In this document: positions 1-64,000 of the stretch, one piece after another | How the letters are laid out: every line of letters starts with the position of its first letter | How positions within the stretch are numbered: position 1 is the first letter of the stretch | Source of the DNA: Bdellovibrio sp. | Lineage (GTDB): Bacteria; Bdellovibrionota; Bdellovibrionia; Bdellovibrionales; Bdellovibrionaceae | Assembly (NCBI GenBank): GCA_036676395.1 | Contig: JAKFCY010000002.1 | Coordinates: 736,001 to 800,000 of the forward strand | Direction: 5' to 3' | Length of the DNA stretch: 64,000 nt | The notes under the pieces: generated by a model | The model's input: only the letters and a program-made list of their open reading frames with translations | Databases searched by the model: none | Told to the model about the DNA's origin: nothing | Program-made: the position numbers and the translations under genes

Positions 1-545
1 CGGTCACCGTAGATCGCAAGACCTATGATTTATCTGAAAATTTCTTTCTCATAGCGACGCAAAATCCAAAAATGCAAATCGGAACCTACGCTTTACCTGA
101 AAGTCAGGTTGACCGTTTTTTAATGTCGATTCATTTGGATTATATTTCGAAAAATTCAGAAGTGAAACTGATCTTGGGTGATAACCCCCGTAAACTGATT
201 GAAGGGCTGCAGCCGATCATCAGTAAAGATGATTTATTACAAGCTCACAAAGAGTCGCAAAAAGTTCACATGGATACAAAACTTGCCGAGTTTATTGCTG
301 ACTTGTTACAGGTAAGCCGCACGCGACAGGACCAGTTTCAGTCTTTATCGACTCGAGCCGGGCTTGCTTTGGTGCAAACTAGTAAAGCGCGAGCTTTTTT
401 GAATGGGCATGATTTTGTGGCTCCAGATGATTTATTATTGTCACTTAAACCCGTATTAGCGCATCGTTTGGCGGATCAACAAGGTTTACCTTTCGGAGAA
501 CAAAAAGTTGAAGAGCTTTTACAACTGGTTCAAATCCCTCAGTAA
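1..545 (+). CDS. MoxR-family AAA+ ATPase, C-terminal part (5' end outside window)
   Basis: Frame is open from the window start: VTVDRKTYDLSENFFLIATQNPKMQIGTYALPESQVDRF...STRAG...HR. These are MoxR motifs (ATQNP, GTYxLPExQxDRF). Typical MoxR-DUF58-transglutaminase context. Confidence 0.92.
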   Translation, partial: VTVDRKTYDLSENFFLIATQNPKMQIGTYALPESQVDRFLMSIHLDYISKNSEVKLILGDNPRKLIEGLQPIISKDDLLQAHKESQKVHMDTKLAEFIADLLQVSRTRQDQFQSLSTRAGLALVQTSKARAFLNGHDFVAPDDLLLSLKPVLAHRLADQQGLPFGEQKVEELLQLVQIPQ

Positions 546-1431
546 AATTCCGGTCAGGGTAAATACACCCAGACCGTATATTGTCCCGACGGGATTAGGG
601 TTTAGCTATGGCGTTTTAGTTTTTGTTATTGTTATTGTCAGTGTGAACAACAGAAATAATCTGATTTTTCTTTTTGCTTTCTTTTTGTTTTCTGTGGGGC
701 TTATCACGATGTTGATGAGCCATAAAAATTTTGAAAAAATTAAAATGAGTTTTTTACAGGCCTCTTTACTTTTTAAGAATGAAGCGGGTGTATTAACTTA
801 CACTATTGAAAACCCAAGGTCTAAAGATAGTTTTGTGATTTCAGTCGGTGATAAGACCGTAGATTCAATTCACGCCCATGAAAAGCGGGATGTGCAAATT
901 AATTATTTGCCAGATCACTATGGGATTTATCAATTACCGGTGCAAAAACTTGAAAGTCGCTTTCCATTGCAGTTTTTGCGCGTCTGGAGGTATATCCAGC
1001 CCGAAGTGCGAATCACGGTTTTTCCAGAAAAGATTAATTATTTCGGTTTAAGTGCACTCATTTCAGAAACTGAAACTGGTGTACAAAAAAAACAACTTCT
1101 AGACAGCTTAGAAAAAGAAATATCACATTTTGACCGCTTTCAAGTCACAGACCCACCTCAGCACATCAATTGGAAGATTTTGGCAAAAACGAACGATTTA
1201 TACGTTAACAAATATGAATCGTTGACGAGCGAACAACAGCAAGTGGTTCTTCGTTGGAAAGACACTGAACCCTTAGTTGATATTGAAAAGCGTAAGTCGC
1301 AGTTCGCTTACTGGATTGACGAAGTTTATAAATTAAAAAAATCATTTGTGGTTGAATTTGAAGAACAAAAGGTAGAAGTAGCTCAGAATGATTATAAACA
1401 CTTGCTGAAAGCCTTAAGGCTATTACTATGA
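508..1431 (+). CDS. DUF58-family membrane protein
   Basis: YIVPTGLG plus two N-terminal TM helices; SRFPLQFLRVW and DPPQHINWKILAK resemble DUF58 motifs; lies between MoxR and the transglutaminase. Start uncertain. Confidence 0.8.
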   Translation: MKSFYNWFKSLSKIPVRVNTPRPYIVPTGLGFSYGVLVFVIVIVSVNNRNNLIFLFAFFLFSVGLITMLMSHKNFEKIKMSFLQASLLFKNEAGVLTYTIENPRSKDSFVISVGDKTVDSIHAHEKRDVQINYLPDHYGIYQLPVQKLESRFPLQFLRVWRYIQPEVRITVFPEKINYFGLSALISETETGVQKKQLLDSLEKEISHFDRFQVTDPPQHINWKILAKTNDLYVNKYESLTSEQQQVVLRWKDTEPLVDIEKRKSQFAYWIDEVYKLKKSFVVEFEEQKVEVAQNDYKHLLKALRLLL

Positions 1432-3383
1432 AAAAATATATCTTACCGGTAGTTCTATTTTTTCAAATGGTATTACTTTTTACCGAAGTTCCGAATTGGG
1501 TTATTCTCACGAGTGTACTGTTTTTAATTTTAAGCACTCTGTCTTGGGGTAAAAATTTGCCGCGCATCAAAACCATCACAGGAGTTTTTTCTGTCATTGT
1601 TGTTATGGTAGCCGTTCGGAAGTTTAGCTTTATTTTATCCAATGAATTAATTGCCAGCCTATTAATTATTTTAACCAGCATTCGTTTAATCGAACATCGT
1701 TTTGATCAGGCAGAGCCGCCGTACTTTTTATTTTTATTGGGGCTTTTTCTGGCCGTGGTTAAATTTGTCTTTCAAATCGATTTTATTTTTGGTGTCTATG
1801 CTTTTTTAGCGACAGTGTTTTATCTTTACCAGTTTTTTCCAGAAAGCTTTCAAAAAAATTACCCTAAAGAAAGTTTTAAAGTCTTAAGAACAATTATTTT
1901 GTATTCTGTTCCGATGACGGTTTTACTTTTTTTGGTGTTTCCGCAGTTTAAATTTGATGGCGGCAGACAGCGTAATTACGGCCTGTTTTCACAGATTGGT
2001 GCCAGCGGGTTTTCTGGTGAACTTCGACCGGGATCAATTTCAGAATTAGTAAATAATGAAAATATCGCATTTCGCGCTGAATTTACCGAATATGCGCCAT
2101 CGCAAAGCGCTCTTTACTGGCGGGGACAAGTCTTAGACCGTTCGCAAGGATTATTATGGCGGCGCTCGAACCCATTAAACCATACGCCAGAAGTTGTCGA
2201 AGATGATGGCACAGTTTTTCGACCTAAATACAAAATTATCTTAGAGCCACACTACAAAGAGCAATTATTTACGCTGTATGAAACAGACTCTGTGAATTCG
2301 TCAGAAAAACTTTTATTATCTGATAAAAATAACACTTATTCATTACCTTCTGCTTTGAGCGAACGATTGGTGTATAACGGCGAAATTCAATTCAATCTAA
2401 AACAAAAATTAACTCAAGGCCGAGAAGAGTTTCTGCATTTAAATCGACGATCGGCTAAAGTTGAAGAGCTGCTAAAAACCTTAATTCCTGCATCATCACA
2501 AGAGGCGCAAACTGCCGAGCAAAAGGTAAATCGATTAGCAAAGTTTTTTGCAGAAAATAAATTTGAATACAGACTTTCTGGACAAGAATTAGCCGTGAAC
2601 TCGTTAGAAGACTTTTTATTCAAAACTAAAGTAGGCTTTTGCGAACACTATGCTTCAGCAGCCGCATTGCTTTTACGCTATTGGGGGGTACCTTCACGGG
2701 TTGTGGTGGGTTACCAAGGCGGCGAACTAAACAAAGCCGGAAATTTTTGGACTATAAAACAACAAGATGCGCATGCTTGGGTTGAATATTTAGACGAAAA
2801 TAATATCTGGGTGTTATATGATCCTATAACTGCTATCGCTCCGGATCGTATTGCTATCGGTGCCACTTTCTTAATGAATCCGACGGGACGCGGACAACTA
2901 TGGAAGCAGTTAAGCAATAGATTTGAAATCTTTGATCAAATTTCTACTTTTTTAGAAACATCGAATTATCGTTGGACACTTTTCTTCGTTGAGTATTCCA
3001 GCTCAAATTTTCAACGCGAAATTCTTAAATTTTACGAAGACAACGAAGATGTACAATTAGCGGCCCGGTTAATCTTTCTTCTATTGTGTATTTTTGTTGT
3101 CTATCGCTTAACCAAAAAAATTATTTACCGCCGCCGACCTTTAAATGAGCGCTATTATTTAGAATTACACCGCTTTTTTGCCAAACGATTACCGCAAGAA
3201 AAGAATGAATCTTTTGAGAGCTGGAAGTCGCGGTTATTGGAAAAATATCCCGCCATGAGTGAGAGTGTCGAAGAGATTTTTTCGCTTTATCTTAGAAATA
3301 GATACGGCGCCCAAGCCAGTGCGTCTGAGTTTAAAAGGTTTAAGTCGCTTTTGAATAAAAATAGCTTCAGTTTCGAAAACTGA
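1428..3383 (+). CDS. TgpA-like membrane transglutaminase (DUF3488 + transglutaminase core)
   Basis: Multi-TM N-terminus; LYWRG; catalytic triad motifs GFCEHYAS, DAHAWVE and YDP. Confidence 0.9.
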   Translation: MKKYILPVVLFFQMVLLFTEVPNWVILTSVLFLILSTLSWGKNLPRIKTITGVFSVIVVMVAVRKFSFILSNELIASLLIILTSIRLIEHRFDQAEPPYFLFLLGLFLAVVKFVFQIDFIFGVYAFLATVFYLYQFFPESFQKNYPKESFKVLRTIILYSVPMTVLLFLVFPQFKFDGGRQRNYGLFSQIGASGFSGELRPGSISELVNNENIAFRAEFTEYAPSQSALYWRGQVLDRSQGLLWRRSNPLNHTPEVVEDDGTVFRPKYKIILEPHYKEQLFTLYETDSVNSSEKLLLSDKNNTYSLPSALSERLVYNGEIQFNLKQKLTQGREEFLHLNRRSAKVEELLKTLIPASSQEAQTAEQKVNRLAKFFAENKFEYRLSGQELAVNSLEDFLFKTKVGFCEHYASAAALLLRYWGVPSRVVVGYQGGELNKAGNFWTIKQQDAHAWVEYLDENNIWVLYDPITAIAPDRIAIGATFLMNPTGRGQLWKQLSNRFEIFDQISTFLETSNYRWTLFFVEYSSSNFQREILKFYEDNEDVQLAARLIFLLLCIFVVYRLTKKIIYRRRPLNERYYLELHRFFAKRLPQEKNESFESWKSRLLEKYPAMSESVEEIFSLYLRNRYGAQASASEFKRFKSLLNKNSFSFEN

Positions 3384-3479
3384 TCTTCTTATTTTTTAGA
3401 ATTATTTAGATTCTATTCTTAAAATCCGGACTCCGGATCCCTATTAAGCAATACAAGTCTACTACGCCTGATTAACTTT

Positions 3480-3494
3480 CGGAGTCAGGATTGC
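3480..3494 (+). promoter_or_regulatory. sigma54-type -24/-12 promoter candidate
   Basis: CGGAGTCAGGATTGC: GG (3481-82), N10, GC (3493-94), about 40 nt upstream of the GAGGAGG RBS and ATG 3537. Confidence 0.5.
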
Positions 3495-3536
3495 TTTAGT
3501 CCTTCTCGTGACTTTTAAAATTCTTGAGGAGGAATT

Positions 3537-5345
3537 ATGAAGAAATTACAAATGGTACTAGTTTTAGCCCACACACTGACGAGCTTAAATGCGCATGCTG
3601 TTCAAATTAATGAGCCCGGTATTCATAAAGCAAAACTTATGATGAGTGAAAGTGAGCTTATACAAGCGGTTAAGAATGATCGCTCTACTCGAATGACTAG
3701 TCCTACAACTTTAGGATTTGGTGATGCGGCTTTAGAAGCTGAACAGTTGGAAGAATTATTACAATCACGTTTACGCGAAGTTGAAAGTTTAACCTTTTTT
3801 CGTGATCTACATTCATTAGATAATGCCCTTACTTTTTCAGCTTTAGCTTTCCAAGCTTGGAATCCTGAACTTCGCGCTATAGATATCAAAACACAGATCG
3901 TAAGAAACATCGTGAACTTCGGATTTATGGAAGGCTTTCTTTTGCCAACCATGAGCATTATTGATTTATCTTACGCCACAGGAAAACCCAATTTTGGAAA
4001 TTTATTGAACTCAATGTTAGCTGAAATTACACCGAATTTCGGAAAAGGACTCAGTGAGCTATATTCTGTTCCCGTTGAAGTAGAGGGAAGAACTTTTTTG
4101 CAAATATCCCAGCAAGGTCGCGCTGGAATGTGGCAGGCACTTATCACAGAATTAGATTCTAGTTTTTTTGCAAATCATGTTCAGTTCAGCAAACAAGACT
4201 TAATAACTAGGGCTTTGCTAAATGATCTTGATCCTATGAACTCGCAAGATAAAACTATGAACCACTTTTTAAATAAAACACTTAGATCCGATAGTAGTTT
4301 CTTAAGTCATTATCTTAAACAAAATCAACACAATGCGAATTCAAATATAGGTAATATAAAGGAAAGAGATCAAAGCCTCAAAAAAGGAGTTTTTTCAAAT
4401 GCGTCAGCTACCGATGCCAAAAGCTGCCAAGCTAGATGTAACGACGAAATTGTCAAACGTCTTAATGCGGTAGTCGTAACTAGTACTGCTATCGGTGGCG
4501 CAATCGGCAGTGGGCTTGGGGCTTATTTTGCTGGCCCGTTAGGTATAGTAATGGGAATTAAAAAGGGCGGAGCTATTGGAGCAGCTGCTGGTGTTGTTAT
4601 TGGAGGTTCGTTCGCAACCTCAGCTGGTTTAGTCGAATGTCGTGCTTCAGTTCCTTGTGTTGAAGAAAAAAAGCAGGAGGAAAGCCAGAAGAAAAAGGAG
4701 CAAGAAATCGCATTAAAAAAGCAGAAGGAAGATAGAGAGCGCGACGAAAAAGCAAAAAAATTAGCTGCTGATAAAAAGAAAGCAGAAGATGCAAAAAAAC
4801 AGCATGCTGAAGACGCAAAAAAAAGAATCCAAGAAGAAGCTCGTAAAGAAAAGACTATTAATGAGACCAAGCAAGCGGAGCTAGATAAAAAAACTAAAGA
4901 AAAGCAAACTGCCGAACAAAAAAGAGTAGAAGAAGTTAAAGAAAAACAAATTGCAGAAACCCAAAGATTAGTAGAAGAGCAAAGAGCAAAAGAAAGACAA
5001 ATCGAAGCTGCGAAAAAGTCCGAAGACGCTAAAAAGAAACAGGACGAAGCAGATGCAAAAAAGAAAAAAGAAGATCAAGATAAAGAAGAAGATGAGGTAG
5101 TTCTGGGGCCTATGGGAAAAACTATGATTACCGAGGATGAAAGCTCAGGAGTATCTTTGGAAGAAGTTCAAAAAATGAAAAAAGACAGCATTAGTGCGCC
5201 AATGGCGCCAGAAATTGAAGGTTTACAAAAAACATTCACTCCTAGCAACATGGACATGATCATCAAAACAGTGGTTAAGGAAAAACACGCCAATCCGATT
5301 CGCGTAAATTCAATCTATCCGACTGATCCTAATCTTGGAGACTAA
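3537..5345 (+). CDS. Secreted hypothetical protein with Cys-flanked glycine-zipper hairpin and long K/E-rich coiled coil (putative pore-forming toxin/effector)
   Basis: Strong RBS; signal peptide ending AHA; hydrophobic GxxxG-rich segment flanked by CQARC and CRASVPC; charged coiled coil. The ORF is confident; the function is inferred. Confidence 0.6.
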   Translation: MKKLQMVLVLAHTLTSLNAHAVQINEPGIHKAKLMMSESELIQAVKNDRSTRMTSPTTLGFGDAALEAEQLEELLQSRLREVESLTFFRDLHSLDNALTFSALAFQAWNPELRAIDIKTQIVRNIVNFGFMEGFLLPTMSIIDLSYATGKPNFGNLLNSMLAEITPNFGKGLSELYSVPVEVEGRTFLQISQQGRAGMWQALITELDSSFFANHVQFSKQDLITRALLNDLDPMNSQDKTMNHFLNKTLRSDSSFLSHYLKQNQHNANSNIGNIKERDQSLKKGVFSNASATDAKSCQARCNDEIVKRLNAVVVTSTAIGGAIGSGLGAYFAGPLGIVMGIKKGGAIGAAAGVVIGGSFATSAGLVECRASVPCVEEKKQEESQKKKEQEIALKKQKEDRERDEKAKKLAADKKKAEDAKKQHAEDAKKRIQEEARKEKTINETKQAELDKKTKEKQTAEQKRVEEVKEKQIAETQRLVEEQRAKERQIEAAKKSEDAKKKQDEADAKKKKEDQDKEEDEVVLGPMGKTMITEDESSGVSLEEVQKMKKDSISAPMAPEIEGLQKTFTPSNMDMIIKTVVKEKHANPIRVNSIYPTDPNLGD

Positions 5346-5346
5346 C

Positions 5347-5607
5347 ATGAATTTTTTAACTAAAAATAGCCTTAGAATGCCAAATTGGACTGCCATTCTA
5401 TTAGTTACTGCAGCTCTTGTGGGTGAAGCACAATATATGAATGCGTTTATTATGTCCTTTTTTATGATGATCTTGCACTTTCAAGAGGATTTGAGTGCTG
5501 CACTGCCAAAATGGATTTTATGGTTTAACCGAGTATTATTTGTAACTTTGTCAGTATTTTTTGTTTTTGTAGATCAAACAAAGAAAATTTTAGAATTTAT
5601 TTTTTAA
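5347..5607 (+). CDS. Small multi-TM membrane protein (putative immunity protein 1)
   Basis: GGAG RBS at 5337-40, ATG 5347; about 3 hydrophobic helices; similar to the next ORF (PNWTAILLVTAA...LPKWIL). Confidence 0.6.
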   Translation: MNFLTKNSLRMPNWTAILLVTAALVGEAQYMNAFIMSFFMMILHFQEDLSAALPKWILWFNRVLFVTLSVFFVFVDQTKKILEFIF

Positions 5608-5648
5608 ATGTGGTTAATCGCGCAATTGTGCCGAATGGTGGAGAATAT

Positions 5649-5948
5649 ATGAATAAACCCAAAAAAGATCTCAAAGAAACGGTAACTGAGTTAAAAGAAC
5701 TTTTTACTTATCAATTTCCATATTGGGCGACAATTCTTTTGATTTTTGCGGCTACCTCTAAAGATATTCCACGTTTAAAATTTGTTTTAATGTTAATAAT
5801 TATTTTGGTAGGTCTTGAACAAAAATTTATGATAGGTCGCATACCTAAATGGATCATTTTAACACTACAAATCTTGCTTACGCCTCTTATGCTTCTGTTT
5901 TTTTTCGAAAATGAATTTCGAGCAATAGGTCAGTATTTTGGTTGGTAG
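5649..5948 (+). CDS. Small multi-TM membrane protein (putative immunity protein 2, paralog of the previous ORF)
   Basis: GGAG RBS at 5640-43, ATG 5649; PYWATILLIFAA...IPKWII. Confidence 0.6.
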   Translation: MNKPKKDLKETVTELKELFTYQFPYWATILLIFAATSKDIPRLKFVLMLIIILVGLEQKFMIGRIPKWIILTLQILLTPLMLLFFFENEFRAIGQYFGW

Positions 5949-5953
5949 CAGAT

Positions 5954-6733
5954 TTACAAACTAATCTGCTCAATCACCCAGTCAGGAAACTGAAAACTGA
6001 TATCGTGGCCTGCATCTGGGTGAATCACATGTTTGCAGCGCCATTTGTTTTCGATGTCTTTCGAACAATCAGCGCTGACGAAGCGATCTTTGCCGCCACT
6101 CATTAAGACAACTTCTGTGGGTGGTGTTTGCGGAAACGCATAAGTCGAAGCTGCTACTAGCTGACGAATAATGTTTTTTGGATGGGCAGAGTTAGTTTTA
6201 CTAAAGCTTAGCATCGAATCAAAGGCGTGTTTGTAATCAGATAAAATTTGATCTTTTGTAAGTGTGGTTGTTACTTCTAGTGACGCCACTTCTTTATCTT
6301 CTGGCGCGTGCATAAAGCGCATACGTACACCTAATCTCATAGCATCAATACTTAAACGTTTAAATACATTCGAAAAGTTTGCAGCACTGGTATTTGAAAT
6401 AAAAATCTTTTTGAAAAAATTAGGGCGTTGCTTCGCCCATTCGACCATAGCCATTGATCCTAGTGAAAGTGAATAGCCGTAAGTTGGTAGCGTGGAATTA
6501 AAGTTTTGCTTTTTTAATTGCCCATCGAATGATTCTATAAACTCAGACACTTTTAATGGGGTCGCCACTTTATTCATGTAACCATTGCCGGGAACATCGA
6601 TGTAATAAATTTTATCGTTAGGAAAGGCCTGTTGCAGCTTTTCTGGAAACTGACCCCAGTGACCTGCACCTCGGGCTAAGCCGCGAATTAAGATCCAGTT
6701 TTTTACTTGAGGGTTTTGTGCTGTGGGTACCAT
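5954..6733 (-). CDS. Alpha/beta-fold hydrolase
   Basis: WILIRGL oxyanion region, IDVPGNG, nucleophile elbow SLSLG, D in GGKDRFV, catalytic His in AGHD. Confidence 0.85.
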   Translation of the reverse strand: MVPTAQNPQVKNWILIRGLARGAGHWGQFPEKLQQAFPNDKIYYIDVPGNGYMNKVATPLKVSEFIESFDGQLKKQNFNSTLPTYGYSLSLGSMAMVEWAKQRPNFFKKIFISNTSAANFSNVFKRLSIDAMRLGVRMRFMHAPEDKEVASLEVTTTLTKDQILSDYKHAFDSMLSFSKTNSAHPKNIIRQLVAASTYAFPQTPPTEVVLMSGGKDRFVSADCSKDIENKWRCKHVIHPDAGHDISFQFPDWVIEQISL

Positions 6734-7758
6734 TTTTCTAAGCCTTTGTTGTAATAGTCTAACAAGTCTAGATTTTTAAACTGTTCGCTCTGGCTGTAAA
6801 GCAAAAAGCGGATTAAAAAATCAATCAGAAGCTGGTGACGGCGTAAAGTGCGTTTAATGCGGTGTTTTTTGATCGGGTTGAATAAACCATCTAGTTTAAA
6901 AATCTGTAACGGATTTTTCTTAACCCAAATCCATGAGCCCAATTCTAAAGTTAACGGAATATAGTTTAGGTTTTTAATTCTTTCGTGAGCGATGTAATCC
7001 CATAGATCACCATGTGTGCAGTACACTTTGGATTGGGGCTCAATTTTATAAATATGAAACGGGTAGACCTTTTCAAAGTATTCCATCATCGCCGTAATAA
7101 AATCTAATTTTGGATATGGATTTTTACTAAATGCCCACGGAAACCAAATTTGATCTTTAAAGCCAAAGCCTGAATGAATGTCTAAAGATAAGGTAAATTT
7201 TGAGCGTAAAATTTCGCGCGTTACTTCATCGACCACGAATTGTGATTCAATTTGCATGGGCTCATTAATTTTTCCGCGATACCACGGAAGTAGATTTGTT
7301 AATCGATGACCGCCAGCCAGGGCGGGAACTTTTTCTTTGGCCTCAATAGGGGCGTTACGCATTAGATCGACACCATTGGCGTTTGATCGCGTGCGCTCTT
7401 GAATACCAACTGGGTTAATGAATGGAAAAAATATGAAGCGAATATCCTGTAATTTATTTTGAAAAACTAAATCCCAACTTGAAAGTTCAAAATATTTTTC
7501 AAGCAGTGATACGCAAAGCTGGCTTCCGATTTTTTCTAAACCATGCACGCCACCGGTTAGAATCAATGTGACTTTTTCTTCTGATTTTTTTTTTGAAGTT
7601 TTATCTTCGCAAATCACTTTCCACAGCGGGAAAGATGTTCCTTGGTGAATAACTTCTGACAGTGTTTGAAAAGTCCAATAGGGGTTCTTTTGTTCTCTTT
7701 GTTTTTTAAGAACTTGTTCAAACTGAAAATATTCGTGAAAGTTAGGCTGATTCAACAT
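6703..7758 (-). CDS. M14-family zinc carboxypeptidase (DUF2817-like)
   Basis: GGVHGLE (HxxE), INPVG, RSNANGVDLMRN, DIHSG, TLELG. Confidence 0.85.
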   Translation of the reverse strand: MLNQPNFHEYFQFEQVLKKQREQKNPYWTFQTLSEVIHQGTSFPLWKVICEDKTSKKKSEEKVTLILTGGVHGLEKIGSQLCVSLLEKYFELSSWDLVFQNKLQDIRFIFFPFINPVGIQERTRSNANGVDLMRNAPIEAKEKVPALAGGHRLTNLLPWYRGKINEPMQIESQFVVDEVTREILRSKFTLSLDIHSGFGFKDQIWFPWAFSKNPYPKLDFITAMMEYFEKVYPFHIYKIEPQSKVYCTHGDLWDYIAHERIKNLNYIPLTLELGSWIWVKKNPLQIFKLDGLFNPIKKHRIKRTLRRHQLLIDFLIRFLLYSQSEQFKNLDLLDYYNKGLEKWYPQHKTLK

Positions 7759-7775
7759 CAGCCCCTAGAGTAAAA

Positions 7776-8612
7776 TTAAACGGCAATTTTTTCCAGACGT
7801 TTCTCATAACGCTGTGCTAAGTTTTCGACTTTTAAGCACGTTAAAAAATCCATGCAGTTCATATCAGCATCGTAAGCAGGCTCTCCCAGAATTTCAGCTC
7901 CCACCTTAAGATAGGTTTTTAATAACGATGGAATCAAGTCTTCAGCTTGCTTCATTTCTTCGTCTGAAAGCTTTGCTGGCATGGCGTGAAAGTAATCATC
8001 AAAAAATGGCACCTTAAACGACAAGTGGGGCTTAATTTTGTATTTGCAGTTTAGATGGCCAGTTTGTTCAAAGTATTTAGTCACAAGAGCAGCTTGTTTT
8101 GGCGTGATATTCTTAATACTTGAACAGCCAAATAATAAATTGGCTTTCACATGGCGCATGTAAAAATAAATGCCTTTCCATAATAATGAAATCACGGTGC
8201 CAGTACGATGGTTGGTGTCAATGCAAGCTCTGCCAAGTTCTACAAAGTTTGAATAAGGTAGAGCAAATGATTTTAAATCAAATTCAGATTGCGAATAGAA
8301 ATCTTGAAGGCTTGATGAATTATTCATACGGTATGTGCCAACAACGGAATTTGATTTCTTATCCACGATAATTAAGTGATCACAAACTGAATCATAAACA
8401 TCGATATCTAAGCGTTGACCGTCTTTTTTATCGTCGTTGTAAAACACATCATAACGCAGTTTAAAAGCTGATTTTAATTCCCGGGTTGTTGTTGCTGTTT
8501 TTAAAAGATAGTTACCTTGATCCATTTGAAATTCAACACGGGGCTCGTAAGCCACCATATCTAGATTTCTAAATTTCAAGTCTTGCTGAATTTGTTGGAT
8601 AAATTGTAGCAT
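7776..8612 (-). CDS. GNAT N-acyltransferase of the OlsB (ornithine-lipid N-acyltransferase) family
   Basis: LRYDVF, D..D..CDHLIIVD, VVGTYRM, FYSQSEF, ELGRAC, LLWKG, LFGCSS, PSLLKTYLKVGA, PAYDAD: the OlsB/Acetyltransf_5 pattern. Confidence 0.82.
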   Translation of the reverse strand: MLQFIQQIQQDLKFRNLDMVAYEPRVEFQMDQGNYLLKTATTTRELKSAFKLRYDVFYNDDKKDGQRLDIDVYDSVCDHLIIVDKKSNSVVGTYRMNNSSSLQDFYSQSEFDLKSFALPYSNFVELGRACIDTNHRTGTVISLLWKGIYFYMRHVKANLLFGCSSIKNITPKQAALVTKYFEQTGHLNCKYKIKPHLSFKVPFFDDYFHAMPAKLSDEEMKQAEDLIPSLLKTYLKVGAEILGEPAYDADMNCMDFLTCLKVENLAQRYEKRLEKIAV

Positions 8613-9528
8613 GATTAACCCTTTCCTGAGCTATTTGTTGGATAAATTGTAAAGCGATTTCATAAGTTTCATTAATTTCTAATTCTGATTTGGCAAGACG
8701 GGGATTGATTTCAACCACATCTAAATTACGCAATTTGCCTGATAAAGAAATCATTTGCGCAAAAGCATTTAATTCAGAAATCTGCAGGCCGTTCTTTACC
8801 GGAACACCCGTGCATAAAGCGTAACTGGTATCTAAAGAATCAATATCGAAACTGACATGTACGCTTTCATAATTAGAAATTTTTTCAGTTAATTGGTGTA
8901 AACAAAAATCAAGACCACTCGTTCTTAGATCATGAATCGTAAAGTGCATAATGTTATTGGCTTCTAAATAATCGCGCTCGAATTGATCTAAATCGCGAAT
9001 ACCGACATAGACTATTTGCTGATGCGGTAAATGGGTTTTCATCCACGCTAATGAAGCCGGGCGATTTTCTGGCTTTTGCATTAAGTAATAAACTGGCATG
9101 CCATGTAAATTTCCGGATTGGCTTTCTTCGGCGCTGTTAAGATCTGCATGAGCATCAATCCAAATGACTAAGGTGTTTGGATTGATGCGAAGACTTGCTT
9201 CGACAGTGGCTAATGAAACACTATGATCACCGCCAAAGTTTAGATTCACTTTGTTTTTGCGAAGCCCAAGATAAGAAAGTGCAGCTAGGTATTTATAGTT
9301 TACAAAGGAGTGCGCATTTAAATCATCGGCACTGTAAAATTTTGCACGCTTGTTACTTAAATGCTGTTGCGCGCGCCCTATCATTTCTAAATCATAAGCA
9401 GGTATTAAAGAGTCTTTTTTATGATGATTAAAGTAGCTGAGAAAGCCATCTGATGACTCGGTAAGGCCTGTGTAGGTTTGACCGATCTCTATATCTGCTT
9501 GAACAAAAGACAGAGTTGTTAGTTGCAT
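8569..9528 (-). CDS. rocF: Arginase (ureohydrolase family)
   Basis: GGDHS, WIDAHADLN, SGNLHGMP, GIRDLD, HVSFDIDSLD, DVVEINP. Confidence 0.85.
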   Translation of the reverse strand: MQLTTLSFVQADIEIGQTYTGLTESSDGFLSYFNHHKKDSLIPAYDLEMIGRAQQHLSNKRAKFYSADDLNAHSFVNYKYLAALSYLGLRKNKVNLNFGGDHSVSLATVEASLRINPNTLVIWIDAHADLNSAEESQSGNLHGMPVYYLMQKPENRPASLAWMKTHLPHQQIVYVGIRDLDQFERDYLEANNIMHFTIHDLRTSGLDFCLHQLTEKISNYESVHVSFDIDSLDTSYALCTGVPVKNGLQISELNAFAQMISLSGKLRNLDVVEINPRLAKSELEINETYEIALQFIQQIAQERVNHATIYPTNSARLEI

Positions 9529-9594
9529 GGAAATATTTTCAATCGAAAGGCGATATAATGTCCCGTTAGGGTTTGGTTTGTAACAATTGGCGTC

Positions 9595-9612
9595 TTAACA
9601 AACTCCTGACAA
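9595..9612. promoter_or_regulatory. Pho-box-like direct repeat (11-bp period) between arginase and pstS
   Basis: TAACA at 9596 and TGACA at 9607. The minus strand reads TTGTCAGGAGT-TTGTTAA, like the PhoB TGTCA-N6 repeat. A third TAACA is at 9581. Confidence 0.45.
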
Positions 9613-9669
9613 TACTTTGAGAATAAGAAAAACTAAAATCTGACTCATAAAAAACCAAGGAGCCCCTCT

Positions 9670-10650
9670 ATGAAACTTTTAAGCCTAATTGCAACTTTAG
9701 CTTTCGCAGTCTCAGCCTTAGCTGCTGAACCAAAACTTATTAAAATCGATGGATCATCAACTGTGTATCCAATCACTGAAGCGATGGCTGAAGAATTTCA
9801 AGCCTCACAAAAAGGGGCTGTAAAAATCACGGCAGCATTTTCTGGCACGGGTGGTGGTTTTAAAAAATTCTGCCGTAACGAAATTGAAGTGACAGGAGCT
9901 TCTCGTCCAATTTCGCAATCTGAAGTTGAAAATTGTCGTACCGCTAAAGTTAAATTTTATGAGCTACCAGTGGCATTTGATGCAACAGTAGTTATTGTGC
10001 ATCCATCTAATCCGTTGACTCAAATCACGGTTGAAGAACTTAAAAAGATGTGGGCCCCAGAAGCTCAGGGTAAAATTAAAACTTGGGCTGATATCAACCC
10101 AGCTTGGCCAAAAACTCCGTTGAAACTTTACGGTGCGGGCGCAGATTCTGGAACATTTGATTACTTTACTGAAGCTATCGTTGGAAAAGCAAAATCATCA
10201 CGCGGTGATTATACAGCTTCTGAAGATGACAATATCTTAGTAAAAGGTGTATCTGGCGATAAAGGGGCATTAGGCTATGTGCCTTTGGCTTATTATTTAG
10301 AGAACAGTAAAAAAATTAAAGCATTAGCAATTGTGAACAAACAAGGTAAAGCGATTCTTCCAACAAAAGAAACTGTTGAAAATGCTGCTTATAACCCGCT
10401 ATCGCGTCCTTTATTTATTTACGTAAATGCAGAAGCAGCAAAGCGTACAGAAGTTAAGGATTTCGTAATGATGTATATTAATTCTGCGAGCGAAATTGTT
10501 CCGCAAGTGAAGTATGTACCTCTTCCTAAAAAAGCGTATGACGCGGCGATTGAACACTTTAATAAAGGTAAATTAGGTACGGTGTTTAATGGCCATGCTG
10601 GTATCGGTATGACTATCGAAGAGCTTCTTAAAAAAGAATCTTCTTTATAG
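9670..10650 (+). CDS. pstS: Phosphate ABC transporter substrate-binding protein
   Basis: Signal peptide; IKIDGSSTVYPITEA, SGTGGGFKKF, DSGTFDYF, YNPLSRPLFIY. Confidence 0.95.
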   Translation: MKLLSLIATLAFAVSALAAEPKLIKIDGSSTVYPITEAMAEEFQASQKGAVKITAAFSGTGGGFKKFCRNEIEVTGASRPISQSEVENCRTAKVKFYELPVAFDATVVIVHPSNPLTQITVEELKKMWAPEAQGKIKTWADINPAWPKTPLKLYGAGADSGTFDYFTEAIVGKAKSSRGDYTASEDDNILVKGVSGDKGALGYVPLAYYLENSKKIKALAIVNKQGKAILPTKETVENAAYNPLSRPLFIYVNAEAAKRTEVKDFVMMYINSASEIVPQVKYVPLPKKAYDAAIEHFNKGKLGTVFNGHAGIGMTIEELLKKESSL

Positions 10651-10682
10651 TGCCTTGAATTCTATACAACATAATACTTATT

Positions 10683-10708
10683 AAGCCCGCGTAAAAGCGG
10701 GCTTTTTT
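10683..10708 (+). terminator. Intrinsic terminator after pstS
   Basis: AAGCCCGC-GTAAAA-GCGGGCTT followed by a T tract. Confidence 0.85.
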
Positions 10709-10729
10709 CGTTTTAAGAGCCATTATAAT

Positions 10730-10744
10730 TGGCCTTGGTTTTGT
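10730..10744 (+). promoter_or_regulatory. sigma54-type promoter candidate (GG-N10-GT variant)
   Basis: TGGCCTTGGTTTTGT just upstream of the RBS and ATG 10768. Confidence 0.4.
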
Positions 10745-10767
10745 ATGTAGAGTCGTAGGGGGACAAA

Positions 10768-11328
10768 ATGAAACTAAAAATCGCTATCTCTACATTGGTT
10801 TTACTGGGTGCATTTTCAGCAAATGCAGCAACTTTTGGTGCTTTAACAATCGCCGGTGCAGGCTGCGCCAATAAAACTTCTGACTTAAAAGTTATATCGC
10901 AAGAAGACTCGTTATACGCCCTTCCCTTAAATCTTTACGTAAAAAAAGAAGCTGGTACTTCACTTGATCGCAAAGCCTGTACCGCAAGCTTATTGGTAAC
11001 ATTAGCAAGTGATGAAAAACTTGTTGTCGAAAATGTTTCGCAAAAAGTAAATACACGTGTTCACGCGGGTGGAACAGCAAAAGCCCAACTTGAAGTGTTC
11101 TTAACCGGACAAAAAGGTGAAGTGTTAAAAGCTGAATCTGTAGCCGCTGATCAATACGTAAGTTCTCGTCATCATCTTTCACAAGATGGTGTTGTTGCTG
11201 AATCTAGCTGTGGTGGTGAAGTCATTGTTCGTGCAAATGCTTCTGGCGTTGCCATGGCTTCGGCTAAAGTCAGTATTTATCACGAAGACCTTAAGTTAAA
11301 TCTTAAAGTCGTGAAATGCGCTCAGTAA
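10768..11328 (+). CDS. Secreted DUF4360-like protein
   Basis: Signal peptide ending ANA; TIAGAGC, DRKAC, SSCGG and terminal C resemble the DUF4360 Cys pattern. Confidence 0.65.
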   Translation: MKLKIAISTLVLLGAFSANAATFGALTIAGAGCANKTSDLKVISQEDSLYALPLNLYVKKEAGTSLDRKACTASLLVTLASDEKLVVENVSQKVNTRVHAGGTAKAQLEVFLTGQKGEVLKAESVAADQYVSSRHHLSQDGVVAESSCGGEVIVRANASGVAMASAKVSIYHEDLKLNLKVVKCAQ

Positions 11329-11329
11329 T

Positions 11330-11893
11330 TTAGTTTAACGGCCAGATATAAACAGTCTGCATCGTGTTTTTTTCTAACACTTCGTAGATCTCTAAAACGG
11401 GGCCTTTACGTTGTAAGTTCTGCTCTTTAACATATTCATCGGCTTTAGGGTAAACTTTCAATGGGCCTATGCCTGGAGCACCTGTGAACAGAGCCACTGC
11501 AGCTTTTGTTTCGGCATACACTTCAGTTTTAAAACCTTCGGGTAATTTATCTTTTAGCGTGGCAAAAAGTTTAGCTTCGTTTTCATCTTTTGGGTCAACC
11601 AAACAACCACCGCGAGCGCGCAGTCGACCTTCTTCAACTAAGGCTGGGTTATCTAAGTATTCGCCAAAACTTAAACGACATTTTAAACCTTGTGATCTGG
11701 TCCATTTTTCAACTTCTTCAATTGTTGAAACGATTTTGTGGTAAGCACCCGTATAGTCTTTGTAAATCAAAGTGTATGGACCGCGCTGATCAGTCGCTAC
11801 AGTTACGCCTTTGAATGCGCCTGTGTATTGCATCAAGTATAAGAAAAAAACCACTAAACCAATCGTAACGGCGAATAATGTGTGCTTAACCAT
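11330..11893 (-). CDS. Membrane-anchored GyrI-like small-molecule-binding domain protein
   Basis: N-terminal TM; YTGAYHKI, FGEYLDNP, LRARGGC, LKVYP, VLEIYE. Confidence 0.7.
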   Translation of the reverse strand: MVKHTLFAVTIGLVVFFLYLMQYTGAFKGVTVATDQRGPYTLIYKDYTGAYHKIVSTIEEVEKWTRSQGLKCRLSFGEYLDNPALVEEGRLRARGGCLVDPKDENEAKLFATLKDKLPEGFKTEVYAETKAAVALFTGAPGIGPLKVYPKADEYVKEQNLQRKGPVLEIYEVLEKNTMQTVYIWPLN

Positions 11894-11898
11894 TTATT

Positions 11899-12450
11899 TT
11901 AGACTTTCCATTTAATAGAACAACCCATTGACGGGGTTTGGGGTTGTAGCGGGCGGTGATTTTTTAAATCAAGGGCCGCATCGTAAAGTTCACGTTTTGT
12001 GACTTTATCTTGGTCTTGCCAGTTATCATCAAGGCGGCCGCGAAATTGTAATTTCAATTGGCCATCGTACATAAAATAATCTGGGGTACAAACTGCGCCA
12101 AATTTTTTAGCTACTTCTTGTGATTCATCGTGAAGATAAAAAAAGCTGTATTCTTTTTCGAAAAAACGTTTACGTAAATTTTCAAAACTGTCTTCAGTGT
12201 ACTTAGTGTCTGTGTTCGAACAAATCGCTACAACGTTAATATTCTGCGCTTTTAAATCTTTTCCTAATGTAATCAGGCGATCTTCAATGGCTTTTACATA
12301 AGGGCAGTGATTACAAATAAACATAACTACTAATGGATTGCCGTTTGAAAAATCTTTTAGCGAATAAGTTTTGCCATCCATGCCGGGTAAAGTGAACTCA
12401 GGGCAAGCTTGGCCGAACTCTGGCTTTTCTGGAGTATAAGTTAACGCCAT
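11899..12450 (-). CDS. Thioredoxin-fold peroxiredoxin-like protein (AhpC/TSA family)
   Basis: FICNHCPYV, AVCTPDYF, RGRLDD, PSMGCSIKW. Confidence 0.92.
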   Translation of the reverse strand: MALTYTPEKPEFGQACPEFTLPGMDGKTYSLKDFSNGNPLVVMFICNHCPYVKAIEDRLITLGKDLKAQNINVVAICSNTDTKYTEDSFENLRKRFFEKEYSFFYLHDESQEVAKKFGAVCTPDYFMYDGQLKLQFRGRLDDNWQDQDKVTKRELYDAALDLKNHRPLQPQTPSMGCSIKWKV

Positions 12451-13163
12451 AAATCCTCTTTTAAAGTTTTAAAATTAGAATATTTTGTGACCAGTTTTGG
12501 ATGCATGTTAAAAACTGCTAACATTGAAGCTTGCATGGTTTCATCAGGCTCAAGATTGGCTTCTGGAATTAAAGCGCACACTTCAAATAATAAACGATCT
12601 AAAAATTTGATCCAATCTGAGCCCATCACACCTGGAAATTTATGTTTGCTCATTTCAGAAAATAAATCTGTCGCGATCGGAAGATCAGGATGAGCAAAAA
12701 CATTTAATCCAAGGCCCACAATAATACGGTGTTGGTTGCCTTGAGTGACTGTTTCAACTAAAAGACCTGCGATTTTTTTATCGTCGATGTATAAATCATT
12801 CGGTGCTTTTAAATTCCAGTTTAAAAATGGCCATGTGGCACGGGCTGCGTGAAATAATCCAAGACCGATCATTGAAGTGATGTACGGGGTTGGAATAACC
12901 GGAGATTGAAAAGACCAGCTTGATAATAAACTAGAACCAACCGGAGGTGTGGCCCAGGTGTTGTTGCCACGCCCGCGGCCTTGAGTTTGTTCATCAGTCA
13001 CATAGAGTTGAATAGCATCAAGCCCGTTGAAAGCATCTTCTTTAGCTAGGTCATTCGTGCTTTCAGTGCTTTTTGTATAGTCGCAAGAAATGTTATGCAT
13101 TTCTGCCCATGACGCTGTAATTACGCCGATCTTGATATCGTTTAATGGTGATTCTTGTGTCAT
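12441..13163 (-). CDS. birA: Biotin--protein ligase (no HTH domain)
   Basis: STND, QTQGRGRGNNTW, LKAPNDLY, KKIAGLLVE, GLGLNV; follows nadC. Confidence 0.88.
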   Translation of the reverse strand: MTQESPLNDIKIGVITASWAEMHNISCDYTKSTESTNDLAKEDAFNGLDAIQLYVTDEQTQGRGRGNNTWATPPVGSSLLSSWSFQSPVIPTPYITSMIGLGLFHAARATWPFLNWNLKAPNDLYIDDKKIAGLLVETVTQGNQHRIIVGLGLNVFAHPDLPIATDLFSEMSKHKFPGVMGSDWIKFLDRLLFEVCALIPEANLEPDETMQASMLAVFNMHPKLVTKYSNFKTLKEDLWR

Positions 13164-13166
13164 TGT

Positions 13167-13988
13167 TTATCCCCAGTCAAATAGAAGACTGACATCAGCA
13201 CAAGGAGCCGAATGGGTCAAGGCGCCGACCGAAATGAAATCAATACCGATAGCGGCAACGCCGCCAACGCGCTCTAAATTCATATTGCCGCTGGCTTCGG
13301 TTTTTACGAAATCTGGCACAAGTTTACGCGCTTCGGTTAACATTTCATTATTCATATTATCTAATAAAATACGGTCTACACGAAGGCCTATGGCCTCTTT
13401 AACTTGCTCTAACGTTGAGGCTTCAACTTCAATCGGTAAGTTCGTGTGCTGACGGGTACGGGTCACGGCTTGCGTAATACCACCCATCAGGGTGATGTGA
13501 TTATCTTTAATTAGAATTGCATCAGATAAATTAAAACGGTGATTCATTCCGCCACCATGAACTACGGCGCGTTTTTCTAATTCACGAAATAGGGGCGTCG
13601 TTTTACGAGTGTCTAAAATTTTACAGCGAGTGCCTTGCACAGCCATAACATATTTACGAGTTAAGGTGGCAATACCAGAAAGTAATCCTAAGAAATTTAA
13701 AGCTACGCGTTCGGCTTTTAAAACTTGTATTAAATCGCCTTCGATTGAACAAATTGTTTGGCCGCTATAAACCAAATCACCTTCTTCGAAAAGCCATTTG
13801 ATTTTTACACTGGGTTCTAAAAATAAAAGTGTTTGTTCAAAAGCCGTTGAACCAGAAAGCACTAAGTCTGCCTTCGCTTTTAAAATGGCTTCGCCTTGTT
13901 TTGGTTTTACCGCTAAGGATTCGGTCGTGATATCGCCAAAAGGCATATCCTCTTTAAGGGCTTCTTTGATTAGATCATGGATTGTCAT
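13167..13988 (-). CDS. nadC: Quinolinate phosphoribosyltransferase
   Basis: ERVALN, SGIATLT, LDTRKTTP, NHRFNLSDAILIKDNH, LLDNM, EASG, ISVGALTHS. Confidence 0.97.
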   Translation of the reverse strand: MTIHDLIKEALKEDMPFGDITTESLAVKPKQGEAILKAKADLVLSGSTAFEQTLLFLEPSVKIKWLFEEGDLVYSGQTICSIEGDLIQVLKAERVALNFLGLLSGIATLTRKYVMAVQGTRCKILDTRKTTPLFRELEKRAVVHGGGMNHRFNLSDAILIKDNHITLMGGITQAVTRTRQHTNLPIEVEASTLEQVKEAIGLRVDRILLDNMNNEMLTEARKLVPDFVKTEASGNMNLERVGGVAAIGIDFISVGALTHSAPCADVSLLFDWG

Positions 13989-14021
13989 GTGTTATCCGTT
14001 TCAGTTATCTATGTAACTTCG

Positions 14022-14960
14022 TTACACTGATTTTTCAATATCGGTTAGGAGTTTTTTTAATTCTTCCCTGACAATTTTCTCTGTGATTTCGGGAATAATC
14101 TGCCAACAGATTTTCTCCGCCATCGAGCGCACTTCTTCGCGCACGAGCTGTTCATCAAAACGGGTTAAAGGTTTACCTTTACCGCCGTCGTTTGAATTTT
14201 GAATTTTATTTAACGCCACTGGTGAGTTTTCAAGATAGTTTTTCAACTGGCCTTGAATTTTTGTTTCCAGCTCGTCTTCTTTATCGCTTTTAACCAAAAC
14301 CACTTCTTCAAATTCGCCGAAGTTTTCGGTTTCAATTTGAATATCGTTAGATGGATCATACTCTTCAGTGATGGTATGAACCGCAGGAGCCTTTTGTGTT
14401 TTAGCAGGCGTAGGTTTATTTTTAGTGGCCACCGGTTTTAAATCTAAAGGTTGGAAATCTTCAAGATCGTCATCGATCACTAACGAATCATTTTGGGCTT
14501 GGTTTTGTAAACGATGGCGAACCATAGTTTCAGATTCTTCGAAATCCGGAAGCGTTGGAAAATCTAATAAACCCTTTAATGGGTGAGTGTCAGTTTTTTT
14601 AACTAGGCGATTAACGACATCACGTAAACCTTCTGTATCAAAAGGTTTTTCTAAGCGACCATTAGCCCCAGCTTTTTGCGCCAATTTTTCGTCAAATTCC
14701 ATAAAACTACTCCACATTAAAACCACGGGAATATTTTTTAACTGAGGATGGGCCTTGATATCGCCGCACACTTCGTAGCCGTTACGTTTTGTTAAAAGAA
14801 TGTCAGCAAAGATAAGCTCTGGACGAAAATCTAGCGCCACTGAAATCACATCGATTCCAGAGGGAACACTTTTTACTTCGATACCGTAATCAGAAAGTGC
14901 TAGTTGCAGAACTTTCTTAATGGTCGAGCTTTCATCAGCTAATAAGACGCGTAAGGCCAT
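14022..14960 (-). CDS. romR: RomR-like polarity response regulator (receiver, acidic/Pro linker, conserved C-terminal helix)
   Basis: Likely start MALRVLLADESSTIKKV (ATG at 14960); C-terminus AEKICWQIIPEITEKIVREELKKL resembles the RomR C-terminal motif. Confidence 0.75.
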   Translation of the reverse strand: MALRVLLADESSTIKKVLQLALSDYGIEVKSVPSGIDVISVALDFRPELIFADILLTKRNGYEVCGDIKAHPQLKNIPVVLMWSSFMEFDEKLAQKAGANGRLEKPFDTEGLRDVVNRLVKKTDTHPLKGLLDFPTLPDFEESETMVRHRLQNQAQNDSLVIDDDLEDFQPLDLKPVATKNKPTPAKTQKAPAVHTITEEYDPSNDIQIETENFGEFEEVVLVKSDKEDELETKIQGQLKNYLENSPVALNKIQNSNDGGKGKPLTRFDEQLVREEVRSMAEKICWQIIPEITEKIVREELKKLLTDIEKSV

Positions 14961-15037
14961 GACTAAAGTACATATCACAATACCGCTTGAGTCAAGAGTA
15001 AGGCACAATAAAATATGTAACCAGATACGGGAAAAAT

Positions 15038-16117
15038 ATGAATCGTGTAGATCGCTATATTCTAAGTCTTTTTTGGGTATCCTTTGCCGCAGGTTTAGTG
15101 ATTTTTGTGACTTTGTTTTTAGCAACAGATGTGATGAGCAATGTTTTGCGCTTCAAGTCTGTCGATACTGGGGTTTTTCTAAGCTACTACGGTTATTTTT
15201 TACCTGAAATTATTCATAAAATGTTACCGGTGGCCTCTGTCGTGGGGCTTGTATTAACAATTTCATCATTGAATAAAGGTTCAGAGCTCATTGCGTTATT
15301 TGCCTCGGGGTTAAGTTTATTTCGTATCTCACGTTGGATATTTATTTCGCTTTTAGTTGTCGGAATGATTGATTACGTGGCGAGTGATCGGTTGCTGCCG
15401 ATGTTTACAAAACAGAAGAACTTCACTTTTTATAATTTCATTGAACAAAAGCCTTCGAAGTTTCAAACCATCAAAACAGATAAGATCTGGTACCGTTCAC
15501 GCAACACGATTTTTAATATTAAAACTCTGAATGCTGAAGGAAATATAGCCCAAGGTTTAACACTTTATTTTTTTGATGAAGCTTGGAATTTGAAACAACT
15601 TTTAACCGCCGAATCTGTTGTCTTAGAAGGTTCAAAATGGCTCTTACGAAATGGTTCGATATCGGTTTTTAGTTCTGAATCAAGTTTTCCGCTGAATGAT
15701 AAATTTGAGCAAAAAACAATCGTCATGGCCGAAGATGCTCAGGATTTGCGAAGTACGGGGCAAACTTCAGATCTTTTATCGCACAGTGAACTTTCGCGTT
15801 ATATTTCAAAAAACAAAGAAGCCGGCCTTGATACAGTTAAATACGAAGTCGATTACTTTTCAAAACTAAGTTTTGCCTTAGCAGGCTTAGTGATGAGTCT
15901 ATTGGCATTGCCATTTTGCGTAGGGCAGGCACGCGGTGGTGGTATGGCTAAAAATGCAGGTATCGTGCTTGGATTAGTGGTGGGCTATTGGATTGCTTAT
16001 AGCTCAATGCAGACGATGGGATATCATGGCACGGTTCCGCCCTTTGTGGCTGCCTGGGGATCGAACATTGTGATGACCGGTTTTGGGGTCTTCTTTCTCT
16101 TGCGTCTGAAAAAATAA
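15038..16117 (+). CDS. lptG: LPS export ABC transporter permease (LptF/LptG family)
   Basis: DRYI at the N-terminus, SELIALFASGLS, 3+3 TM helices around a periplasmic beta-jellyroll, PPFVAAWGSN. Confidence 0.85.
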   Translation: MNRVDRYILSLFWVSFAAGLVIFVTLFLATDVMSNVLRFKSVDTGVFLSYYGYFLPEIIHKMLPVASVVGLVLTISSLNKGSELIALFASGLSLFRISRWIFISLLVVGMIDYVASDRLLPMFTKQKNFTFYNFIEQKPSKFQTIKTDKIWYRSRNTIFNIKTLNAEGNIAQGLTLYFFDEAWNLKQLLTAESVVLEGSKWLLRNGSISVFSSESSFPLNDKFEQKTIVMAEDAQDLRSTGQTSDLLSHSELSRYISKNKEAGLDTVKYEVDYFSKLSFALAGLVMSLLALPFCVGQARGGGMAKNAGIVLGLVVGYWIAYSSMQTMGYHGTVPPFVAAWGSNIVMTGFGVFFLLRLKK

Positions 16118-16156
16118 TTTAATACTCTCTGCCTTGCTGAAAGCGAGCATTAACAG

Positions 16157-16771
16157 ATGGCCAAACTTGAAATTTTAACATATCCAAATCCATTACTTCG
16201 CGAGGTTTCTAAACCCGTTGAGAAATTTACTCCAGAAGTTGTGACTAAACTTAAAAAGTTAGCTGAAGACATGCTTGAAACAATGTATGATGCCAATGGC
16301 ATCGGTTTAGCGGCTCCACAAGTTGGTGAATTAGTTCGCATGCTTGTTATTGATTGCCGTCCAAAAAGCGATTCTGGCCGCTACGAAATCGGCGATATGA
16401 CTGAGCTTGAGCAAGGTGTTACACAGCCGTTGGTTTTAATTAATCCTGTTATTGTTAAAGGTGAAGGCAAAACAACTTTTGATGAAGGTTGTTTATCTGT
16501 TCCAAGTTTTTTTGAAACGGTTGAACGTTTCGAAAAAGTCGAAGTGCAGGCTTTTGATGTTAACGGTAAAGAGGTTCGTTTTACCACAGATGGTTTATTA
16601 GCCATCGTTATTCAGCACGAGATGGATCATTTAGAAGGTACTCTTTTTATTGATCACATCAGTTTTACCAAAAGTAATAAAATCAAAAATACGATCAAAA
16701 AAAGTGGCTATCCGACAAAAGAAGAAATGGCTGAAGCGCGTGATCGTAAGAAAGAACCTGTTAAGTCATGA
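16157..16771 (+). CDS. def: Peptide deformylase
   Basis: GIGLAAPQVG, EGCLS, QHEMDHLEG. Confidence 0.98.
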   Translation: MAKLEILTYPNPLLREVSKPVEKFTPEVVTKLKKLAEDMLETMYDANGIGLAAPQVGELVRMLVIDCRPKSDSGRYEIGDMTELEQGVTQPLVLINPVIVKGEGKTTFDEGCLSVPSFFETVERFEKVEVQAFDVNGKEVRFTTDGLLAIVIQHEMDHLEGTLFIDHISFTKSNKIKNTIKKSGYPTKEEMAEARDRKKEPVKS

Positions 16772-17718
16772 GCGTCGTCAGAGTTTGTTTTCTTGGCACG
16801 CCAGACTTTGCAGCCAAACATTTACAAACTTTATTAAATGATGATCACTATCTGGTGGTCGGCGTGGTCACTCAGCCTGACCGGCCAAGTGGCCGAAAAA
16901 TGCAGTTAACGCCATCTCCGGTTAAAGAATTAGCTTTAAAAAATAATTTACCCGTACTTACTCCTGAAAATTTACGCAAAGAACCCGAAGTGTTTGAACA
17001 GATTAAATCTTGGCAAGCCGAAGTGGCTGTCGTGGTCGCCTTCGGACAAATTTTATCGCAAGATTTTTTAGACAGCTTTGCTTTTGGCGCCGTGAATGTA
17101 CATGGCAGCTTGCTGCCTTTGTGGCGGGGGGCTGCTCCGATTCAGCGATCAATTGAAGCCGGAGACTCTGTCACAGGTGTGTGTTTGCAGCGTATGGTTA
17201 AACAATTAGATGCAGGCCCTGTGATCGGTGAACGTCGGATAAAATTAGATTCAGAAATCAATGCGACTCAGCTTTATGATCGATTAGCTGTTCTTGGTTG
17301 TGAGTTATTACATGTAGAATTAATGGATTATGTTCGTGGTAATTTGGTGCCTGTTCCACAAGATGAATCGTTAGTGACAATGGCGCCGAAAATTGCCAAA
17401 GAAGAAGCCCAGCTTGACCTGGTTCATAAATCAGCTGAGTGTTTACATAATAAAATTCGTGCTTTTACAATGGGCCCTGGAACATTTGTAAACTTTCAGG
17501 GTAAACGTTTAAAAATCCATAAAACCAAAGTTGAATCGCAAGCTTCTTCTGTTATGGCTGGTGAAGTGGCCGTAGTTAATGATCACGAACTGTTGATTCA
17601 AACCGCTCAAGGACAATTGTCTTTACTTGAAGTTCAGCCTGAATCAAAAAACCGGATGCCGATAACAGATTTTTTAAAATCGCACACTTTAGTTAAAGGA
17701 CGGAAAATCAATGAGTAA
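16768..17718 (+). CDS. fmt: Methionyl-tRNA formyltransferase
   Basis: FLGTPDFA, VVTQPDRPSGR, NVHGSLLPLWRGAAPIQR, LDAG. Confidence 0.97.
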   Translation: MSVVRVCFLGTPDFAAKHLQTLLNDDHYLVVGVVTQPDRPSGRKMQLTPSPVKELALKNNLPVLTPENLRKEPEVFEQIKSWQAEVAVVVAFGQILSQDFLDSFAFGAVNVHGSLLPLWRGAAPIQRSIEAGDSVTGVCLQRMVKQLDAGPVIGERRIKLDSEINATQLYDRLAVLGCELLHVELMDYVRGNLVPVPQDESLVTMAPKIAKEEAQLDLVHKSAECLHNKIRAFTMGPGTFVNFQGKRLKIHKTKVESQASSVMAGEVAVVNDHELLIQTAQGQLSLLEVQPESKNRMPITDFLKSHTLVKGRKINE

Positions 17719-18370
17719 AAAGCTAATCGCGCCGAGTTTGTTGTCTTCTGATTTTGCGGATTTAAAAACCGAGATCGCTAAAGTCACTGAGGCGGGTGCG
17801 CACTTACTTCATGTTGATGTGATGGATGGGCACTTTGTCCCGAATTTAACGATCGGCATGCCTGTCGTTAAAGCCATTAAAGGCGCGACTAAACTTCCGT
17901 TAGATGTGCATTTAATGATTGAGAGCCCCGAAAAATATATCGAAGAATTTGCCAAAGCGGGTTCTGATTATTTAACCATTCATGTTGAATCAACAGCGAA
18001 AGTTAAAGACTGTTTACTGCAAATTCGTAAACTGAAAATGAAACCCGGTATTACATTACGCCCAAAAACTAAATTAGACGAAATTAAGCCCTTTTTAGCA
18101 CTGGTTGATTTAGTTTTGATTATGACCGTAGAGCCTGGTTTTGGCGGTCAAAGTTTTATGCATGACCAATTAGAAAAAGTGTCATGGTTAAAAAGTTACC
18201 GTGATAAAAACCATTTAAGTTATTTGATTGAAATTGATGGCGGCGTAAACGAACAAACGGCGCAACTTTGCTGGGAAGCAGGCGCTGATGTCTTAGTCGC
18301 TGGCAGCGCGGTTTTCACAGGTGAAAAGTCTGCAGATAACTACCGAACAAACATTCAAAAGCTTGTCTAG
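17711..18370 (+). CDS. rpe: Ribulose-phosphate 3-epimerase
   Basis: IAPSLLS, HVDVMDGHFVPN, DVHLM, MTVEPGFGGQ, IDGG, VAGSA. Confidence 0.98.
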   Translation: MSKKLIAPSLLSSDFADLKTEIAKVTEAGAHLLHVDVMDGHFVPNLTIGMPVVKAIKGATKLPLDVHLMIESPEKYIEEFAKAGSDYLTIHVESTAKVKDCLLQIRKLKMKPGITLRPKTKLDEIKPFLALVDLVLIMTVEPGFGGQSFMHDQLEKVSWLKSYRDKNHLSYLIEIDGGVNEQTAQLCWEAGADVLVAGSAVFTGEKSADNYRTNIQKLV

Positions 18371-18393
18371 ATAAATTATTAAGAGTTCTTAAT

Positions 18394-18408
18394 TGGAGTG
18401 ATCTTTGC
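18394..18408 (+). promoter_or_regulatory. sigma54-type promoter candidate
   Basis: TGGAGTGATCTTTGC: GG 18395-96, GC 18407-08. Confidence 0.5.
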
Positions 18409-18422
18409 TTTTACTATAAAGC

Positions 18423-20060
18423 ATGAGATTGTTTGCAGCGAAATCGACTACAGTCATTGTGACACTAATTATGATGGCTATTGTAAGCCTTGGTGTTAGC
18501 GTAAATGCGCGGCCCAGTCTGCAGTGCGTGCAGTTGTTCGATTATGAGACACCTGAAGCCCGGTTTGAATTTATTCCTGAAAATGTAAGACTGACGCGCA
18601 AATCAGAGTCTATCTTTGTTGATTATGTTTTTAATGTTAACGGTTATCCGCGCTTAAAAACAACAGAACTTGCCACGGATTATTCAGAAGTAATCGATGC
18701 TAATTTACAGAGTGGGCGCGAGTTTTTGAACTCAATTTTGTCGAATAAAAAATTTCATAAACCTAACGGAAGCTACATCTTTATTGATGTGAATAATCTG
18801 GGTTGGGTGAATAAAAACTTTCATGACAAAACTCAGGCTGGCGATTCATATCTTTATAAGACTATTGATGCGATTCAGGCAGTGATTGGTGATAAAGGAT
18901 TAGTTTTTCGTCTCGGTGGTGATGAATTTGGTATTGTCTTAGAAACCAAAGCGCCAGAAGAAGTGCAACACATTATGCAATCCTTGCAGCGTGAAATCCA
19001 TGCTAAAGCGCATTCTGTCTTTTTGGCAGAAACTAAAAGACGGGTTACTGACTTTCGGGCGATTTACCAAAAGCGCAAAGACGACCAGATGAGCGAAGCC
19101 GAATATCAAGTGGCTCTTCAGGAATTCAGAACTTATACATCTTATTCGCAAGAAGGCGTTTCAATGGGAGCCGCTTATATTGACGGAAGCACGCCTGTCG
19201 AGATTCAAAATCGTGCAGAAAAAATGGCCGTTGAAATGAAAATTAAAATCAAGCAGGCTTTTAATCTCGATACGGCTAAATACACCGGTGGCTTAAATTT
19301 GTCAGATTCTACTAAAAAAATTAAAACAGGATTCAGACCGGAAATTCCGGCGATTATGCCGCGTTCAGAGTTTGATCAAGCTTACCCGCAAGCCTTTAAA
19401 TCTGATACTTTGCGAGTTAAAGATCGCCCCGTGTGGTTTTCGACAACACCCCTGGTGCAATCGCAGAGAGCACAGGAAGTCTTTCGCCTGGGGCAACTGG
19501 GAATCGGTAAATATAAAAACGAACTTAAGTCTGAAGAGTATCGGTTAGAGTATTACAATGTTAGCGGAAAAAAAATTGAGCAGACCAGGCCCATCGAAGT
19601 AAATACAAATACGGGTTTTATGGATGCCAGATCACAAGGTGCTAAAATTGTAATTAATCATTTTCTGAAACGCACGGAGCGCCTTGATGCTAATAATGGA
19701 ACAATTTGGGTCAGTTTATTAAATTTAGGAAAATTAAATTACTTTCATCGTAAAACCGAAACCGGTGATTTGGCTTTAGGCCTTGCTGCGAGAGCTATTG
19801 AAAAAGAACTTGTCGGCAATCATGTTGCATTTAAATATAATGGTTCAGATTTTTTCATTTTAGCTATGGGAATGTCTAAACAAGAAATCGCAGATTATAA
19901 AAAAGTTTTAGAATCAAAACTAAATTCAAATACCTTTGTAGACAAGATTTTCTTACAAGAAATTGAATACATCGAACGTACTGAAAGCGATTTCGAATTA
20001 CGTAAAACCAAAATCGAAGAGATTAAAAAACTAATGGCGCAGAAATTTAAAGTTTTCTAA
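18423..20060 (+). CDS. GGDEF-domain protein with N-terminal signal peptide/TM and a second degenerate GGDEF-like domain
   Basis: FIDVNNLGWVN...AGD...FRLGGDEF...VSMG; second copy SLLNLGKLNYF...TGD...FKYNGSDFFIL; hydrophobic N-terminus ending VNA. Confidence 0.8.
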   Translation: MRLFAAKSTTVIVTLIMMAIVSLGVSVNARPSLQCVQLFDYETPEARFEFIPENVRLTRKSESIFVDYVFNVNGYPRLKTTELATDYSEVIDANLQSGREFLNSILSNKKFHKPNGSYIFIDVNNLGWVNKNFHDKTQAGDSYLYKTIDAIQAVIGDKGLVFRLGGDEFGIVLETKAPEEVQHIMQSLQREIHAKAHSVFLAETKRRVTDFRAIYQKRKDDQMSEAEYQVALQEFRTYTSYSQEGVSMGAAYIDGSTPVEIQNRAEKMAVEMKIKIKQAFNLDTAKYTGGLNLSDSTKKIKTGFRPEIPAIMPRSEFDQAYPQAFKSDTLRVKDRPVWFSTTPLVQSQRAQEVFRLGQLGIGKYKNELKSEEYRLEYYNVSGKKIEQTRPIEVNTNTGFMDARSQGAKIVINHFLKRTERLDANNGTIWVSLLNLGKLNYFHRKTETGDLALGLAARAIEKELVGNHVAFKYNGSDFFILAMGMSKQEIADYKKVLESKLNSNTFVDKIFLQEIEYIERTESDFELRKTKIEEIKKLMAQKFKVF

Positions 20061-20061
20061 A

Positions 20062-21390
20062 TTATTCTACGACGCGAAATAAAGTTTCCATTTCAACCGA
20101 AGTCATCTGATATTCATTTTCAAAAACTCTACTGATCACGTCAGGTGGATTTTTGCTTGTTTGGCGTAAGCAAATCAAAGATTGATTAATCAATTCTATG
20201 CGCGGTGTTGAATCGCTGAGCGGCGAACAAAAAACACCTTCAAAAGAGCTGCGCAAATGTGAATAAAGTTCTGTAGAATACTTTTTTGAAACAATATCTA
20301 ACCACTGTGCATAAGAAAAGCTTTCGCCAGTGCGCTCCGGACGCAGTCCAATCGCTGAGTTCGAATAGTCATGTGAAGATTCACGCGCTGTTTGGTGATA
20401 AGTATTTTGGTAACGCGGGATGCGGTCATCACCGGCAATCATACTTAAGCCAGCATTCACTTCTTGAGTGATTACCGTTGCGTAATAAGGATAACTGCGG
20501 CTTTCGTTGACCGTTTTCGTGGTGCCGTCAGAAAGTTTTGTAACAACGGGCTCAGAGTAATGGTGGGTACGGTATTCTTTAAAACGATTTTCGTTAAACT
20601 GGTAATTACCAGTTGTTGTGAACTCTAAAGATTTTTTTGAGTTTTTGTCAAACCAGCCAGTTTTAACAAATTGTTCATTCGTGTTTTTATCTAAAGTTTG
20701 AATTAAAGCTACCGGCAGGGGAGTTTGAAACTGCTCTTTGGTAAGGATTGTAATGTCTTCGTAAAGCGGAGAATTAGCTTTAGCAATCGAAGCTTTTTGA
20801 GACGCGTAACTGCACCATTTGGCAATCAGCTGATTGTAAAAATAAGTTTTACTGGAAGTCGTGCTGCTTTTTTCTAAACAGAATTTTTTTGCATGAGTTT
20901 TGGCGTCGTTAAAAGCCAGGTCAAAAGTTTTACGGCGAGATTCTGGAAACAAAATTTTATATCTTTCAATTAAATATAAAACGCGTAAATGGCGCTGGCG
21001 TTGGTTAAGACTATAAACTTCAGAACGCAAAGTTTTATAGGCCTCATCGGCTTCTTCATTTTGTGTAAAGGCCACAGCTCCTGTCGGAAATAAGCCCCAT
21101 GCATTTTCGCGCTCTATGGTTTTACGTAAAAGTTCTAAGCTTTCTTGGTTGTTGTTTGCCAGGCGGGCCATGCGCACGCGGATTAAAGTCTGATCAATAA
21201 CCCCTTCACGAGCTTTTTTTAAGCCTACTTGGTAATCACTGTCTTTAGGATCTTTGATGACAAGTTCATCCATAATGACCAGAGCTTCATCAAAATTACG
21301 TTCGGCCATCAAATTTTGGGCTTTTTTAAACTGGGTCGTGCATGAAGTGGCTACAAATAGAACAAAGGTCAAAGCTGTTAGATTTTTCAT
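20062..21390 (-). CDS. Hypothetical lipoprotein with TPR-like N-terminal helices
   Basis: Lipobox-like FVATS-C; helical N-terminus followed by a beta-rich C-terminal region. Confidence 0.6.
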   Translation of the reverse strand: MKNLTALTFVLFVATSCTTQFKKAQNLMAERNFDEALVIMDELVIKDPKDSDYQVGLKKAREGVIDQTLIRVRMARLANNNQESLELLRKTIERENAWGLFPTGAVAFTQNEEADEAYKTLRSEVYSLNQRQRHLRVLYLIERYKILFPESRRKTFDLAFNDAKTHAKKFCLEKSSTTSSKTYFYNQLIAKWCSYASQKASIAKANSPLYEDITILTKEQFQTPLPVALIQTLDKNTNEQFVKTGWFDKNSKKSLEFTTTGNYQFNENRFKEYRTHHYSEPVVTKLSDGTTKTVNESRSYPYYATVITQEVNAGLSMIAGDDRIPRYQNTYHQTARESSHDYSNSAIGLRPERTGESFSYAQWLDIVSKKYSTELYSHLRSSFEGVFCSPLSDSTPRIELINQSLICLRQTSKNPPDVISRVFENEYQMTSVEMETLFRVVE

Positions 21391-21518
21391 CGAAATTCCT
21401 TATGCTAATAGGGTAATCGTTATGAGCTGAAAAGCGCAATTCTAATGCTTGGCATCCTGCGCCGAAGTGTGTGATTCGAGTCTCGACTCTACAGAGTCGT
21501 TTGGGTAATATTCTGCCT

Positions 21519-23027
21519 ATGAAAAAATTTGTAATTGATGGAAAATCGATCACCCTAAATTCGTTGTATTCTATGGTTTATGAAGCCGGCACTTTTGAGC
21601 TATCAGCAGACGCCAAAGCTGAAATTAAAAAATCTCGCGACTACATCGAAGGCCGTATTCAAAAAGGTGAAGTGATGTACGGAGTGAACACAGGCTTTGG
21701 GGCTTTTTCTTCAATTCGAATTTCAGATTCGCAAATTGAACAACTTCAAGTAAATCTGATTCGCTCACACTCTGTCGGCATCGGCGAACCGTTTACTAAA
21801 GAACAATCTAAAGCAATGATGATCTTGCGCGCGAATACCTTAGCCCGTGGTTTCAGTGGTATCCGTCTTGAAACTGTAGAAAAGATTTTAGAATTTTTAA
21901 ATAATGATTTAGTTCCTGTAATTCCATCACAAGGTTCAGTTGGAGCTAGCGGAGACTTGGCGCCGCTTTCGCATTTAGCTTTAGCTTTAATTGGTGAAGG
22001 CGAAATCTGGGGTGGAAGTTACAAAAACATTACTCCGTTGGTTTTAAAAGCTAAAGAAGGCTTGTCGTTAATCAACGGCTGCCAGGTGATGACCGCGGTT
22101 GGGATGTTAGCCCTATATGACGCGAAACAATTATTAAAAATTGCTGATATTTCTGGGGCCACTTCTTTAGAAGGCCTTCGCGGTTCGCGTAGGCCTTTTG
22201 ATCCCCTAATAGCAGCGACTCGCCCACATTACGGCGAAGCGCCGACAGCGAAAAATTTATTACGCGTGATGGGTGAAAAATCTGAAATTTCTGAATCGCA
22301 TGCTGAAAATGATCCACGCGTGCAGGATGCTTATTCGCTTCGTTGCATGCCAGCTGTTCATGGTGCAGCTAAAATGGCACTTGAATACTGTGAACGCGTA
22401 TTAACGACCGAAGCCAATTCTGCAACCGATAATCCATTAGTATTTGCCGCTGCCGGTAAAATTTTATCGTGCGGTAATTTTCACGGCATGCCCGTTGCGC
22501 ATGCGATGGATTTCGCAGCGATTGCGGTTTCGTCATTAGCCAGTATTTCACATGAACGCATTTCTAAATTTATCTCGACACAAATGTCAGAGCTTCCACC
22601 GTTCTTGGCTCCGAATGGTGGTTTGAATTCAGGCCATATGATTGTGCAAGTGGCATCAGCTAGCTTAGTCAGTGAAAATAAAGTATTGGCTCATCCAGCC
22701 AGTGTTGATTCAATGCCGACTTCAGCAGAAAAAGAAGACCATGTGTCTATGGGTACAATTGCGGCTCGTAAATTTGCTAAAGTCGTTGAAAATGCGCAAA
22801 ATGTTTTTGCCATGGAATTCTTATCAGCGACGCAAGCCTTAGATATGCTTGCTCCGCTTAAGCCTGCTGAAGGCGTAAAAGTGGCTTTCGATACAATTCG
22901 TTCTGAAGTGCCTTTTGCCAGAGAAGATCGTATTTTTGCAAAAGATGTGGCTAAAATCAAAGCGATGATTATTTCTGGAAAAATCGTCAAAGCGGTAGAA
23001 GCTGAAATCGGAGAGCTGTCATGCTAA
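21519..23027 (+). CDS. hutH: Histidine ammonia-lyase
   Basis: YGVNTGFG, MIO-forming GSVGASGDLAPL, KEGLSLING, QDAYSLRC, GNFHG, EDHVSMG. ATG 21519 preferred as start. Confidence 0.97.
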   Translation: MKKFVIDGKSITLNSLYSMVYEAGTFELSADAKAEIKKSRDYIEGRIQKGEVMYGVNTGFGAFSSIRISDSQIEQLQVNLIRSHSVGIGEPFTKEQSKAMMILRANTLARGFSGIRLETVEKILEFLNNDLVPVIPSQGSVGASGDLAPLSHLALALIGEGEIWGGSYKNITPLVLKAKEGLSLINGCQVMTAVGMLALYDAKQLLKIADISGATSLEGLRGSRRPFDPLIAATRPHYGEAPTAKNLLRVMGEKSEISESHAENDPRVQDAYSLRCMPAVHGAAKMALEYCERVLTTEANSATDNPLVFAAAGKILSCGNFHGMPVAHAMDFAAIAVSSLASISHERISKFISTQMSELPPFLAPNGGLNSGHMIVQVASASLVSENKVLAHPASVDSMPTSAEKEDHVSMGTIAARKFAKVVENAQNVFAMEFLSATQALDMLAPLKPAEGVKVAFDTIRSEVPFAREDRIFAKDVAKIKAMIISGKIVKAVEAEIGELSC

Positions 23028-24151
23028 AATGGATTTTTGGTTTATCGATATTAGGACAAACTGTTGTTGCTAGCCCGATGAATGAGATTCTTACAGCTCA
23101 GTATTTAAAAAAGAAAAAATCATTTATCTATTCGCCATTAAGCCTAGATGTCGCGTTATCAATGACGGCTGAAGGTTCAGCCGGTGAAACGCGTAAACAA
23201 TTTAAAAAGATTTTAAAATTACCGAATGCTGAAATTTATAAAAAACTTAATGTAAAAGCGGCTGAATATGATTTCGTATCAGCGCAAAAAGTTTGGGTTA
23301 AGGCTGATTATCCTTTACTTGCACCATTTGAAAAGAATTTAAAAGAAGATTACCAATCAACTATTGAAAGAGCTGACTTTGCAACAGATCCAGCGGCGAC
23401 GGCAAAGGTGATCAATAAGTGGGTTGAAGAAAAAACAAAAGATAAAATCAAAGACTTGGTTCCGGTCAGTGCTTTAACGTCGTTGACTCGATTGGTGTTA
23501 GTTAACGCAGTTTACTTCAAAGCAAAGTGGCTTTCTGAATTCGATGCGAATTCAACTCAAGAACAAGAATTTAAAACTACGACGAAGGCTAAAGTCAAAG
23601 TTGATATGATGTTCAAAAAATTTCAAAGTTTAGAATATTTTGAAGGCAAAGGCTTTTCTGCAATTAAACTTTCGTACCAGGGCGATGACATCAGTTTTGT
23701 AGTGTTTTTACCAAAAACAGTTGGTGGTGAATTTGATAAGAATTTCTTAAAGAATATTTTAGCTGTTAAAGATGCAGATTATCAACAGACGGCAGTGAAT
23801 GTTTATTTACCAAAATTTAAATCAGAATTTTCTGCTGAAGTTGAAAAAGATTTACAAGCAGCTGGGTTAACTCTTCCGTTTGAAAAAGCTAAAGCAGATT
23901 TTTCATTAATGTCTCCTTTGGTAAAACAAAATCCGGAAGAAAACCTTTATATCAGCAAAATTTTTCATAAAGCTTTTATTGAAGTTGGTGAAAAAGGAAC
24001 TGAAGCAGCCGCCGCCAGTGCCGTAGTGATGGCCGCGATGGGTGCGGCTATGCCAATCGATAAACCAAAAGAATTTAAAGCTGACCATCCATTTTTATAT
24101 TTTATTAAACAAAAAGATCAAATTTTATTTGTTGGTTATTTTACCAAGTAG
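23021..24151 (+). CDS. Serpin (serine protease inhibitor), probably secreted
   Basis: [30 protein letters not shown], hinge [22 protein letters not shown]; short signal-like N-terminus. Confidence 0.95.
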
Positions 24152-24164
24152 TCAGAGGAATCTT

Positions 24165-25811
24165 ATGCATAAAAATATTCACGCTCCCACAGGAACAAAA
24201 CTAAACTGTAAAGGTTGGTTGCAAGAGGCCGCTTATCGTATGATTCAAAATAACTTGGATCCAGCAGTGGCAGAAAATCCAGATCAGCTAGTGGTTTACG
24301 GTGGTATCGGAAAAGCTGCTCGTAACTGGGAATGTTATGATAAAATTTTAGAATCTTTAAAAGTCTTAGAAAATGATGAAACACTTTTAATTCAATCAGG
24401 AAAACCGATCGGTGTTTTAAAAACGCACGAAGATGCGCCGCGTGTATTATTAGCCAATTCAAACTTAGTTCCGAAATGGGCGACATGGGAGCACTTTCAT
24501 GAATTAGACCGTAAAGGTTTAATGATGTACGGCCAAATGACGGCAGGGTCATGGATTTACATCGGTACTCAGGGAATCATTCAAGGCACTTACGAAACAT
24601 TTGTTGAGGCTGGTCGCCAACATTTCGGTGGTGATTTAGCCGGTAGAATTATTTTAACTGCAGGCTTAGGCGGCATGGGCGGGGCGCAACCTTTAGCCGG
24701 TGTATTTGCCGGTGCTACTGTAATTTGCGTTGAAGTTGACCCGGTCAGTATCGAAAAACGTTTAAAATCAAAATATGTTGATGAAGTGGTCACTGATATA
24801 GATGAAGCTATTGCGCTGGCAAAAAAATACGCGGCGAACAAAGAAGCTAAATCAATCGCTCTTCAGGGAAATGCGGCCACTGTTTTAAAAGAAATGTTAA
24901 AGAAAAACTTCTTACCTGATCTTTTAACAGATCAAACTTCTGCGCATGATCCATTAAACGGGTACATTCCTGAAGGCTACACAGTGCAAACGGCAGCAGA
25001 TTTCAGAATCCGCGATCAAAGCGCATATTTAGAAGCGGCTTATAAATCAATGGCAAGTCATGTTGAATCTATGCTTGAGATGAAAAAACGCGGCGCTATT
25101 GTATTTGATTACGGCAATAATATTCGTGCACGTGCATTTGATGCCGGAGTAAAAAATGCTTTTGATTTTCCAGGATTTGTTCCGGCTTACATCAGACCAT
25201 TATTTTGTAAAGGCAGTGGACCGTTTAGATGGGTAGCCTTATCAGGTGATCCAAATGATATTAAAGTGACCGACGATGCGATGAGAGAATTATTTCCGCA
25301 TAAAAAAGATCTATTAAAATGGTTAGACATGGCTGAAAAGCGTATTCAATTTCAAGGATTACCTGCGCGCATTTGCTGGCTTGAATACGGTGAACGTGAA
25401 AAAGCAGGTTTATTATTAAATGAATTAGTTCGTACTGGAAAAGTAAAAGCGCCAATCGTTATTGGTCGTGATCATTTAGATTGCGGTTCTGTTGCCAGTC
25501 CAAATCGTGAAACTGAAGCCATGAAAGATGGATCAGATGCGGTGAGCGACTGGCCGATGTTATCTGCGATGGCCTTAGTGGCCAGTGGCTCGACATGGGT
25601 AGCATTACATCATGGTGGTGGTGTAGGTATGGGGTATTCGCAGCATTCAGGACAAGTGATTGTAGCCGATGGAACAGACGCTGCAGCTAGAAGATTAAAG
25701 CGCGTATTAACAACAGATCCTGCTATGGGAATTTTTCGTCATTTAGATGCGGGTTATGAATTAGCGAAAAGCGTAGCTGTTGAGCGTGATGTCAACAGCT
25801 GCTGGTTATAG
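24165..25811 (+). CDS. hutU: Urocanate hydratase
   Basis: [65 protein letters not shown] then ATG 24165. Confidence 0.98.
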
Positions 25812-25814
25812 TTA

Positions 25815-26849
25815 CTATTGCATATTCAAGCAAAGATTTTTGTCTGTCTCAACTTGAAATATTGAAGTGGCAATATCTTTACGAGTAAATCTGACGCAAT
25901 TAAATCCACGCATCAGCGGAATTTTTTGTGATGAAGCACCATGAAGTACATCGTGCCGGTTTAATACACAGTTAGCCGGATCGGCACAGTCGAGTTCATA
26001 TTTGTATAAACGAACTGGTTTAATACGTACACTGGCGCCATTGGCACCAACAGGTGGCAGGTTGTACATATACTGCGTAAAATTAGTCGGCTCAACGAGA
26101 GTGTTGAGTGGAGTAGTGATCGTGTAATTCCAGATGGCTGTATTTGATTTATCTTTAGGAATAGCTCCAGCCGAAATTTTTTGAATATCAACTATGGCTC
26201 CACTCTGTACAATTTTACCGATAAACACCGCTGGGCGCAGAGGTACTGTTGGCATGTAAGACGAACTATCGACTAAAACTAATTTGCCAAGATTGATCGG
26301 ATTCATCAGAAGCGGGTTATTTAAGTCTTTTCCCGCGCTATCTTTAGCCATTAAATAGTTATTGTAGTTAAGACCGCGGTAGGTCAATGAGGCTGGCTGA
26401 TAGATATTTGCAGGAGGTGGACCAACTTGGAAAAACGTAACTGCATCGGCAAATAATCCTTTTCCGCGCAAGTCATCAAAAGCCAAAAAGTACATAAAAG
26501 TGTTGCCACCTTTTTTAAGAGTAACTGTGCGTGATGGCGTGGTTTGACCGCGATAAAATGCTGTAGAGCGATCAGGTTCAAAATCATAAAAATTTAAATT
26601 GTTATCATCCCTAACCTTAAGGTTATTCATTGATGGCCCTGCCGCGCGCAGATCACGTAAAATTAATTTGTCTGCAAGGTTAGCCTCGATTTGGTCATCC
26701 ATTTTCTGGCTAAACATTTTTTGCATGCTATTATTGTCATTTAAAACTTGAAAAACACCTAGGCCGACAATCGAACTTAATCCAATGGCAATTAAAAGTT
26801 CGGTAATCGTTACGCCTTTATTATTGTGAATGTGCATTAGTTTTTTCAT
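25815..26849 (-). CDS. Type IV minor pilin/pseudopilin (PilW-like)
   Basis: Class III signal peptide NKG|VTITELLIAIGL; ILRDLRAAG helix; C-terminal Cys. Confidence 0.8.
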   Translation of the reverse strand: MKKLMHIHNNKGVTITELLIAIGLSSIVGLGVFQVLNDNNSMQKMFSQKMDDQIEANLADKLILRDLRAAGPSMNNLKVRDDNNLNFYDFEPDRSTAFYRGQTTPSRTVTLKKGGNTFMYFLAFDDLRGKGLFADAVTFFQVGPPPANIYQPASLTYRGLNYNNYLMAKDSAGKDLNNPLLMNPINLGKLVLVDSSSYMPTVPLRPAVFIGKIVQSGAIVDIQKISAGAIPKDKSNTAIWNYTITTPLNTLVEPTNFTQYMYNLPPVGANGASVRIKPVRLYKYELDCADPANCVLNRHDVLHGASSQKIPLMRGFNCVRFTRKDIATSIFQVETDKNLCLNMQ

Positions 26850-26851
26850 GG

Positions 26852-27301
26852 TTATTTACTCACTAAAAATTCAAATTTTTTGATTTCTGAGCCCCAGTCG
26901 GTGTGGGTAAACCAAATTGTTACTAAGTACAGATCGCTGGTGGCCTCAGTGGCCGGAGTGATCACATAACCATATCGTCCGGGACAGTTTTTACACTCTG
27001 ACAGAGGTTTGTCGTCTATATTAGACCAACCCATTTTTAAACTACTAACATTTAAAAGAGTGCTCGGGTCAGTGTATTGTAAAATCTGTGTCGTCGGTTG
27101 TTGTCTGATATTTTCAATAATTTCAGAAACGCGATCGTCTGCAGTAGATTTGGTTTCGTTGCTAATGGCAGTTTTATTTAATTGGTCAAAAGCGGTTAAA
27201 CCGCCGACCACCACAAGCGAAAGCAGAGCTACGCCCACCATCACTTCTGTGATGGTGAATCCTTTTTTAGAAACAACTGATCTTAAAAAATTAAAGCCCA
27301 T
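26852..27301 (-). CDS. Type IV minor pilin (PilV-like)
   Basis: KKG|FTITEVMVGVALL prepilin cleavage/methylation motif; CxxC. Confidence 0.82.
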   Translation of the reverse strand: MGFNFLRSVVSKKGFTITEVMVGVALLSLVVVGGLTAFDQLNKTAISNETKSTADDRVSEIIENIRQQPTTQILQYTDPSTLLNVSSLKMGWSNIDDKPLSECKNCPGRYGYVITPATEATSDLYLVTIWFTHTDWGSEIKKFEFLVSK

Positions 27302-30300
27302 AAACTCTCTCTAGCTGAATCAAGTTAAAATTGCGAATACGTTTTAAACATGAGGTGTTTGTGCTGCTTCCGATACGACCGCAATCGGGATCAACAGATG
27401 TCCAGCGTGGTGGCCCTTTGCCTTGAAGTACAAAAGTCGAACTACAGCGAATGCGGTCAGACAGTATTTGTAAACCTGGATCAGGATGCCAGAAAGGCAC
27501 GGTGCCATTATACAGCGATGAGCAGTTCGCATTATTAGCACGTCTCATAAGCGGTGGTGAGCCTGCTGATTTCATAGTGGCAACGGCAGTTTGGTTATGT
27601 ATGCTTTGCCATGTTACCCCAGCTTTTAAGGCTGATTTATCTACGGTGAAATCTTTAAGAACCATAAATGTACCGATAATTTTTAGCGGCTGCGATCTTG
27701 GTTTAATGATTAAAGTTCGACAGACATAAAAACCATTAATGATGGTAGCACTTGGTTCGATGGTACAGGTGCCACGAATTGATCCTATGCCAAATGAAGA
27801 GTAAATATTTGTATCAAAAAGCTGGTCTGAATAAACAGTTTTGTCTGGGGCTGCAAAATGCCATGAATCTACTGCAACTGAAGTAAAATCAGCAGCAGCA
27901 AATGAAGCTGGCTTGAAAGCATCCTGATTTATCCCGCCGGCAGAGTCCATACATTGTTTAATTTTTTCTTCGTAGTTGATAGCTGGGTCAAGTGGTTTGT
28001 AAGTGCCTAAGTTAATTTCGTTAGCTTGATAATCAAGGCCACGGTCGCTAAATACTAATTCATCTGCAGCGTTTATTGAAAAATTATAATGAACATTGTT
28101 CATGTCAGCTAATTTTCCGGTATTGCCATCATTTGGATTATTGGTGACTTCGTTGTTCGGACTGCGTGGACGTTTTGAATAACCGCCTTTTTTTGCGCTA
28201 AAATCCATACCTTCAATCGAAAGGTCTTTAATCGCATTGTTAGACATGCCAGTGGTTTTATATAAATCATCACTTGATCCAGAAGTGTTGTAAATCCGGT
28301 TGGTCGGTGAAATCGAAGCGTACTTAAAATATTTACCGTTAATAATTTTGATGGTTACATTTCTAAATGCAGATTGGCGTTTGCTAAAACCATTTGAAGG
28401 CTTGGTGCTAACGATCTCTAGCTGCCCCGGATTTTCATAATATTCTTTACGTAAATTATATTCTGTTAATACCGGAGTATAGTCGTCATCGAAGTATTTT
28501 TGGTAATCTTCTTTAGCGTCATCAAATCTTTTCTGTGCCCAAGCTACAGAATCATCATTGAATCGATTATCTTTTAAATCTTCATACTCATCACGGTCAG
28601 ACCAACTTGCATAAGCGCCACCCGAAGTAGGTTTTGTAGTTTCTAGTTGGGCCAAGCGAGCAGTTCTTGTGGTTAACGTTGCTGAAGTCGTACCTATTTT
28701 AGGTAGATGGGTACCGTTTAAAGTAGCTGATACTGCAGTCAAAGCATTTGCCGCCTGGTCGAATTGGTCTTTTGAATAAGCTGAAAAATTAATGGTTACG
28801 GCATGACCATCGCCCCCACTATTTTCTAAAATAGGAATTTTTAAAAAATCATCGTTACCAGGTTTAGGCCAAGTCATATTAGCCCACATTACAAGTTTAG
28901 TTCCTGAAGCTAAGTTATAAGCTGGTGCGATTGAATACCAAATATTGGATGCATCTTTGCCACCATTATCACTATACTTATTTGATATATTCATAAAAGG
29001 GGATCCCGAGAAACCAGAACAGTTAAGGCCCCCATCGCCAGAGTTTAAGCCATTGTAATTACAGTTAATGCCCCCATCGTTGTTGTTAATTTCTTGCGGC
29101 TCAAATAAATTAAGAGCATTGGGCATGGTTGAAAAAGAATAGCGAACCGTGGTTTCAGTTAAATTAGTTCCGACAGTGCCACTCATGGGAACACCGACTA
29201 AACGTGATTCTTTTGTTAAATTTAAATCACTTTGCGCGCGAAGCAGGTTAGTACAAAAAGTGATAATATCATTATTTAAAGTGGTTGAATCACTGACCCC
29301 ATTAAGTACACTTAAGCCCACATCACCTTTACCGTCAGAATCAATTCCGCGCATAAAGCCGCCAAAAGTTTTTAAATCTGTCCAGTGACGTTTTACACCC
29401 AGGGCTTCGTTAATTTTAAAGTCTGCGCCATTGTGATCTTTGATTTTACCGTTACCAATAATAACCACATCGTTAAAAGTAGCCGGCGTGTAGCTACCAG
29501 AATTGTCCATAAAAATATTCTGGTTTACGAAAATAGGCGAATTGAAAACCATGCCTACATCACTTTTTGATCCTTTGGGAATTGCCATATCGCCGTGACC
29601 AGCAATAGGCGCTGTAGCTTCGCCTAAATAAATTGAACCAGGTAAAATAAGAGTAAATGTATTGAGTTCACGCGGGTTAGAAACAAAGCTAGATATTTCG
29701 CGTAAAAATTGTTTTCCGGTGGCTGTATTCTGCCCATCGGCACCAATGACTTCTAGACCGGTTCGTACCGGTTGGCCATCCCGGCCGGTAAATTCAGTAA
29801 TGATTTGAATATAAACTTCGTCACCATTTACAGGTAAAGTCATATTGCTGATGCGTGAGACTTTGATGTTGACGCCTTTAACCAGTGGATTGCGTGTGTT
29901 TGTAAGAACACGATTTAACGGATGCGTCGCACCCATAGTTAAATTATTCAGATCCAGTGTAATGGAAAATGATTGTAACATAAAATCGACAGCATTTTTT
30001 CCGGCTAAAGTTGGAAAAAGGTTGGCGTTAGTGACCGGGTCTGTAGTTTTTCCTAAGTCTTCTAAAGTTTTCGCATATGATAACGGCATCATCAAGCGGG
30101 CGGTGCTAAATTGATTCGTAAAATTATTTACGCAGTTTTCAGGCAATTCAGGTAAAAGTTGGGCATCAAAACACCAACCTTTGCGAATGCCGTATTTGAT
30201 ATAATCCGTGATTGAGCGCAATGCTAAATTGGCGTGAATATCCTTACGTAGCTGTGATGAGAGCTTTCGTTCAGTGATAATTTTATTTGAGATAAAGTAA

Positions 30301-30380
30301 ACTCCAGATGACACAATCCCCACGATGAACAAAGCCATCATTGTGGTATTTCCCCGGGAGTTGAACAAACGTATCCTCAT
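27291..30380 (-). CDS. Very large PilX/GspK-like minor pilin with extended C-terminal domains
   Basis: NSRG|NTTMMALFIVG: class III signal lacking Glu+5, as in PilX/GspK; 1029 aa; overlaps the next pilin gene. Confidence 0.65.
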   Translation of the reverse strand: MRIRLFNSRGNTTMMALFIVGIVSSGVYFISNKIITERKLSSQLRKDIHANLALRSITDYIKYGIRKGWCFDAQLLPELPENCVNNFTNQFSTARLMMPLSYAKTLEDLGKTTDPVTNANLFPTLAGKNAVDFMLQSFSITLDLNNLTMGATHPLNRVLTNTRNPLVKGVNIKVSRISNMTLPVNGDEVYIQIITEFTGRDGQPVRTGLEVIGADGQNTATGKQFLREISSFVSNPRELNTFTLILPGSIYLGEATAPIAGHGDMAIPKGSKSDVGMVFNSPIFVNQNIFMDNSGSYTPATFNDVVIIGNGKIKDHNGADFKINEALGVKRHWTDLKTFGGFMRGIDSDGKGDVGLSVLNGVSDSTTLNNDIITFCTNLLRAQSDLNLTKESRLVGVPMSGTVGTNLTETTVRYSFSTMPNALNLFEPQEINNNDGGINCNYNGLNSGDGGLNCSGFSGSPFMNISNKYSDNGGKDASNIWYSIAPAYNLASGTKLVMWANMTWPKPGNDDFLKIPILENSGGDGHAVTINFSAYSKDQFDQAANALTAVSATLNGTHLPKIGTTSATLTTRTARLAQLETTKPTSGGAYASWSDRDEYEDLKDNRFNDDSVAWAQKRFDDAKEDYQKYFDDDYTPVLTEYNLRKEYYENPGQLEIVSTKPSNGFSKRQSAFRNVTIKIINGKYFKYASISPTNRIYNTSGSSDDLYKTTGMSNNAIKDLSIEGMDFSAKKGGYSKRPRSPNNEVTNNPNDGNTGKLADMNNVHYNFSINAADELVFSDRGLDYQANEINLGTYKPLDPAINYEEKIKQCMDSAGGINQDAFKPASFAAADFTSVAVDSWHFAAPDKTVYSDQLFDTNIYSSFGIGSIRGTCTIEPSATIINGFYVCRTLIIKPRSQPLKIIGTFMVLKDFTVDKSALKAGVTWQSIHNQTAVATMKSAGSPPLMRRANNANCSSLYNGTVPFWHPDPGLQILSDRIRCSSTFVLQGKGPPRWTSVDPDCGRIGSSTNTSCLKRIRNFNLIQLERVYGL

Positions 30381-30429
30381 ATGGTACCCCTCAATATATT
30401 ATTGTAGAACATCTAGCTGTAATACAGAA

Positions 30430-30469
30430 GAAAAAAGAAAACCCCCGCCTCAGAATAAGACGGGGGTTT
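30430..30469 (-). terminator. Intrinsic terminator after the 30494-31693 gene
   Basis: Minus strand AAACCCCCGTCT-TATTCTG-AGGCGGGGGTTT followed by TCTTTTTT. Confidence 0.8.
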
Positions 30470-30493
30470 ATTGAAGGGATAGTAAATAAAATA

Positions 30494-31693
30494 CTAGTTG
30501 GCTGTTAAAGCCGAAGTGTAAGGCTGAAACCAAACATCGACAATGTATGCATGTGGATGTTTTTTCGGATTCTTTAAGACGATCGTTGATTTCTCGCGGA
30601 ACTCGACCTTTTCAGCCACAGAACGAACTTGAGATTCGTATTTCAAGTTAATCGACTTAAGCATAGAAGCTAAAGGCACTGTATCTTTTTTAGAGTAAAC
30701 ACCTTTACCTGATTTATCCTTCCAGAGAACAAGTTTTTTGAAAATCGGATCTTTACTGTCGATGATGCCATCTTTATTTAAATCGTGAACAGCTAGTTTT
30801 GCAAAACCATTTTTATGTTCACCTGATTCACCAAAAAGTTCTTGGCTTGAAAGCACTTTACCTTGTTGGTTTGGTAAAGCTAAAAAGTAACCGGCATGAT
30901 TTTTTTCTGGCCAGTAAGTTCTTTGATTGGCACCCATGTTAAATTCAACAACATTATCAAATTTTGGGATTTCTTTGTCTAAGAACACCATTAACGGCGA
31001 GTGGTATCCACCGCAATAACCTTCTTGGCCAGGAAAGCCAGTTTCAATATCAAAGGTTTTGCCATCAGATGACTGATTGATATTAATCGCACTTGATGAA
31101 AGAAGACCCGTATAAGCATAGTAGGCACAGCTTCCGCCAAAACAATGCTCGCCGTTGTTGTTCTGGGGGCCAGCTTCTTGTTCAAATGTAACATTACTTA
31201 CTTTAAAACGCTGTTGCGCTACATTGATTTCAGCCGTGACAGGGTTAACTGAATTGGTAACGGCACTTGGTATATTTAGAGTCACGGTATTACCTGAATA
31301 GGCCGCTCGTGATCCTGAAGGCAGTGTAAACCCTGATAGAGTACTTGTTTGCGTGGCCGCAGCCGAAGTACCCAAGACAGCTGATGCAGGAAAGCGAACC
31401 TTGAATGCTTGTTCTGCGCCATTATCAATGGTGATTTTACCATTCATGATAACAGTACTATTGGGTGCAATAGGATTTGCAACTCCACGCAAGTTAGTGC
31501 CAAAGCACGAAGCTCTGAAGCGAATCGTATAGTTATTTGTACTTGTTCTTTGTGTAGCTCCGGCAACAGACATATCGGCCAGTGGATTTACTGCACCTTC
31601 GCCACCATTAATGGTAAGGTCACTGCCTGCAGCTGATTGCGCTAGCCCTAAAGCTAAAACAAGCGATAATACATTGAGTTTTCCTGATAACAT
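30494..31693 (-). CDS. Secreted protein with C-terminal EF-hand-like Ca-binding domain
   Basis: Signal peptide; HSPLMVFL, ELFG, NGFAKLAVHDLNKDGIIDSKDPIFKKLVLWKD, VDVWF, like the C-terminal domain of hemolysin-type Ca-binding proteins. Confidence 0.65.
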   Translation of the reverse strand: MLSGKLNVLSLVLALGLAQSAAGSDLTINGGEGAVNPLADMSVAGATQRTSTNNYTIRFRASCFGTNLRGVANPIAPNSTVIMNGKITIDNGAEQAFKVRFPASAVLGTSAAATQTSTLSGFTLPSGSRAAYSGNTVTLNIPSAVTNSVNPVTAEINVAQQRFKVSNVTFEQEAGPQNNNGEHCFGGSCAYYAYTGLLSSSAININQSSDGKTFDIETGFPGQEGYCGGYHSPLMVFLDKEIPKFDNVVEFNMGANQRTYWPEKNHAGYFLALPNQQGKVLSSQELFGESGEHKNGFAKLAVHDLNKDGIIDSKDPIFKKLVLWKDKSGKGVYSKKDTVPLASMLKSINLKYESQVRSVAEKVEFREKSTIVLKNPKKHPHAYIVDVWFQPYTSALTAN

Positions 31694-31905
31694 AATTCCC
31701 CCCAGTTATCTCACATACTTAAGTATAGCTGCGTTTTTCAGATTATTTACAAAAAAAAATAAAATTAGCATTTATTCAGTTTTTTCGTTTCATCATGAAA
31801 CAGTACGAAAAATAGTTTGCAGCTGAGATCAAATATAAGACCTAGGTCCGATCATTGTTTTACTTCAATACGTCGATAAATATGGCGGATATATAAGGAT
31901 GTAAA

Positions 31906-33801
31906 ATGAATAAATGGTTTAATAGCAAATTCTACTTCGCATTTTGGATGTTCTTAGCATTAGTACCAATGAAACACGCTTTAGATGTTTCAGCGGAAAT
32001 GGATCGCCAATCGCACAAAACAATTGTCGGCATGCAAGAACAGTCTTCAATGGCAAGTGAGCCAGTTGAAGATCTTTATTCATTTGATGAAAATCAAAGT
32101 GAATTAGCCAATGTCAGCGATGAACAGCTTTTGCAAGTTTTAGAGCTATCGACAGACGAGTATGAGCAGTCGGGTTCAGCTAACCCTTATGCTATTTCTC
32201 CGGCGCAATTAGATTCTTATGACCTGGCTTTACGTGAAAGCTCGGGCTTAAATAATAATTCACCTTTTGATTTTGCAACAATTGCCGGTGAAGAAGCTGC
32301 TGTAAATTATGAAGAAGTAGCAGTCTGCACCAGTAAAAATAAAAACCGTGGAAATATCGAAGCGGTTATTCTTAAAGCCGCTAAGCAAAGCTCTATGATG
32401 GCCAATGCTATCGCAGAACGCAGTCATGAAAGTAAAACTATCCCCCGTAAATGTATAACTCATGTTATGAATAAATTTAACCCAAGCCCTAAATCATTGG
32501 CTCGCTGTCCGGGTGGAATGGGAACAGGACCGGCGCGTGGTGGTGCTAAGCCATGTATTTCTAAAAATTTAGTGAATTTAACATATAACCATTTTACCGA
32601 TGTGGCCGAGTGTTTAAATATCGAAGCCAAAGATCTGTTGCCAAAACTTTCAAATGAATCTGGAGTAATTATCAACACTCTAGGTGCTGGTTGGGATGCC
32701 GGAGTCGGGCAGTTAACTCAATCTGCAATTGAAGAAGTAAATAAACATTACGATCGCTATGTTGCAGAAATGGAAAAAGCGTCGATTAAAAAACCTTCTT
32801 GTATGCGTGTGATGCAGTATAAACCTTATTTAAAAAAGGCCAAAGATGCATTGGCAACACGTTGTTCATTTATCGTTCCGCCAGAAAATCCGATGAAAAA
32901 TATCGTTTACATGGCTGTTTACAATAGAATGAATTTAGATCATTTATTAGGAATCAAATATATCGCCGGTGAATCATTTATTGATAACAATGGTCAAATG
33001 ATTGCCTACACGGGCACACCTTCTGATCGTGTTATAAATGGTAAATTTGGTAATAACCAAATCCAGGAAAAATTCGCCCAGCTGGGTATTTCAGATGTGA
33101 ATTTAGATAATTTAGCAACTATGGTGGCATTTAACGGTTATAATGCGGGGCCAAGTACTGCGTTTAATATGTTAAATGAATATTTAACTAAACGTATTTC
33201 TGCTAAAAAACCACTAACTGAGCGTGATTTCGATTTTCATACGCCAAAAACAGCAACTGATATTGATGGCAAAGTAAAATCTGTAACTGAAATAGCGCGG
33301 TTGAATGTGCGGTCTGCCTTTATTAAAAAGAATGATCCAGATGCAAAAATTAAAGTAAAGCGCGCAAAGGTTTTGCCAGAGAAAATCAGAAAATCACATT
33401 TGCTGACGTTTCCAGAATTTTTAATTTATAATCAAAATAACTTCGATTCTTCAATTTTAAATCCGGCAAATCTGGCAAAAGTAGAAGCTATTCAAGATGC
33501 AGCTGCAAAAGCTAAAGAACGTAATAAATACGAACGTTTTTCATCTTATGGTTCTCCGGGGTATTTATCATCTTTAGCGGCTAAAGATACAGCGCTTAGA
33601 GCAGCTTTTGAAAATTCAGGAGCGGATAAGTATTACTGTTCAAATCCGAATTTCTTAAAAATCAGAGATCATAAAGCTAAGCCACTGGAACCCGAGTTTG
33701 ATGAACCGGTTCCGGCAGCGGTGCAGGATAATGTAAAGGTCGTTAGACCAAGAGTAGAAGCCGTTAATAAAATTAAAGCAGTTCCTAATAAAACTAAATA
33801 A
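31906..33801 (+). CDS. Exported protein with divergent lytic transglycosylase (SLT)-like domain
   Basis: N-terminal hydrophobic segment; SLT-like motifs NESG (catalytic Glu), AGVGQLT, GYNAGPS. Confidence 0.6.
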   Translation: MNKWFNSKFYFAFWMFLALVPMKHALDVSAEMDRQSHKTIVGMQEQSSMASEPVEDLYSFDENQSELANVSDEQLLQVLELSTDEYEQSGSANPYAISPAQLDSYDLALRESSGLNNNSPFDFATIAGEEAAVNYEEVAVCTSKNKNRGNIEAVILKAAKQSSMMANAIAERSHESKTIPRKCITHVMNKFNPSPKSLARCPGGMGTGPARGGAKPCISKNLVNLTYNHFTDVAECLNIEAKDLLPKLSNESGVIINTLGAGWDAGVGQLTQSAIEEVNKHYDRYVAEMEKASIKKPSCMRVMQYKPYLKKAKDALATRCSFIVPPENPMKNIVYMAVYNRMNLDHLLGIKYIAGESFIDNNGQMIAYTGTPSDRVINGKFGNNQIQEKFAQLGISDVNLDNLATMVAFNGYNAGPSTAFNMLNEYLTKRISAKKPLTERDFDFHTPKTATDIDGKVKSVTEIARLNVRSAFIKKNDPDAKIKVKRAKVLPEKIRKSHLLTFPEFLIYNQNNFDSSILNPANLAKVEAIQDAAAKAKERNKYERFSSYGSPGYLSSLAAKDTALRAAFENSGADKYYCSNPNFLKIRDHKAKPLEPEFDEPVPAAVQDNVKVVRPRVEAVNKIKAVPNKTK

Positions 33802-33806
33802 TTCTA

Positions 33807-35210
33807 TTAACTTTGGCGCTGGCGTTTATCAACAGCTAGTGCCGCTTCGCGAATCACTTCAGACATGGTTGGATGCGAGTGAAAAGATCTTGCCAGGTCT
33901 TCACTTGATCCACCAAATTCCATAGCTACCGTAATTTCACCTAACATTTCAGATGCACCAGCGCCCACGATGTGGCCACCTAAGATGCGATCGGTGTGCT
34001 TGTCGGCGATGATTTTTACAAAGCCTTCAGTAGCGCCGCGCGCTTTAGCGCGACCATTAGCAGCGAACAAGAATTTACCCACATTAACTTCAAGACCCTT
34101 AGCTTGAGCTTCTTCGGCAGTCATGCCGACAGATGCAATCTCTGGGTGAGTGTAAACAACAGAAGGAACCGTGTTGTAATTCACATGTCCGTGTCCTGTC
34201 GCAATTAGTTCAGCTACGGCTACGCCTTCTTCTTCTGATTTATGAGCTAACATTGGGCCAACAATCACGTCACCTACAGCAAAAATATTTGCAACATTTG
34301 TTTGGTAGTGTGAATTTGTTATTACGCGGCCACGATCATCTTTTTCAATGCCTACAGTTTCAAGACCTAACCCATCTGTGAATGGTTTGCGTCCTGTAGA
34401 AACTAAAACCACATCGCCTTGGATTGTGCCTTTGTTGCCATCTGGCATTGTTTCAAAATCTAATTCAACACGGCCACCGGCAGAGCGTGAACCAGTCACT
34501 TTCGTTGAAGTCTTAAATGTTACGCCCATTTTCTTCATTGAACGTACTAATGTATTTACGCAATCAGTGTCCATCATTGATAAGATTTTATCAGCATATT
34601 CGATCACAGTTACTTTTGAACCTAAACGCGCCCAAACAGAACCTAATTCAAGGCCAATGACCCCGCCACCGACAACTAACATTTCTTTAGGGATTGAGTC
34701 TAAAGCCAGAGCGCCAGTTGATGAAACGATTTTTTTCTCGTCGTATTTTAAGAAAGGTAATTCAACAGGAACCGAACCCGTCGCGATACAAATATTTTTT
34801 GCATTTAATGTTTGTTTTGCGCCATCGTCAGAAGTGATTTCAACCGTATTAGCTGAAGTGATTTTTCCTTTACCAAGAATACGGGTGATTTTATTTTTCT
34901 TAAATAAAAACTCAATACCGCCGGTTAAATCACTAACGATTTTATTTTTACGAGACATCATCGCATCAAGATTCATTTTCACGTCAGTGAATAAAATCCC
35001 GTGTTTATCAAAGTCATGTAAGGCTTCGTGATAAAATTCAGAGCTTTGTAATAAGGCTTTCGAAGGGATACAACCCACGTTTAAACAGGTTCCACCTAAG
35101 GTTTTATCTTTTTCAACAACAGCTGTTTTAAGACCTAACTGGGCTGCGCGAATGGCTCCCGTGTATCCACCAGGTCCGCCACCGATAATAACTAAATCAA
35201 ATTCTTCCAT
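33807..35210 (-). CDS. lpdA: Dihydrolipoamide dehydrogenase (E3)
   Basis: GGGPGGY, GGTCLNVGCIPSK, GGGVIGLE, HPTMSE. Confidence 0.98.
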   Translation of the reverse strand: MEEFDLVIIGGGPGGYTGAIRAAQLGLKTAVVEKDKTLGGTCLNVGCIPSKALLQSSEFYHEALHDFDKHGILFTDVKMNLDAMMSRKNKIVSDLTGGIEFLFKKNKITRILGKGKITSANTVEITSDDGAKQTLNAKNICIATGSVPVELPFLKYDEKKIVSSTGALALDSIPKEMLVVGGGVIGLELGSVWARLGSKVTVIEYADKILSMMDTDCVNTLVRSMKKMGVTFKTSTKVTGSRSAGGRVELDFETMPDGNKGTIQGDVVLVSTGRKPFTDGLGLETVGIEKDDRGRVITNSHYQTNVANIFAVGDVIVGPMLAHKSEEEGVAVAELIATGHGHVNYNTVPSVVYTHPEIASVGMTAEEAQAKGLEVNVGKFLFAANGRAKARGATEGFVKIIADKHTDRILGGHIVGAGASEMLGEITVAMEFGGSSEDLARSFHSHPTMSEVIREAALAVDKRQRQS

Positions 35211-35244
35211 TTTAAATATCTTTCTCGTTCAAAAAAACTAAGTA

Positions 35245-36492
35245 TTAAACTTCAATTAATAATCTTTCAGGATCTTCAATGCCTTCTTTAATTTTCACTA
35301 AGAAAGTGACGGCTTCTTTGCCATCAATAATTCTATGATCGTAGCTAAGTGCTAAGTACATCATTGAGCGAATTTCAACTTTGCCGTTAATCGCCATCGG
35401 ACGCTCTTGGATTTTATGTAAACCTAAGATCGCAGATTGCGGCGCATTTAAAATCGGCGTCGATAATAATGAACCAAATACACCACCGTTAGTGATCGAG
35501 AATGTTCCGCCAGATAAATCATCTATAGAGATTTTTCCATCACGGCCCTTATTAGCTAAATCGCGAATAGCTAATTCAACACCAGCCACTGATAAGTTAT
35601 CAGCATCTTTAACATTCGGAACCATTAAGCCGCGTTCAGTTGATACTGCAATACCGATATTGAAGTAATTGTGGTATTCGATCTCATCACCAACAATCGA
35701 AGCATTTACTGCAGGTAATGCTTTTAAAGCTTCAATTGCAGCTTTAACGAAGAATCCGTTGAAGCCTAAGTTCACGCCGTATTTTTCTTTGAATTTATCT
35801 TTATATTTATTTCTGATCTCGATCACTTTGGTCATATCAACTTCGTTGAAAGTTGTAAGGATCGCAGCCGTGTGTTGAGCCGCAACTAATTTTTCAGCGA
35901 TTTTTTTACGGATGTTTGTCATTTTCACACGTTGAATGTCACCTTGCTTAGAAGGGCCGCGTGGAACCGGAGTTACCGTTGGCGCTGCTGGCGCTTTTGC
36001 TTGCGCAGGAGCTGCTGGAGCAGAAGTTGGAGCGTTTAGCACGTCACCTTTAGTAAGTCTGCCGCCAAGACCAGTGCCTTGTACGTTTGATGTATCTAAA
36101 CCACGTTCGTTAACTACACGTTGAACTGCGGGGGATTGGTGAGCTTGCAATTCCGGATGAGTTGTTTTTCCGCCACCACCGCCAGAAGACGCACCTGCTG
36201 CAGCTTCAGCTTTTGGAGCTGATGACTGAGGCGTCGCCGCGCCTGCAGGAGCTTTTGCATCTGTATCGATCGAACCAACTGTTGCACCAATTTTTACGGT
36301 GTCGCCAGCTTGTGCATTAATAGTAAGTACACCATCTTTTTCTGCGACAACTTCAACTGATGCTTTATCTGTATCTAGCAGCATGATGACTTCATTCATT
36401 TTTACGAATTCGCCAGATTTTTTTGTCCAGCTTCCGATAACTGCTTCTGTAATTGATTCACCAACCGCAGGAACCTTTACTTCTAATTTCAT
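35245..36492 (-). CDS. sucB: Dihydrolipoamide succinyltransferase (E2)
   Basis: Lipoyl DTDKA, E3-binding [38 protein letters not shown]. Confidence 0.97.
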
Positions 36493-36519
36493 TCTAAACC
36501 TCGTGTTTCTTTATTAAAT

Positions 36520-39231
36520 CTAAACTTTAAATACTTTTTCAATAATTTCTGTTTGTTCAATCTTATGACGGTAGATTGAACCAGTTGCAGGACTTGCACG
36601 ATCTGGGCGACCGACATAACCAAACTGAGCTTTTGAACCGATCTCAGTTAACAGTGTCGCAAACTTGAAATACACATAACTGAAAGCACCCATGTTTTGT
36701 GGCTCTTCTTGTGCCCAAATAACTTTTTTAGCATTCGGGTATGATTTCATGATCTTATTCACCTTCCAGTGAGGAAACGGAGAAATCTGTTCTAAGCGAA
36801 CAAGTGCAGTTTTTGTGTCGTTCAATTTTTCGCGTTGTTCTAATAATTCGTAATATAATTTACCAGATACGAACACGACTTTTTCAACTTTAGAATTATC
36901 AGTTAACAGGGTGTCTGCTAATACTTCTTCGAAAGTGCCATTGGCGATTTCGCTGATCATGCTTGTCGCACGCGGGTGACGAAGTAAAGATTTCGGAGAC
37001 ATAACCACTAATGGTTTTCTGAAATCACGTTTCACTTGGCGGCGTAATGCGTGGAAAATTTGTGACGGCGTTGTTAAGTTCACAACTGTCATATTGTTTT
37101 GTGCAGACAATTGTAAAAAGCGCTCTAGTTTTGCAGAACTGTGTTCAGGGCCTTGGCCTTCATAACCGTGAGGTAATAAAAGAACTAAGCCTGACATTTG
37201 TTGCCATTTAGATTCGCCAGCCGCTAAAAATTGATCGATGATAATTTGGGCGCCGTTGGCGAAATCGCCGAACTGGGCTTCCCAGATCGTTAAGAAAGAC
37301 GGGTCAGTGATTGAATTGCCGTATTCAAAACCCATGACGGCGTATTCAGATAAAATAGAATCATAAACGCAGAAATTTGTTTTTTCAGAATTTAATTGTT
37401 TTAACGGAAAGTAAGACTCATTTGTTTTTGTATCGTAAAAACCGGCATGACGGTGAGTGAATGTGCCGCGCACGCAATCTTGCCCCGTTAAGCGCACTGA
37501 TTGGCCTTCGTTAATTAAACTTCCGTAAGCTAAAAGTTCTGCCATGCCCCAGTCGCAAGGTTCTTTGCCTGCGGCTTGTTGTTTACGTTGTTCAATAAGC
37601 TTAGGTAATTTCGGGTGAAGATTAAATCCAGCAGGAACAGTTGCGATTTGTTCGCCGACTTTTTGTAAAGTCGCAAGATCAACTGAAGTCTTTGTTGGTT
37701 TTTCCATGTCTTCGGTTAAACCTTTTTTTAGCCCAGCCCAAGCGCCTTCAAATTTAAAAGTTTTAACTTTCGGAGCTTGTTGTTTTGCAGAGTCGTAAAT
37801 TTTTTGCAGATCGTTCATGCGATCAGTTAATAGAGAATCTGTAAAATTTTGATCGGCAACGTTTGTTGAGACTAATTGTTTCGCGTAGATCTCTCGTAAT
37901 GTCGGATGTTTTTTGATGATATCGTACATTAGCGGCTGAGTGAATGCAGGTTCATCACCTTCATTGTGACCAAATCTACGGTAACACGTTAATGTGATCA
38001 CGATATCGCGACCCCATTCTTGGCGGTAACGAACAGCGATATCCATTGCGCGAACACATGATTCAACATCATCACCATTACAGTGTAATACCGGAATCGC
38101 TAAAGCTTTAGCGACATCAGATGAATAATGGGCGGAACGTGCATTTTCAGGATTAGTGGTAAAGCCGACTTGATTGTCGATAATTAAATGAATTGATCCA
38201 CCCACAGCGTAACCACGAACATGCGCCATTTGTAGAGATTCCATCACAACACCTTGGCCTGCAAAGGCAGCGTCACCGTGAATGATTAATGGAATTACTT
38301 TTTTGCGATCTTTAGTGTCTAGGCGTTTTCTTTGTGAAGCACGAGCCATACCAAGCACAACCGGGCCAACAGCTTCTAAGTGCGAAGGGTTAAATGCTAA
38401 ATGACACTCAACTTTACCAGTTGGTGTGTCTTTAGTTTTTGAATAACCTAAGTGATACTTCACATCGCCGTCGTAATCTTCTAATGGTTTTTCTAATTCA
38501 GTAGGGCCATTGAAATCAGCAAACATAGTGCCGACATCTTTACCCATGAAATTCGCTAATACATTTACGCGACCACGATGGGCCATGCCGACAACGATCT
38601 CTTCAGTTCCCAAAGCTGATGCGCTTGTTACTAAATGATCCATCATCGGAAGCGTGGCATCAGCGCCCTCTACAGAGAAACGTTTTGTGCCAACGTAACG
38701 AGTATGGATAAATTTTTCTAAACTCTCCGCGCGAGTGACTGACTTAAGAATTTCTTTTTTCTGATCGGCAGATAATTTGAAAGTTGGAGAATTTTGTTCA
38801 AATTCTTTGATAAACCAATTTCTAACTTCGGGTAAGGCTTCAGCAAACTGGGCTGTCAATTTACCGCAGTAAGCAGAACGCAAGTGTGCGATAATTTCTT
38901 TTAAAGTTGAATTTGGTTTGCCAACGATAGAGCCGATTTGAAAAGTTTGCTCTAAATCTTTGTCAGATAAATTAAATTTATTTAATTTTAGCTGGTCATT
39001 GTGTGCCGGAGTATTTGTTAACGGATCAATATCAGCTTCGTAATGACCGTAAGTGCGGTAAGCATTAATTAAATTGTAAACATCTAATTCTTTTTCAGAG
39101 ACGCCAAAGGCGCCATCCTTCATGAATTCAACGCCTTCAAAAAAACGTTTCCACTCAAGATCTACAGAATCCGGAGATTTTTTAAATTGGTTGTATAATG
39201 ATTCGATATATTCAAGGTTCAAATGATTCAT
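36520..39231 (-). CDS. sucA: 2-oxoglutarate dehydrogenase E1
   Basis: KRFSVEG, GMAHRGRVN, GDVKYHLG, NPSHLE, HGDAAFAGQG, WEAQFGDF, LPHGYEGQGPEHSS. Confidence 0.98.
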   Translation of the reverse strand: MNHLNLEYIESLYNQFKKSPDSVDLEWKRFFEGVEFMKDGAFGVSEKELDVYNLINAYRTYGHYEADIDPLTNTPAHNDQLKLNKFNLSDKDLEQTFQIGSIVGKPNSTLKEIIAHLRSAYCGKLTAQFAEALPEVRNWFIKEFEQNSPTFKLSADQKKEILKSVTRAESLEKFIHTRYVGTKRFSVEGADATLPMMDHLVTSASALGTEEIVVGMAHRGRVNVLANFMGKDVGTMFADFNGPTELEKPLEDYDGDVKYHLGYSKTKDTPTGKVECHLAFNPSHLEAVGPVVLGMARASQRKRLDTKDRKKVIPLIIHGDAAFAGQGVVMESLQMAHVRGYAVGGSIHLIIDNQVGFTTNPENARSAHYSSDVAKALAIPVLHCNGDDVESCVRAMDIAVRYRQEWGRDIVITLTCYRRFGHNEGDEPAFTQPLMYDIIKKHPTLREIYAKQLVSTNVADQNFTDSLLTDRMNDLQKIYDSAKQQAPKVKTFKFEGAWAGLKKGLTEDMEKPTKTSVDLATLQKVGEQIATVPAGFNLHPKLPKLIEQRKQQAAGKEPCDWGMAELLAYGSLINEGQSVRLTGQDCVRGTFTHRHAGFYDTKTNESYFPLKQLNSEKTNFCVYDSILSEYAVMGFEYGNSITDPSFLTIWEAQFGDFANGAQIIIDQFLAAGESKWQQMSGLVLLLPHGYEGQGPEHSSAKLERFLQLSAQNNMTVVNLTTPSQIFHALRRQVKRDFRKPLVVMSPKSLLRHPRATSMISEIANGTFEEVLADTLLTDNSKVEKVVFVSGKLYYELLEQREKLNDTKTALVRLEQISPFPHWKVNKIMKSYPNAKKVIWAQEEPQNMGAFSYVYFKFATLLTEIGSKAQFGYVGRPDRASPATGSIYRHKIEQTEIIEKVFKV

Positions 39232-39356
39232 GAATTAGCCTCTCAAAACTTTTGCATGATATTTTATGTTTTCGCTCTTGATTGTGTCATAAAGATCAGA
39301 CAAACTTAAGCCAATTTTTCATATATTTTTTCAATTATTTAGAGAGGAAATTTCTC

Positions 39357-40124
39357 ATGAGTAACCCAACAGCTAAAACACACAAATTAGTCATCGTTCG
39401 TCATGGAGAGTCTCAATGGAATCAAGAAAATCGTTTTACTGGTTGGAAAGACGTCGATCTGTCTGAAAAAGGTCGCACAGAAGCGCAAAAAGCTGGCAGA
39501 TCATTGCTAGAGCAAAAGTTCGAATTCGATGTTGCTTACACAAGCTCTTTGACACGAGCTATCAAAACTCTAAATTCAATCCTTTCAGAAATGGATTTGA
39601 ATTGGTTACCGGTGATTAAAGATTGGCGCCTAAACGAACGTCACTATGGCGATTTACAAGGCCTTGATAAAGCAGAAACAGCAGCAAAACATGGTGAAGA
39701 CCAAGTCAAAATCTGGCGCAGAAGTTACGATACTCCTCCTCCGATGATGGCAAAAACAAATCCTGAACATCCGATTCACGATCAACGTTATAAAAACATT
39801 AATCCAGAATTATTGCCTTCGGGCGAATCGTTAAAAGATACCGTGGCAAGATTTTTACCACTCTGGAATGATCAGATTTCTAAAGATGTGTTAGCAGGTA
39901 AAAAAGTTTTAATCGCCGCTCACGGAAATTCACTGCGTGCATTGATCCAACATTTAGAAAAAATGACGCCTGAACAGATTATGGAAGTCAACATGCCAAC
40001 GGGTATTCCGATGATGTATGAACTTGATGACAAATTAAACGTCATTTCTAAAAAATTCATCGGCGATGCTGATGAAGTCGCAAAAGCAATGGAAAGCGTT
40101 GCTAATCAAGGAAAGAAAAAATAG
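39357..40124 (+). CDS. gpmA: 2,3-bisphosphoglycerate-dependent phosphoglycerate mutase
   Basis: VRHGESQWN, LNERHYG, WRRSYD, AAHGNSLRAL; GAGG RBS then ATG 39357. Confidence 0.97.
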   Translation: MSNPTAKTHKLVIVRHGESQWNQENRFTGWKDVDLSEKGRTEAQKAGRSLLEQKFEFDVAYTSSLTRAIKTLNSILSEMDLNWLPVIKDWRLNERHYGDLQGLDKAETAAKHGEDQVKIWRRSYDTPPPMMAKTNPEHPIHDQRYKNINPELLPSGESLKDTVARFLPLWNDQISKDVLAGKKVLIAAHGNSLRALIQHLEKMTPEQIMEVNMPTGIPMMYELDDKLNVISKKFIGDADEVAKAMESVANQGKKK

Positions 40125-40126
40125 TT

Positions 40127-41068
40127 ATGAAAAATTTCATCTTCTTAGCGATTTTTGTAGCTTCAGTTCAGTCGCATGCCCAGATCAAAGAGGCTTATCA
40201 AAAAATCAGTCAAGCGGTAACTGGTTCAGCGAAAATTTCGCAGCCTCATTACTTTCCTGCGCAATGGGAAGTTTTAGCTCAAGCTGGAGCAACTTTAGCA
40301 AATAGAGAATTTAAACCGAACGATTCAGCAAGTTTTGATGCAAAGACTGCGGCGCAAACCATCAATGCGGCAGTCACAGTGGGAGTTTTAGATTTTCTTT
40401 CAGTCGGAATCAATTGGGACTACGACCTTAAAAATCGTGCTACGTATGAAAGTCCACTTCCGGCAGAAAATTCTAAAGGACCAAATGATCCGATCATCAA
40501 TTTAACCGGTCGTGCGGGTGATTTTGATTCTGCGAAGATCGATGTGAAGTTAGCCTACCAGCCCAAAACAGGCGACGCAAAATTTCCAGCTCCGGACAAA
40601 GATGGAAACGCTCTAAACGGTTACAGAACAACAACTTTAGGCTTAGAGTTAGACTTTTTAGTGACCAATACTTCTCAAGTGTTTTTATTAGCTGAGTACA
40701 GCATGCTGGGTGAAAGAACGGCTATTGATCAGACAACCGACGATGTTCTTAATGTCAAAGAGCTCAAATCGAATTTTATAAAAGTAGGAACTCTAACTGA
40801 AATCGTCAACGACACTTTTTTTGGAATTGCGTTTTCAAACCTTCATCAAGATGGCGGTCGCACTCTACAAAACGATGGTTTATCAACAGTTGAAGCTTCA
40901 GAAATCAATGCGACAGCTCTGACAGTAACAGGTAAGCATGAATTCACGCCTAATTCGGCTTTAAATATTGAGCTAGAATATGTTCTTAATGGAAGCCTTA
41001 AAAGTTCTACTTCGGAAACGAAGTTTGACGGCCATGTCCTTTCTGTAAGTTACCTAGTACGTTTCTAA
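40127..41068 (+). CDS. Putative outer-membrane beta-barrel protein
   Basis: Signal peptide ending SHA; alternating amphipathic strands; C-terminal VSYLVRF beta-signal. Confidence 0.7.
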   Translation: MKNFIFLAIFVASVQSHAQIKEAYQKISQAVTGSAKISQPHYFPAQWEVLAQAGATLANREFKPNDSASFDAKTAAQTINAAVTVGVLDFLSVGINWDYDLKNRATYESPLPAENSKGPNDPIINLTGRAGDFDSAKIDVKLAYQPKTGDAKFPAPDKDGNALNGYRTTTLGLELDFLVTNTSQVFLLAEYSMLGERTAIDQTTDDVLNVKELKSNFIKVGTLTEIVNDTFFGIAFSNLHQDGGRTLQNDGLSTVEASEINATALTVTGKHEFTPNSALNIELEYVLNGSLKSSTSETKFDGHVLSVSYLVRF

Positions 41069-41070
41069 AC

Positions 41071-41085
41071 TGGTCCATACGTTGC
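41071..41085 (+). promoter_or_regulatory. sigma54-type promoter candidate
   Basis: TGGTCCATACGTTGC: GG 41072-73, GC 41084-85, followed by TCTTAA. Confidence 0.5.
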
Positions 41086-41219
41086 TCTTAAATTCTATGT
41101 CATAGCAAAGCGTAAGAAAAGTAAGGCTTAAAACAAATTTACCTTGTTTTAAGCCCTGAATCTAACGCTCGCGAAGTGACTAATTTGAGACACTGTCAAT
41201 TTGGTTGACGGAGGAACGT

Positions 41220-43463
41220 ATGCTGAAAAAAGTCGGAATGTCATTATTAGTAATACCACTGGTTATGGGAAACCTTGCCCATGCGGCTGATGGTATTTCA
41301 GGTCCTGGGCCGCAAGCTCAGCAAGCCGTAAATTTCGATCATGCAACTGATGCTAAGACTTCGATTTCACAGCAAATGGTTCTTTTTGAAATGCCACCTG
41401 AATATGAGTGTCCGCTATTTTCAAATTCTCCTTATACTGAAATTTTAAGTTCGTTAGATAGAATGCAAGAAAATTTAAATTCGACGTTTCCTCAGTGCGA
41501 TATGAAAGCGCAAAACGAAAAGGTCGCGCAAAAAGCGGTGGCTTTAAGAAATTCAGTATTTGAAGCTAAAAAATTACAAGAATCGGGTCAGACTTTTAAA
41601 TTAGAAATGACGGCGCAAACGATGGTGGATGCCGCTCAAAAAATTCAAGAGACGTTGGCTTTGGCTGCACAATCACAAACGAAGGTTTGTTACCGAAGCA
41701 ACCAACAATTTAGAAATGTAGTTTTCTCGATTAATGAAACGTTTCAAGGTATTGCTCCCGTTGTTCTTGATATGATTGCAAAAAATCCAGTTTTAGGGGC
41801 TAAGCTTGGCCCAGCAGTCAAAATTTTAGCTGGTGCTGATGCGCTTTCTAAAGGTTTAGGTTTTGTCGAGCAAATCGCTCAAGATTCAATTATGTTTGAT
41901 ATGACTGATCAAAATAATCGTGTAAACACTTTGAAAAACGTTTGTCAGTACATGAAGCTTTACCGTCGTCTTGATTACATGCGCAGTCTTAAACTTGGAC
42001 AAATTCAATCAGTGTACGCCGGCTACCAAAGTCGGATTCGTGATTTAAATCAAAATATCACAGATTACCGCCGTAAAAACAGCATGTCTGTATCGCCAAC
42101 CAACGCAGCTGCTGTAAAACAACAGGCCTTTGAATTGGCAGGTATTGATGAATCTGATCCAAATTATCAGTTATTCAAGAGCTTGAAAACTTTATTGCCG
42201 GATGAGCTTAATAAATTACAAAAAGCACAATACGATCTTGAGCTAGCGGCAAAAGATCTTCAGCGTCCTGAAGTGGCTCAGTGCCAACTTATTCAGTCAT
42301 CTAAGCTTTCAGTGACTTACAAAAAGACCTTAGAAAAACTTATTGAATTTAGCATGACTTGGGCTGACCAAATGGGTGGATCGCCAGATTCAGCGGCGGC
42401 CATTGAAGTTTTAAAAAGCCAGTTAGATGCTTATGATGAATACTTCGCTGAAGCAAAAGCATCTAAAAATCTTATTGAGTGTGTGAAGCTTGGCCAAGAC
42501 TGGATTAAAATTTCTTTAGAATTATTAAGTACAGGTCAAAAGATCGTTCACATGTTTGCGCAAGAGCAGGCTGAATTACAAACTGAAAAAGATTCTATTA
42601 AAGAAAAAAGTTTATCTAAAAAAGAACGTGAAAAACAAAACGTACAAACTAACTTAGCTAGTTTAAAATCTATGATGCAATATGCGGCTTTTGAATCTAG
42701 CGAGATTGAAAAGCGCGCTAAAGATATGCACCGTTATTTCTTTCGCGGTCCATTTTACAATGAAGTTAAATCGGCTTGTTCGGATGATCCAAATTGTGGC
42801 TGGTGGCAAAAAACTGTGGGCGGAGTAAAAGCCGCTTACCAGTGGCAGCGTAATAATGGTCCAATTTACGAATTACTTCGTAACAATGACCAACATTTTA
42901 ATAATGCCTACAATCAGATGAATGAAGCGCGCGCGAAACTAAATGTGTTTGAATATCAATTCGCTAAAGCTGACTACAAAGGTGTAACTAAAATGGGAAC
43001 GATGGAGGCCATTTTAGCTCGTGGAAAATTATACGGTCAGCGGTTAACGCATTTATCTTTGAAATATATTAAAAAAGGAAGTCCTACGCATCAAAATCTT
43101 TGTATGAATGCGCGCCAAGTGTTGGATAAATACTTAGTAGCTTCGACCCACATGATGAGCAGCCAAGCGCTTTGTAATATGGTGTATCCGGCTTTAAAAG
43201 AAAATAATGTCGCATCAGCTTTGCGTGACTATTGTATTCCGCGTGCAGGACGTACTGAGGCCACTGATAAGGCTTCAAAACTGCAACAGTTAATTTACAC
43301 TTTAATTGGTGAGGGTGAAGGCAAAACACGTTGGGTAGTCTACTTTGGCGATACTCAGGCGCGCCAAATTGATGTCAGCAATGAAAATTCACCGAAAGCT
43401 CTAGTTGATAAACTGATCGAAAAATACGACAATCTTGAGTGTGAACAAAAATCTGGTTTTTAA
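41220..43463 (+). CDS. Large secreted alpha-helical hypothetical protein with spaced cysteines
   Basis: GGAGG RBS, ATG 41220, signal peptide ending AHA; coiled-coil-like segments; no family recognised. Confidence 0.65.
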   Translation: MLKKVGMSLLVIPLVMGNLAHAADGISGPGPQAQQAVNFDHATDAKTSISQQMVLFEMPPEYECPLFSNSPYTEILSSLDRMQENLNSTFPQCDMKAQNEKVAQKAVALRNSVFEAKKLQESGQTFKLEMTAQTMVDAAQKIQETLALAAQSQTKVCYRSNQQFRNVVFSINETFQGIAPVVLDMIAKNPVLGAKLGPAVKILAGADALSKGLGFVEQIAQDSIMFDMTDQNNRVNTLKNVCQYMKLYRRLDYMRSLKLGQIQSVYAGYQSRIRDLNQNITDYRRKNSMSVSPTNAAAVKQQAFELAGIDESDPNYQLFKSLKTLLPDELNKLQKAQYDLELAAKDLQRPEVAQCQLIQSSKLSVTYKKTLEKLIEFSMTWADQMGGSPDSAAAIEVLKSQLDAYDEYFAEAKASKNLIECVKLGQDWIKISLELLSTGQKIVHMFAQEQAELQTEKDSIKEKSLSKKEREKQNVQTNLASLKSMMQYAAFESSEIEKRAKDMHRYFFRGPFYNEVKSACSDDPNCGWWQKTVGGVKAAYQWQRNNGPIYELLRNNDQHFNNAYNQMNEARAKLNVFEYQFAKADYKGVTKMGTMEAILARGKLYGQRLTHLSLKYIKKGSPTHQNLCMNARQVLDKYLVASTHMMSSQALCNMVYPALKENNVASALRDYCIPRAGRTEATDKASKLQQLIYTLIGEGEGKTRWVVYFGDTQARQIDVSNENSPKALVDKLIEKYDNLECEQKSGF

Positions 43464-44631
43464 TTTTAGTTTAGTGAATGAAAATTTCGATGGTCATACA
43501 CCGAAAATGGCGATGATCATCGAAAATGGTTTGATCGCATGGCTTGGTCCGCAAAATAAAATCCCTAAAAAAAATAAATTCAAAAAAGAAATCGATTTGA
43601 AAAAGAAAAAGGTTTTGCCGGCCTTTATCGAATGCCACACGCATTCACTGTTTGCCGGCTCACGTGCAGATGAATTCGAGCTGCGCAATAACGGTGTAAG
43701 TTACTTAGAAATTGCTAAAAAGGGTGGGGGAATCCTATCCACCATGAAAAAGACCAGAACAGCTTCTGCTAAAGAGCTCTTAGCCAGCACGCAAGAGCGT
43801 GTGAATAACTTTATCAGACAAGGTGTGGCTACTGTCGAGATTAAATCTGGCTATGCTCTGGATTTGAAAAATGAAATCAAGTCTTTAGAGGTTATTAACA
43901 AAATTAAAACGGCGCGGGTGATTCCTACTTTTTTAGGAGCACACGCGAAGCCTCCTGAGTATGATTCTTACAGAAAATATTTAGAGTATTTAGCTAAAGA
44001 AGTTTTACCTATCGTAAAAAAGAAAAAGCTTTCAAACCGCGTTGATATTTTTATTGAGAAAAATTTTTTCGAAGTTCCAGAAGCGCAAACTTATTTAGCT
44101 GCGGCAAAAAGACTTGGCTTTGAAGTTACGATTCACGCCAATCAGTTATCGTTATCTGGCGGGGCAGAGCTGGCATTAGAATTACAGGCTCAATCTGCAG
44201 ATCATGTGATTCACTTAACCGATGAAACGATTCAATACTTTGCGCGCGGTAAAACTGTGGCCGTATTATTACCAGCGGCCGACTTATATATGAAGTGTCC
44301 GTATCCACCAGCGCGCAATTTAATAGATAGTGGTGCGACAGTTGCACTGGCTACAGATTATAACCCTGGGAGTTGCCCGACGCAGGATCTATCTTTGGTG
44401 GGATTACTTGCGCGTTTAGAAATGAAGATGACCTTGTCTGAAGTTTTTAAAGCTTACACAATCAATGCCGCATGCGCTTTAGGGATTGACCATGAAGAAG
44501 GGTCATTGGCTGTTGGTAAAAGAGCTAATTTTATTTGCACTGATGCAGAGCTTTCTGACTTTTTCTATTCAGCAGGTGCAATGCCAAGTCATCAACTTTT
44601 CATTCGTGGAAAGCCAACTTTAGTCGAGTAA
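43435..44631 (+). CDS. hutI: Imidazolonepropionase
   Basis: IECHTHSLFAGSRADEF, GGGILST, EIKSGY, GAHA, IHANQL, SADH, ATDYNPGS. Start uncertain. Confidence 0.95.
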   Translation: MSVNKNLVFNFSLVNENFDGHTPKMAMIIENGLIAWLGPQNKIPKKNKFKKEIDLKKKKVLPAFIECHTHSLFAGSRADEFELRNNGVSYLEIAKKGGGILSTMKKTRTASAKELLASTQERVNNFIRQGVATVEIKSGYALDLKNEIKSLEVINKIKTARVIPTFLGAHAKPPEYDSYRKYLEYLAKEVLPIVKKKKLSNRVDIFIEKNFFEVPEAQTYLAAAKRLGFEVTIHANQLSLSGGAELALELQAQSADHVIHLTDETIQYFARGKTVAVLLPAADLYMKCPYPPARNLIDSGATVALATDYNPGSCPTQDLSLVGLLARLEMKMTLSEVFKAYTINAACALGIDHEEGSLAVGKRANFICTDAELSDFFYSAGAMPSHQLFIRGKPTLVE

Positions 44632-44719
44632 TTCCTCTTCAAATTACACGTGGCGTCTTAAAATTTAAGATTCTTACATTTTTGTTGTATAAGGGGTGCA
44701 GTCTTTCTAGGCTCACGTT

Positions 44720-45139
44720 ATGGCAGCAAGTTATTCTTCTTTTTTAACGACGCAATATTATAGTCCGGTATTTAATACCGCTTTATTCGATGGCCCTTTT
44801 CGAATTTATTTTTCGCAAAGTTATGAGTCTGTCGCTTTAAAGATTTATCACTTACTGCAAACCCAGGATTTAGGGCTTTGGACTGAATATAAAAAATGGT
44901 CTGAAAAAACTAAAAAGCACGCTTTCATTTTAATTTACCCATCGTCTCAAGACTTAGCTGTCGCTTTTGATGGTGAAGCACAAGCTCCTTTAATGAATCG
45001 TCTTTGGGATGAAGGCTTGATTCTGGGCTTTGCCAATTCTCACTCAGATGATGCTTTTTCGGTAATTTACCAAAGCATTCTGACTCAACTTAAGAATTTT
45101 ATCGCTACAGAAAAAACCAATCTGAATTTACAATTCTAA
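44720..45139 (+). CDS. Hypothetical protein
   Basis: 139-aa ORF filling the gap; YYSPVFNTALFDGPFRIYFSQ looks like a conserved core. Confidence 0.6.
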   Translation: MAASYSSFLTTQYYSPVFNTALFDGPFRIYFSQSYESVALKIYHLLQTQDLGLWTEYKKWSEKTKKHAFILIYPSSQDLAVAFDGEAQAPLMNRLWDEGLILGFANSHSDDAFSVIYQSILTQLKNFIATEKTNLNLQF

Positions 45140-45190
45140 AACGTCACATTAATCCTGTTGTTTTCGAAAATTTGTTCTTATACTTAGAGT

Positions 45191-45415
45191 ATGCGCTTTA
45201 ATAGTCGTGGACAGGTTATTGTCGAATATTTATTAATCATGGTTCTTATGGTGGCGATCGCCGCGACAGTGACTAAAAATTTAGTGGGCCGCGGTGATGA
45301 TGGCAATCAAGGTGTTATCGTCAAAGCTTGGAGCCGCATGGTTAAAGCTATCGGAAATGATTTACCAGATTGCGCCAAACAGCAGAACTTCAACACAGCG
45401 AATTGTCCTAATTAG
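45191..45415 (+). CDS. Small Flp/TadE-like pilin (class III signal peptide)
   Basis: NSRG|QVIVEYLLIMVLMVAI (GQxxxEY motif); terminal Cys pair. Confidence 0.75.
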   Translation: MRFNSRGQVIVEYLLIMVLMVAIAATVTKNLVGRGDDGNQGVIVKAWSRMVKAIGNDLPDCAKQQNFNTANCPN

Positions 45416-45465
45416 GTAGGCCGTCCCTTTTTCGGGAGCAGCGCTTCCCAAAAAGTAACGCCTTA

Positions 45466-46236
45466 CTAAATAAAGCCGAAACCGCGTTTTTTAACTTCGA
45501 TGTTTATTCTTTTTTGCAGATTCTCTTGAATCTCGGTGGCTAATTCATGACAAAGTTCAGAATCACTCATTTTGTCTGGGCCAAATGGCAAAGTGACTGG
45601 TTTTTCGAAAATAATTTTCCACTTTGCAGGCAGGGGAATCACATTCAGAGGAAGCGGTAATACTAAACCACGTAAAAATTTTGAAAACTTAAGCTGGCGC
45701 AAATTAATATTTGTCTCTTCGGCGCCTAAGATCACCGTCGGAACAATCGTCGCATCGGTGGCTAGAGCCATGCGAATAAAGCCGCGTTTGAATTCTTGCA
45801 GCTGATAGCGCTTCGAAGTGGGTTTGAAATTACCATGTTCACCTTCAGGAAAAATCACGATCATTTGTTTTTTCTTTAGATAATTCACGCCGTTTTCAAA
45901 AGTCGCCTCGAAAAAACCAAGTTTTTGCGCAGGGAGTGCTGTGGTTTCAGTTAAAAACCATAAATGATGGGTAAGAACTCTCGGAACCCGCTGAGTTTTT
46001 TCTTGAATAATGTAAGCTAGTACCATGGCATCCATTGCGGTAAAGCCTGAATGATTTGGGGCTATGATTATTGGTCCGCTGGTGGGGATATTTTCTACGC
46101 CTTCAACTTGAATGCGAAAATATTTTTTTAAAATCTCCATGAAAAGGCGCGGAAAAACTTTATATAGCAACTCGTCAGCACCGAGTGACTTTAAATTGAA
46201 TACTTTTTCGTTGGGTTTTTTTAAAAAATTGATCAT
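45466..46236 (-). CDS. Lysophospholipid/glycerol-phosphate acyltransferase (PlsC-like)
   Basis: NHSGFTAMD (HxxxxD-like), IFPEG, FKRGF, IVPTVILG. Start uncertain. Confidence 0.85.
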   Translation of the reverse strand: MINFLKKPNEKVFNLKSLGADELLYKVFPRLFMEILKKYFRIQVEGVENIPTSGPIIIAPNHSGFTAMDAMVLAYIIQEKTQRVPRVLTHHLWFLTETTALPAQKLGFFEATFENGVNYLKKKQMIVIFPEGEHGNFKPTSKRYQLQEFKRGFIRMALATDATIVPTVILGAEETNINLRQLKFSKFLRGLVLPLPLNVIPLPAKWKIIFEKPVTLPFGPDKMSDSELCHELATEIQENLQKRINIEVKKRGFGFI

Positions 46237-46245
46237 GATATTTCT

Positions 46246-47730
46246 ATGAAAAAATATATCATGGCCATCGATCAAGGAACAACCGGTTCAACAGTCATTT
46301 TAGTGGATCAAGGCGGAGGTCTGGTCGCATCTAGTGATCAGGATTTTCCGCAACACTATCCGAAACCTGGTTGGGTTGAGCATGATCCTCGTGATATTTG
46401 GGAATCTGTCTCTCAATCGGCGCGTAAAGCATTAAGTAAGATTCAGGCGAGCCCCGGTGATGTTTTAACAATAGGTATCACGAATCAACGTGAAACCGTT
46501 GTGGCTTGGCGTAAATCAAATTCTGAAGTGTTACACAATGCCATTGTGTGGCAATGTCGTAGAACTACCGAGATGTGCAATAAGCTTCGTCCAACGTGGC
46601 AGAAAAAAATCAAAGATAAAACAGGTCTGGTGCTGGATCCTTATTTTTCGGCCAGCAAAATGCGTTGGTTAATTGAAAATGTTCCAGCGGTTAAAAAAGC
46701 TTTAAATGATGATGATTTAGCCTTCGGTAACATGGACACATTTTTAATGTGGAAATTAACTTCAGGAAAAACTTTCGCCACAGATGTAAGTAATGCCTCT
46801 CGCACGATGTTAATGAATTTAAAAACCTTAGCTTGGGATAAAGATTTATTAAAATTATTTAAAGTTCCTCTTTCTGCATTACCAGAAATTAAATCATCAG
46901 CCGGAGCTTTTGGTGTTACCCAAAATGCTGGTTTTGTTGTTGATGGCACTCTGATTTCTGGAGTTGCCGGAGACCAGCAGGCAGCTCTTTTTGGTCAGGC
47001 TTGTTACACGGCTGGTGAAAGTAAATGCACGTTTGGAACCGGCAGTTTTATCTTGATGAATTCAGGAACGAAAATTTTAAAATCAAAATCAAACTTACTG
47101 ACAACGGTAGCGTGGAAAATTAAAGATCAACCCGCGCAGTACGCTCTTGAGGGTGGAGCCTTTATTTGTGGCGCTGCAGTTCAATGGTTACGTGATGGTT
47201 TAGGATTAATTGAATCAAGTGCTGAAGTCGAAAAACTAGCTGCCGAAGTTCCGAACACGAACGGTGTTGAATTTGTTCCAGCGCTTACAGGCCTTGGCGC
47301 GCCTCACTGGAAGCCAGAGGCTCGCGGCGAATTAACTGGTTTAACCCGCGGGACGACAAAGTCTCACATTGCCCGCGCCACCTTAGAGGCAATGGCCTTA
47401 CAAAATGCAGATATTTTGATAGCGATGCAAAAAGATTTAGGTAAAAAAATTAAAAAATTACGCGTTGATGGCGGGGCCTCGGCAAATAATTTATTAATGC
47501 AACTACAGGCTGATTATTTACAAACACAAGTTGATCGGCCTCAACAAATCGAAACCACTTCAATGGGAGCTGCTTACTTAGCTGGAATAGGCGCGGGGGT
47601 TTGGAATTCGACGGCCGAAATTAATAAAATCTGGAAAATCGATCGTTCGTTTAATGCGACGATTAAGAAAAAAGACTTAACGGCACGACAAAAATCGTGG
47701 GCTAAGGCGATAAAAAAAGTGTTAGTTTAA
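46246..47730 (+). CDS. glpK: Glycerol kinase
   Basis: AIDQGTT, GITNQRET, AIVWQ, PYFSASK, TDVSNASRT, GDQQAALFGQ, KCTFGTG, RVDGG. Confidence 0.98.
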   Translation: MKKYIMAIDQGTTGSTVILVDQGGGLVASSDQDFPQHYPKPGWVEHDPRDIWESVSQSARKALSKIQASPGDVLTIGITNQRETVVAWRKSNSEVLHNAIVWQCRRTTEMCNKLRPTWQKKIKDKTGLVLDPYFSASKMRWLIENVPAVKKALNDDDLAFGNMDTFLMWKLTSGKTFATDVSNASRTMLMNLKTLAWDKDLLKLFKVPLSALPEIKSSAGAFGVTQNAGFVVDGTLISGVAGDQQAALFGQACYTAGESKCTFGTGSFILMNSGTKILKSKSNLLTTVAWKIKDQPAQYALEGGAFICGAAVQWLRDGLGLIESSAEVEKLAAEVPNTNGVEFVPALTGLGAPHWKPEARGELTGLTRGTTKSHIARATLEAMALQNADILIAMQKDLGKKIKKLRVDGGASANNLLMQLQADYLQTQVDRPQQIETTSMGAAYLAGIGAGVWNSTAEINKIWKIDRSFNATIKKKDLTARQKSWAKAIKKVLV

Positions 47731-47864
47731 AGTCACTATATCGTCCAAGATCAAAACAATACGTATTGAAATCTAGTTTTGAAACATTCCATTCTGGACC
47801 TGTCCTATAAAGTCGTAGCCGGACAGGTGGCCCTTCTTTTAAAATTAAGTAAAAGGAAGTTTTT

Positions 47865-48761
47865 ATGAAAAAATGGATGTTCATTATTATATCGTTAAGT
47901 TTAATTTCTTTTTCTTGTAAGAAAAAAATTGAAGACGAGGCGGCGACGGCTTCACTAGAGACTGAAGAGATTGCGCAGCAAGTCGGTGAAACTATGGCAG
48001 CAATTGATGAAGCCGGTGGTTCATCGGGCCAATTTGCATTTATGAAATCGCAGTTAAGAACTTTTGCGCGTGTTACGCCAAATGCATTAGAAAAACCAAG
48101 TTTAATGTCTTTAATTATGCCCACAGCAGAAGCGGCTACGTGTGCTGTAGGACAGACTTTTTCTGGTTGTGTTAGTAATGTAGTTACCCGTAATTTTAAT
48201 AACTGCACGATTGGTACAGCAACAGTGAGCGGCTCTGTAACCTTAACCTATTACGATGCAGGTGTTGATAACACTTGTTCTATGGCTGTTGCGCCAGATC
48301 AAGTTCATCGTAATCCAAATTTTACAGTTTCAACTCCAAGTGGAGCTGTTTTAAGTGTTACAAAAACTTCTACGTGGGGGCAATCAGTTGCTAAGGTATC
48401 TTCTCACTTATTTCGTATCGACAACGATGGTATCAATCGTAAGTTAACATTCAACGGTGCTACATTAATTGATATTACAACGACAATTCCAAACCATATC
48501 ACGGTTTCTGGCGTAGCGCGTGCTGGCCGTACAATGAATGGCGGAGAGGTTTTTACAACTAACAATCTGACTGGTAAAACATGCAGTTTGGTTCCGACAA
48601 ATGTGACATGGAACGGAAGCTGTAACTGTGCGATTTCGGGTAGCTGGTCAGGAAGCTGCAGCGACGGAAACATGGCGACAGTTGATATCACAGGTTGCGG
48701 AACTGCCGATATCACTATCAACGGCGAAGGTAAATCAATTACATTCGATCGTTGCTACTAA
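47865..48761 (+). CDS. Cys-rich beta-strand hypothetical lipoprotein
   Basis: Lipobox-like LISFS-C; Thr/Gly/Cys-rich beta architecture. Confidence 0.7.
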   Translation: MKKWMFIIISLSLISFSCKKKIEDEAATASLETEEIAQQVGETMAAIDEAGGSSGQFAFMKSQLRTFARVTPNALEKPSLMSLIMPTAEAATCAVGQTFSGCVSNVVTRNFNNCTIGTATVSGSVTLTYYDAGVDNTCSMAVAPDQVHRNPNFTVSTPSGAVLSVTKTSTWGQSVAKVSSHLFRIDNDGINRKLTFNGATLIDITTTIPNHITVSGVARAGRTMNGGEVFTTNNLTGKTCSLVPTNVTWNGSCNCAISGSWSGSCSDGNMATVDITGCGTADITINGEGKSITFDRCY

Positions 48762-48798
48762 AATAAAAAAATGGCCATCAAGTATTCATGACGGCCAT
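48762..48798 (-). terminator. Intrinsic terminator for the minus-strand gene 48859-50601
   Basis: Minus strand ATGGCCGTCA-loop-TGATGGCCAT followed by a T tract. Confidence 0.7.
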
Positions 48799-48822
48799 AT
48801 AGTTCTATTAAATAGTTCTAAT

Positions 48823-48854
48823 AATCGCGGGAGGGGCCCGCGATTTTTGTTTTT
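48823..48854 (+). terminator. Intrinsic terminator for the plus-strand lipoprotein gene
   Basis: AATCGCGGG-AGGGG-CCCGCGATT followed by TTTGTTTTT. Confidence 0.75.
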
Positions 48855-48858
48855 AAAA

Positions 48859-50601
48859 CTATTGAATATATAAATCTGTAGAAACAGCAAACGGTGTTGG
48901 GTTGCTCAAGTTTGAAGAGCTGACCGAACGTTTAACGTCTACTTGTACGCGAATTTGCGCTCCAGCTTTTAAAATTGAAGAAGCTTTGCTTCCTAATAAT
49001 TTAGCTAAGGTCACTTCACCGTTAGCTGCTTGTGCTTGTTCGCGGCTTACAGTTTGTGGCGTGTTGATTGCGCGTAATTTACCGTTTTTCACTTCGAATA
49101 AGCTTAATACGTACTTAGTACTTACTTCGCTAAATTGTTCAGTGCTGTCAGATAATTTGATGTATGCATTTACACCTTGTTGGTTTGGAGCAGTTAATTC
49201 TACTTTAGAAGAATCAGATAAAATCTGAATATCTTCAGAAGTTAAAACACGGCGGTCATAAACTGCTGTGCTAGAAAAAGATAACTGACCATTAGCAATC
49301 ACAGAACCGATACGAGTTGTTTTAACAACGGCCTTGATTTTTGTGTGAGCGCCAATTTGAGCTTGTACGATTAAACCAGTTTTTCCGTTAGCTAATGAAG
49401 TAGCAATACCTTGCTCGATTAAAGCATCAGTCGCTAAATCACGAACTTCAATCTCTGAAGTTGTTTGAACTTTAGAGTGAGTTATTGAATCCGAAAAGCT
49501 GACTACGAATTGATTTAAAAGCGGTGAGTACACAACTTGTAAACCTTTAAGTGATGAAGTTCCAGCATTTGCAGAATCAAATAGTGGTGTTAAACCTAAT
49601 TGCACGTTGATCACTTCGCCAGATTGCGATTGAGAAATCACTTTGTATCCATATAATGAATTCACAGTGGCAACAGTTACTTGGCCCGGTTGAGCTGAAG
49701 TTAAAGTTACTTTTAAAGTTTCAGATTCGTGTGAAGCAAGAACAGCGTCTTGTGGAAAAGAAACTACAACTTGGAATTGTAACTGACGGTCAAACACAGT
49801 TTGTGTTTCAGTTTTGCAACATTTTGTTTCTTCACGGTATTTAGTTACAGTGCGAGTGCGGGTCTCATCACGGTATTTAGTTTCGTCACGGTAACGAGTC
49901 ACTTCTTTTTGGTAAGGTACGCGCACGTTTCCGCACTGTTGTTCAGAGTATGGAACTTGAACGTTACGGCATTCTCTATCAGTGTATGGAACTTGGTGGT
50001 CGCGGCATTCTTGACGAGTGTAAGGAACGTTATTGCAAACTTGTTGGTTTTCGCAACGCTGAGTTGGACCAGTTCCGCTATCACATACGCGACGAGTTTT
50101 ACAAACTTGTTGCCCGTGAGCATTTGTACCACATTCAGTCACATCACGGCATTGGCCCGGTTCGCCAGGAACTAAGTAACATTTTTGTTCGTTACGGCAT
50201 TCTCTGCGGTAGTCAGTTACATTTTGGCAACGGCGTTCATTGCGGTAACGAGTTACGTTTTCACAACGTTGTTCGTTGCGGTAACGTGTTACAGTTTCAC
50301 AGCGATATTCATCGCGGTATTCAGTTACATAATCAGTATAAGGAACTTGAACAGTGTACGGAACTTGAACTGTGTAAGTTTCTTCGACCTGATAAGGTAC
50401 CTGAACTGTGTACGGCACTTGCACTTGTTCTTGGCGAAATAAATTTTTCGACAAGAGTACAGTGGCTTGGTGAGCGCTCGTTGCCGTGCGCGTAATAACT
50501 TGAGCTGTTTGCTCAGACGGTGCCGAATTGGCTGTAGCACTCACGCTTAATGCGGTGATGGCTGCAACAAATAAAGGCAAAAACTTTTTAAACTGGATCA
50601 T
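48859..50601 (-). CDS. Secreted protein with VPY/VTRY repeat and Cys-laddered beta-hairpin, followed by beta-sandwich-like domains
   Basis: Signal peptide; repeats TVQVPY and VTRYRNE; 14 symmetrically spaced Cys. Confidence 0.75.
   Translation of the reverse strand: MIQFKKFLPLFVAAITALSVSATANSAPSEQTAQVITRTATSAHQATVLLSKNLFRQEQVQVPYTVQVPYQVEETYTVQVPYTVQVPYTDYVTEYRDEYRCETVTRYRNEQRCENVTRYRNERRCQNVTDYRRECRNEQKCYLVPGEPGQCRDVTECGTNAHGQQVCKTRRVCDSGTGPTQRCENQQVCNNVPYTRQECRDHQVPYTDRECRNVQVPYSEQQCGNVRVPYQKEVTRYRDETKYRDETRTRTVTKYREETKCCKTETQTVFDRQLQFQVVVSFPQDAVLASHESETLKVTLTSAQPGQVTVATVNSLYGYKVISQSQSGEVINVQLGLTPLFDSANAGTSSLKGLQVVYSPLLNQFVVSFSDSITHSKVQTTSEIEVRDLATDALIEQGIATSLANGKTGLIVQAQIGAHTKIKAVVKTTRIGSVIANGQLSFSSTAVYDRRVLTSEDIQILSDSSKVELTAPNQQGVNAYIKLSDSTEQFSEVSTKYVLSLFEVKNGKLRAINTPQTVSREQAQAANGEVTLAKLLGSKASSILKAGAQIRVQVDVKRSVSSSNLSNPTPFAVSTDLYIQ
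49816..50433 (-). repeat. Intragenic coding repeats (VQVPY and VTRYRxE units)
   Basis: Repeated GGAACTTG and CGGTAACGAGT-like DNA units matching the peptide repeats. Confidence 0.8.
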
Positions 50602-50635
50602 TGTGTCCCCCTTTTATTGAACGGGAGACTTAAGA

Positions 50636-50650
50636 GCAACAAGAGTGCCG
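50636..50650 (-). promoter_or_regulatory. sigma54 -24/-12 promoter
   Basis: Minus strand CGGCACTCTTGTTGC (near-consensus GGCAC-N5-TTGC) followed by TCTTAA, 35 nt before the ATG at 50601. Confidence 0.7.
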
Positions 50651-50682
50651 AAAATTGTCGTCACTAAATGGTGATAAAGTGA

Positions 50683-51591
50683 CTATTCTTCACGATAAGC
50701 TTCGGGGATTTGAACTTCTTCAAGATCGTCAATATCGCCCTGAAATTCGCGTTGAGATGCCATTTCGATTTTTTGTGAGAGTTTGGAATCAAGTGTTCCA
50801 TCAGCGTAAGCAGCGATGATCTTAGAATATTTTGTTGTCGCTGCGATGATTGTTGGTGGGTTTGCAACTAAGACAATGCAAATGAAGGTAAAGCAGACAA
50901 TAGCTAACATTGATCCATTAATAACTTGAATATTTTTACTACGAGCTACTGAATTGTATATTCTCTTAAAAAAGAACACTGGAATTAAAGAGGCGATTAT
51001 AAATACTACCCCGTAAAACCACCACAAGCTTGTCGACCATAGCATTTCAGCGCAGCGCACGTTGCAACTAGCTTTGATCAAAAATTGGTACTTTTGAATC
51101 ATGAGGGAGCCGAAGTATTTGAATTGATAAAACATAAAGGCAATAGCAAACATTCCAAGAATGAATTTTTCACAGTATGCACCGTATTTAAAGTGCAGTT
51201 TCAAACGAGAGAAAAAATGATCTTCATGCCAGAATCTGTTCTTGATCACTTTGTCTGGGTTCTCTAATGCAAACTTTTGTAGCGCTTCAGGATCGTTTGC
51301 TTCTTCAGCCTTGAATCCAATAACGGTGTCGTAGCCATTGGCTGAATAATAAACGAGGAAATAATCCTTTTCAGGTTGTTTGGGTATATGGACTCTGGAA
51401 ATGTTAGTCCAATCAATTGGAATAGGCTCGTTGCGATAGGCTGATTTAAGGTTCTCCCAGGTGTAGAGGCGGCATTGTAAAGCCGCTAATTTAGATTTAG
51501 GCCTGATTATCAATCCCATAGCATTACTTATCGGATTTTTGAGCAAAAACTTGAAATAATTCCCGGCACCTGTCAAAGCTTTGGACAGCAT
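50683..51591 (-). CDS. Hypothetical membrane protein (3 TM helices)
   Basis: Soluble N-terminal domain, then three hydrophobic helices with a CxxxC loop. Start uncertain. Confidence 0.6.
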   Translation of the reverse strand: MLSKALTGAGNYFKFLLKNPISNAMGLIIRPKSKLAALQCRLYTWENLKSAYRNEPIPIDWTNISRVHIPKQPEKDYFLVYYSANGYDTVIGFKAEEANDPEALQKFALENPDKVIKNRFWHEDHFFSRLKLHFKYGAYCEKFILGMFAIAFMFYQFKYFGSLMIQKYQFLIKASCNVRCAEMLWSTSLWWFYGVVFIIASLIPVFFFKRIYNSVARSKNIQVINGSMLAIVCFTFICIVLVANPPTIIAATTKYSKIIAAYADGTLDSKLSQKIEMASQREFQGDIDDLEEVQIPEAYREE

Positions 51592-51653
51592 TTTTTCACT
51601 CTAATCTCATACCGTAACGCTCACGATTGGCGCACATTTCGTATTATAGAAAA

Positions 51654-51730
51654 GAGTCAGGCATCTTCAAAAATGACTGGTAGCCTCTTGCGTTTGAGCC
51701 CCTCTTGAACCAAGAGGTTTTTTATTTTTT
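51654..51730 (+). ncRNA. Candidate small RNA (about 75 nt)
   Basis: Upstream GG-N10-GT element (51629-42); AGTCA/TGACT stem; terminator CCTCTTG-AAC-CAAGAGG plus T tract, with no plus-strand gene upstream. Confidence 0.35.
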
Positions 51731-51748
51731 GCCTAAAAAAATACATTC

Positions 51749-51803
51749 AGGTAACAGTTCCCTTTTTGATATGCGCTGTGACGCATAAAGGAAACTGTTA
51801 CCT
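51749..51803. repeat. Long imperfect inverted repeat (REP/REPIN-like hairpin)
   Basis: AGGTAACAGTT...TATGCG-CTGTGA-CGCATA...AACTGTTACCT. Confidence 0.6.
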
Positions 51804-51865
51804 CTTCTTTTCGCACACGATACCGTTATAGCTATCGTATTTTGATTCGCGAAAGGATTCCGAAC

Positions 51866-53233
51866 GTGACTGCACCAATTCCTGAAATTAAACGTCTAAA
51901 AGATTTAAGTACTCTTGTGAGTTTATCAAAACGCCGTGGCTTTGTTTTTCAAAGTTCTGAAATTTATGGCGGCCTTGGTAGCTGTTGGGATTATGGTCCT
52001 TTAGGTTCATTAATGAAATTGAATGTTAAACGTGCGTGGTGGAATGCCATGACTCGTAGATCAGACATTGTTGGTCTTGATGCCGCGATTCTTATGCACC
52101 CAACTGTCTGGAAAGCTTCGGGCCATGTTGATGGATTCTCTGATCCGTTAGTTGATTGTAAAGATTGTAAAACACGCTTTCGCGCAGATAACACTGATTC
52201 TTATATTAATAAAAAACAGTGCCCTGTGTGTGGCAGCAAAAACTTATCAGAAGAGCGTCAGTTTAACTTAATGTTTAAAACTCACATGGGTCCTTTAGAA
52301 GACTCTGGTTCTGTAGTTTATCTTCGTCCAGAGACGGCTCAAGGCCATTTCGTGAATTTTCAAAACTGCCAACAATCGTCGCGTTATAAAATTCCTTTTG
52401 GGATTGCTGCGATTGGTAAATCTTTTCGTAATGAAATTACTCCGGGTAATTTTATTTTTCGTACGCGTGAATTTGAACAAATGGAAATGCAATATTTTGT
52501 AAAGCCAGGAACCGATGAGCAGTTTTTTAATGAGTGGAAAGACCGCCGTTGGAAATTCTATTTAAAATTCGGGATTCGTGAAGAAAACTTAAATTTTAAA
52601 CCGCATGATAAATTAGCTCACTACGCGCGTGCTGCCGTAGACATTGAGTATAAATTTCCGATGGGTTTTTCTGAATTAGAAGGTATTCATAACCGTTCTG
52701 ATTTCGATTTAACCCAGCATGCGAAATTCTCTGGAAAAAACTTAGAATATTTTAATGAAGCTGAAAAAGAAAAATTTATTCCTTACGTGATCGAAACAGC
52801 TGTGGGTTGTGATCGTTTATTCTTGGCATTCATGTGTGATGCTTACCGTGAAGAAGTAACGACAACAAAAGATGAAACAGGTAAAACTTCTGAAGACGTA
52901 CGTGTGGTGTTGGGATTACATCCTGAGATTGCTCCGTTTAAAGTTGCGGTATTACCACTATCTAAAAAAGATGAATTATCTCTTCCTGCAGAAGGTTTAC
53001 GTGACCAATTAGCCGAAGATTTTGATGTGACTTACGATGAGACTGCATCAATCGGTAAACGTTACCGTCGCCAAGATGAAATCGGAACACCGTTTTGTGT
53101 GACTTACGATTTTGAATCAGTCACTGATGGCGCAGTGACTGTTCGTCATCGTGATAAAATGACTCAAGAGCGTATTAAAATTAAAGAATTAAATGCTTAT
53201 ATTGCTGTTCAATTGAAACAGTTTAACCAATAA
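51866..53233 (+). CDS. glyQS: Glycine--tRNA ligase, homodimeric (GlyRS-1) type
   Basis: [72 protein letters not shown]; likely GTG start at 51866 after AAAGGA. Confidence 0.97.
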
Positions 53234-53252
53234 CAAAAAAGAATAGGACTGT

Positions 53253-55919
53253 GTGATGGAGACTACAAACACAAAGACTTATACAAGACCTGAAAAGTTT
53301 GTTTATTACTTCGCGGCGGGTGAAGCCGAAGGTAATGCAAGCATGAAAAATACCTTAGGTGGTAAAGGAGCTAATCTAGCTGAAATGACAGCTATTGGTC
53401 TTCCGGTGCCTCCAGGGTTTACGCTTTCAACTGACATCTGTACGGCTTATTATGCCGAAGGTGGAAAACTTCCTGACTGGGTTAAACCTGAAGTCTTAAA
53501 AGCGTTATCACGAGTTGAAGCTAAAATCGGTAAAAAATTTGGTGATACTACAAATCCATTATTGGTGAGCGTTCGCTCAGGTGCTCGCGCCTCGATGCCT
53601 GGTATGATGGATACGATTCTTAATTTAGGTCTGAATGATCAAACAGTTGAAGGCTTAGCAAAGTCTTCGAATAATCCACGTTTTGCCTGGGATTCTTACC
53701 GCCGCTTTATTCAAATGTACTCTGATGTGGTGATGGGAATGAATTCATCATTATTAGAGGTTACTCTTGAAGATCTAAAAGCCGAAAAAGGTCTGCACTT
53801 AGATACAGATTTAACAACAGATGATTTAAAAAAATTAGTTAAAAAATTTAAAGACCTGGTTCAACAAATGACAGGTCAAAGCTTTCCGGCTGACCCAATG
53901 GAACAACTTTGGGGAGCAATTAACGCCGTATTCAAAAGTTGGAACACAGCTCGTGCGATCACTTATCGTGAATTACATGATATTCCGGCAGCATGGGGAA
54001 CAGCGGTAAATGTTCAGTCGATGGTGTTTGGTAATTTAGGTGATGATTCAGCAACGGGTGTTGCGTTCACACGTGATCCTTCAACGGGGGCAAAAAAATT
54101 CTACGGAGAATTTTTAGTAAATGCGCAAGGTGAAGATGTGGTTGCCGGAATCCGCACGCCGCAGCCAATTTCGTTGTTGGCTGAAATTATGCCTGAGCCT
54201 TACAAAGACCTAGAAATAATCTATAAAAAATTAGAAACGTATTTCAAAGATATGCAAGATATCGAATTCACAATTGAAAAAAATAAATTGTGGATGTTGC
54301 AAACACGTAACGGTAAACGCACGGCAAAAGCCGCGTTACAAATCGCGTGCGATATGATTGATGAAAAAATGATTACTGAAGAGGAAGCGATCTTACGTTT
54401 AGATCCTTCATCACTTGATCAATTATTACATCCGACACTTGATCCTAAAGCCTCAAAAACTATTCTAGCAAAAGGTTTACCAGCAAGCCCAGGTGGCGTT
54501 TGCGGACAAATCGTATTTACTCCGGAAGATGCTGTTGAATGGAAAGAGCAAGGCAAAAAAGTCATCTTAGTTCGTGTTGAAACTTCTCCTGAAGACATTG
54601 CGGGTATGGTTGCAGCCCAAGGGATTCTAACAGCTCGCGGTGGTATGACATCACATGCAGCCGTCGTAGCTCGTGGTATGGGTAAATGTTGCGTAGCTGG
54701 TTGTTCAGAAGTTGAAGTGGATTACACCAATGAAGTCATGCGCGCTAAAGGTTACAACCTTAAAAAAGGTGATGTAATTACTTTAGATGGCAGCACTGGT
54801 GAAATTTATCTAGGTGAAGTTAAAACTATCGAACCAAAATTAGACGGCGTTTTTGATCGTTTAATGAAAATGGCTGATGGCGTTCGTCGTTTAAAAGTGC
54901 GCGCTAATGCTGACACGCCAAAAGATGCTATGACAGCCCGTAATTTCGGGGCTGAAGGTATCGGTCTTTGCCGTACAGAGCATATGTTCTTTGGTGCTGA
55001 TCGTATTGATGCCGTTCGTGAAATGATTATTTCTGACACCAAAGCTGAACGTGAACGTGCTTTAGAAAAATTATTACCAATGCAAAGAGATGATTTTTAT
55101 CAGTTGTTTAAAATCATGGAAGGCTATCCGGTAACAATTCGTTTATTAGACCCCCCATTGCATGAATTTGTTCCGCACTCTGATGAAGAGATTCAAATTT
55201 TTGCAAAACGTGTAAACCTTGATGCTAATCGCGTAAAAGCAAAAATCCAAGCGCTTCACGAATTTAACCCGATGTTAGGTCATCGTGGTTGTCGTTTAGC
55301 AGTCACTTTTCCTGAAATCTATCAAATGCAATCGCGTGCCATTGCAGAAGCTGCAGCAAAGCTAACTCAAGAAGGCATGAAGCTTGTTCCTGAAATTATG
55401 ATTCCACTTATTGCTACGGCGAAAGAATTAGAAATTCTTCGCGCGCAAACTATCGAAGTGGTTGATAAGGTGATGAAAGAAACTAAAACTAAATTTGATT
55501 ACCAAGTCGGTACGATGATTGAACTTCCTCGTGCAGCAGTAACAGCTCATGAGATTGCAAAACATGCTGACTTTTTTAGTTTCGGAACAAATGACTTAAC
55601 ACAAACGACGTTAGGTCTTTCGCGTGATGATTCTGGAAGATTTTTAGGAAGCTACGTCAGCCAGGGAATCTTTGCCAAAGATCCATTCGTAAGTATTGAT
55701 CAAATCGGTGTAGGCACATTAGTTAAGACCGGTGTTGATTTAGGTCGTCAAACTAAAGGCCAACTTAAAGTGGGCGTGTGCGGTGAGCACGGTGGTGATC
55801 CAGAGTCGATCGAGTTTTTTGAAAATGTAAATTTAGATTACGTCAGTTGTTCGCCGTTTCGAGTGCCGATAGCACGCTTAGCCGCTGCTAAGGCTCACTT
55901 AAAAAGGAAGAAAAAATAA
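53253..55919 (+). CDS. ppdK: Pyruvate, phosphate dikinase
   Basis: LGGKGANLAEM, SVRSGA..SMPGMMDT, GGMTSHAAVVARG, GIGLCRTEHM, FGTNDLTQ, CGEHGG. Confidence 0.98.
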   Translation: MMETTNTKTYTRPEKFVYYFAAGEAEGNASMKNTLGGKGANLAEMTAIGLPVPPGFTLSTDICTAYYAEGGKLPDWVKPEVLKALSRVEAKIGKKFGDTTNPLLVSVRSGARASMPGMMDTILNLGLNDQTVEGLAKSSNNPRFAWDSYRRFIQMYSDVVMGMNSSLLEVTLEDLKAEKGLHLDTDLTTDDLKKLVKKFKDLVQQMTGQSFPADPMEQLWGAINAVFKSWNTARAITYRELHDIPAAWGTAVNVQSMVFGNLGDDSATGVAFTRDPSTGAKKFYGEFLVNAQGEDVVAGIRTPQPISLLAEIMPEPYKDLEIIYKKLETYFKDMQDIEFTIEKNKLWMLQTRNGKRTAKAALQIACDMIDEKMITEEEAILRLDPSSLDQLLHPTLDPKASKTILAKGLPASPGGVCGQIVFTPEDAVEWKEQGKKVILVRVETSPEDIAGMVAAQGILTARGGMTSHAAVVARGMGKCCVAGCSEVEVDYTNEVMRAKGYNLKKGDVITLDGSTGEIYLGEVKTIEPKLDGVFDRLMKMADGVRRLKVRANADTPKDAMTARNFGAEGIGLCRTEHMFFGADRIDAVREMIISDTKAERERALEKLLPMQRDDFYQLFKIMEGYPVTIRLLDPPLHEFVPHSDEEIQIFAKRVNLDANRVKAKIQALHEFNPMLGHRGCRLAVTFPEIYQMQSRAIAEAAAKLTQEGMKLVPEIMIPLIATAKELEILRAQTIEVVDKVMKETKTKFDYQVGTMIELPRAAVTAHEIAKHADFFSFGTNDLTQTTLGLSRDDSGRFLGSYVSQGIFAKDPFVSIDQIGVGTLVKTGVDLGRQTKGQLKVGVCGEHGGDPESIEFFENVNLDYVSCSPFRVPIARLAAAKAHLKRKKK

Positions 55920-55921
55920 GC

Positions 55922-56611
55922 ATGCAAAGATTATTGTTAGTTGAAGATAATGAAGTTATGCGGGTGTTGGCCGCTAACACATTGAAAGAGTTTTCTCTTT
56001 CAATGGCTTCAACTTTAAAAGAAGCCCAGGCTTTAATGCAAACAAACACGTTTGACTTAATTCTTCTGGATATCGGATTGCCAGACGGTGATGGGCTTAC
56101 TTTTTTAAATCACTTAAGCAATGCATCTGGTGCGCAAACGCCAGTGATTATTATTAGCGGTAAAACTGATATTGCCAGTAAGGTGACTGCATTTTCTTTC
56201 GGGGCTGAAGATTTTATTTCTAAACCTTTCGATCCGATTGAATTAAAAGCGCGCGTGTCGGCTAAGCTTAGAAAAATTGAACAGGCTAAAACTAGCTCTG
56301 ACCAGTTAAAAATTGGCGATTTAATCATTACAGTCAGCAAACAAAAAGTAGTGATTCAATCCGGCGGCAATGATCAGATGCCGATTGATTTAACGACCTT
56401 AGAATTTAAATTGTTATTATCGCTGGCAAAATATCCGGAGCGCGTTTACACACGCGAGCATTTGCTTTCAGAAGTTTGGGGTAATGACCTATCTGTCACT
56501 TTACGAAGTGTTGATACGCATGTGGCACATTTGCGTAAAAAGATTCATAAATCGACGGTAAAAATCGACACCGTCATTCGCAGCGGTTATCGTTTATTAA
56601 TTAATACATAA
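55922..56611 (+). CDS. OmpR/PhoB-family response regulator
   Basis: LLVEDN, LDIGLPDGDG, KPF, winged-helix LTTLEF...RSVDTHVAHLRKK...GY; no adjacent kinase. Confidence 0.92.
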   Translation: MQRLLLVEDNEVMRVLAANTLKEFSLSMASTLKEAQALMQTNTFDLILLDIGLPDGDGLTFLNHLSNASGAQTPVIIISGKTDIASKVTAFSFGAEDFISKPFDPIELKARVSAKLRKIEQAKTSSDQLKIGDLIITVSKQKVVIQSGGNDQMPIDLTTLEFKLLLSLAKYPERVYTREHLLSEVWGNDLSVTLRSVDTHVAHLRKKIHKSTVKIDTVIRSGYRLLINT

Positions 56612-56854
56612 TTTTTGCGCTAAAAATCTGCAGCTAAATTTGTAGGCTCTGTCTTAGGATAAGAAATGTGCAGCCTCATATATATAGACATGCAGCGTTG
56701 CGGCAAGGCCGACCAAAACTCTCAAAAGCAATTGTTTCATCGTTGACTCACTATCCCGACCAAAGGACAGTTATAGAGTAGTTATAAGCTCTATATGGTG
56801 TCTTATGGAATTCATAAGACTATAAACCATTTTCTTCGCAAAAGGAGTTTTGCT

Positions 56855-59800
56855 TTGAGAATTAAAAAACTAGAACTAATTGGTTTTAAATCATTTAAAG
56901 ATCGCACAGTCATTCAATTCGATGCTGGTATTACTGGTATCGTAGGCCCGAATGGTTGCGGTAAATCTAATATCGTCGATGCTTTAATGTGGGTAATGGG
57001 CGATCAATCGGCCAAAGACTTACGTGCATCGCAAATGACAGATGTTATCTTTGCCGGCGCAGAAAACTATGCTCCGCATGGTATGTGCGAAGTTTCACTT
57101 ACATTAGAAAATGATGGCGGACCATTCCCAGCTAAGTATTTAAAACATTCTGAAATCATGGTGACTCGTCGTTTACACAGAAATGGTGAAGGCGAATACT
57201 TTATCAATAAAGAAGCAGCTCGTTTAAAAGACGTGCAAGAAATCTTTATGGATACTGGTGCCGGATCAAAAGGTTTCTCGATTATCGCTCAGGGTATGAT
57301 CGGTAAGATCATTACATCTAAGCCAGAAGATCGCCGCATGTTAATCGAAGAAGCCGCGGGTATTACGAAGTTCAAGGCTCGTAAAAAAGAATCGCAACGT
57401 AAATTACAATCTACAGATCAAAACTTAGTGCGTTTACAAGACATCATCGGCGAATTAAAACGCCAGATCGATTCTTTACAGCGTCAGGCGCAGCGTGCTG
57501 AACGTTACCGTAATATCAAAAATCAAATTGAAGATCTTGAATTATGGTTATCATCAGCTCAATACATAGAGCTTGCGCGTGCTGCTAACGAAGCACAAAA
57601 AATCTTTGATGAAGCGCAATCTTTAGAAGTTGGTTCTGAAGCTGACCTTGCAGGAATGCAGGCGCAATTAGAAACTTTAAAACTTTCTGTGTTAGAACAA
57701 GAAAAAGCAGTTGAAGATCGCCAACAAGAATTCTTCAATCACCAGGGTTCTGTACAAAAGAAAGAATTAGAAATTCAGGAATTACGCTTTACGCTTGAAC
57801 AAGCTAAACGCAATGAGCAAATGACGGGTTCGATCTTAAACGAACAACAAGCCCGTTATGATTTATTATCTCGTGATCAAACGACACTTCAGGCTCAAGC
57901 TGATGAATTAAAAGAAGAATCAGAATATTTAGCTGAAGAATCAATTACAAAAGCTCAGGCTTTCAGTGAAAACCAAAAACGTTTTGCTGAAATCGACGAA
58001 GATTTAACTGTTAAACGCCGTGAACAATTTGCCGTAGGCCAATCTGAATCAGCGTTAGATGCAAAATTAAATTCTTTCACAGGTCAGCGTTCTGAAGTTG
58101 CTGATCGTGTAGCTAATGAAGAATTAAAACTTTCTGAATTGCGTGAAACACACCACGGGTTTGAAACTCGTCGTCGTAAAATCACAAATGAATTAGACAG
58201 CCAACGCCAACTTCAATTAGACCTTTCAAATGATGCTGAATCTTTTGAAGCGAATAAAAAGATTTTGACTGAATCTGTTCAACGTAAACAAATTGAAGTT
58301 CAGGAATTTAAAGATAATTTAAATGAAACGGCTTCACGCCTTTACGGTTTAGAAAATTTAGCGCAAAACTTCGAAGGTTTCGAAGAGGGCGTTAAGCAAG
58401 TTATGCTTTGGTCAAAAGCCAGAACTGAACAATCATTAAATGCTGATGGCACGGTGAATGAAACATTCCACCCAGTATCTGAAGTGATCGAAGTGCCAAG
58501 CGAATTCGAAATCGCTATGGAAGCAGCTCTTGGTTCTAAATTACAGATGCTTTTATCTAATAAAAAAGAAACAGCTTTAGAGGCTGTTGATTATTTAAAA
58601 GAACAAAACACAGGCCGTTCTTCTTTCTTTGCGGCTCAGGGCGAAAAAGCTCACATGCCTGCAGGAAACCCTGAAGCTGAAGCCGGTGTTCTTGGTTTAT
58701 TAAATAAAGTCGTTCGTTCTGACGCTCAATTCTCTGACTCGGTAGAAAATATTCTATCTGGTGTGGCGATTGTTGATTCAATCCGTACGGCATTATCATT
58801 ACGTCCGAACTACTCAGGTTGGACTTTTGTAACTCCGGATGGTGATACGTTATCAGCTGATGGCGTAATGACTGGCGGATCAAAAGATTCTGCTGAATCA
58901 GGCGTATTAAAACGTCGTCGTGAAATTAAAGAATTAACTGATAAGAAAAACGAATGGTCTGGTAAGACGGCTTTAGCAACGGCTGCTTTAAAGAAAACTG
59001 AAGAGCAATTAGCTAACGTATTAAATGACTTTGAAGGCGCGCAAAAACGCCGTATCGAACAAGAAATCAAAGTTACAGAACTTCGTAAAGACTTAGAACG
59101 TGCTGATAATGAATTACAACAAGCGGGCAACGCGGTTGAAAGACAGGATAAAGAAGTTCGTCGTTTAACTGAAAACTTAGCTATGCTTGATGAAAAGATT
59201 TCTGAAATGTCAGAAAATCTAGTGAACTTACGCACGAATAAAGCCGAGTTAGAAACATCTATCGAATCATTAACAAATGAATTTGATTCAATGAAAGATG
59301 GTTTCGATGCGCAGCAAGCTGAAGTGACTGATTTACAAATCAGATCAGCTTCTAAATCTCAGGAATACCAAGGTTTAATTCGCCAATTAGAAATGGTGAC
59401 TAGACAGGTTAATGAATTATCGCACCAATTAAACCGTATGTCTGAAGAGGCCGAAGGTTACAATTCGCAAATGACTGAAGGCTCTTATGCTTTAGAACAG
59501 GCGAAAATCGATTTCGAAAGAATGGTTGCTGATATTGAAGTTAAACGTTTAGATTTGGCTCAATTCAAAAATCAATTCGAAATTGAAACTGCTGATATTC
59601 GTGAATTAGAAAATAAAACGATCACAATGCAACGTGAACGTAACGAACGTTTACAGCGTATGTCTGAGTCTCAATTGAAATTAGAATCAGCTAAAATGAA
59701 AGAACAAAACTTGATCGAGCAAACTCGTGAAAAATATATGTTAAATCTTCCAGACGTTGTTGAAAAATACATCGGTCGCGAAGGTGATCCCGTTGCGGCT

Positions 59801-60442
59801 GTTGAAGAATTAAAAGAATTACGCGAAAAATTAGCTAAAATTGGCGAAGTAAATCTTTCAGCTATTGCTGAGTACTCTGAAACGCAAGAGCGTTACGAAT
59901 TTTTAACTAAACAGCACGCTGATCTTACAGAGGCGAAAGAGCATTTACGCAAAGTGATCGAGCGTATTAACAAAATCTGTTCTAAACGTTTCAAAGAAAC
60001 TTTTGATCTTGTTAATGAGCGTTTCCAAAAAGTATTTCCAGTTCTTTTCGGCGGTGGTGAGGCGATGTTACAAATCGTCGAAAACGAAGAAAAAGGCGAA
60101 ATGGGTATCGAGATCATCGCTAAACCTCCAGGTAAGAAAATGCAGAACGTAACCCTAATGTCAGGGGGCGAAAAAGCCCTTACGGCCGTAGCGTTAGTGT
60201 TCTCGATCTTCTTAGTTAAACCGTCTCCGTACTGTTTACTGGATGAGGTTGATGCTCCGCTTGATGATGCCAATGTTTTCCGTTTCAACGATCTAGTCAG
60301 AGAAATGGCAAAACGTTCGCAAATTATCGTGGTGACTCATAATAAGCACACGATGGAAGTCGCTCAGAAGCTTTACGGTGTAACAATGCAAGAACGCGGT
60401 GTTTCAACGATGGTATCTGTGAGCCTTGCTGATATTAAGTAG
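56855..60442 (+). CDS. smc: Chromosome segregation protein SMC
   Basis: GFKSF, Walker A GPNGCGKSN, coiled coils and hinge, MSGGEK, LDEVDAPLD, VTH; AAGGAG RBS then TTG 56855. Confidence 0.98.
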   Translation: MRIKKLELIGFKSFKDRTVIQFDAGITGIVGPNGCGKSNIVDALMWVMGDQSAKDLRASQMTDVIFAGAENYAPHGMCEVSLTLENDGGPFPAKYLKHSEIMVTRRLHRNGEGEYFINKEAARLKDVQEIFMDTGAGSKGFSIIAQGMIGKIITSKPEDRRMLIEEAAGITKFKARKKESQRKLQSTDQNLVRLQDIIGELKRQIDSLQRQAQRAERYRNIKNQIEDLELWLSSAQYIELARAANEAQKIFDEAQSLEVGSEADLAGMQAQLETLKLSVLEQEKAVEDRQQEFFNHQGSVQKKELEIQELRFTLEQAKRNEQMTGSILNEQQARYDLLSRDQTTLQAQADELKEESEYLAEESITKAQAFSENQKRFAEIDEDLTVKRREQFAVGQSESALDAKLNSFTGQRSEVADRVANEELKLSELRETHHGFETRRRKITNELDSQRQLQLDLSNDAESFEANKKILTESVQRKQIEVQEFKDNLNETASRLYGLENLAQNFEGFEEGVKQVMLWSKARTEQSLNADGTVNETFHPVSEVIEVPSEFEIAMEAALGSKLQMLLSNKKETALEAVDYLKEQNTGRSSFFAAQGEKAHMPAGNPEAEAGVLGLLNKVVRSDAQFSDSVENILSGVAIVDSIRTALSLRPNYSGWTFVTPDGDTLSADGVMTGGSKDSAESGVLKRRREIKELTDKKNEWSGKTALATAALKKTEEQLANVLNDFEGAQKRRIEQEIKVTELRKDLERADNELQQAGNAVERQDKEVRRLTENLAMLDEKISEMSENLVNLRTNKAELETSIESLTNEFDSMKDGFDAQQAEVTDLQIRSASKSQEYQGLIRQLEMVTRQVNELSHQLNRMSEEAEGYNSQMTEGSYALEQAKIDFERMVADIEVKRLDLAQFKNQFEIETADIRELENKTITMQRERNERLQRMSESQLKLESAKMKEQNLIEQTREKYMLNLPDVVEKYIGREGDPVAAVEELKELREKLAKIGEVNLSAIAEYSETQERYEFLTKQHADLTEAKEHLRKVIERINKICSKRFKETFDLVNERFQKVFPVLFGGGEAMLQIVENEEKGEMGIEIIAKPPGKKMQNVTLMSGGEKALTAVALVFSIFLVKPSPYCLLDEVDAPLDDANVFRFNDLVREMAKRSQIIVVTHNKHTMEVAQKLYGVTMQERGVSTMVSVSLADIK

Positions 60443-60558
60443 TTTTTTAATAAGTATGTTTATCGCCCGCAGCTAATAAGCGTCTGTCTTGTTAGCGGGG
60501 TCATAGATAGAAAATATTTGGTTGTTGACCGATATTTTTAAAATATTAACATCATGCT

Positions 60559-60954
60559 ATGTTTAAAAATCCAGTTCCCGTCGCTGTTTGCTTATTGCCG
60601 GTAGATAAAAAATTAATAGGTATTCGTAGAGGTATCGAGCCGCGAAAAGGATTTATTGCTTTACCTGGTGGGTATGTGAACGCTGGTGAAACTTGGCAAG
60701 AAGCTTGTTGTAGAGAGCTATACGAAGAAACTGGGATCAAATGCGATCCTGTGCAGATTAATTTATTTTCAGTTGAAAGTGCTATCGATTCAAATCGAAT
60801 TTTAATATTTGGATTGGCTCCTGAAATTACTAAAGAACAATTAAATATCGAGTTTAAAAACGAAGAAACATTAGAAATAAGCTTCATTGAAAAAGATCAA
60901 GAGCTTGCATTTCCGCTTCATACCACCGCAGCACGCAATTTTTTTGAATTATAA
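60559..60954 (+). CDS. NUDIX hydrolase
   Basis: NPVPVA, LPGGYVNAGETWQEACCRELYEETG (Nudix box), LAFPLH. Confidence 0.92.
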   Translation: MFKNPVPVAVCLLPVDKKLIGIRRGIEPRKGFIALPGGYVNAGETWQEACCRELYEETGIKCDPVQINLFSVESAIDSNRILIFGLAPEITKEQLNIEFKNEETLEISFIEKDQELAFPLHTTAARNFFEL

Positions 60955-60983
60955 CACTAATTTAAATTACAAACCATGATCAT

Positions 60984-61019
60984 AAAAGCTCTGACTAAAA
61001 ATCAGAGCTTTTATTTTTT
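60984..61019 (+). terminator. Intrinsic (possibly bidirectional) terminator after the NUDIX gene
   Basis: AAAAGCTCTGA-CTAAAAA-TCAGAGCTTTT followed by ATTTTTT. Confidence 0.8.
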
Positions 61020-61232
61020 AACGCATTAAGATCTGAAACATGACCTGGCACCGATGAGGTTTTGGGCATCAAAAAACTAGACTATGAGTTTTGCAAGGAG
61101 GGGAGGTTTTCTAAGTAAAGAGAATGGAGTTGTTGTTTATGAGAAAATATTTTTTAATTCCTTTTATTTTAGGAACGTAGTATTTGCGTGGTTACTATTC
61201 TCATAGGTGAAACAACTTATTTTGCAGCTCTC

Positions 61233-61260
61233 GCCTATATCAAAAAAGTATAGGCTTTTT
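61233..61260 (+). terminator. Terminator-like hairpin within the non-coding region
   Basis: GCCTATA-N9-TATAGGC followed by TTTTT. Confidence 0.5.
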
Positions 61261-61561
61261 GTCTCTCATCTAAAAAATATTCTAGCGCTAGCTTTTTAAA
61301 ATATACTTCGTAGCGGTGAAGACATGCGTCAGAGAAATAATTCTTGCCAGGGTTTTTAAGGCTTTAATATTTGCTCTGTATTCACGGAATATCTTTTTTG
61401 CGGTCCGCCTCGCGAATGAAAAACAAATTCCGCATAGCTGTGATAGCGAATCTACATCGGGATTGTTGTTGTAGTGGTATCTTTCAAGCTTGATGCAATA
61501 AAAGTCGAAAAAGTTGATTTTAAAAATCGTGGTACTGTCTTTTTGAAAAGGAAAGTACTTT

Positions 61562-62413
61562 ATGAATTTATCACAATTAGCTAATTCTGAATTGTTACTG
61601 CGGCTTGAAAAATTGTCTCGTACTGAAAGAAAAATCACGCATGTGATTCTTTGGCATATCTTAGAAGTTGAAGCTAGAAAGCTTTATGCTGATCGCGGCT
61701 TTGCTAGTTGCTTTGAATATTTGACTAAGGGATTAGGTTATTCAGAGGGCAGTGCTTATCGAAGGCTGCAATCCGCACGATTACTTAAAAAGATGCCCGA
61801 AAAACTAAGCGCTAGTATTGCCGTGAAGATAGAAAATGGTTCACTTAATTTGTCGCAATTAACACAAGTTCAAAAATGTTTAAAAAATGAAGAGAAGTCG
61901 AAAGCACAAAAGTGCTCTACCGTGCCAGTTCGTACGGAACACATCCTTGAACTTATCGAAAATCAAAATACTTTCGAAACGCAAAAAATTTTAGCCAAGC
62001 AATTTAATCAACCTGTGCAAACAGCAGAAAAAATAATTTCACAGCGAAATGATTCGGTTAAAGTAGAGATTATTCTAACCAAAGAACAGATGAAAAATCT
62101 TGAGCAGGCTCAAAGTTTATTAAGCCATGTTTGCCCGGATGGGAGTATCGCAGCCTTGGTTGATTATTTAGTGACTCAACATATTTCAAAGTCGAAGAAA
62201 AGAAATAACATTAAAGCCTGCTGTGAATATATCGACCCTGTGACTGCTAGAAAATGTGATTCTGATTATCAACTGCAAAAAGATCATATTATTCCTAAAG
62301 CTAAGGGTGGAGGTAATGATACGCGCAATTTGCGTACATTGTGCCGTACCCATAATTTATCTGAAGCCCGTCGATGGGGATTGTTGAACAGGGCGGACCT
62401 GGTTGAAAAATAG
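61562..62413 (+). CDS. HNH endonuclease with long helical (DUF222-like) N-terminal region, Bdellovibrio-type
   Basis: N-terminus LEKLSRTERKITHVILWHILEVEARKLY...SCFEYLTKGLGYSEGSAYRRLQSAR; C-terminal CEYIDP..C...LQKDHIIPKAKGGGNDTRNLRTLCRTHN (Zn-binding HNH). Confidence 0.9.
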   Translation: MNLSQLANSELLLRLEKLSRTERKITHVILWHILEVEARKLYADRGFASCFEYLTKGLGYSEGSAYRRLQSARLLKKMPEKLSASIAVKIENGSLNLSQLTQVQKCLKNEEKSKAQKCSTVPVRTEHILELIENQNTFETQKILAKQFNQPVQTAEKIISQRNDSVKVEIILTKEQMKNLEQAQSLLSHVCPDGSIAALVDYLVTQHISKSKKRNNIKACCEYIDPVTARKCDSDYQLQKDHIIPKAKGGGNDTRNLRTLCRTHNLSEARRWGLLNRADLVEK

Positions 62414-62504
62414 CCAAATTGACGCAGGTCTTCATCGCATCGAAAGTAAATAGGACAAGAATCCGTTTTGAACTCGCCCGAATTAGTGTACTAATGTTTT
62501 TCTT

Positions 62505-63677
62505 ATGTCAGAGTCGCATTCTTATCAAATGAATCTTTTGTTAATAGTCATCGCAGTTCTTGCGCTGGCTATTTTTATTCCAGTCATACTTTCAATCTTA
62601 AAAAAGAAAAAGAAATATACCCCTCCGCCATTAGATAACGCGCAGGCGGATCTTGAGCCGTTACATAAATCAGAGCCAACTCCACAGACTGAACTTCCTG
62701 AACTTTTAGCGGATACTCAGCCAAAAGTTGAAGAAGATCTATCGTCAACAGCCACTATCGGCAAAGCGATGGAAAAAACTAAAGATAGTTTTTTCGGTCG
62801 CATTAAAAATGCCTTCACAAATACCGATAAGAAAAAAGTTTTAGAAGAAATCGAAGAAGTTCTATATACGAGCGATTTAGGCCCAAAAACTGTTCAAAAA
62901 CTTTTAGATAAAGTTTCATCAAGTGATATGTCAGATATTTCGAAAGTGAAAGAATCTTTGTCATTGCAGATGCAAGAAATCCTTTTAGATATTCATGCTT
63001 CACAAAAAGATTCAAAATTGGTTTCTGATTTAATTCCCAAGCGCAGTGATGGCCCAATGGTGTTAATGGTTGTTGGCGTAAATGGCGCAGGTAAAACTAC
63101 GTCAATCGGTAAAATTACAGCGCAATTAGCTCATCAGGGATTTAAAATTCTGGTGGCAGCAGGTGATACTTTCCGCGCGGCAGCCGGCGGACAATTAAAA
63201 GTTTGGACAGAGCGCGCGCAAAATGCCAATGGCCATGTTGAAATTTTCTGGCCAGATAATGTGACAGATCCGGCGGCAGTGGCGTTCGATGCAGTAAGCA
63301 AGGGTAAAGCTGGTCAGTATGATTTTGTGATCTTAGATACAGCAGGACGTTTACATACTCAGGGTCATTTAATGGACGAGCTTAAAAAAGTTAAACGTGT
63401 AATGGCGAAAGTTATTCCGGATGCGCCTCATGAAACATGGATCGTGCTCGATGCAAATTCGGGACAAAATGCCCTTAATCAAGCGGTTGAATTTAATAAA
63501 GCCCTTGAAGTGACTGGCGTAATTTTAACTAAAATGGATGGCACAGCCAAAGGTGGCGTAGCCCTGGGAGTTGTTGATCAACTAGCAAAACCAATTCGTT
63601 TAGTCGGTCTAGGTGAGAAAATCGGTGATCTAAAAGTCTTTGAACCAAAAGAGTACATTGATTCCATCTTAGGATAA
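62505..63677 (+). CDS. ftsY: SRP receptor FtsY (with N-terminal TM anchor)
   Basis: GVNGAGKTTSIGK, DTFRAAA, DTAGRL, TKMDGTAKGG, GLGE. Confidence 0.98.
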   Translation: MSESHSYQMNLLLIVIAVLALAIFIPVILSILKKKKKYTPPPLDNAQADLEPLHKSEPTPQTELPELLADTQPKVEEDLSSTATIGKAMEKTKDSFFGRIKNAFTNTDKKKVLEEIEEVLYTSDLGPKTVQKLLDKVSSSDMSDISKVKESLSLQMQEILLDIHASQKDSKLVSDLIPKRSDGPMVLMVVGVNGAGKTTSIGKITAQLAHQGFKILVAAGDTFRAAAGGQLKVWTERAQNANGHVEIFWPDNVTDPAAVAFDAVSKGKAGQYDFVILDTAGRLHTQGHLMDELKKVKRVMAKVIPDAPHETWIVLDANSGQNALNQAVEFNKALEVTGVILTKMDGTAKGGVALGVVDQLAKPIRLVGLGEKIGDLKVFEPKEYIDSILG

Positions 63678-63696
63678 GGGTTTAATAGAACCTTAG

Positions 63697-64000
63697 ATGT
63701 TCAAACTTTTTTGCTCCGTTTTTTTATTCAGCTTTTGTACGTTCGCGCAAAACGTGTCGCCAAAATTAAACGTGATTCAAACCCAAATCAGCAAATGCGG
63801 TTTGAGTTTTCCGAATATGAACAAAATCACAAATTACAACCAGCTGTACGCAGCCATGGATAAAAAATATCTTTTATACGCTGAAAAAACTATGGAGCGT
63901 GAAGTTTTATACAAGTCTCGCGGTGTAGAGTATAAATTAAAAGTGATCAACGATGTCATGTCTCTATTTCGTTTCGGCGAAGAAGGTCGCGTGATTGCGA
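63697..64000 (+). CDS. Secreted hypothetical protein (runs off window end; not in the ORF track)
   Basis: My translation: MFKLFCSVFLFSFCTFA-QNVSPKLNVIQTQISKCGLSF..., open to 64000. Confidence 0.6.
   Translation, partial: MFKLFCSVFLFSFCTFAQNVSPKLNVIQTQISKCGLSFPNMNKITNYNQLYAAMDKKYLLYAEKTMEREVLYKSRGVEYKLKVINDVMSLFRFGEEGRVIA

Follow-up and report, generated by a model that had tools for sequence, protein, structure and literature searches.

Why should an HNH nuclease gene that stands between smc and ftsY in a Bdellovibrio chromosome be preceded by some 600 nt of DNA without a credible open reading frame? A sequence-only reading of the 64,000-nt stretch of DNA analysed here (the window) had proposed that gene and upstream DNA form a dispersed element, the upstream part of which encodes a structured RNA or acts as a cis-element together with the nuclease. 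The gene and the gap were both borne out: the HNH gene (61562-62413, plus strand) is intact and encodes 283 aa, and the 607 nt upstream of it (60955-61561) hold no ORF of at least 120 aa. The gap had been called the largest in the window, but this is really a tie, since a gap at 5346-5953 measures 608 nt, and it can only be described as one of the two largest. The placement between smc and ftsY also stands, but a NUDIX gene that had been overlooked (131 aa, 60559-60954; Pfam E 3.8e-12) lies between smc and the gap, giving the order smc - NUDIX - gap - HNH - ftsY. A 116-aa ORF on the minus strand (61288-61638) has no Pfam match and is truncated in the corresponding locus of genome G052, and no small ORF with a Shine-Dalgarno sequence was recurrent in the leaders across family members.

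Comparison with relatives of the source genome (G000) shows that the locus is not a fixed part of the chromosome. In G018, the closest relative with 95-97% identity in smc, the smc and ftsY matches lie 2 nt apart, and a segment of 2062 bp (60443-62504) is missing from the junction. In G062 and G067 the smc|ftsY gap is ~20-28 nt. G000 itself has only two copies, the second being located at SDR|tgt, where G018 has only 44 nt; the search for empty sites proposed earlier therefore succeeded for both G000 copies. Both sites carry the insert in G000 and G052 and are empty in G018, G062, G067 and G016, while in G041 SDR|tgt is empty and a remnant only is found at smc|ftsY. Among the 52 genomes of the genus searched, the gene at smc|ftsY occurs elsewhere in G052 only. 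The remnant in G041 has the appearance of a locus from which the HNH ORF was deleted between two copies of GGGATTGTTG, a direct repeat on the plus strand (61459-61468, second copy at 62377-62386), a route that we infer from the alignments. An independent filled/empty pair in Bdellovibrio measures 1.54 kb against 16 nt. Presence/absence polymorphism at one site between conserved genes is a hallmark of homing endonuclease genes and, at SDR|tgt, the adjoining gene ends have been replaced along with the insert.

The HNH type had been described as multi-copy in Bdellovibrio genomes, and this proved correct for relatives of the genus as well, some genomes giving up to ~20 matches at unrelated intergenic positions. 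What is repeated is a unit, present in some genomes and absent from others, that consists of the gene with ~250-350 nt of upstream DNA, as expected of a dispersed element. The upstream region is common to paralogues and the unit runs through the stop codon: paralogues within a genome share ~225-430 nt upstream, and in several pairs (L046/L048, L052/L054, L031/L045, L069/L074 and L065/L070) their similarity stops no more than ~25 nt from the stop codon. The upstream regions of the two G000 copies give no BLAST match beyond -55. At the orthologous locus of G052 the last ~345 nt upstream are ~83% identical, and the synonymous sites of the flanking genes differ by 37-55%. This homology begins at 61216 in G052 and at 61210 in G041. 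In the contigs of four DNA runs no joint was found across the HNH gene, the only one being at 61126/61210 in metagenome strain X6, where 424 other letters replace 61127-61209. A protein search for closer relatives in metagenome contigs returned 301 pattern matches, none of which was confirmed.

The conserved upstream DNA is built of short elements. It starts with a block shared with the G052 and G041 loci (61210-61306, plus strand) which contains a terminator-like hairpin (61233-61255) and the palindrome CTAGCGCTAG (61282-61291). The left inverted repeat IR-L follows (TTCGTAGCGGTGAAGACATGCGTCA, 25 nt, 61307-61331, plus strand), its inner end being the family motif TGCGTCA; within its span lies TAGCGGTGAAGACATGCG (61311-61328), which like the palindrome was read from the sequence. 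Downstream is a promoter-like distal element (61344-61370, plus strand) comprising the box TTGCCA (61344-61349), a T-tract, a 15-nt spacer and TAATAT (61365-61370), which appears among the promoter-like matches of the window as TTGCCA-16-AATATT. The short hairpin TTTGCG-GTCCGCCT-CGCGAA (61397-61416, plus strand; arms 61397-61402 and 61411-61416) is centred ~62 nt past the distal box, and A-tracts ~10-11 nt apart then lead to the extended -10 element TGGTACTGT (61530-61538), together forming a predicted proximal promoter (61500-61538, plus strand). The GC-richer islands remarked upon earlier are real, each falling on or beside one of these conserved cis-elements, and the motifs keep fixed positions even in distant family members. 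In this sense the upstream DNA is indeed a conserved cis-element.

The spacing of these elements is close to invariant. Among 75 independent loci, 34 of the 53 occurrences of the box TTG[AC]C[AG] lie at -240 to -201, the family consensus has a conserved TA 15 nt past it, and the proximal motif TTTAAAAnCCrTGnTA is located at -45 to -25 in most family members. Of 66 leaders, 48 have 184-189 nt between the distal box and the proximal TGnTA, and 30 have exactly 186 nt (a count that includes three loci fetched twice; 39 leaders are left after de-replication), and in the window copy the proximal motif likewise starts exactly 186 nt past the distal box. The proximal motif does not represent a promoter type in general use in G000, where a genome-wide search gave 36 matches against 32 in the control and hence no enrichment; a third match in this genome (C2:1014772) lies upstream of an unrelated secreted protein. 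The distal box did not behave as a sigma-70 promoter, and its promoter label is uncertain because a -10-like hexamer at the standard spacer of 16-18 nt was found in only 4 of 68 cases, below the control rate of 10%.

The hairpin is the one part of the leader with signs of pairing. It was the top stacked helix in 38 leaders aligned without gaps (sumZ 8.96, null maximum 7.35), and on alignment A8 57.9% of cells were paired compared with 49.0% in shuffles (1/500), the loop often reading G[GA]TC[CG]. Of the stem TTTGCG/CGCGAA picked out by the sequence-only reading, a short hairpin nearby therefore keeps modest covariation support, but the exact register did not rise above shuffles. A simple promoter model accounts neither for the hairpin nor for the near-invariant spacing of 186 nt, which leaves room for a leader RNA with a function.

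An inverted copy of IR-L, designated IR-R (62420-62444, minus strand), begins 7 nt after the stop codon of the HNH gene. The two are 84% complementary over 25 nt, with a score of 15 where 30 shuffles gave at most 12.5, and IR-R is kept in G041 (94% over 62407-62454) and partly in G052. Homologous repeats of 25-33 bp flank Bdellovibrio copies, with inverted pairs 1.3-1.5 kb apart at four cassettes in three of the five Bdellovibrio genomes searched, and in repeat-flanked copies the inner ends consistently distinguish left from right repeats. The subfamily repeat was present upstream in 18 of 68 independent loci, inverted after the stop codon in nine and at both places in eight, a score that the null reached in 1 of 340 shuffles. 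The inverted copy past the stop codon is thus missing in 59 of the 68 loci, and it is missing in most of the first locus set as well. No target-site duplication was found at seven repeat-flanked copies or at the filled/empty junction of L102, and no short, MITE-like pairs of repeats were found in five Bdellovibrio genomes with up to three mismatches allowed. Furthermore, the boundaries of insertion reach past the repeats, the conserved block of the window starting at 61210 and the L102 insertion ending at -438 and +213. In G033 two variants of the repeat stand in tandem upstream, not at opposite ends, which is a better fit to binding sites than to transposon ends. Two other ideas about repeats were abandoned: the ~40-nt G033 repeats are not abundant enough for a REP-like target, with 11 and 15 copies mostly beside HNH genes, and what looked like 36-nt "arrays" close to an HNH gene in G076 and G074 turned out to be a (GATA)n microsatellite.

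The 283-aa protein has an N-terminal helical DUF222-like domain, a ribbon-helix-helix-like segment (residues 163-216) and a C-terminal Zn-HNH domain, the last with a Pfam HNH match at E 3.8e-8 (33.8 bits, cut-off 21.4). In an alignment of 40 family sequences C221, C232, H242 and C261 are invariant and N256 and N265 nearly so, and ~14 residues before the first zinc-binding Cys are absent from the window copy and its G052 orthologue. The structure model has a pLDDT of 91. In the predicted structure residues 163-216 resemble the ribbon-helix-helix domains of NikR, TacA and MazE (Z 4.5-5.5), and the N-terminal part shows a weak resemblance to the DNA-binding domains of ParB and KorB (Z 4.3-4.9); all of these fold matches are weak (Z < 6), and a Foldseek search of the PDB gave nothing at E <= 0.001. 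The HNH domain alone was recognised by Pfam, NCBIfam, PHROGs and PADLOC, with no transposase of known catalytic class. The HNH gene is under purifying selection, dN/dS being 0.10 between G000 and its G052 orthologue.

The DUF222-HNH genes of Actinomycetota ("13E12" or REP13E12) encode an N-terminal helical DUF222-type domain and a C-terminal Zn-HNH domain, are multi-copy on the chromosome and have no known function. The Bdellovibrionota family has the same domain order and the same multi-copy chromosomal habit, and its C-terminal HNH domain carries the zinc-binding Cys/His residues and catalytic His seen in that group. The window protein itself scores below the Pfam threshold for DUF222 (PF02720; E 0.099, 12.4 bits against a cut-off of 24.4). 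Among the 40 aligned family members 13 match it at E <= 0.01, the best at 4.6e-7, and precomputed PF02720 matches exist on the G000 paralogue and several homologues. The best reading of these sequence comparisons is that the family would be a divergent branch of the DUF222-HNH or REP13E12-type genes, a likeness between different phyla that is drawn on the domains and not on leader architecture. We found no description of the leader or repeats of this family in the literature on DUF222, REP13E12 or Bdellovibrio HNH genes.

We propose, with a probability of about 0.6, that the locus represents a small HNH-nuclease cassette, complete in itself, whose family undergoes gain, loss and multiplication in the chromosomes of Bdellovibrionota, and that its leader is the cassette's own DNA-level control and end region and not a guide RNA. 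The cassette would be homing-endonuclease-like or transposon-like, and is probably self-regulated. Its ~300 nt of upstream DNA would comprise, in order, the ~25-nt repeat with its inverted copy just past the stop codon, the TTGACG-type distal box, the near-invariant leader with the short hairpin, the phased A-tracts and the extended -10 element before the ribosome-binding site. The protein, with two putative DNA-binding modules joined to the predicted Zn-HNH nuclease, would bind its own repeats and the hairpin region and so repress its own promoter. It may also nick or cut DNA at or near cognate sites, and such cutting would allow the cassette to spread or persist much as free-standing homing endonuclease genes or transposon-like elements do.

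The free-standing HNH homing genes of phages ("intronless homing") are similarly small genes with their own promoter (predicted here) between conserved genes, are present or absent between close relatives, and replace the ends of flanking genes without target-site duplication. Unlike them, the Bdellovibrionota copies are chromosomal and can be numerous within one genome, where they occupy unrelated sites; they have inverted repeats at their ends and a leader of fixed length, and no match to them was found in 50,697 phage records. Insertion sequences are also multi-copy and resemble the cassette in that inverted repeats flank a single gene, here for a predicted DNA-binding nuclease. Terminal inverted repeats are found in the window and, as both repeats, in 8 of 68 loci, although the right one is absent from most copies, and the cassette lacks a known transposase fold, target-site duplications and, in five genomes, repeat-only derivatives.

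An alternative is that the leader is purely regulatory. The distal box would then be a real promoter and the hairpin part of a ~180-nt 5' UTR that controls the stability or translation of the HNH mRNA, for example when bound by the protein, with the repeats serving as operators; the cassette would not be autonomously mobile, having been spread by ordinary recombination and transfer. The fixed spacing between box and promoter, the fixed place of the hairpin at about +18 to +39 from the predicted start, and a ribbon-helix-helix-like module, which is typical of autoregulators, are what it would predict. The tandem, operator-like repeats of G033 and the lack of target-site duplications agree with it, and the replaced gene ends at SDR|tgt are as expected of homologous recombination. 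However, it leaves unexplained the many copies at unrelated sites with sharp ends at the stop codon and the inverted repeat past it, and the hairpin is absent from the AT-rich leaders of G033 (21-30% G+C). We consider this explanation unlikely.

Could the genes instead be an ordinary host family, housekeeping or predation nucleases expanded by duplication, with a shared promoter upstream and a pattern produced by loss? Purifying selection and the lack of any family match in phage records or plasmid collections would suit such a family. A 2026 paper gives 10 and 13 HNH endonucleases for two Peredibacter strains under the description "rich in proteases and nucleases", which would also suit it, but according to the same paper about half of these copies are strain-specific. 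Furthermore, in one search just two of the 24 other genomes examined from the genus contained the family, the closest relative is empty at both G000 sites, no signal peptide is visible in the N-terminus of the protein, and the inverted end repeats and unit boundaries speak against plain duplication. It is therefore rather improbable that these are simply host genes.

That the upstream DNA encodes a scaffold or guide RNA partnering the HNH protein, as omegaRNA does for IscB, is very improbable. The layout is superficially similar to IscB/omegaRNA (HEARO) of IS200/IS605, with an HNH domain, a small nuclease gene that has ~200-400 nt of conserved non-coding DNA on its 5' side, and a unit ending at or near the stop codon, and the near-invariant leader length and the short hairpin are also compatible with an RNA. 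Against this, Rfam gave no leader match at E <= 10, HEARO included, and the leader appears unstructured: the folding z-score of the window plus strand was +0.82 (81 of 100 shuffles fold as well), and the means for 41 family leaders were -0.03 (plus strand) and -0.11 (minus strand). RNAalifold found no consensus pairs on 36 leaders, and for seven G033 paralogues none in the leader body, the only seven pairs being at the ribosome-binding site. The hairpin is equally the top helix under Watson-Crick-only rules and its signal is nearly as strong by minus-strand rules, and no variable guide-like segment was seen beside a conserved scaffold. The earlier statement that the protein lacks RuvC motifs and is distinct from IscB was confirmed: NCBIfam and the structure model, which shows helical, ribbon-helix-helix-like and HNH modules only, revealed neither RuvC nor PLMP nor any further feature of IscB, the N-terminal domains differ, and the sole NCBIfam match, to the guided_IscB model (22.9 bits against a cut-off of 175), covers only profile positions 196-235 in the HNH part. 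The suggestion of a long structured or guide-type RNA thus found no support. The HNH cassette shows no sign of working with a guide RNA and is not a new RNA-guided nuclease, which is a useful negative answer to the original question.

To our knowledge, DUF222-HNH genes rank among the most common multi-copy genes of bacteria that lack an explanation, and nobody knows how they spread or what they cleave. The anatomy of the cassette family described here is unusually clean for testing, with inverted ends, two promoter-like elements at a near-invariant distance, a short covarying hairpin and natural filled and empty sites, and since cultivable Bdellovibrio strains carry copies, binding, cleavage and mobility assays are feasible. 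A bolder and rather doubtful extension is that the DUF222-like/ribbon-helix-helix/HNH protein is itself the enzyme that mobilises a DNA element of a new kind, that it binds the left and right inverted repeats and cuts there or at targets with its HNH domain, and that the 186-nt leader with its hairpin is part of the architecture for the reaction or its control. If true, there would be HNH-driven transposon-like or homing elements of a catalytic class that is not among the known transposases.

Between smc (56795-60442) and ftsY (from 62505), the window carries a NUDIX gene of 131 aa (60559-60954), a 607-nt stretch without a credible ORF (60955-61561) and the 283-aa HNH gene (61562-62413). The stretch contains two terminator-like hairpins, at 60982-61014 and 61233-61255, and all the motifs listed by the sequence-only reading are present in the window. 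That reading had also called this gap the largest in the window; when gaps are ranked by the lack of any ORF of at least 120 aa, it ties for the top size with a second gap of 608 nt at 5346-5953. The approximately 220 nt between the two hairpins (61015-61232) hold only a 40-aa ORF and could be what is left of another cargo gene. The NUDIX gene matches the PADLOC phage-defence-candidate model PDC-S07 (E 2.3e-7), and NUDIX-like DNA is found at other places in other genomes of the genus. The slot itself is variable, with ORFs of 117 aa and 146 aa, both signal-peptide-like, in the compared genomes G052 and G041 respectively.

The HNH locus is an insertion that has been maintained. In a DNA search across 52 congeneric genomes, refined by BLAST, the closest relative of the window genome (G018; smc identity 95-97%) was found to have only 2 nt between the end of the smc match and the ftsY match, and the two genes lie about 20-28 nt apart in G062 and G067. 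G052 has the same HNH gene with ~345 nt of upstream sequence, at 83% identity starting at window position 61216, while a different small gene occupies the NUDIX slot. In G041 the HNH ORF is lost, with the upstream block 61210-61472 retained at 69% identity and 48 nt downstream of the gene at 94%. The G041 junction sits in a 10-nt direct repeat, GGGATTGTTG, whose window copies are at 61459-61468 and 62377-62386, suggesting that the ORF was lost by deletion between the two copies. A metagenome strain related to the window has 424 other letters in place of 61127-61209. In these three independent comparisons (G052, G041 and the metagenome strain), the conserved block thus starts near 61210.

The single HNH paralogue in the window genome (264 aa, 52% identity) lies between an SDR gene and tgt. 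G052 is filled at this site; the empty alleles have 44 nt in G018 and about 100 nt in G041, G062, G016 and G067. The filled and empty alleles differ in the last two SDR codons and the first eight tgt codons, the pattern that would be expected if the insert and its flanks had arrived by homologous recombination. The HNH gene is under purifying selection, with a dN/dS of 0.10 between the window genome and G052. In the same comparison, the share of synonymous sites that differ is 37% (HNH gene), 48% (smc) and 55% (ftsY). Since the non-coding leader upstream of the HNH gene differs by only about 15-17%, well under the synonymous divergence, it too is constrained.

The cassette is present or absent at conserved sites, and in some genomes it occurs in many copies. 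A search of a large protein collection gave 470 relatives of the window protein at E <= 1e-5; the named ones are annotated as HNH endonucleases from Bdellovibrio, Bdellovibrionales or Bdellovibrionota, with several from one genome. Of 41 related genomes, 14 gave a match; within the genus this was true of only 2 of 24 others, whereas several genomes belonging to the order's other families gave 14-23 each, figures that count matches and not copies. From species-representative genomes a scan recovered 80 loci, belonging to named Bdellovibrio and Pseudobdellovibrionaceae. The phage and plasmid collections searched with the family gave no match. A published account of two Peredibacter strains reports 10 and 13 HNH endonucleases, six at common sites and the others strain-specific.

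The ends of the unit were judged by all-against-all comparison of gene-centred loci. Paralogues within a genome have ~225-430 nt of upstream sequence in common, and in several independent pairs their similarity ends within ~25 nt of the stop codon. One filled/empty pair in Bdellovibrio sets a 1.54-kb insert (from -438 to +213, counted from the ORF) against 16 nt, with neither duplication nor inverted repeat at the junction. This insert, in a B. bacteriovorus strain, includes a (GATA)n microsatellite 3' of its HNH gene (L102:2199-2234); similar runs occur in Bdellovibrio G076 and G074, that of G076 within ~1 kb of an HNH match.

The length of the leader is almost invariant. Directly 5' of the ribosome-binding site, most family members have the proximal promoter motif TTTAAAAnCCrTGnTA, an extended -10 element with A-tracts ahead of it spaced ~10-11 nt apart; across the window genome the motif is not enriched (36 matches versus 32 in the control). 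Further upstream is a distal box, TTGAC[GA] or TTGCC[AG], followed by a T-tract. It is carried by 37 of the 55 loci in the first set; across 75 independent loci, 34 of its 53 occurrences fall within -240..-201. Box and proximal TG lie 184-189 nt apart in 48 of 66 leaders, with a spacing of exactly 186 in 30, among them the window's (61344 to 61530); three loci in this count were entered twice, and 39 leaders are left after de-replication at 85% identity. The distal box is a possible promoter: a standard -10 at 16-18-nt spacing from it is rare (4 of 68 leaders), and a conserved 'TA' is found instead, 15 nt after the box. Four leaders of genome G035 (L025, L065, L067, L070; about 61% G+C) have direct repeats of ~40-150 nt at -520 to -270, upstream of the box. 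A distant subgroup (L161, L163, L165, L167, L169-L172, L175-L178) has a small hairpin, CCGTAGCGG or CCGCTACGG, that overlaps the ribosome-binding site, roughly between 35 and 10 nt ahead of the HNH start, for example ACAACCGTAGCGGAGGT.

A substantial minority of copies have inverted end repeats. In this part of the window the strongest inverted repeat joins 61307-61331 to 62420-62444 (21 of 25 positions pair), enclosing both promoter-like elements and the HNH ORF, and its score of 15 exceeds that of all 30 shuffles (maximum 12.5). The left repeat holds CGTAGCGG, which is similar to the hairpin of the distant subgroup. With a score cut-off attained by 1 of 340 shuffles, a homologous repeat (about CGCGCTACCAAGAAAAGCTGTGTCA) was found upstream in 18 of 68 independent Bdellovibrio loci, mostly at -267 to -286, inverted within 200 nt past the stop codon in nine, and in both places in eight. 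A consistent difference at the inner end distinguishes left copies (…TGTGTCA) from right copies (…TGCGTTA). Of five genomes searched, three had inverted pairs 1.3-1.5 kb apart (four cassettes in total) and none had short repeat-only pairs. Most copies have no recognisable right repeat, G033 has two repeat variants in tandem upstream and not at opposite ends, and no target-site duplication is visible at the repeat-flanked copies. Three loci have long, near-perfect inverted flanks unrelated to the family repeat: L063 (57 nt; -383..-327 and +109..+165), L179 (66 nt; -420..-355 and +39..+104) and L129 (39 nt; -338..-300 and +17..+55). Such flanks could represent other repeat elements, or terminators that were duplicated.

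The proposal that the upstream region encodes a structured or guide RNA acting with the nuclease is not supported. Rfam gave nothing relevant for the leader and no family at gathering score across the entire window. The 306 nt ahead of the start codon have a folding z of +0.82 on the plus strand, where 81 of 100 shuffles folded equally well or better, and -1.98 on the minus strand. Averaged over 41 family members, z for -230..-30 comes to -0.03 (plus) and -0.11 (minus), with coding controls at 0.08. RNAalifold found zero pairs on 36 leaders, and on seven diverged G033 paralogues none in the leader body and only seven, at the ribosome-binding site. For three orthologous sequences, too few to judge, it gave 34 pairs; their covariation term was positive, which counts as a penalty.

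A short leader hairpin is probably real, on modest support from the alignment. Since leader length is fixed, 38 non-redundant leaders could be aligned without gaps, and each stacked helix was scored against a row-permutation null. The top helix (columns 62-67 with 78-83) reached a sumZ of 8.96; over 30 permutations the null averaged 6.36 and peaked at 7.35. On alignment A8, its paired cells (57.9% versus 49.0 +/- 2.7 in shuffles; 1/500) and covariation score (0.381 versus 0.272; 2/500) were both above all slid controls. The stem proposed from the sequence, at 61397-61416, coincides with this helix, but its exact register, with the centre shifted by one position, did not rise above shuffles. 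The signal is equally strong with Watson-Crick pairs only and slightly weaker under minus-strand rules, and so does not identify a plus-strand RNA; local folding energy at the helix lies only 0.6-0.7 kcal/mol under that of shuffles. We grade the support as modest because kinship of the sequences inflates such tests.

The window protein has a Pfam HNH match (E 3.8e-8) and a weak match to DUF222 (E 0.099), which is matched by 13 of 40 aligned family members. NCBIfam, PHROGs and PADLOC recognised nothing beyond the HNH part, and the IscB model gave 22.9 bits against a cut-off of 175. Its AlphaFold model is confident (pLDDT 91, pTM 0.78). Foldseek gave no matches at E <= 0.001, a profile search of solved structures returned HNH domains only, and a wide structural search gave middling scores throughout. 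In the model, residues 163-216 resemble the ribbon-helix-helix domains of NikR, TacA, MazE and ParD (Z 4.5-5.5, rmsd 1.6-2.6) and residues 20-150 the DNA-binding domains of ParB and KorB (Z 4.3-4.9); these likenesses are leads to possible DNA-binding modules, not proof. The protein and its G052 orthologue (L033:1845-2666) lack ~14 residues before the first Zn-binding Cys, a conserved 'RYIPxxxK…' segment kept in the other 38 aligned members, and retain the Zn and catalytic positions.

The cassette is a compact unit in which the nuclease gene is joined to a conserved upstream block of its own, an architecture of leader and repeats that our literature search did not find described in any paper. 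A transposon-like mechanism is possible because of the inverted repeats, and homing-like recombination fits since flanks are replaced and duplications are lacking. We propose that the HNH protein may bind the repeats or the hairpin region and thereby control its own expression, and that the nuclease may promote the spread or retention of the cassette.
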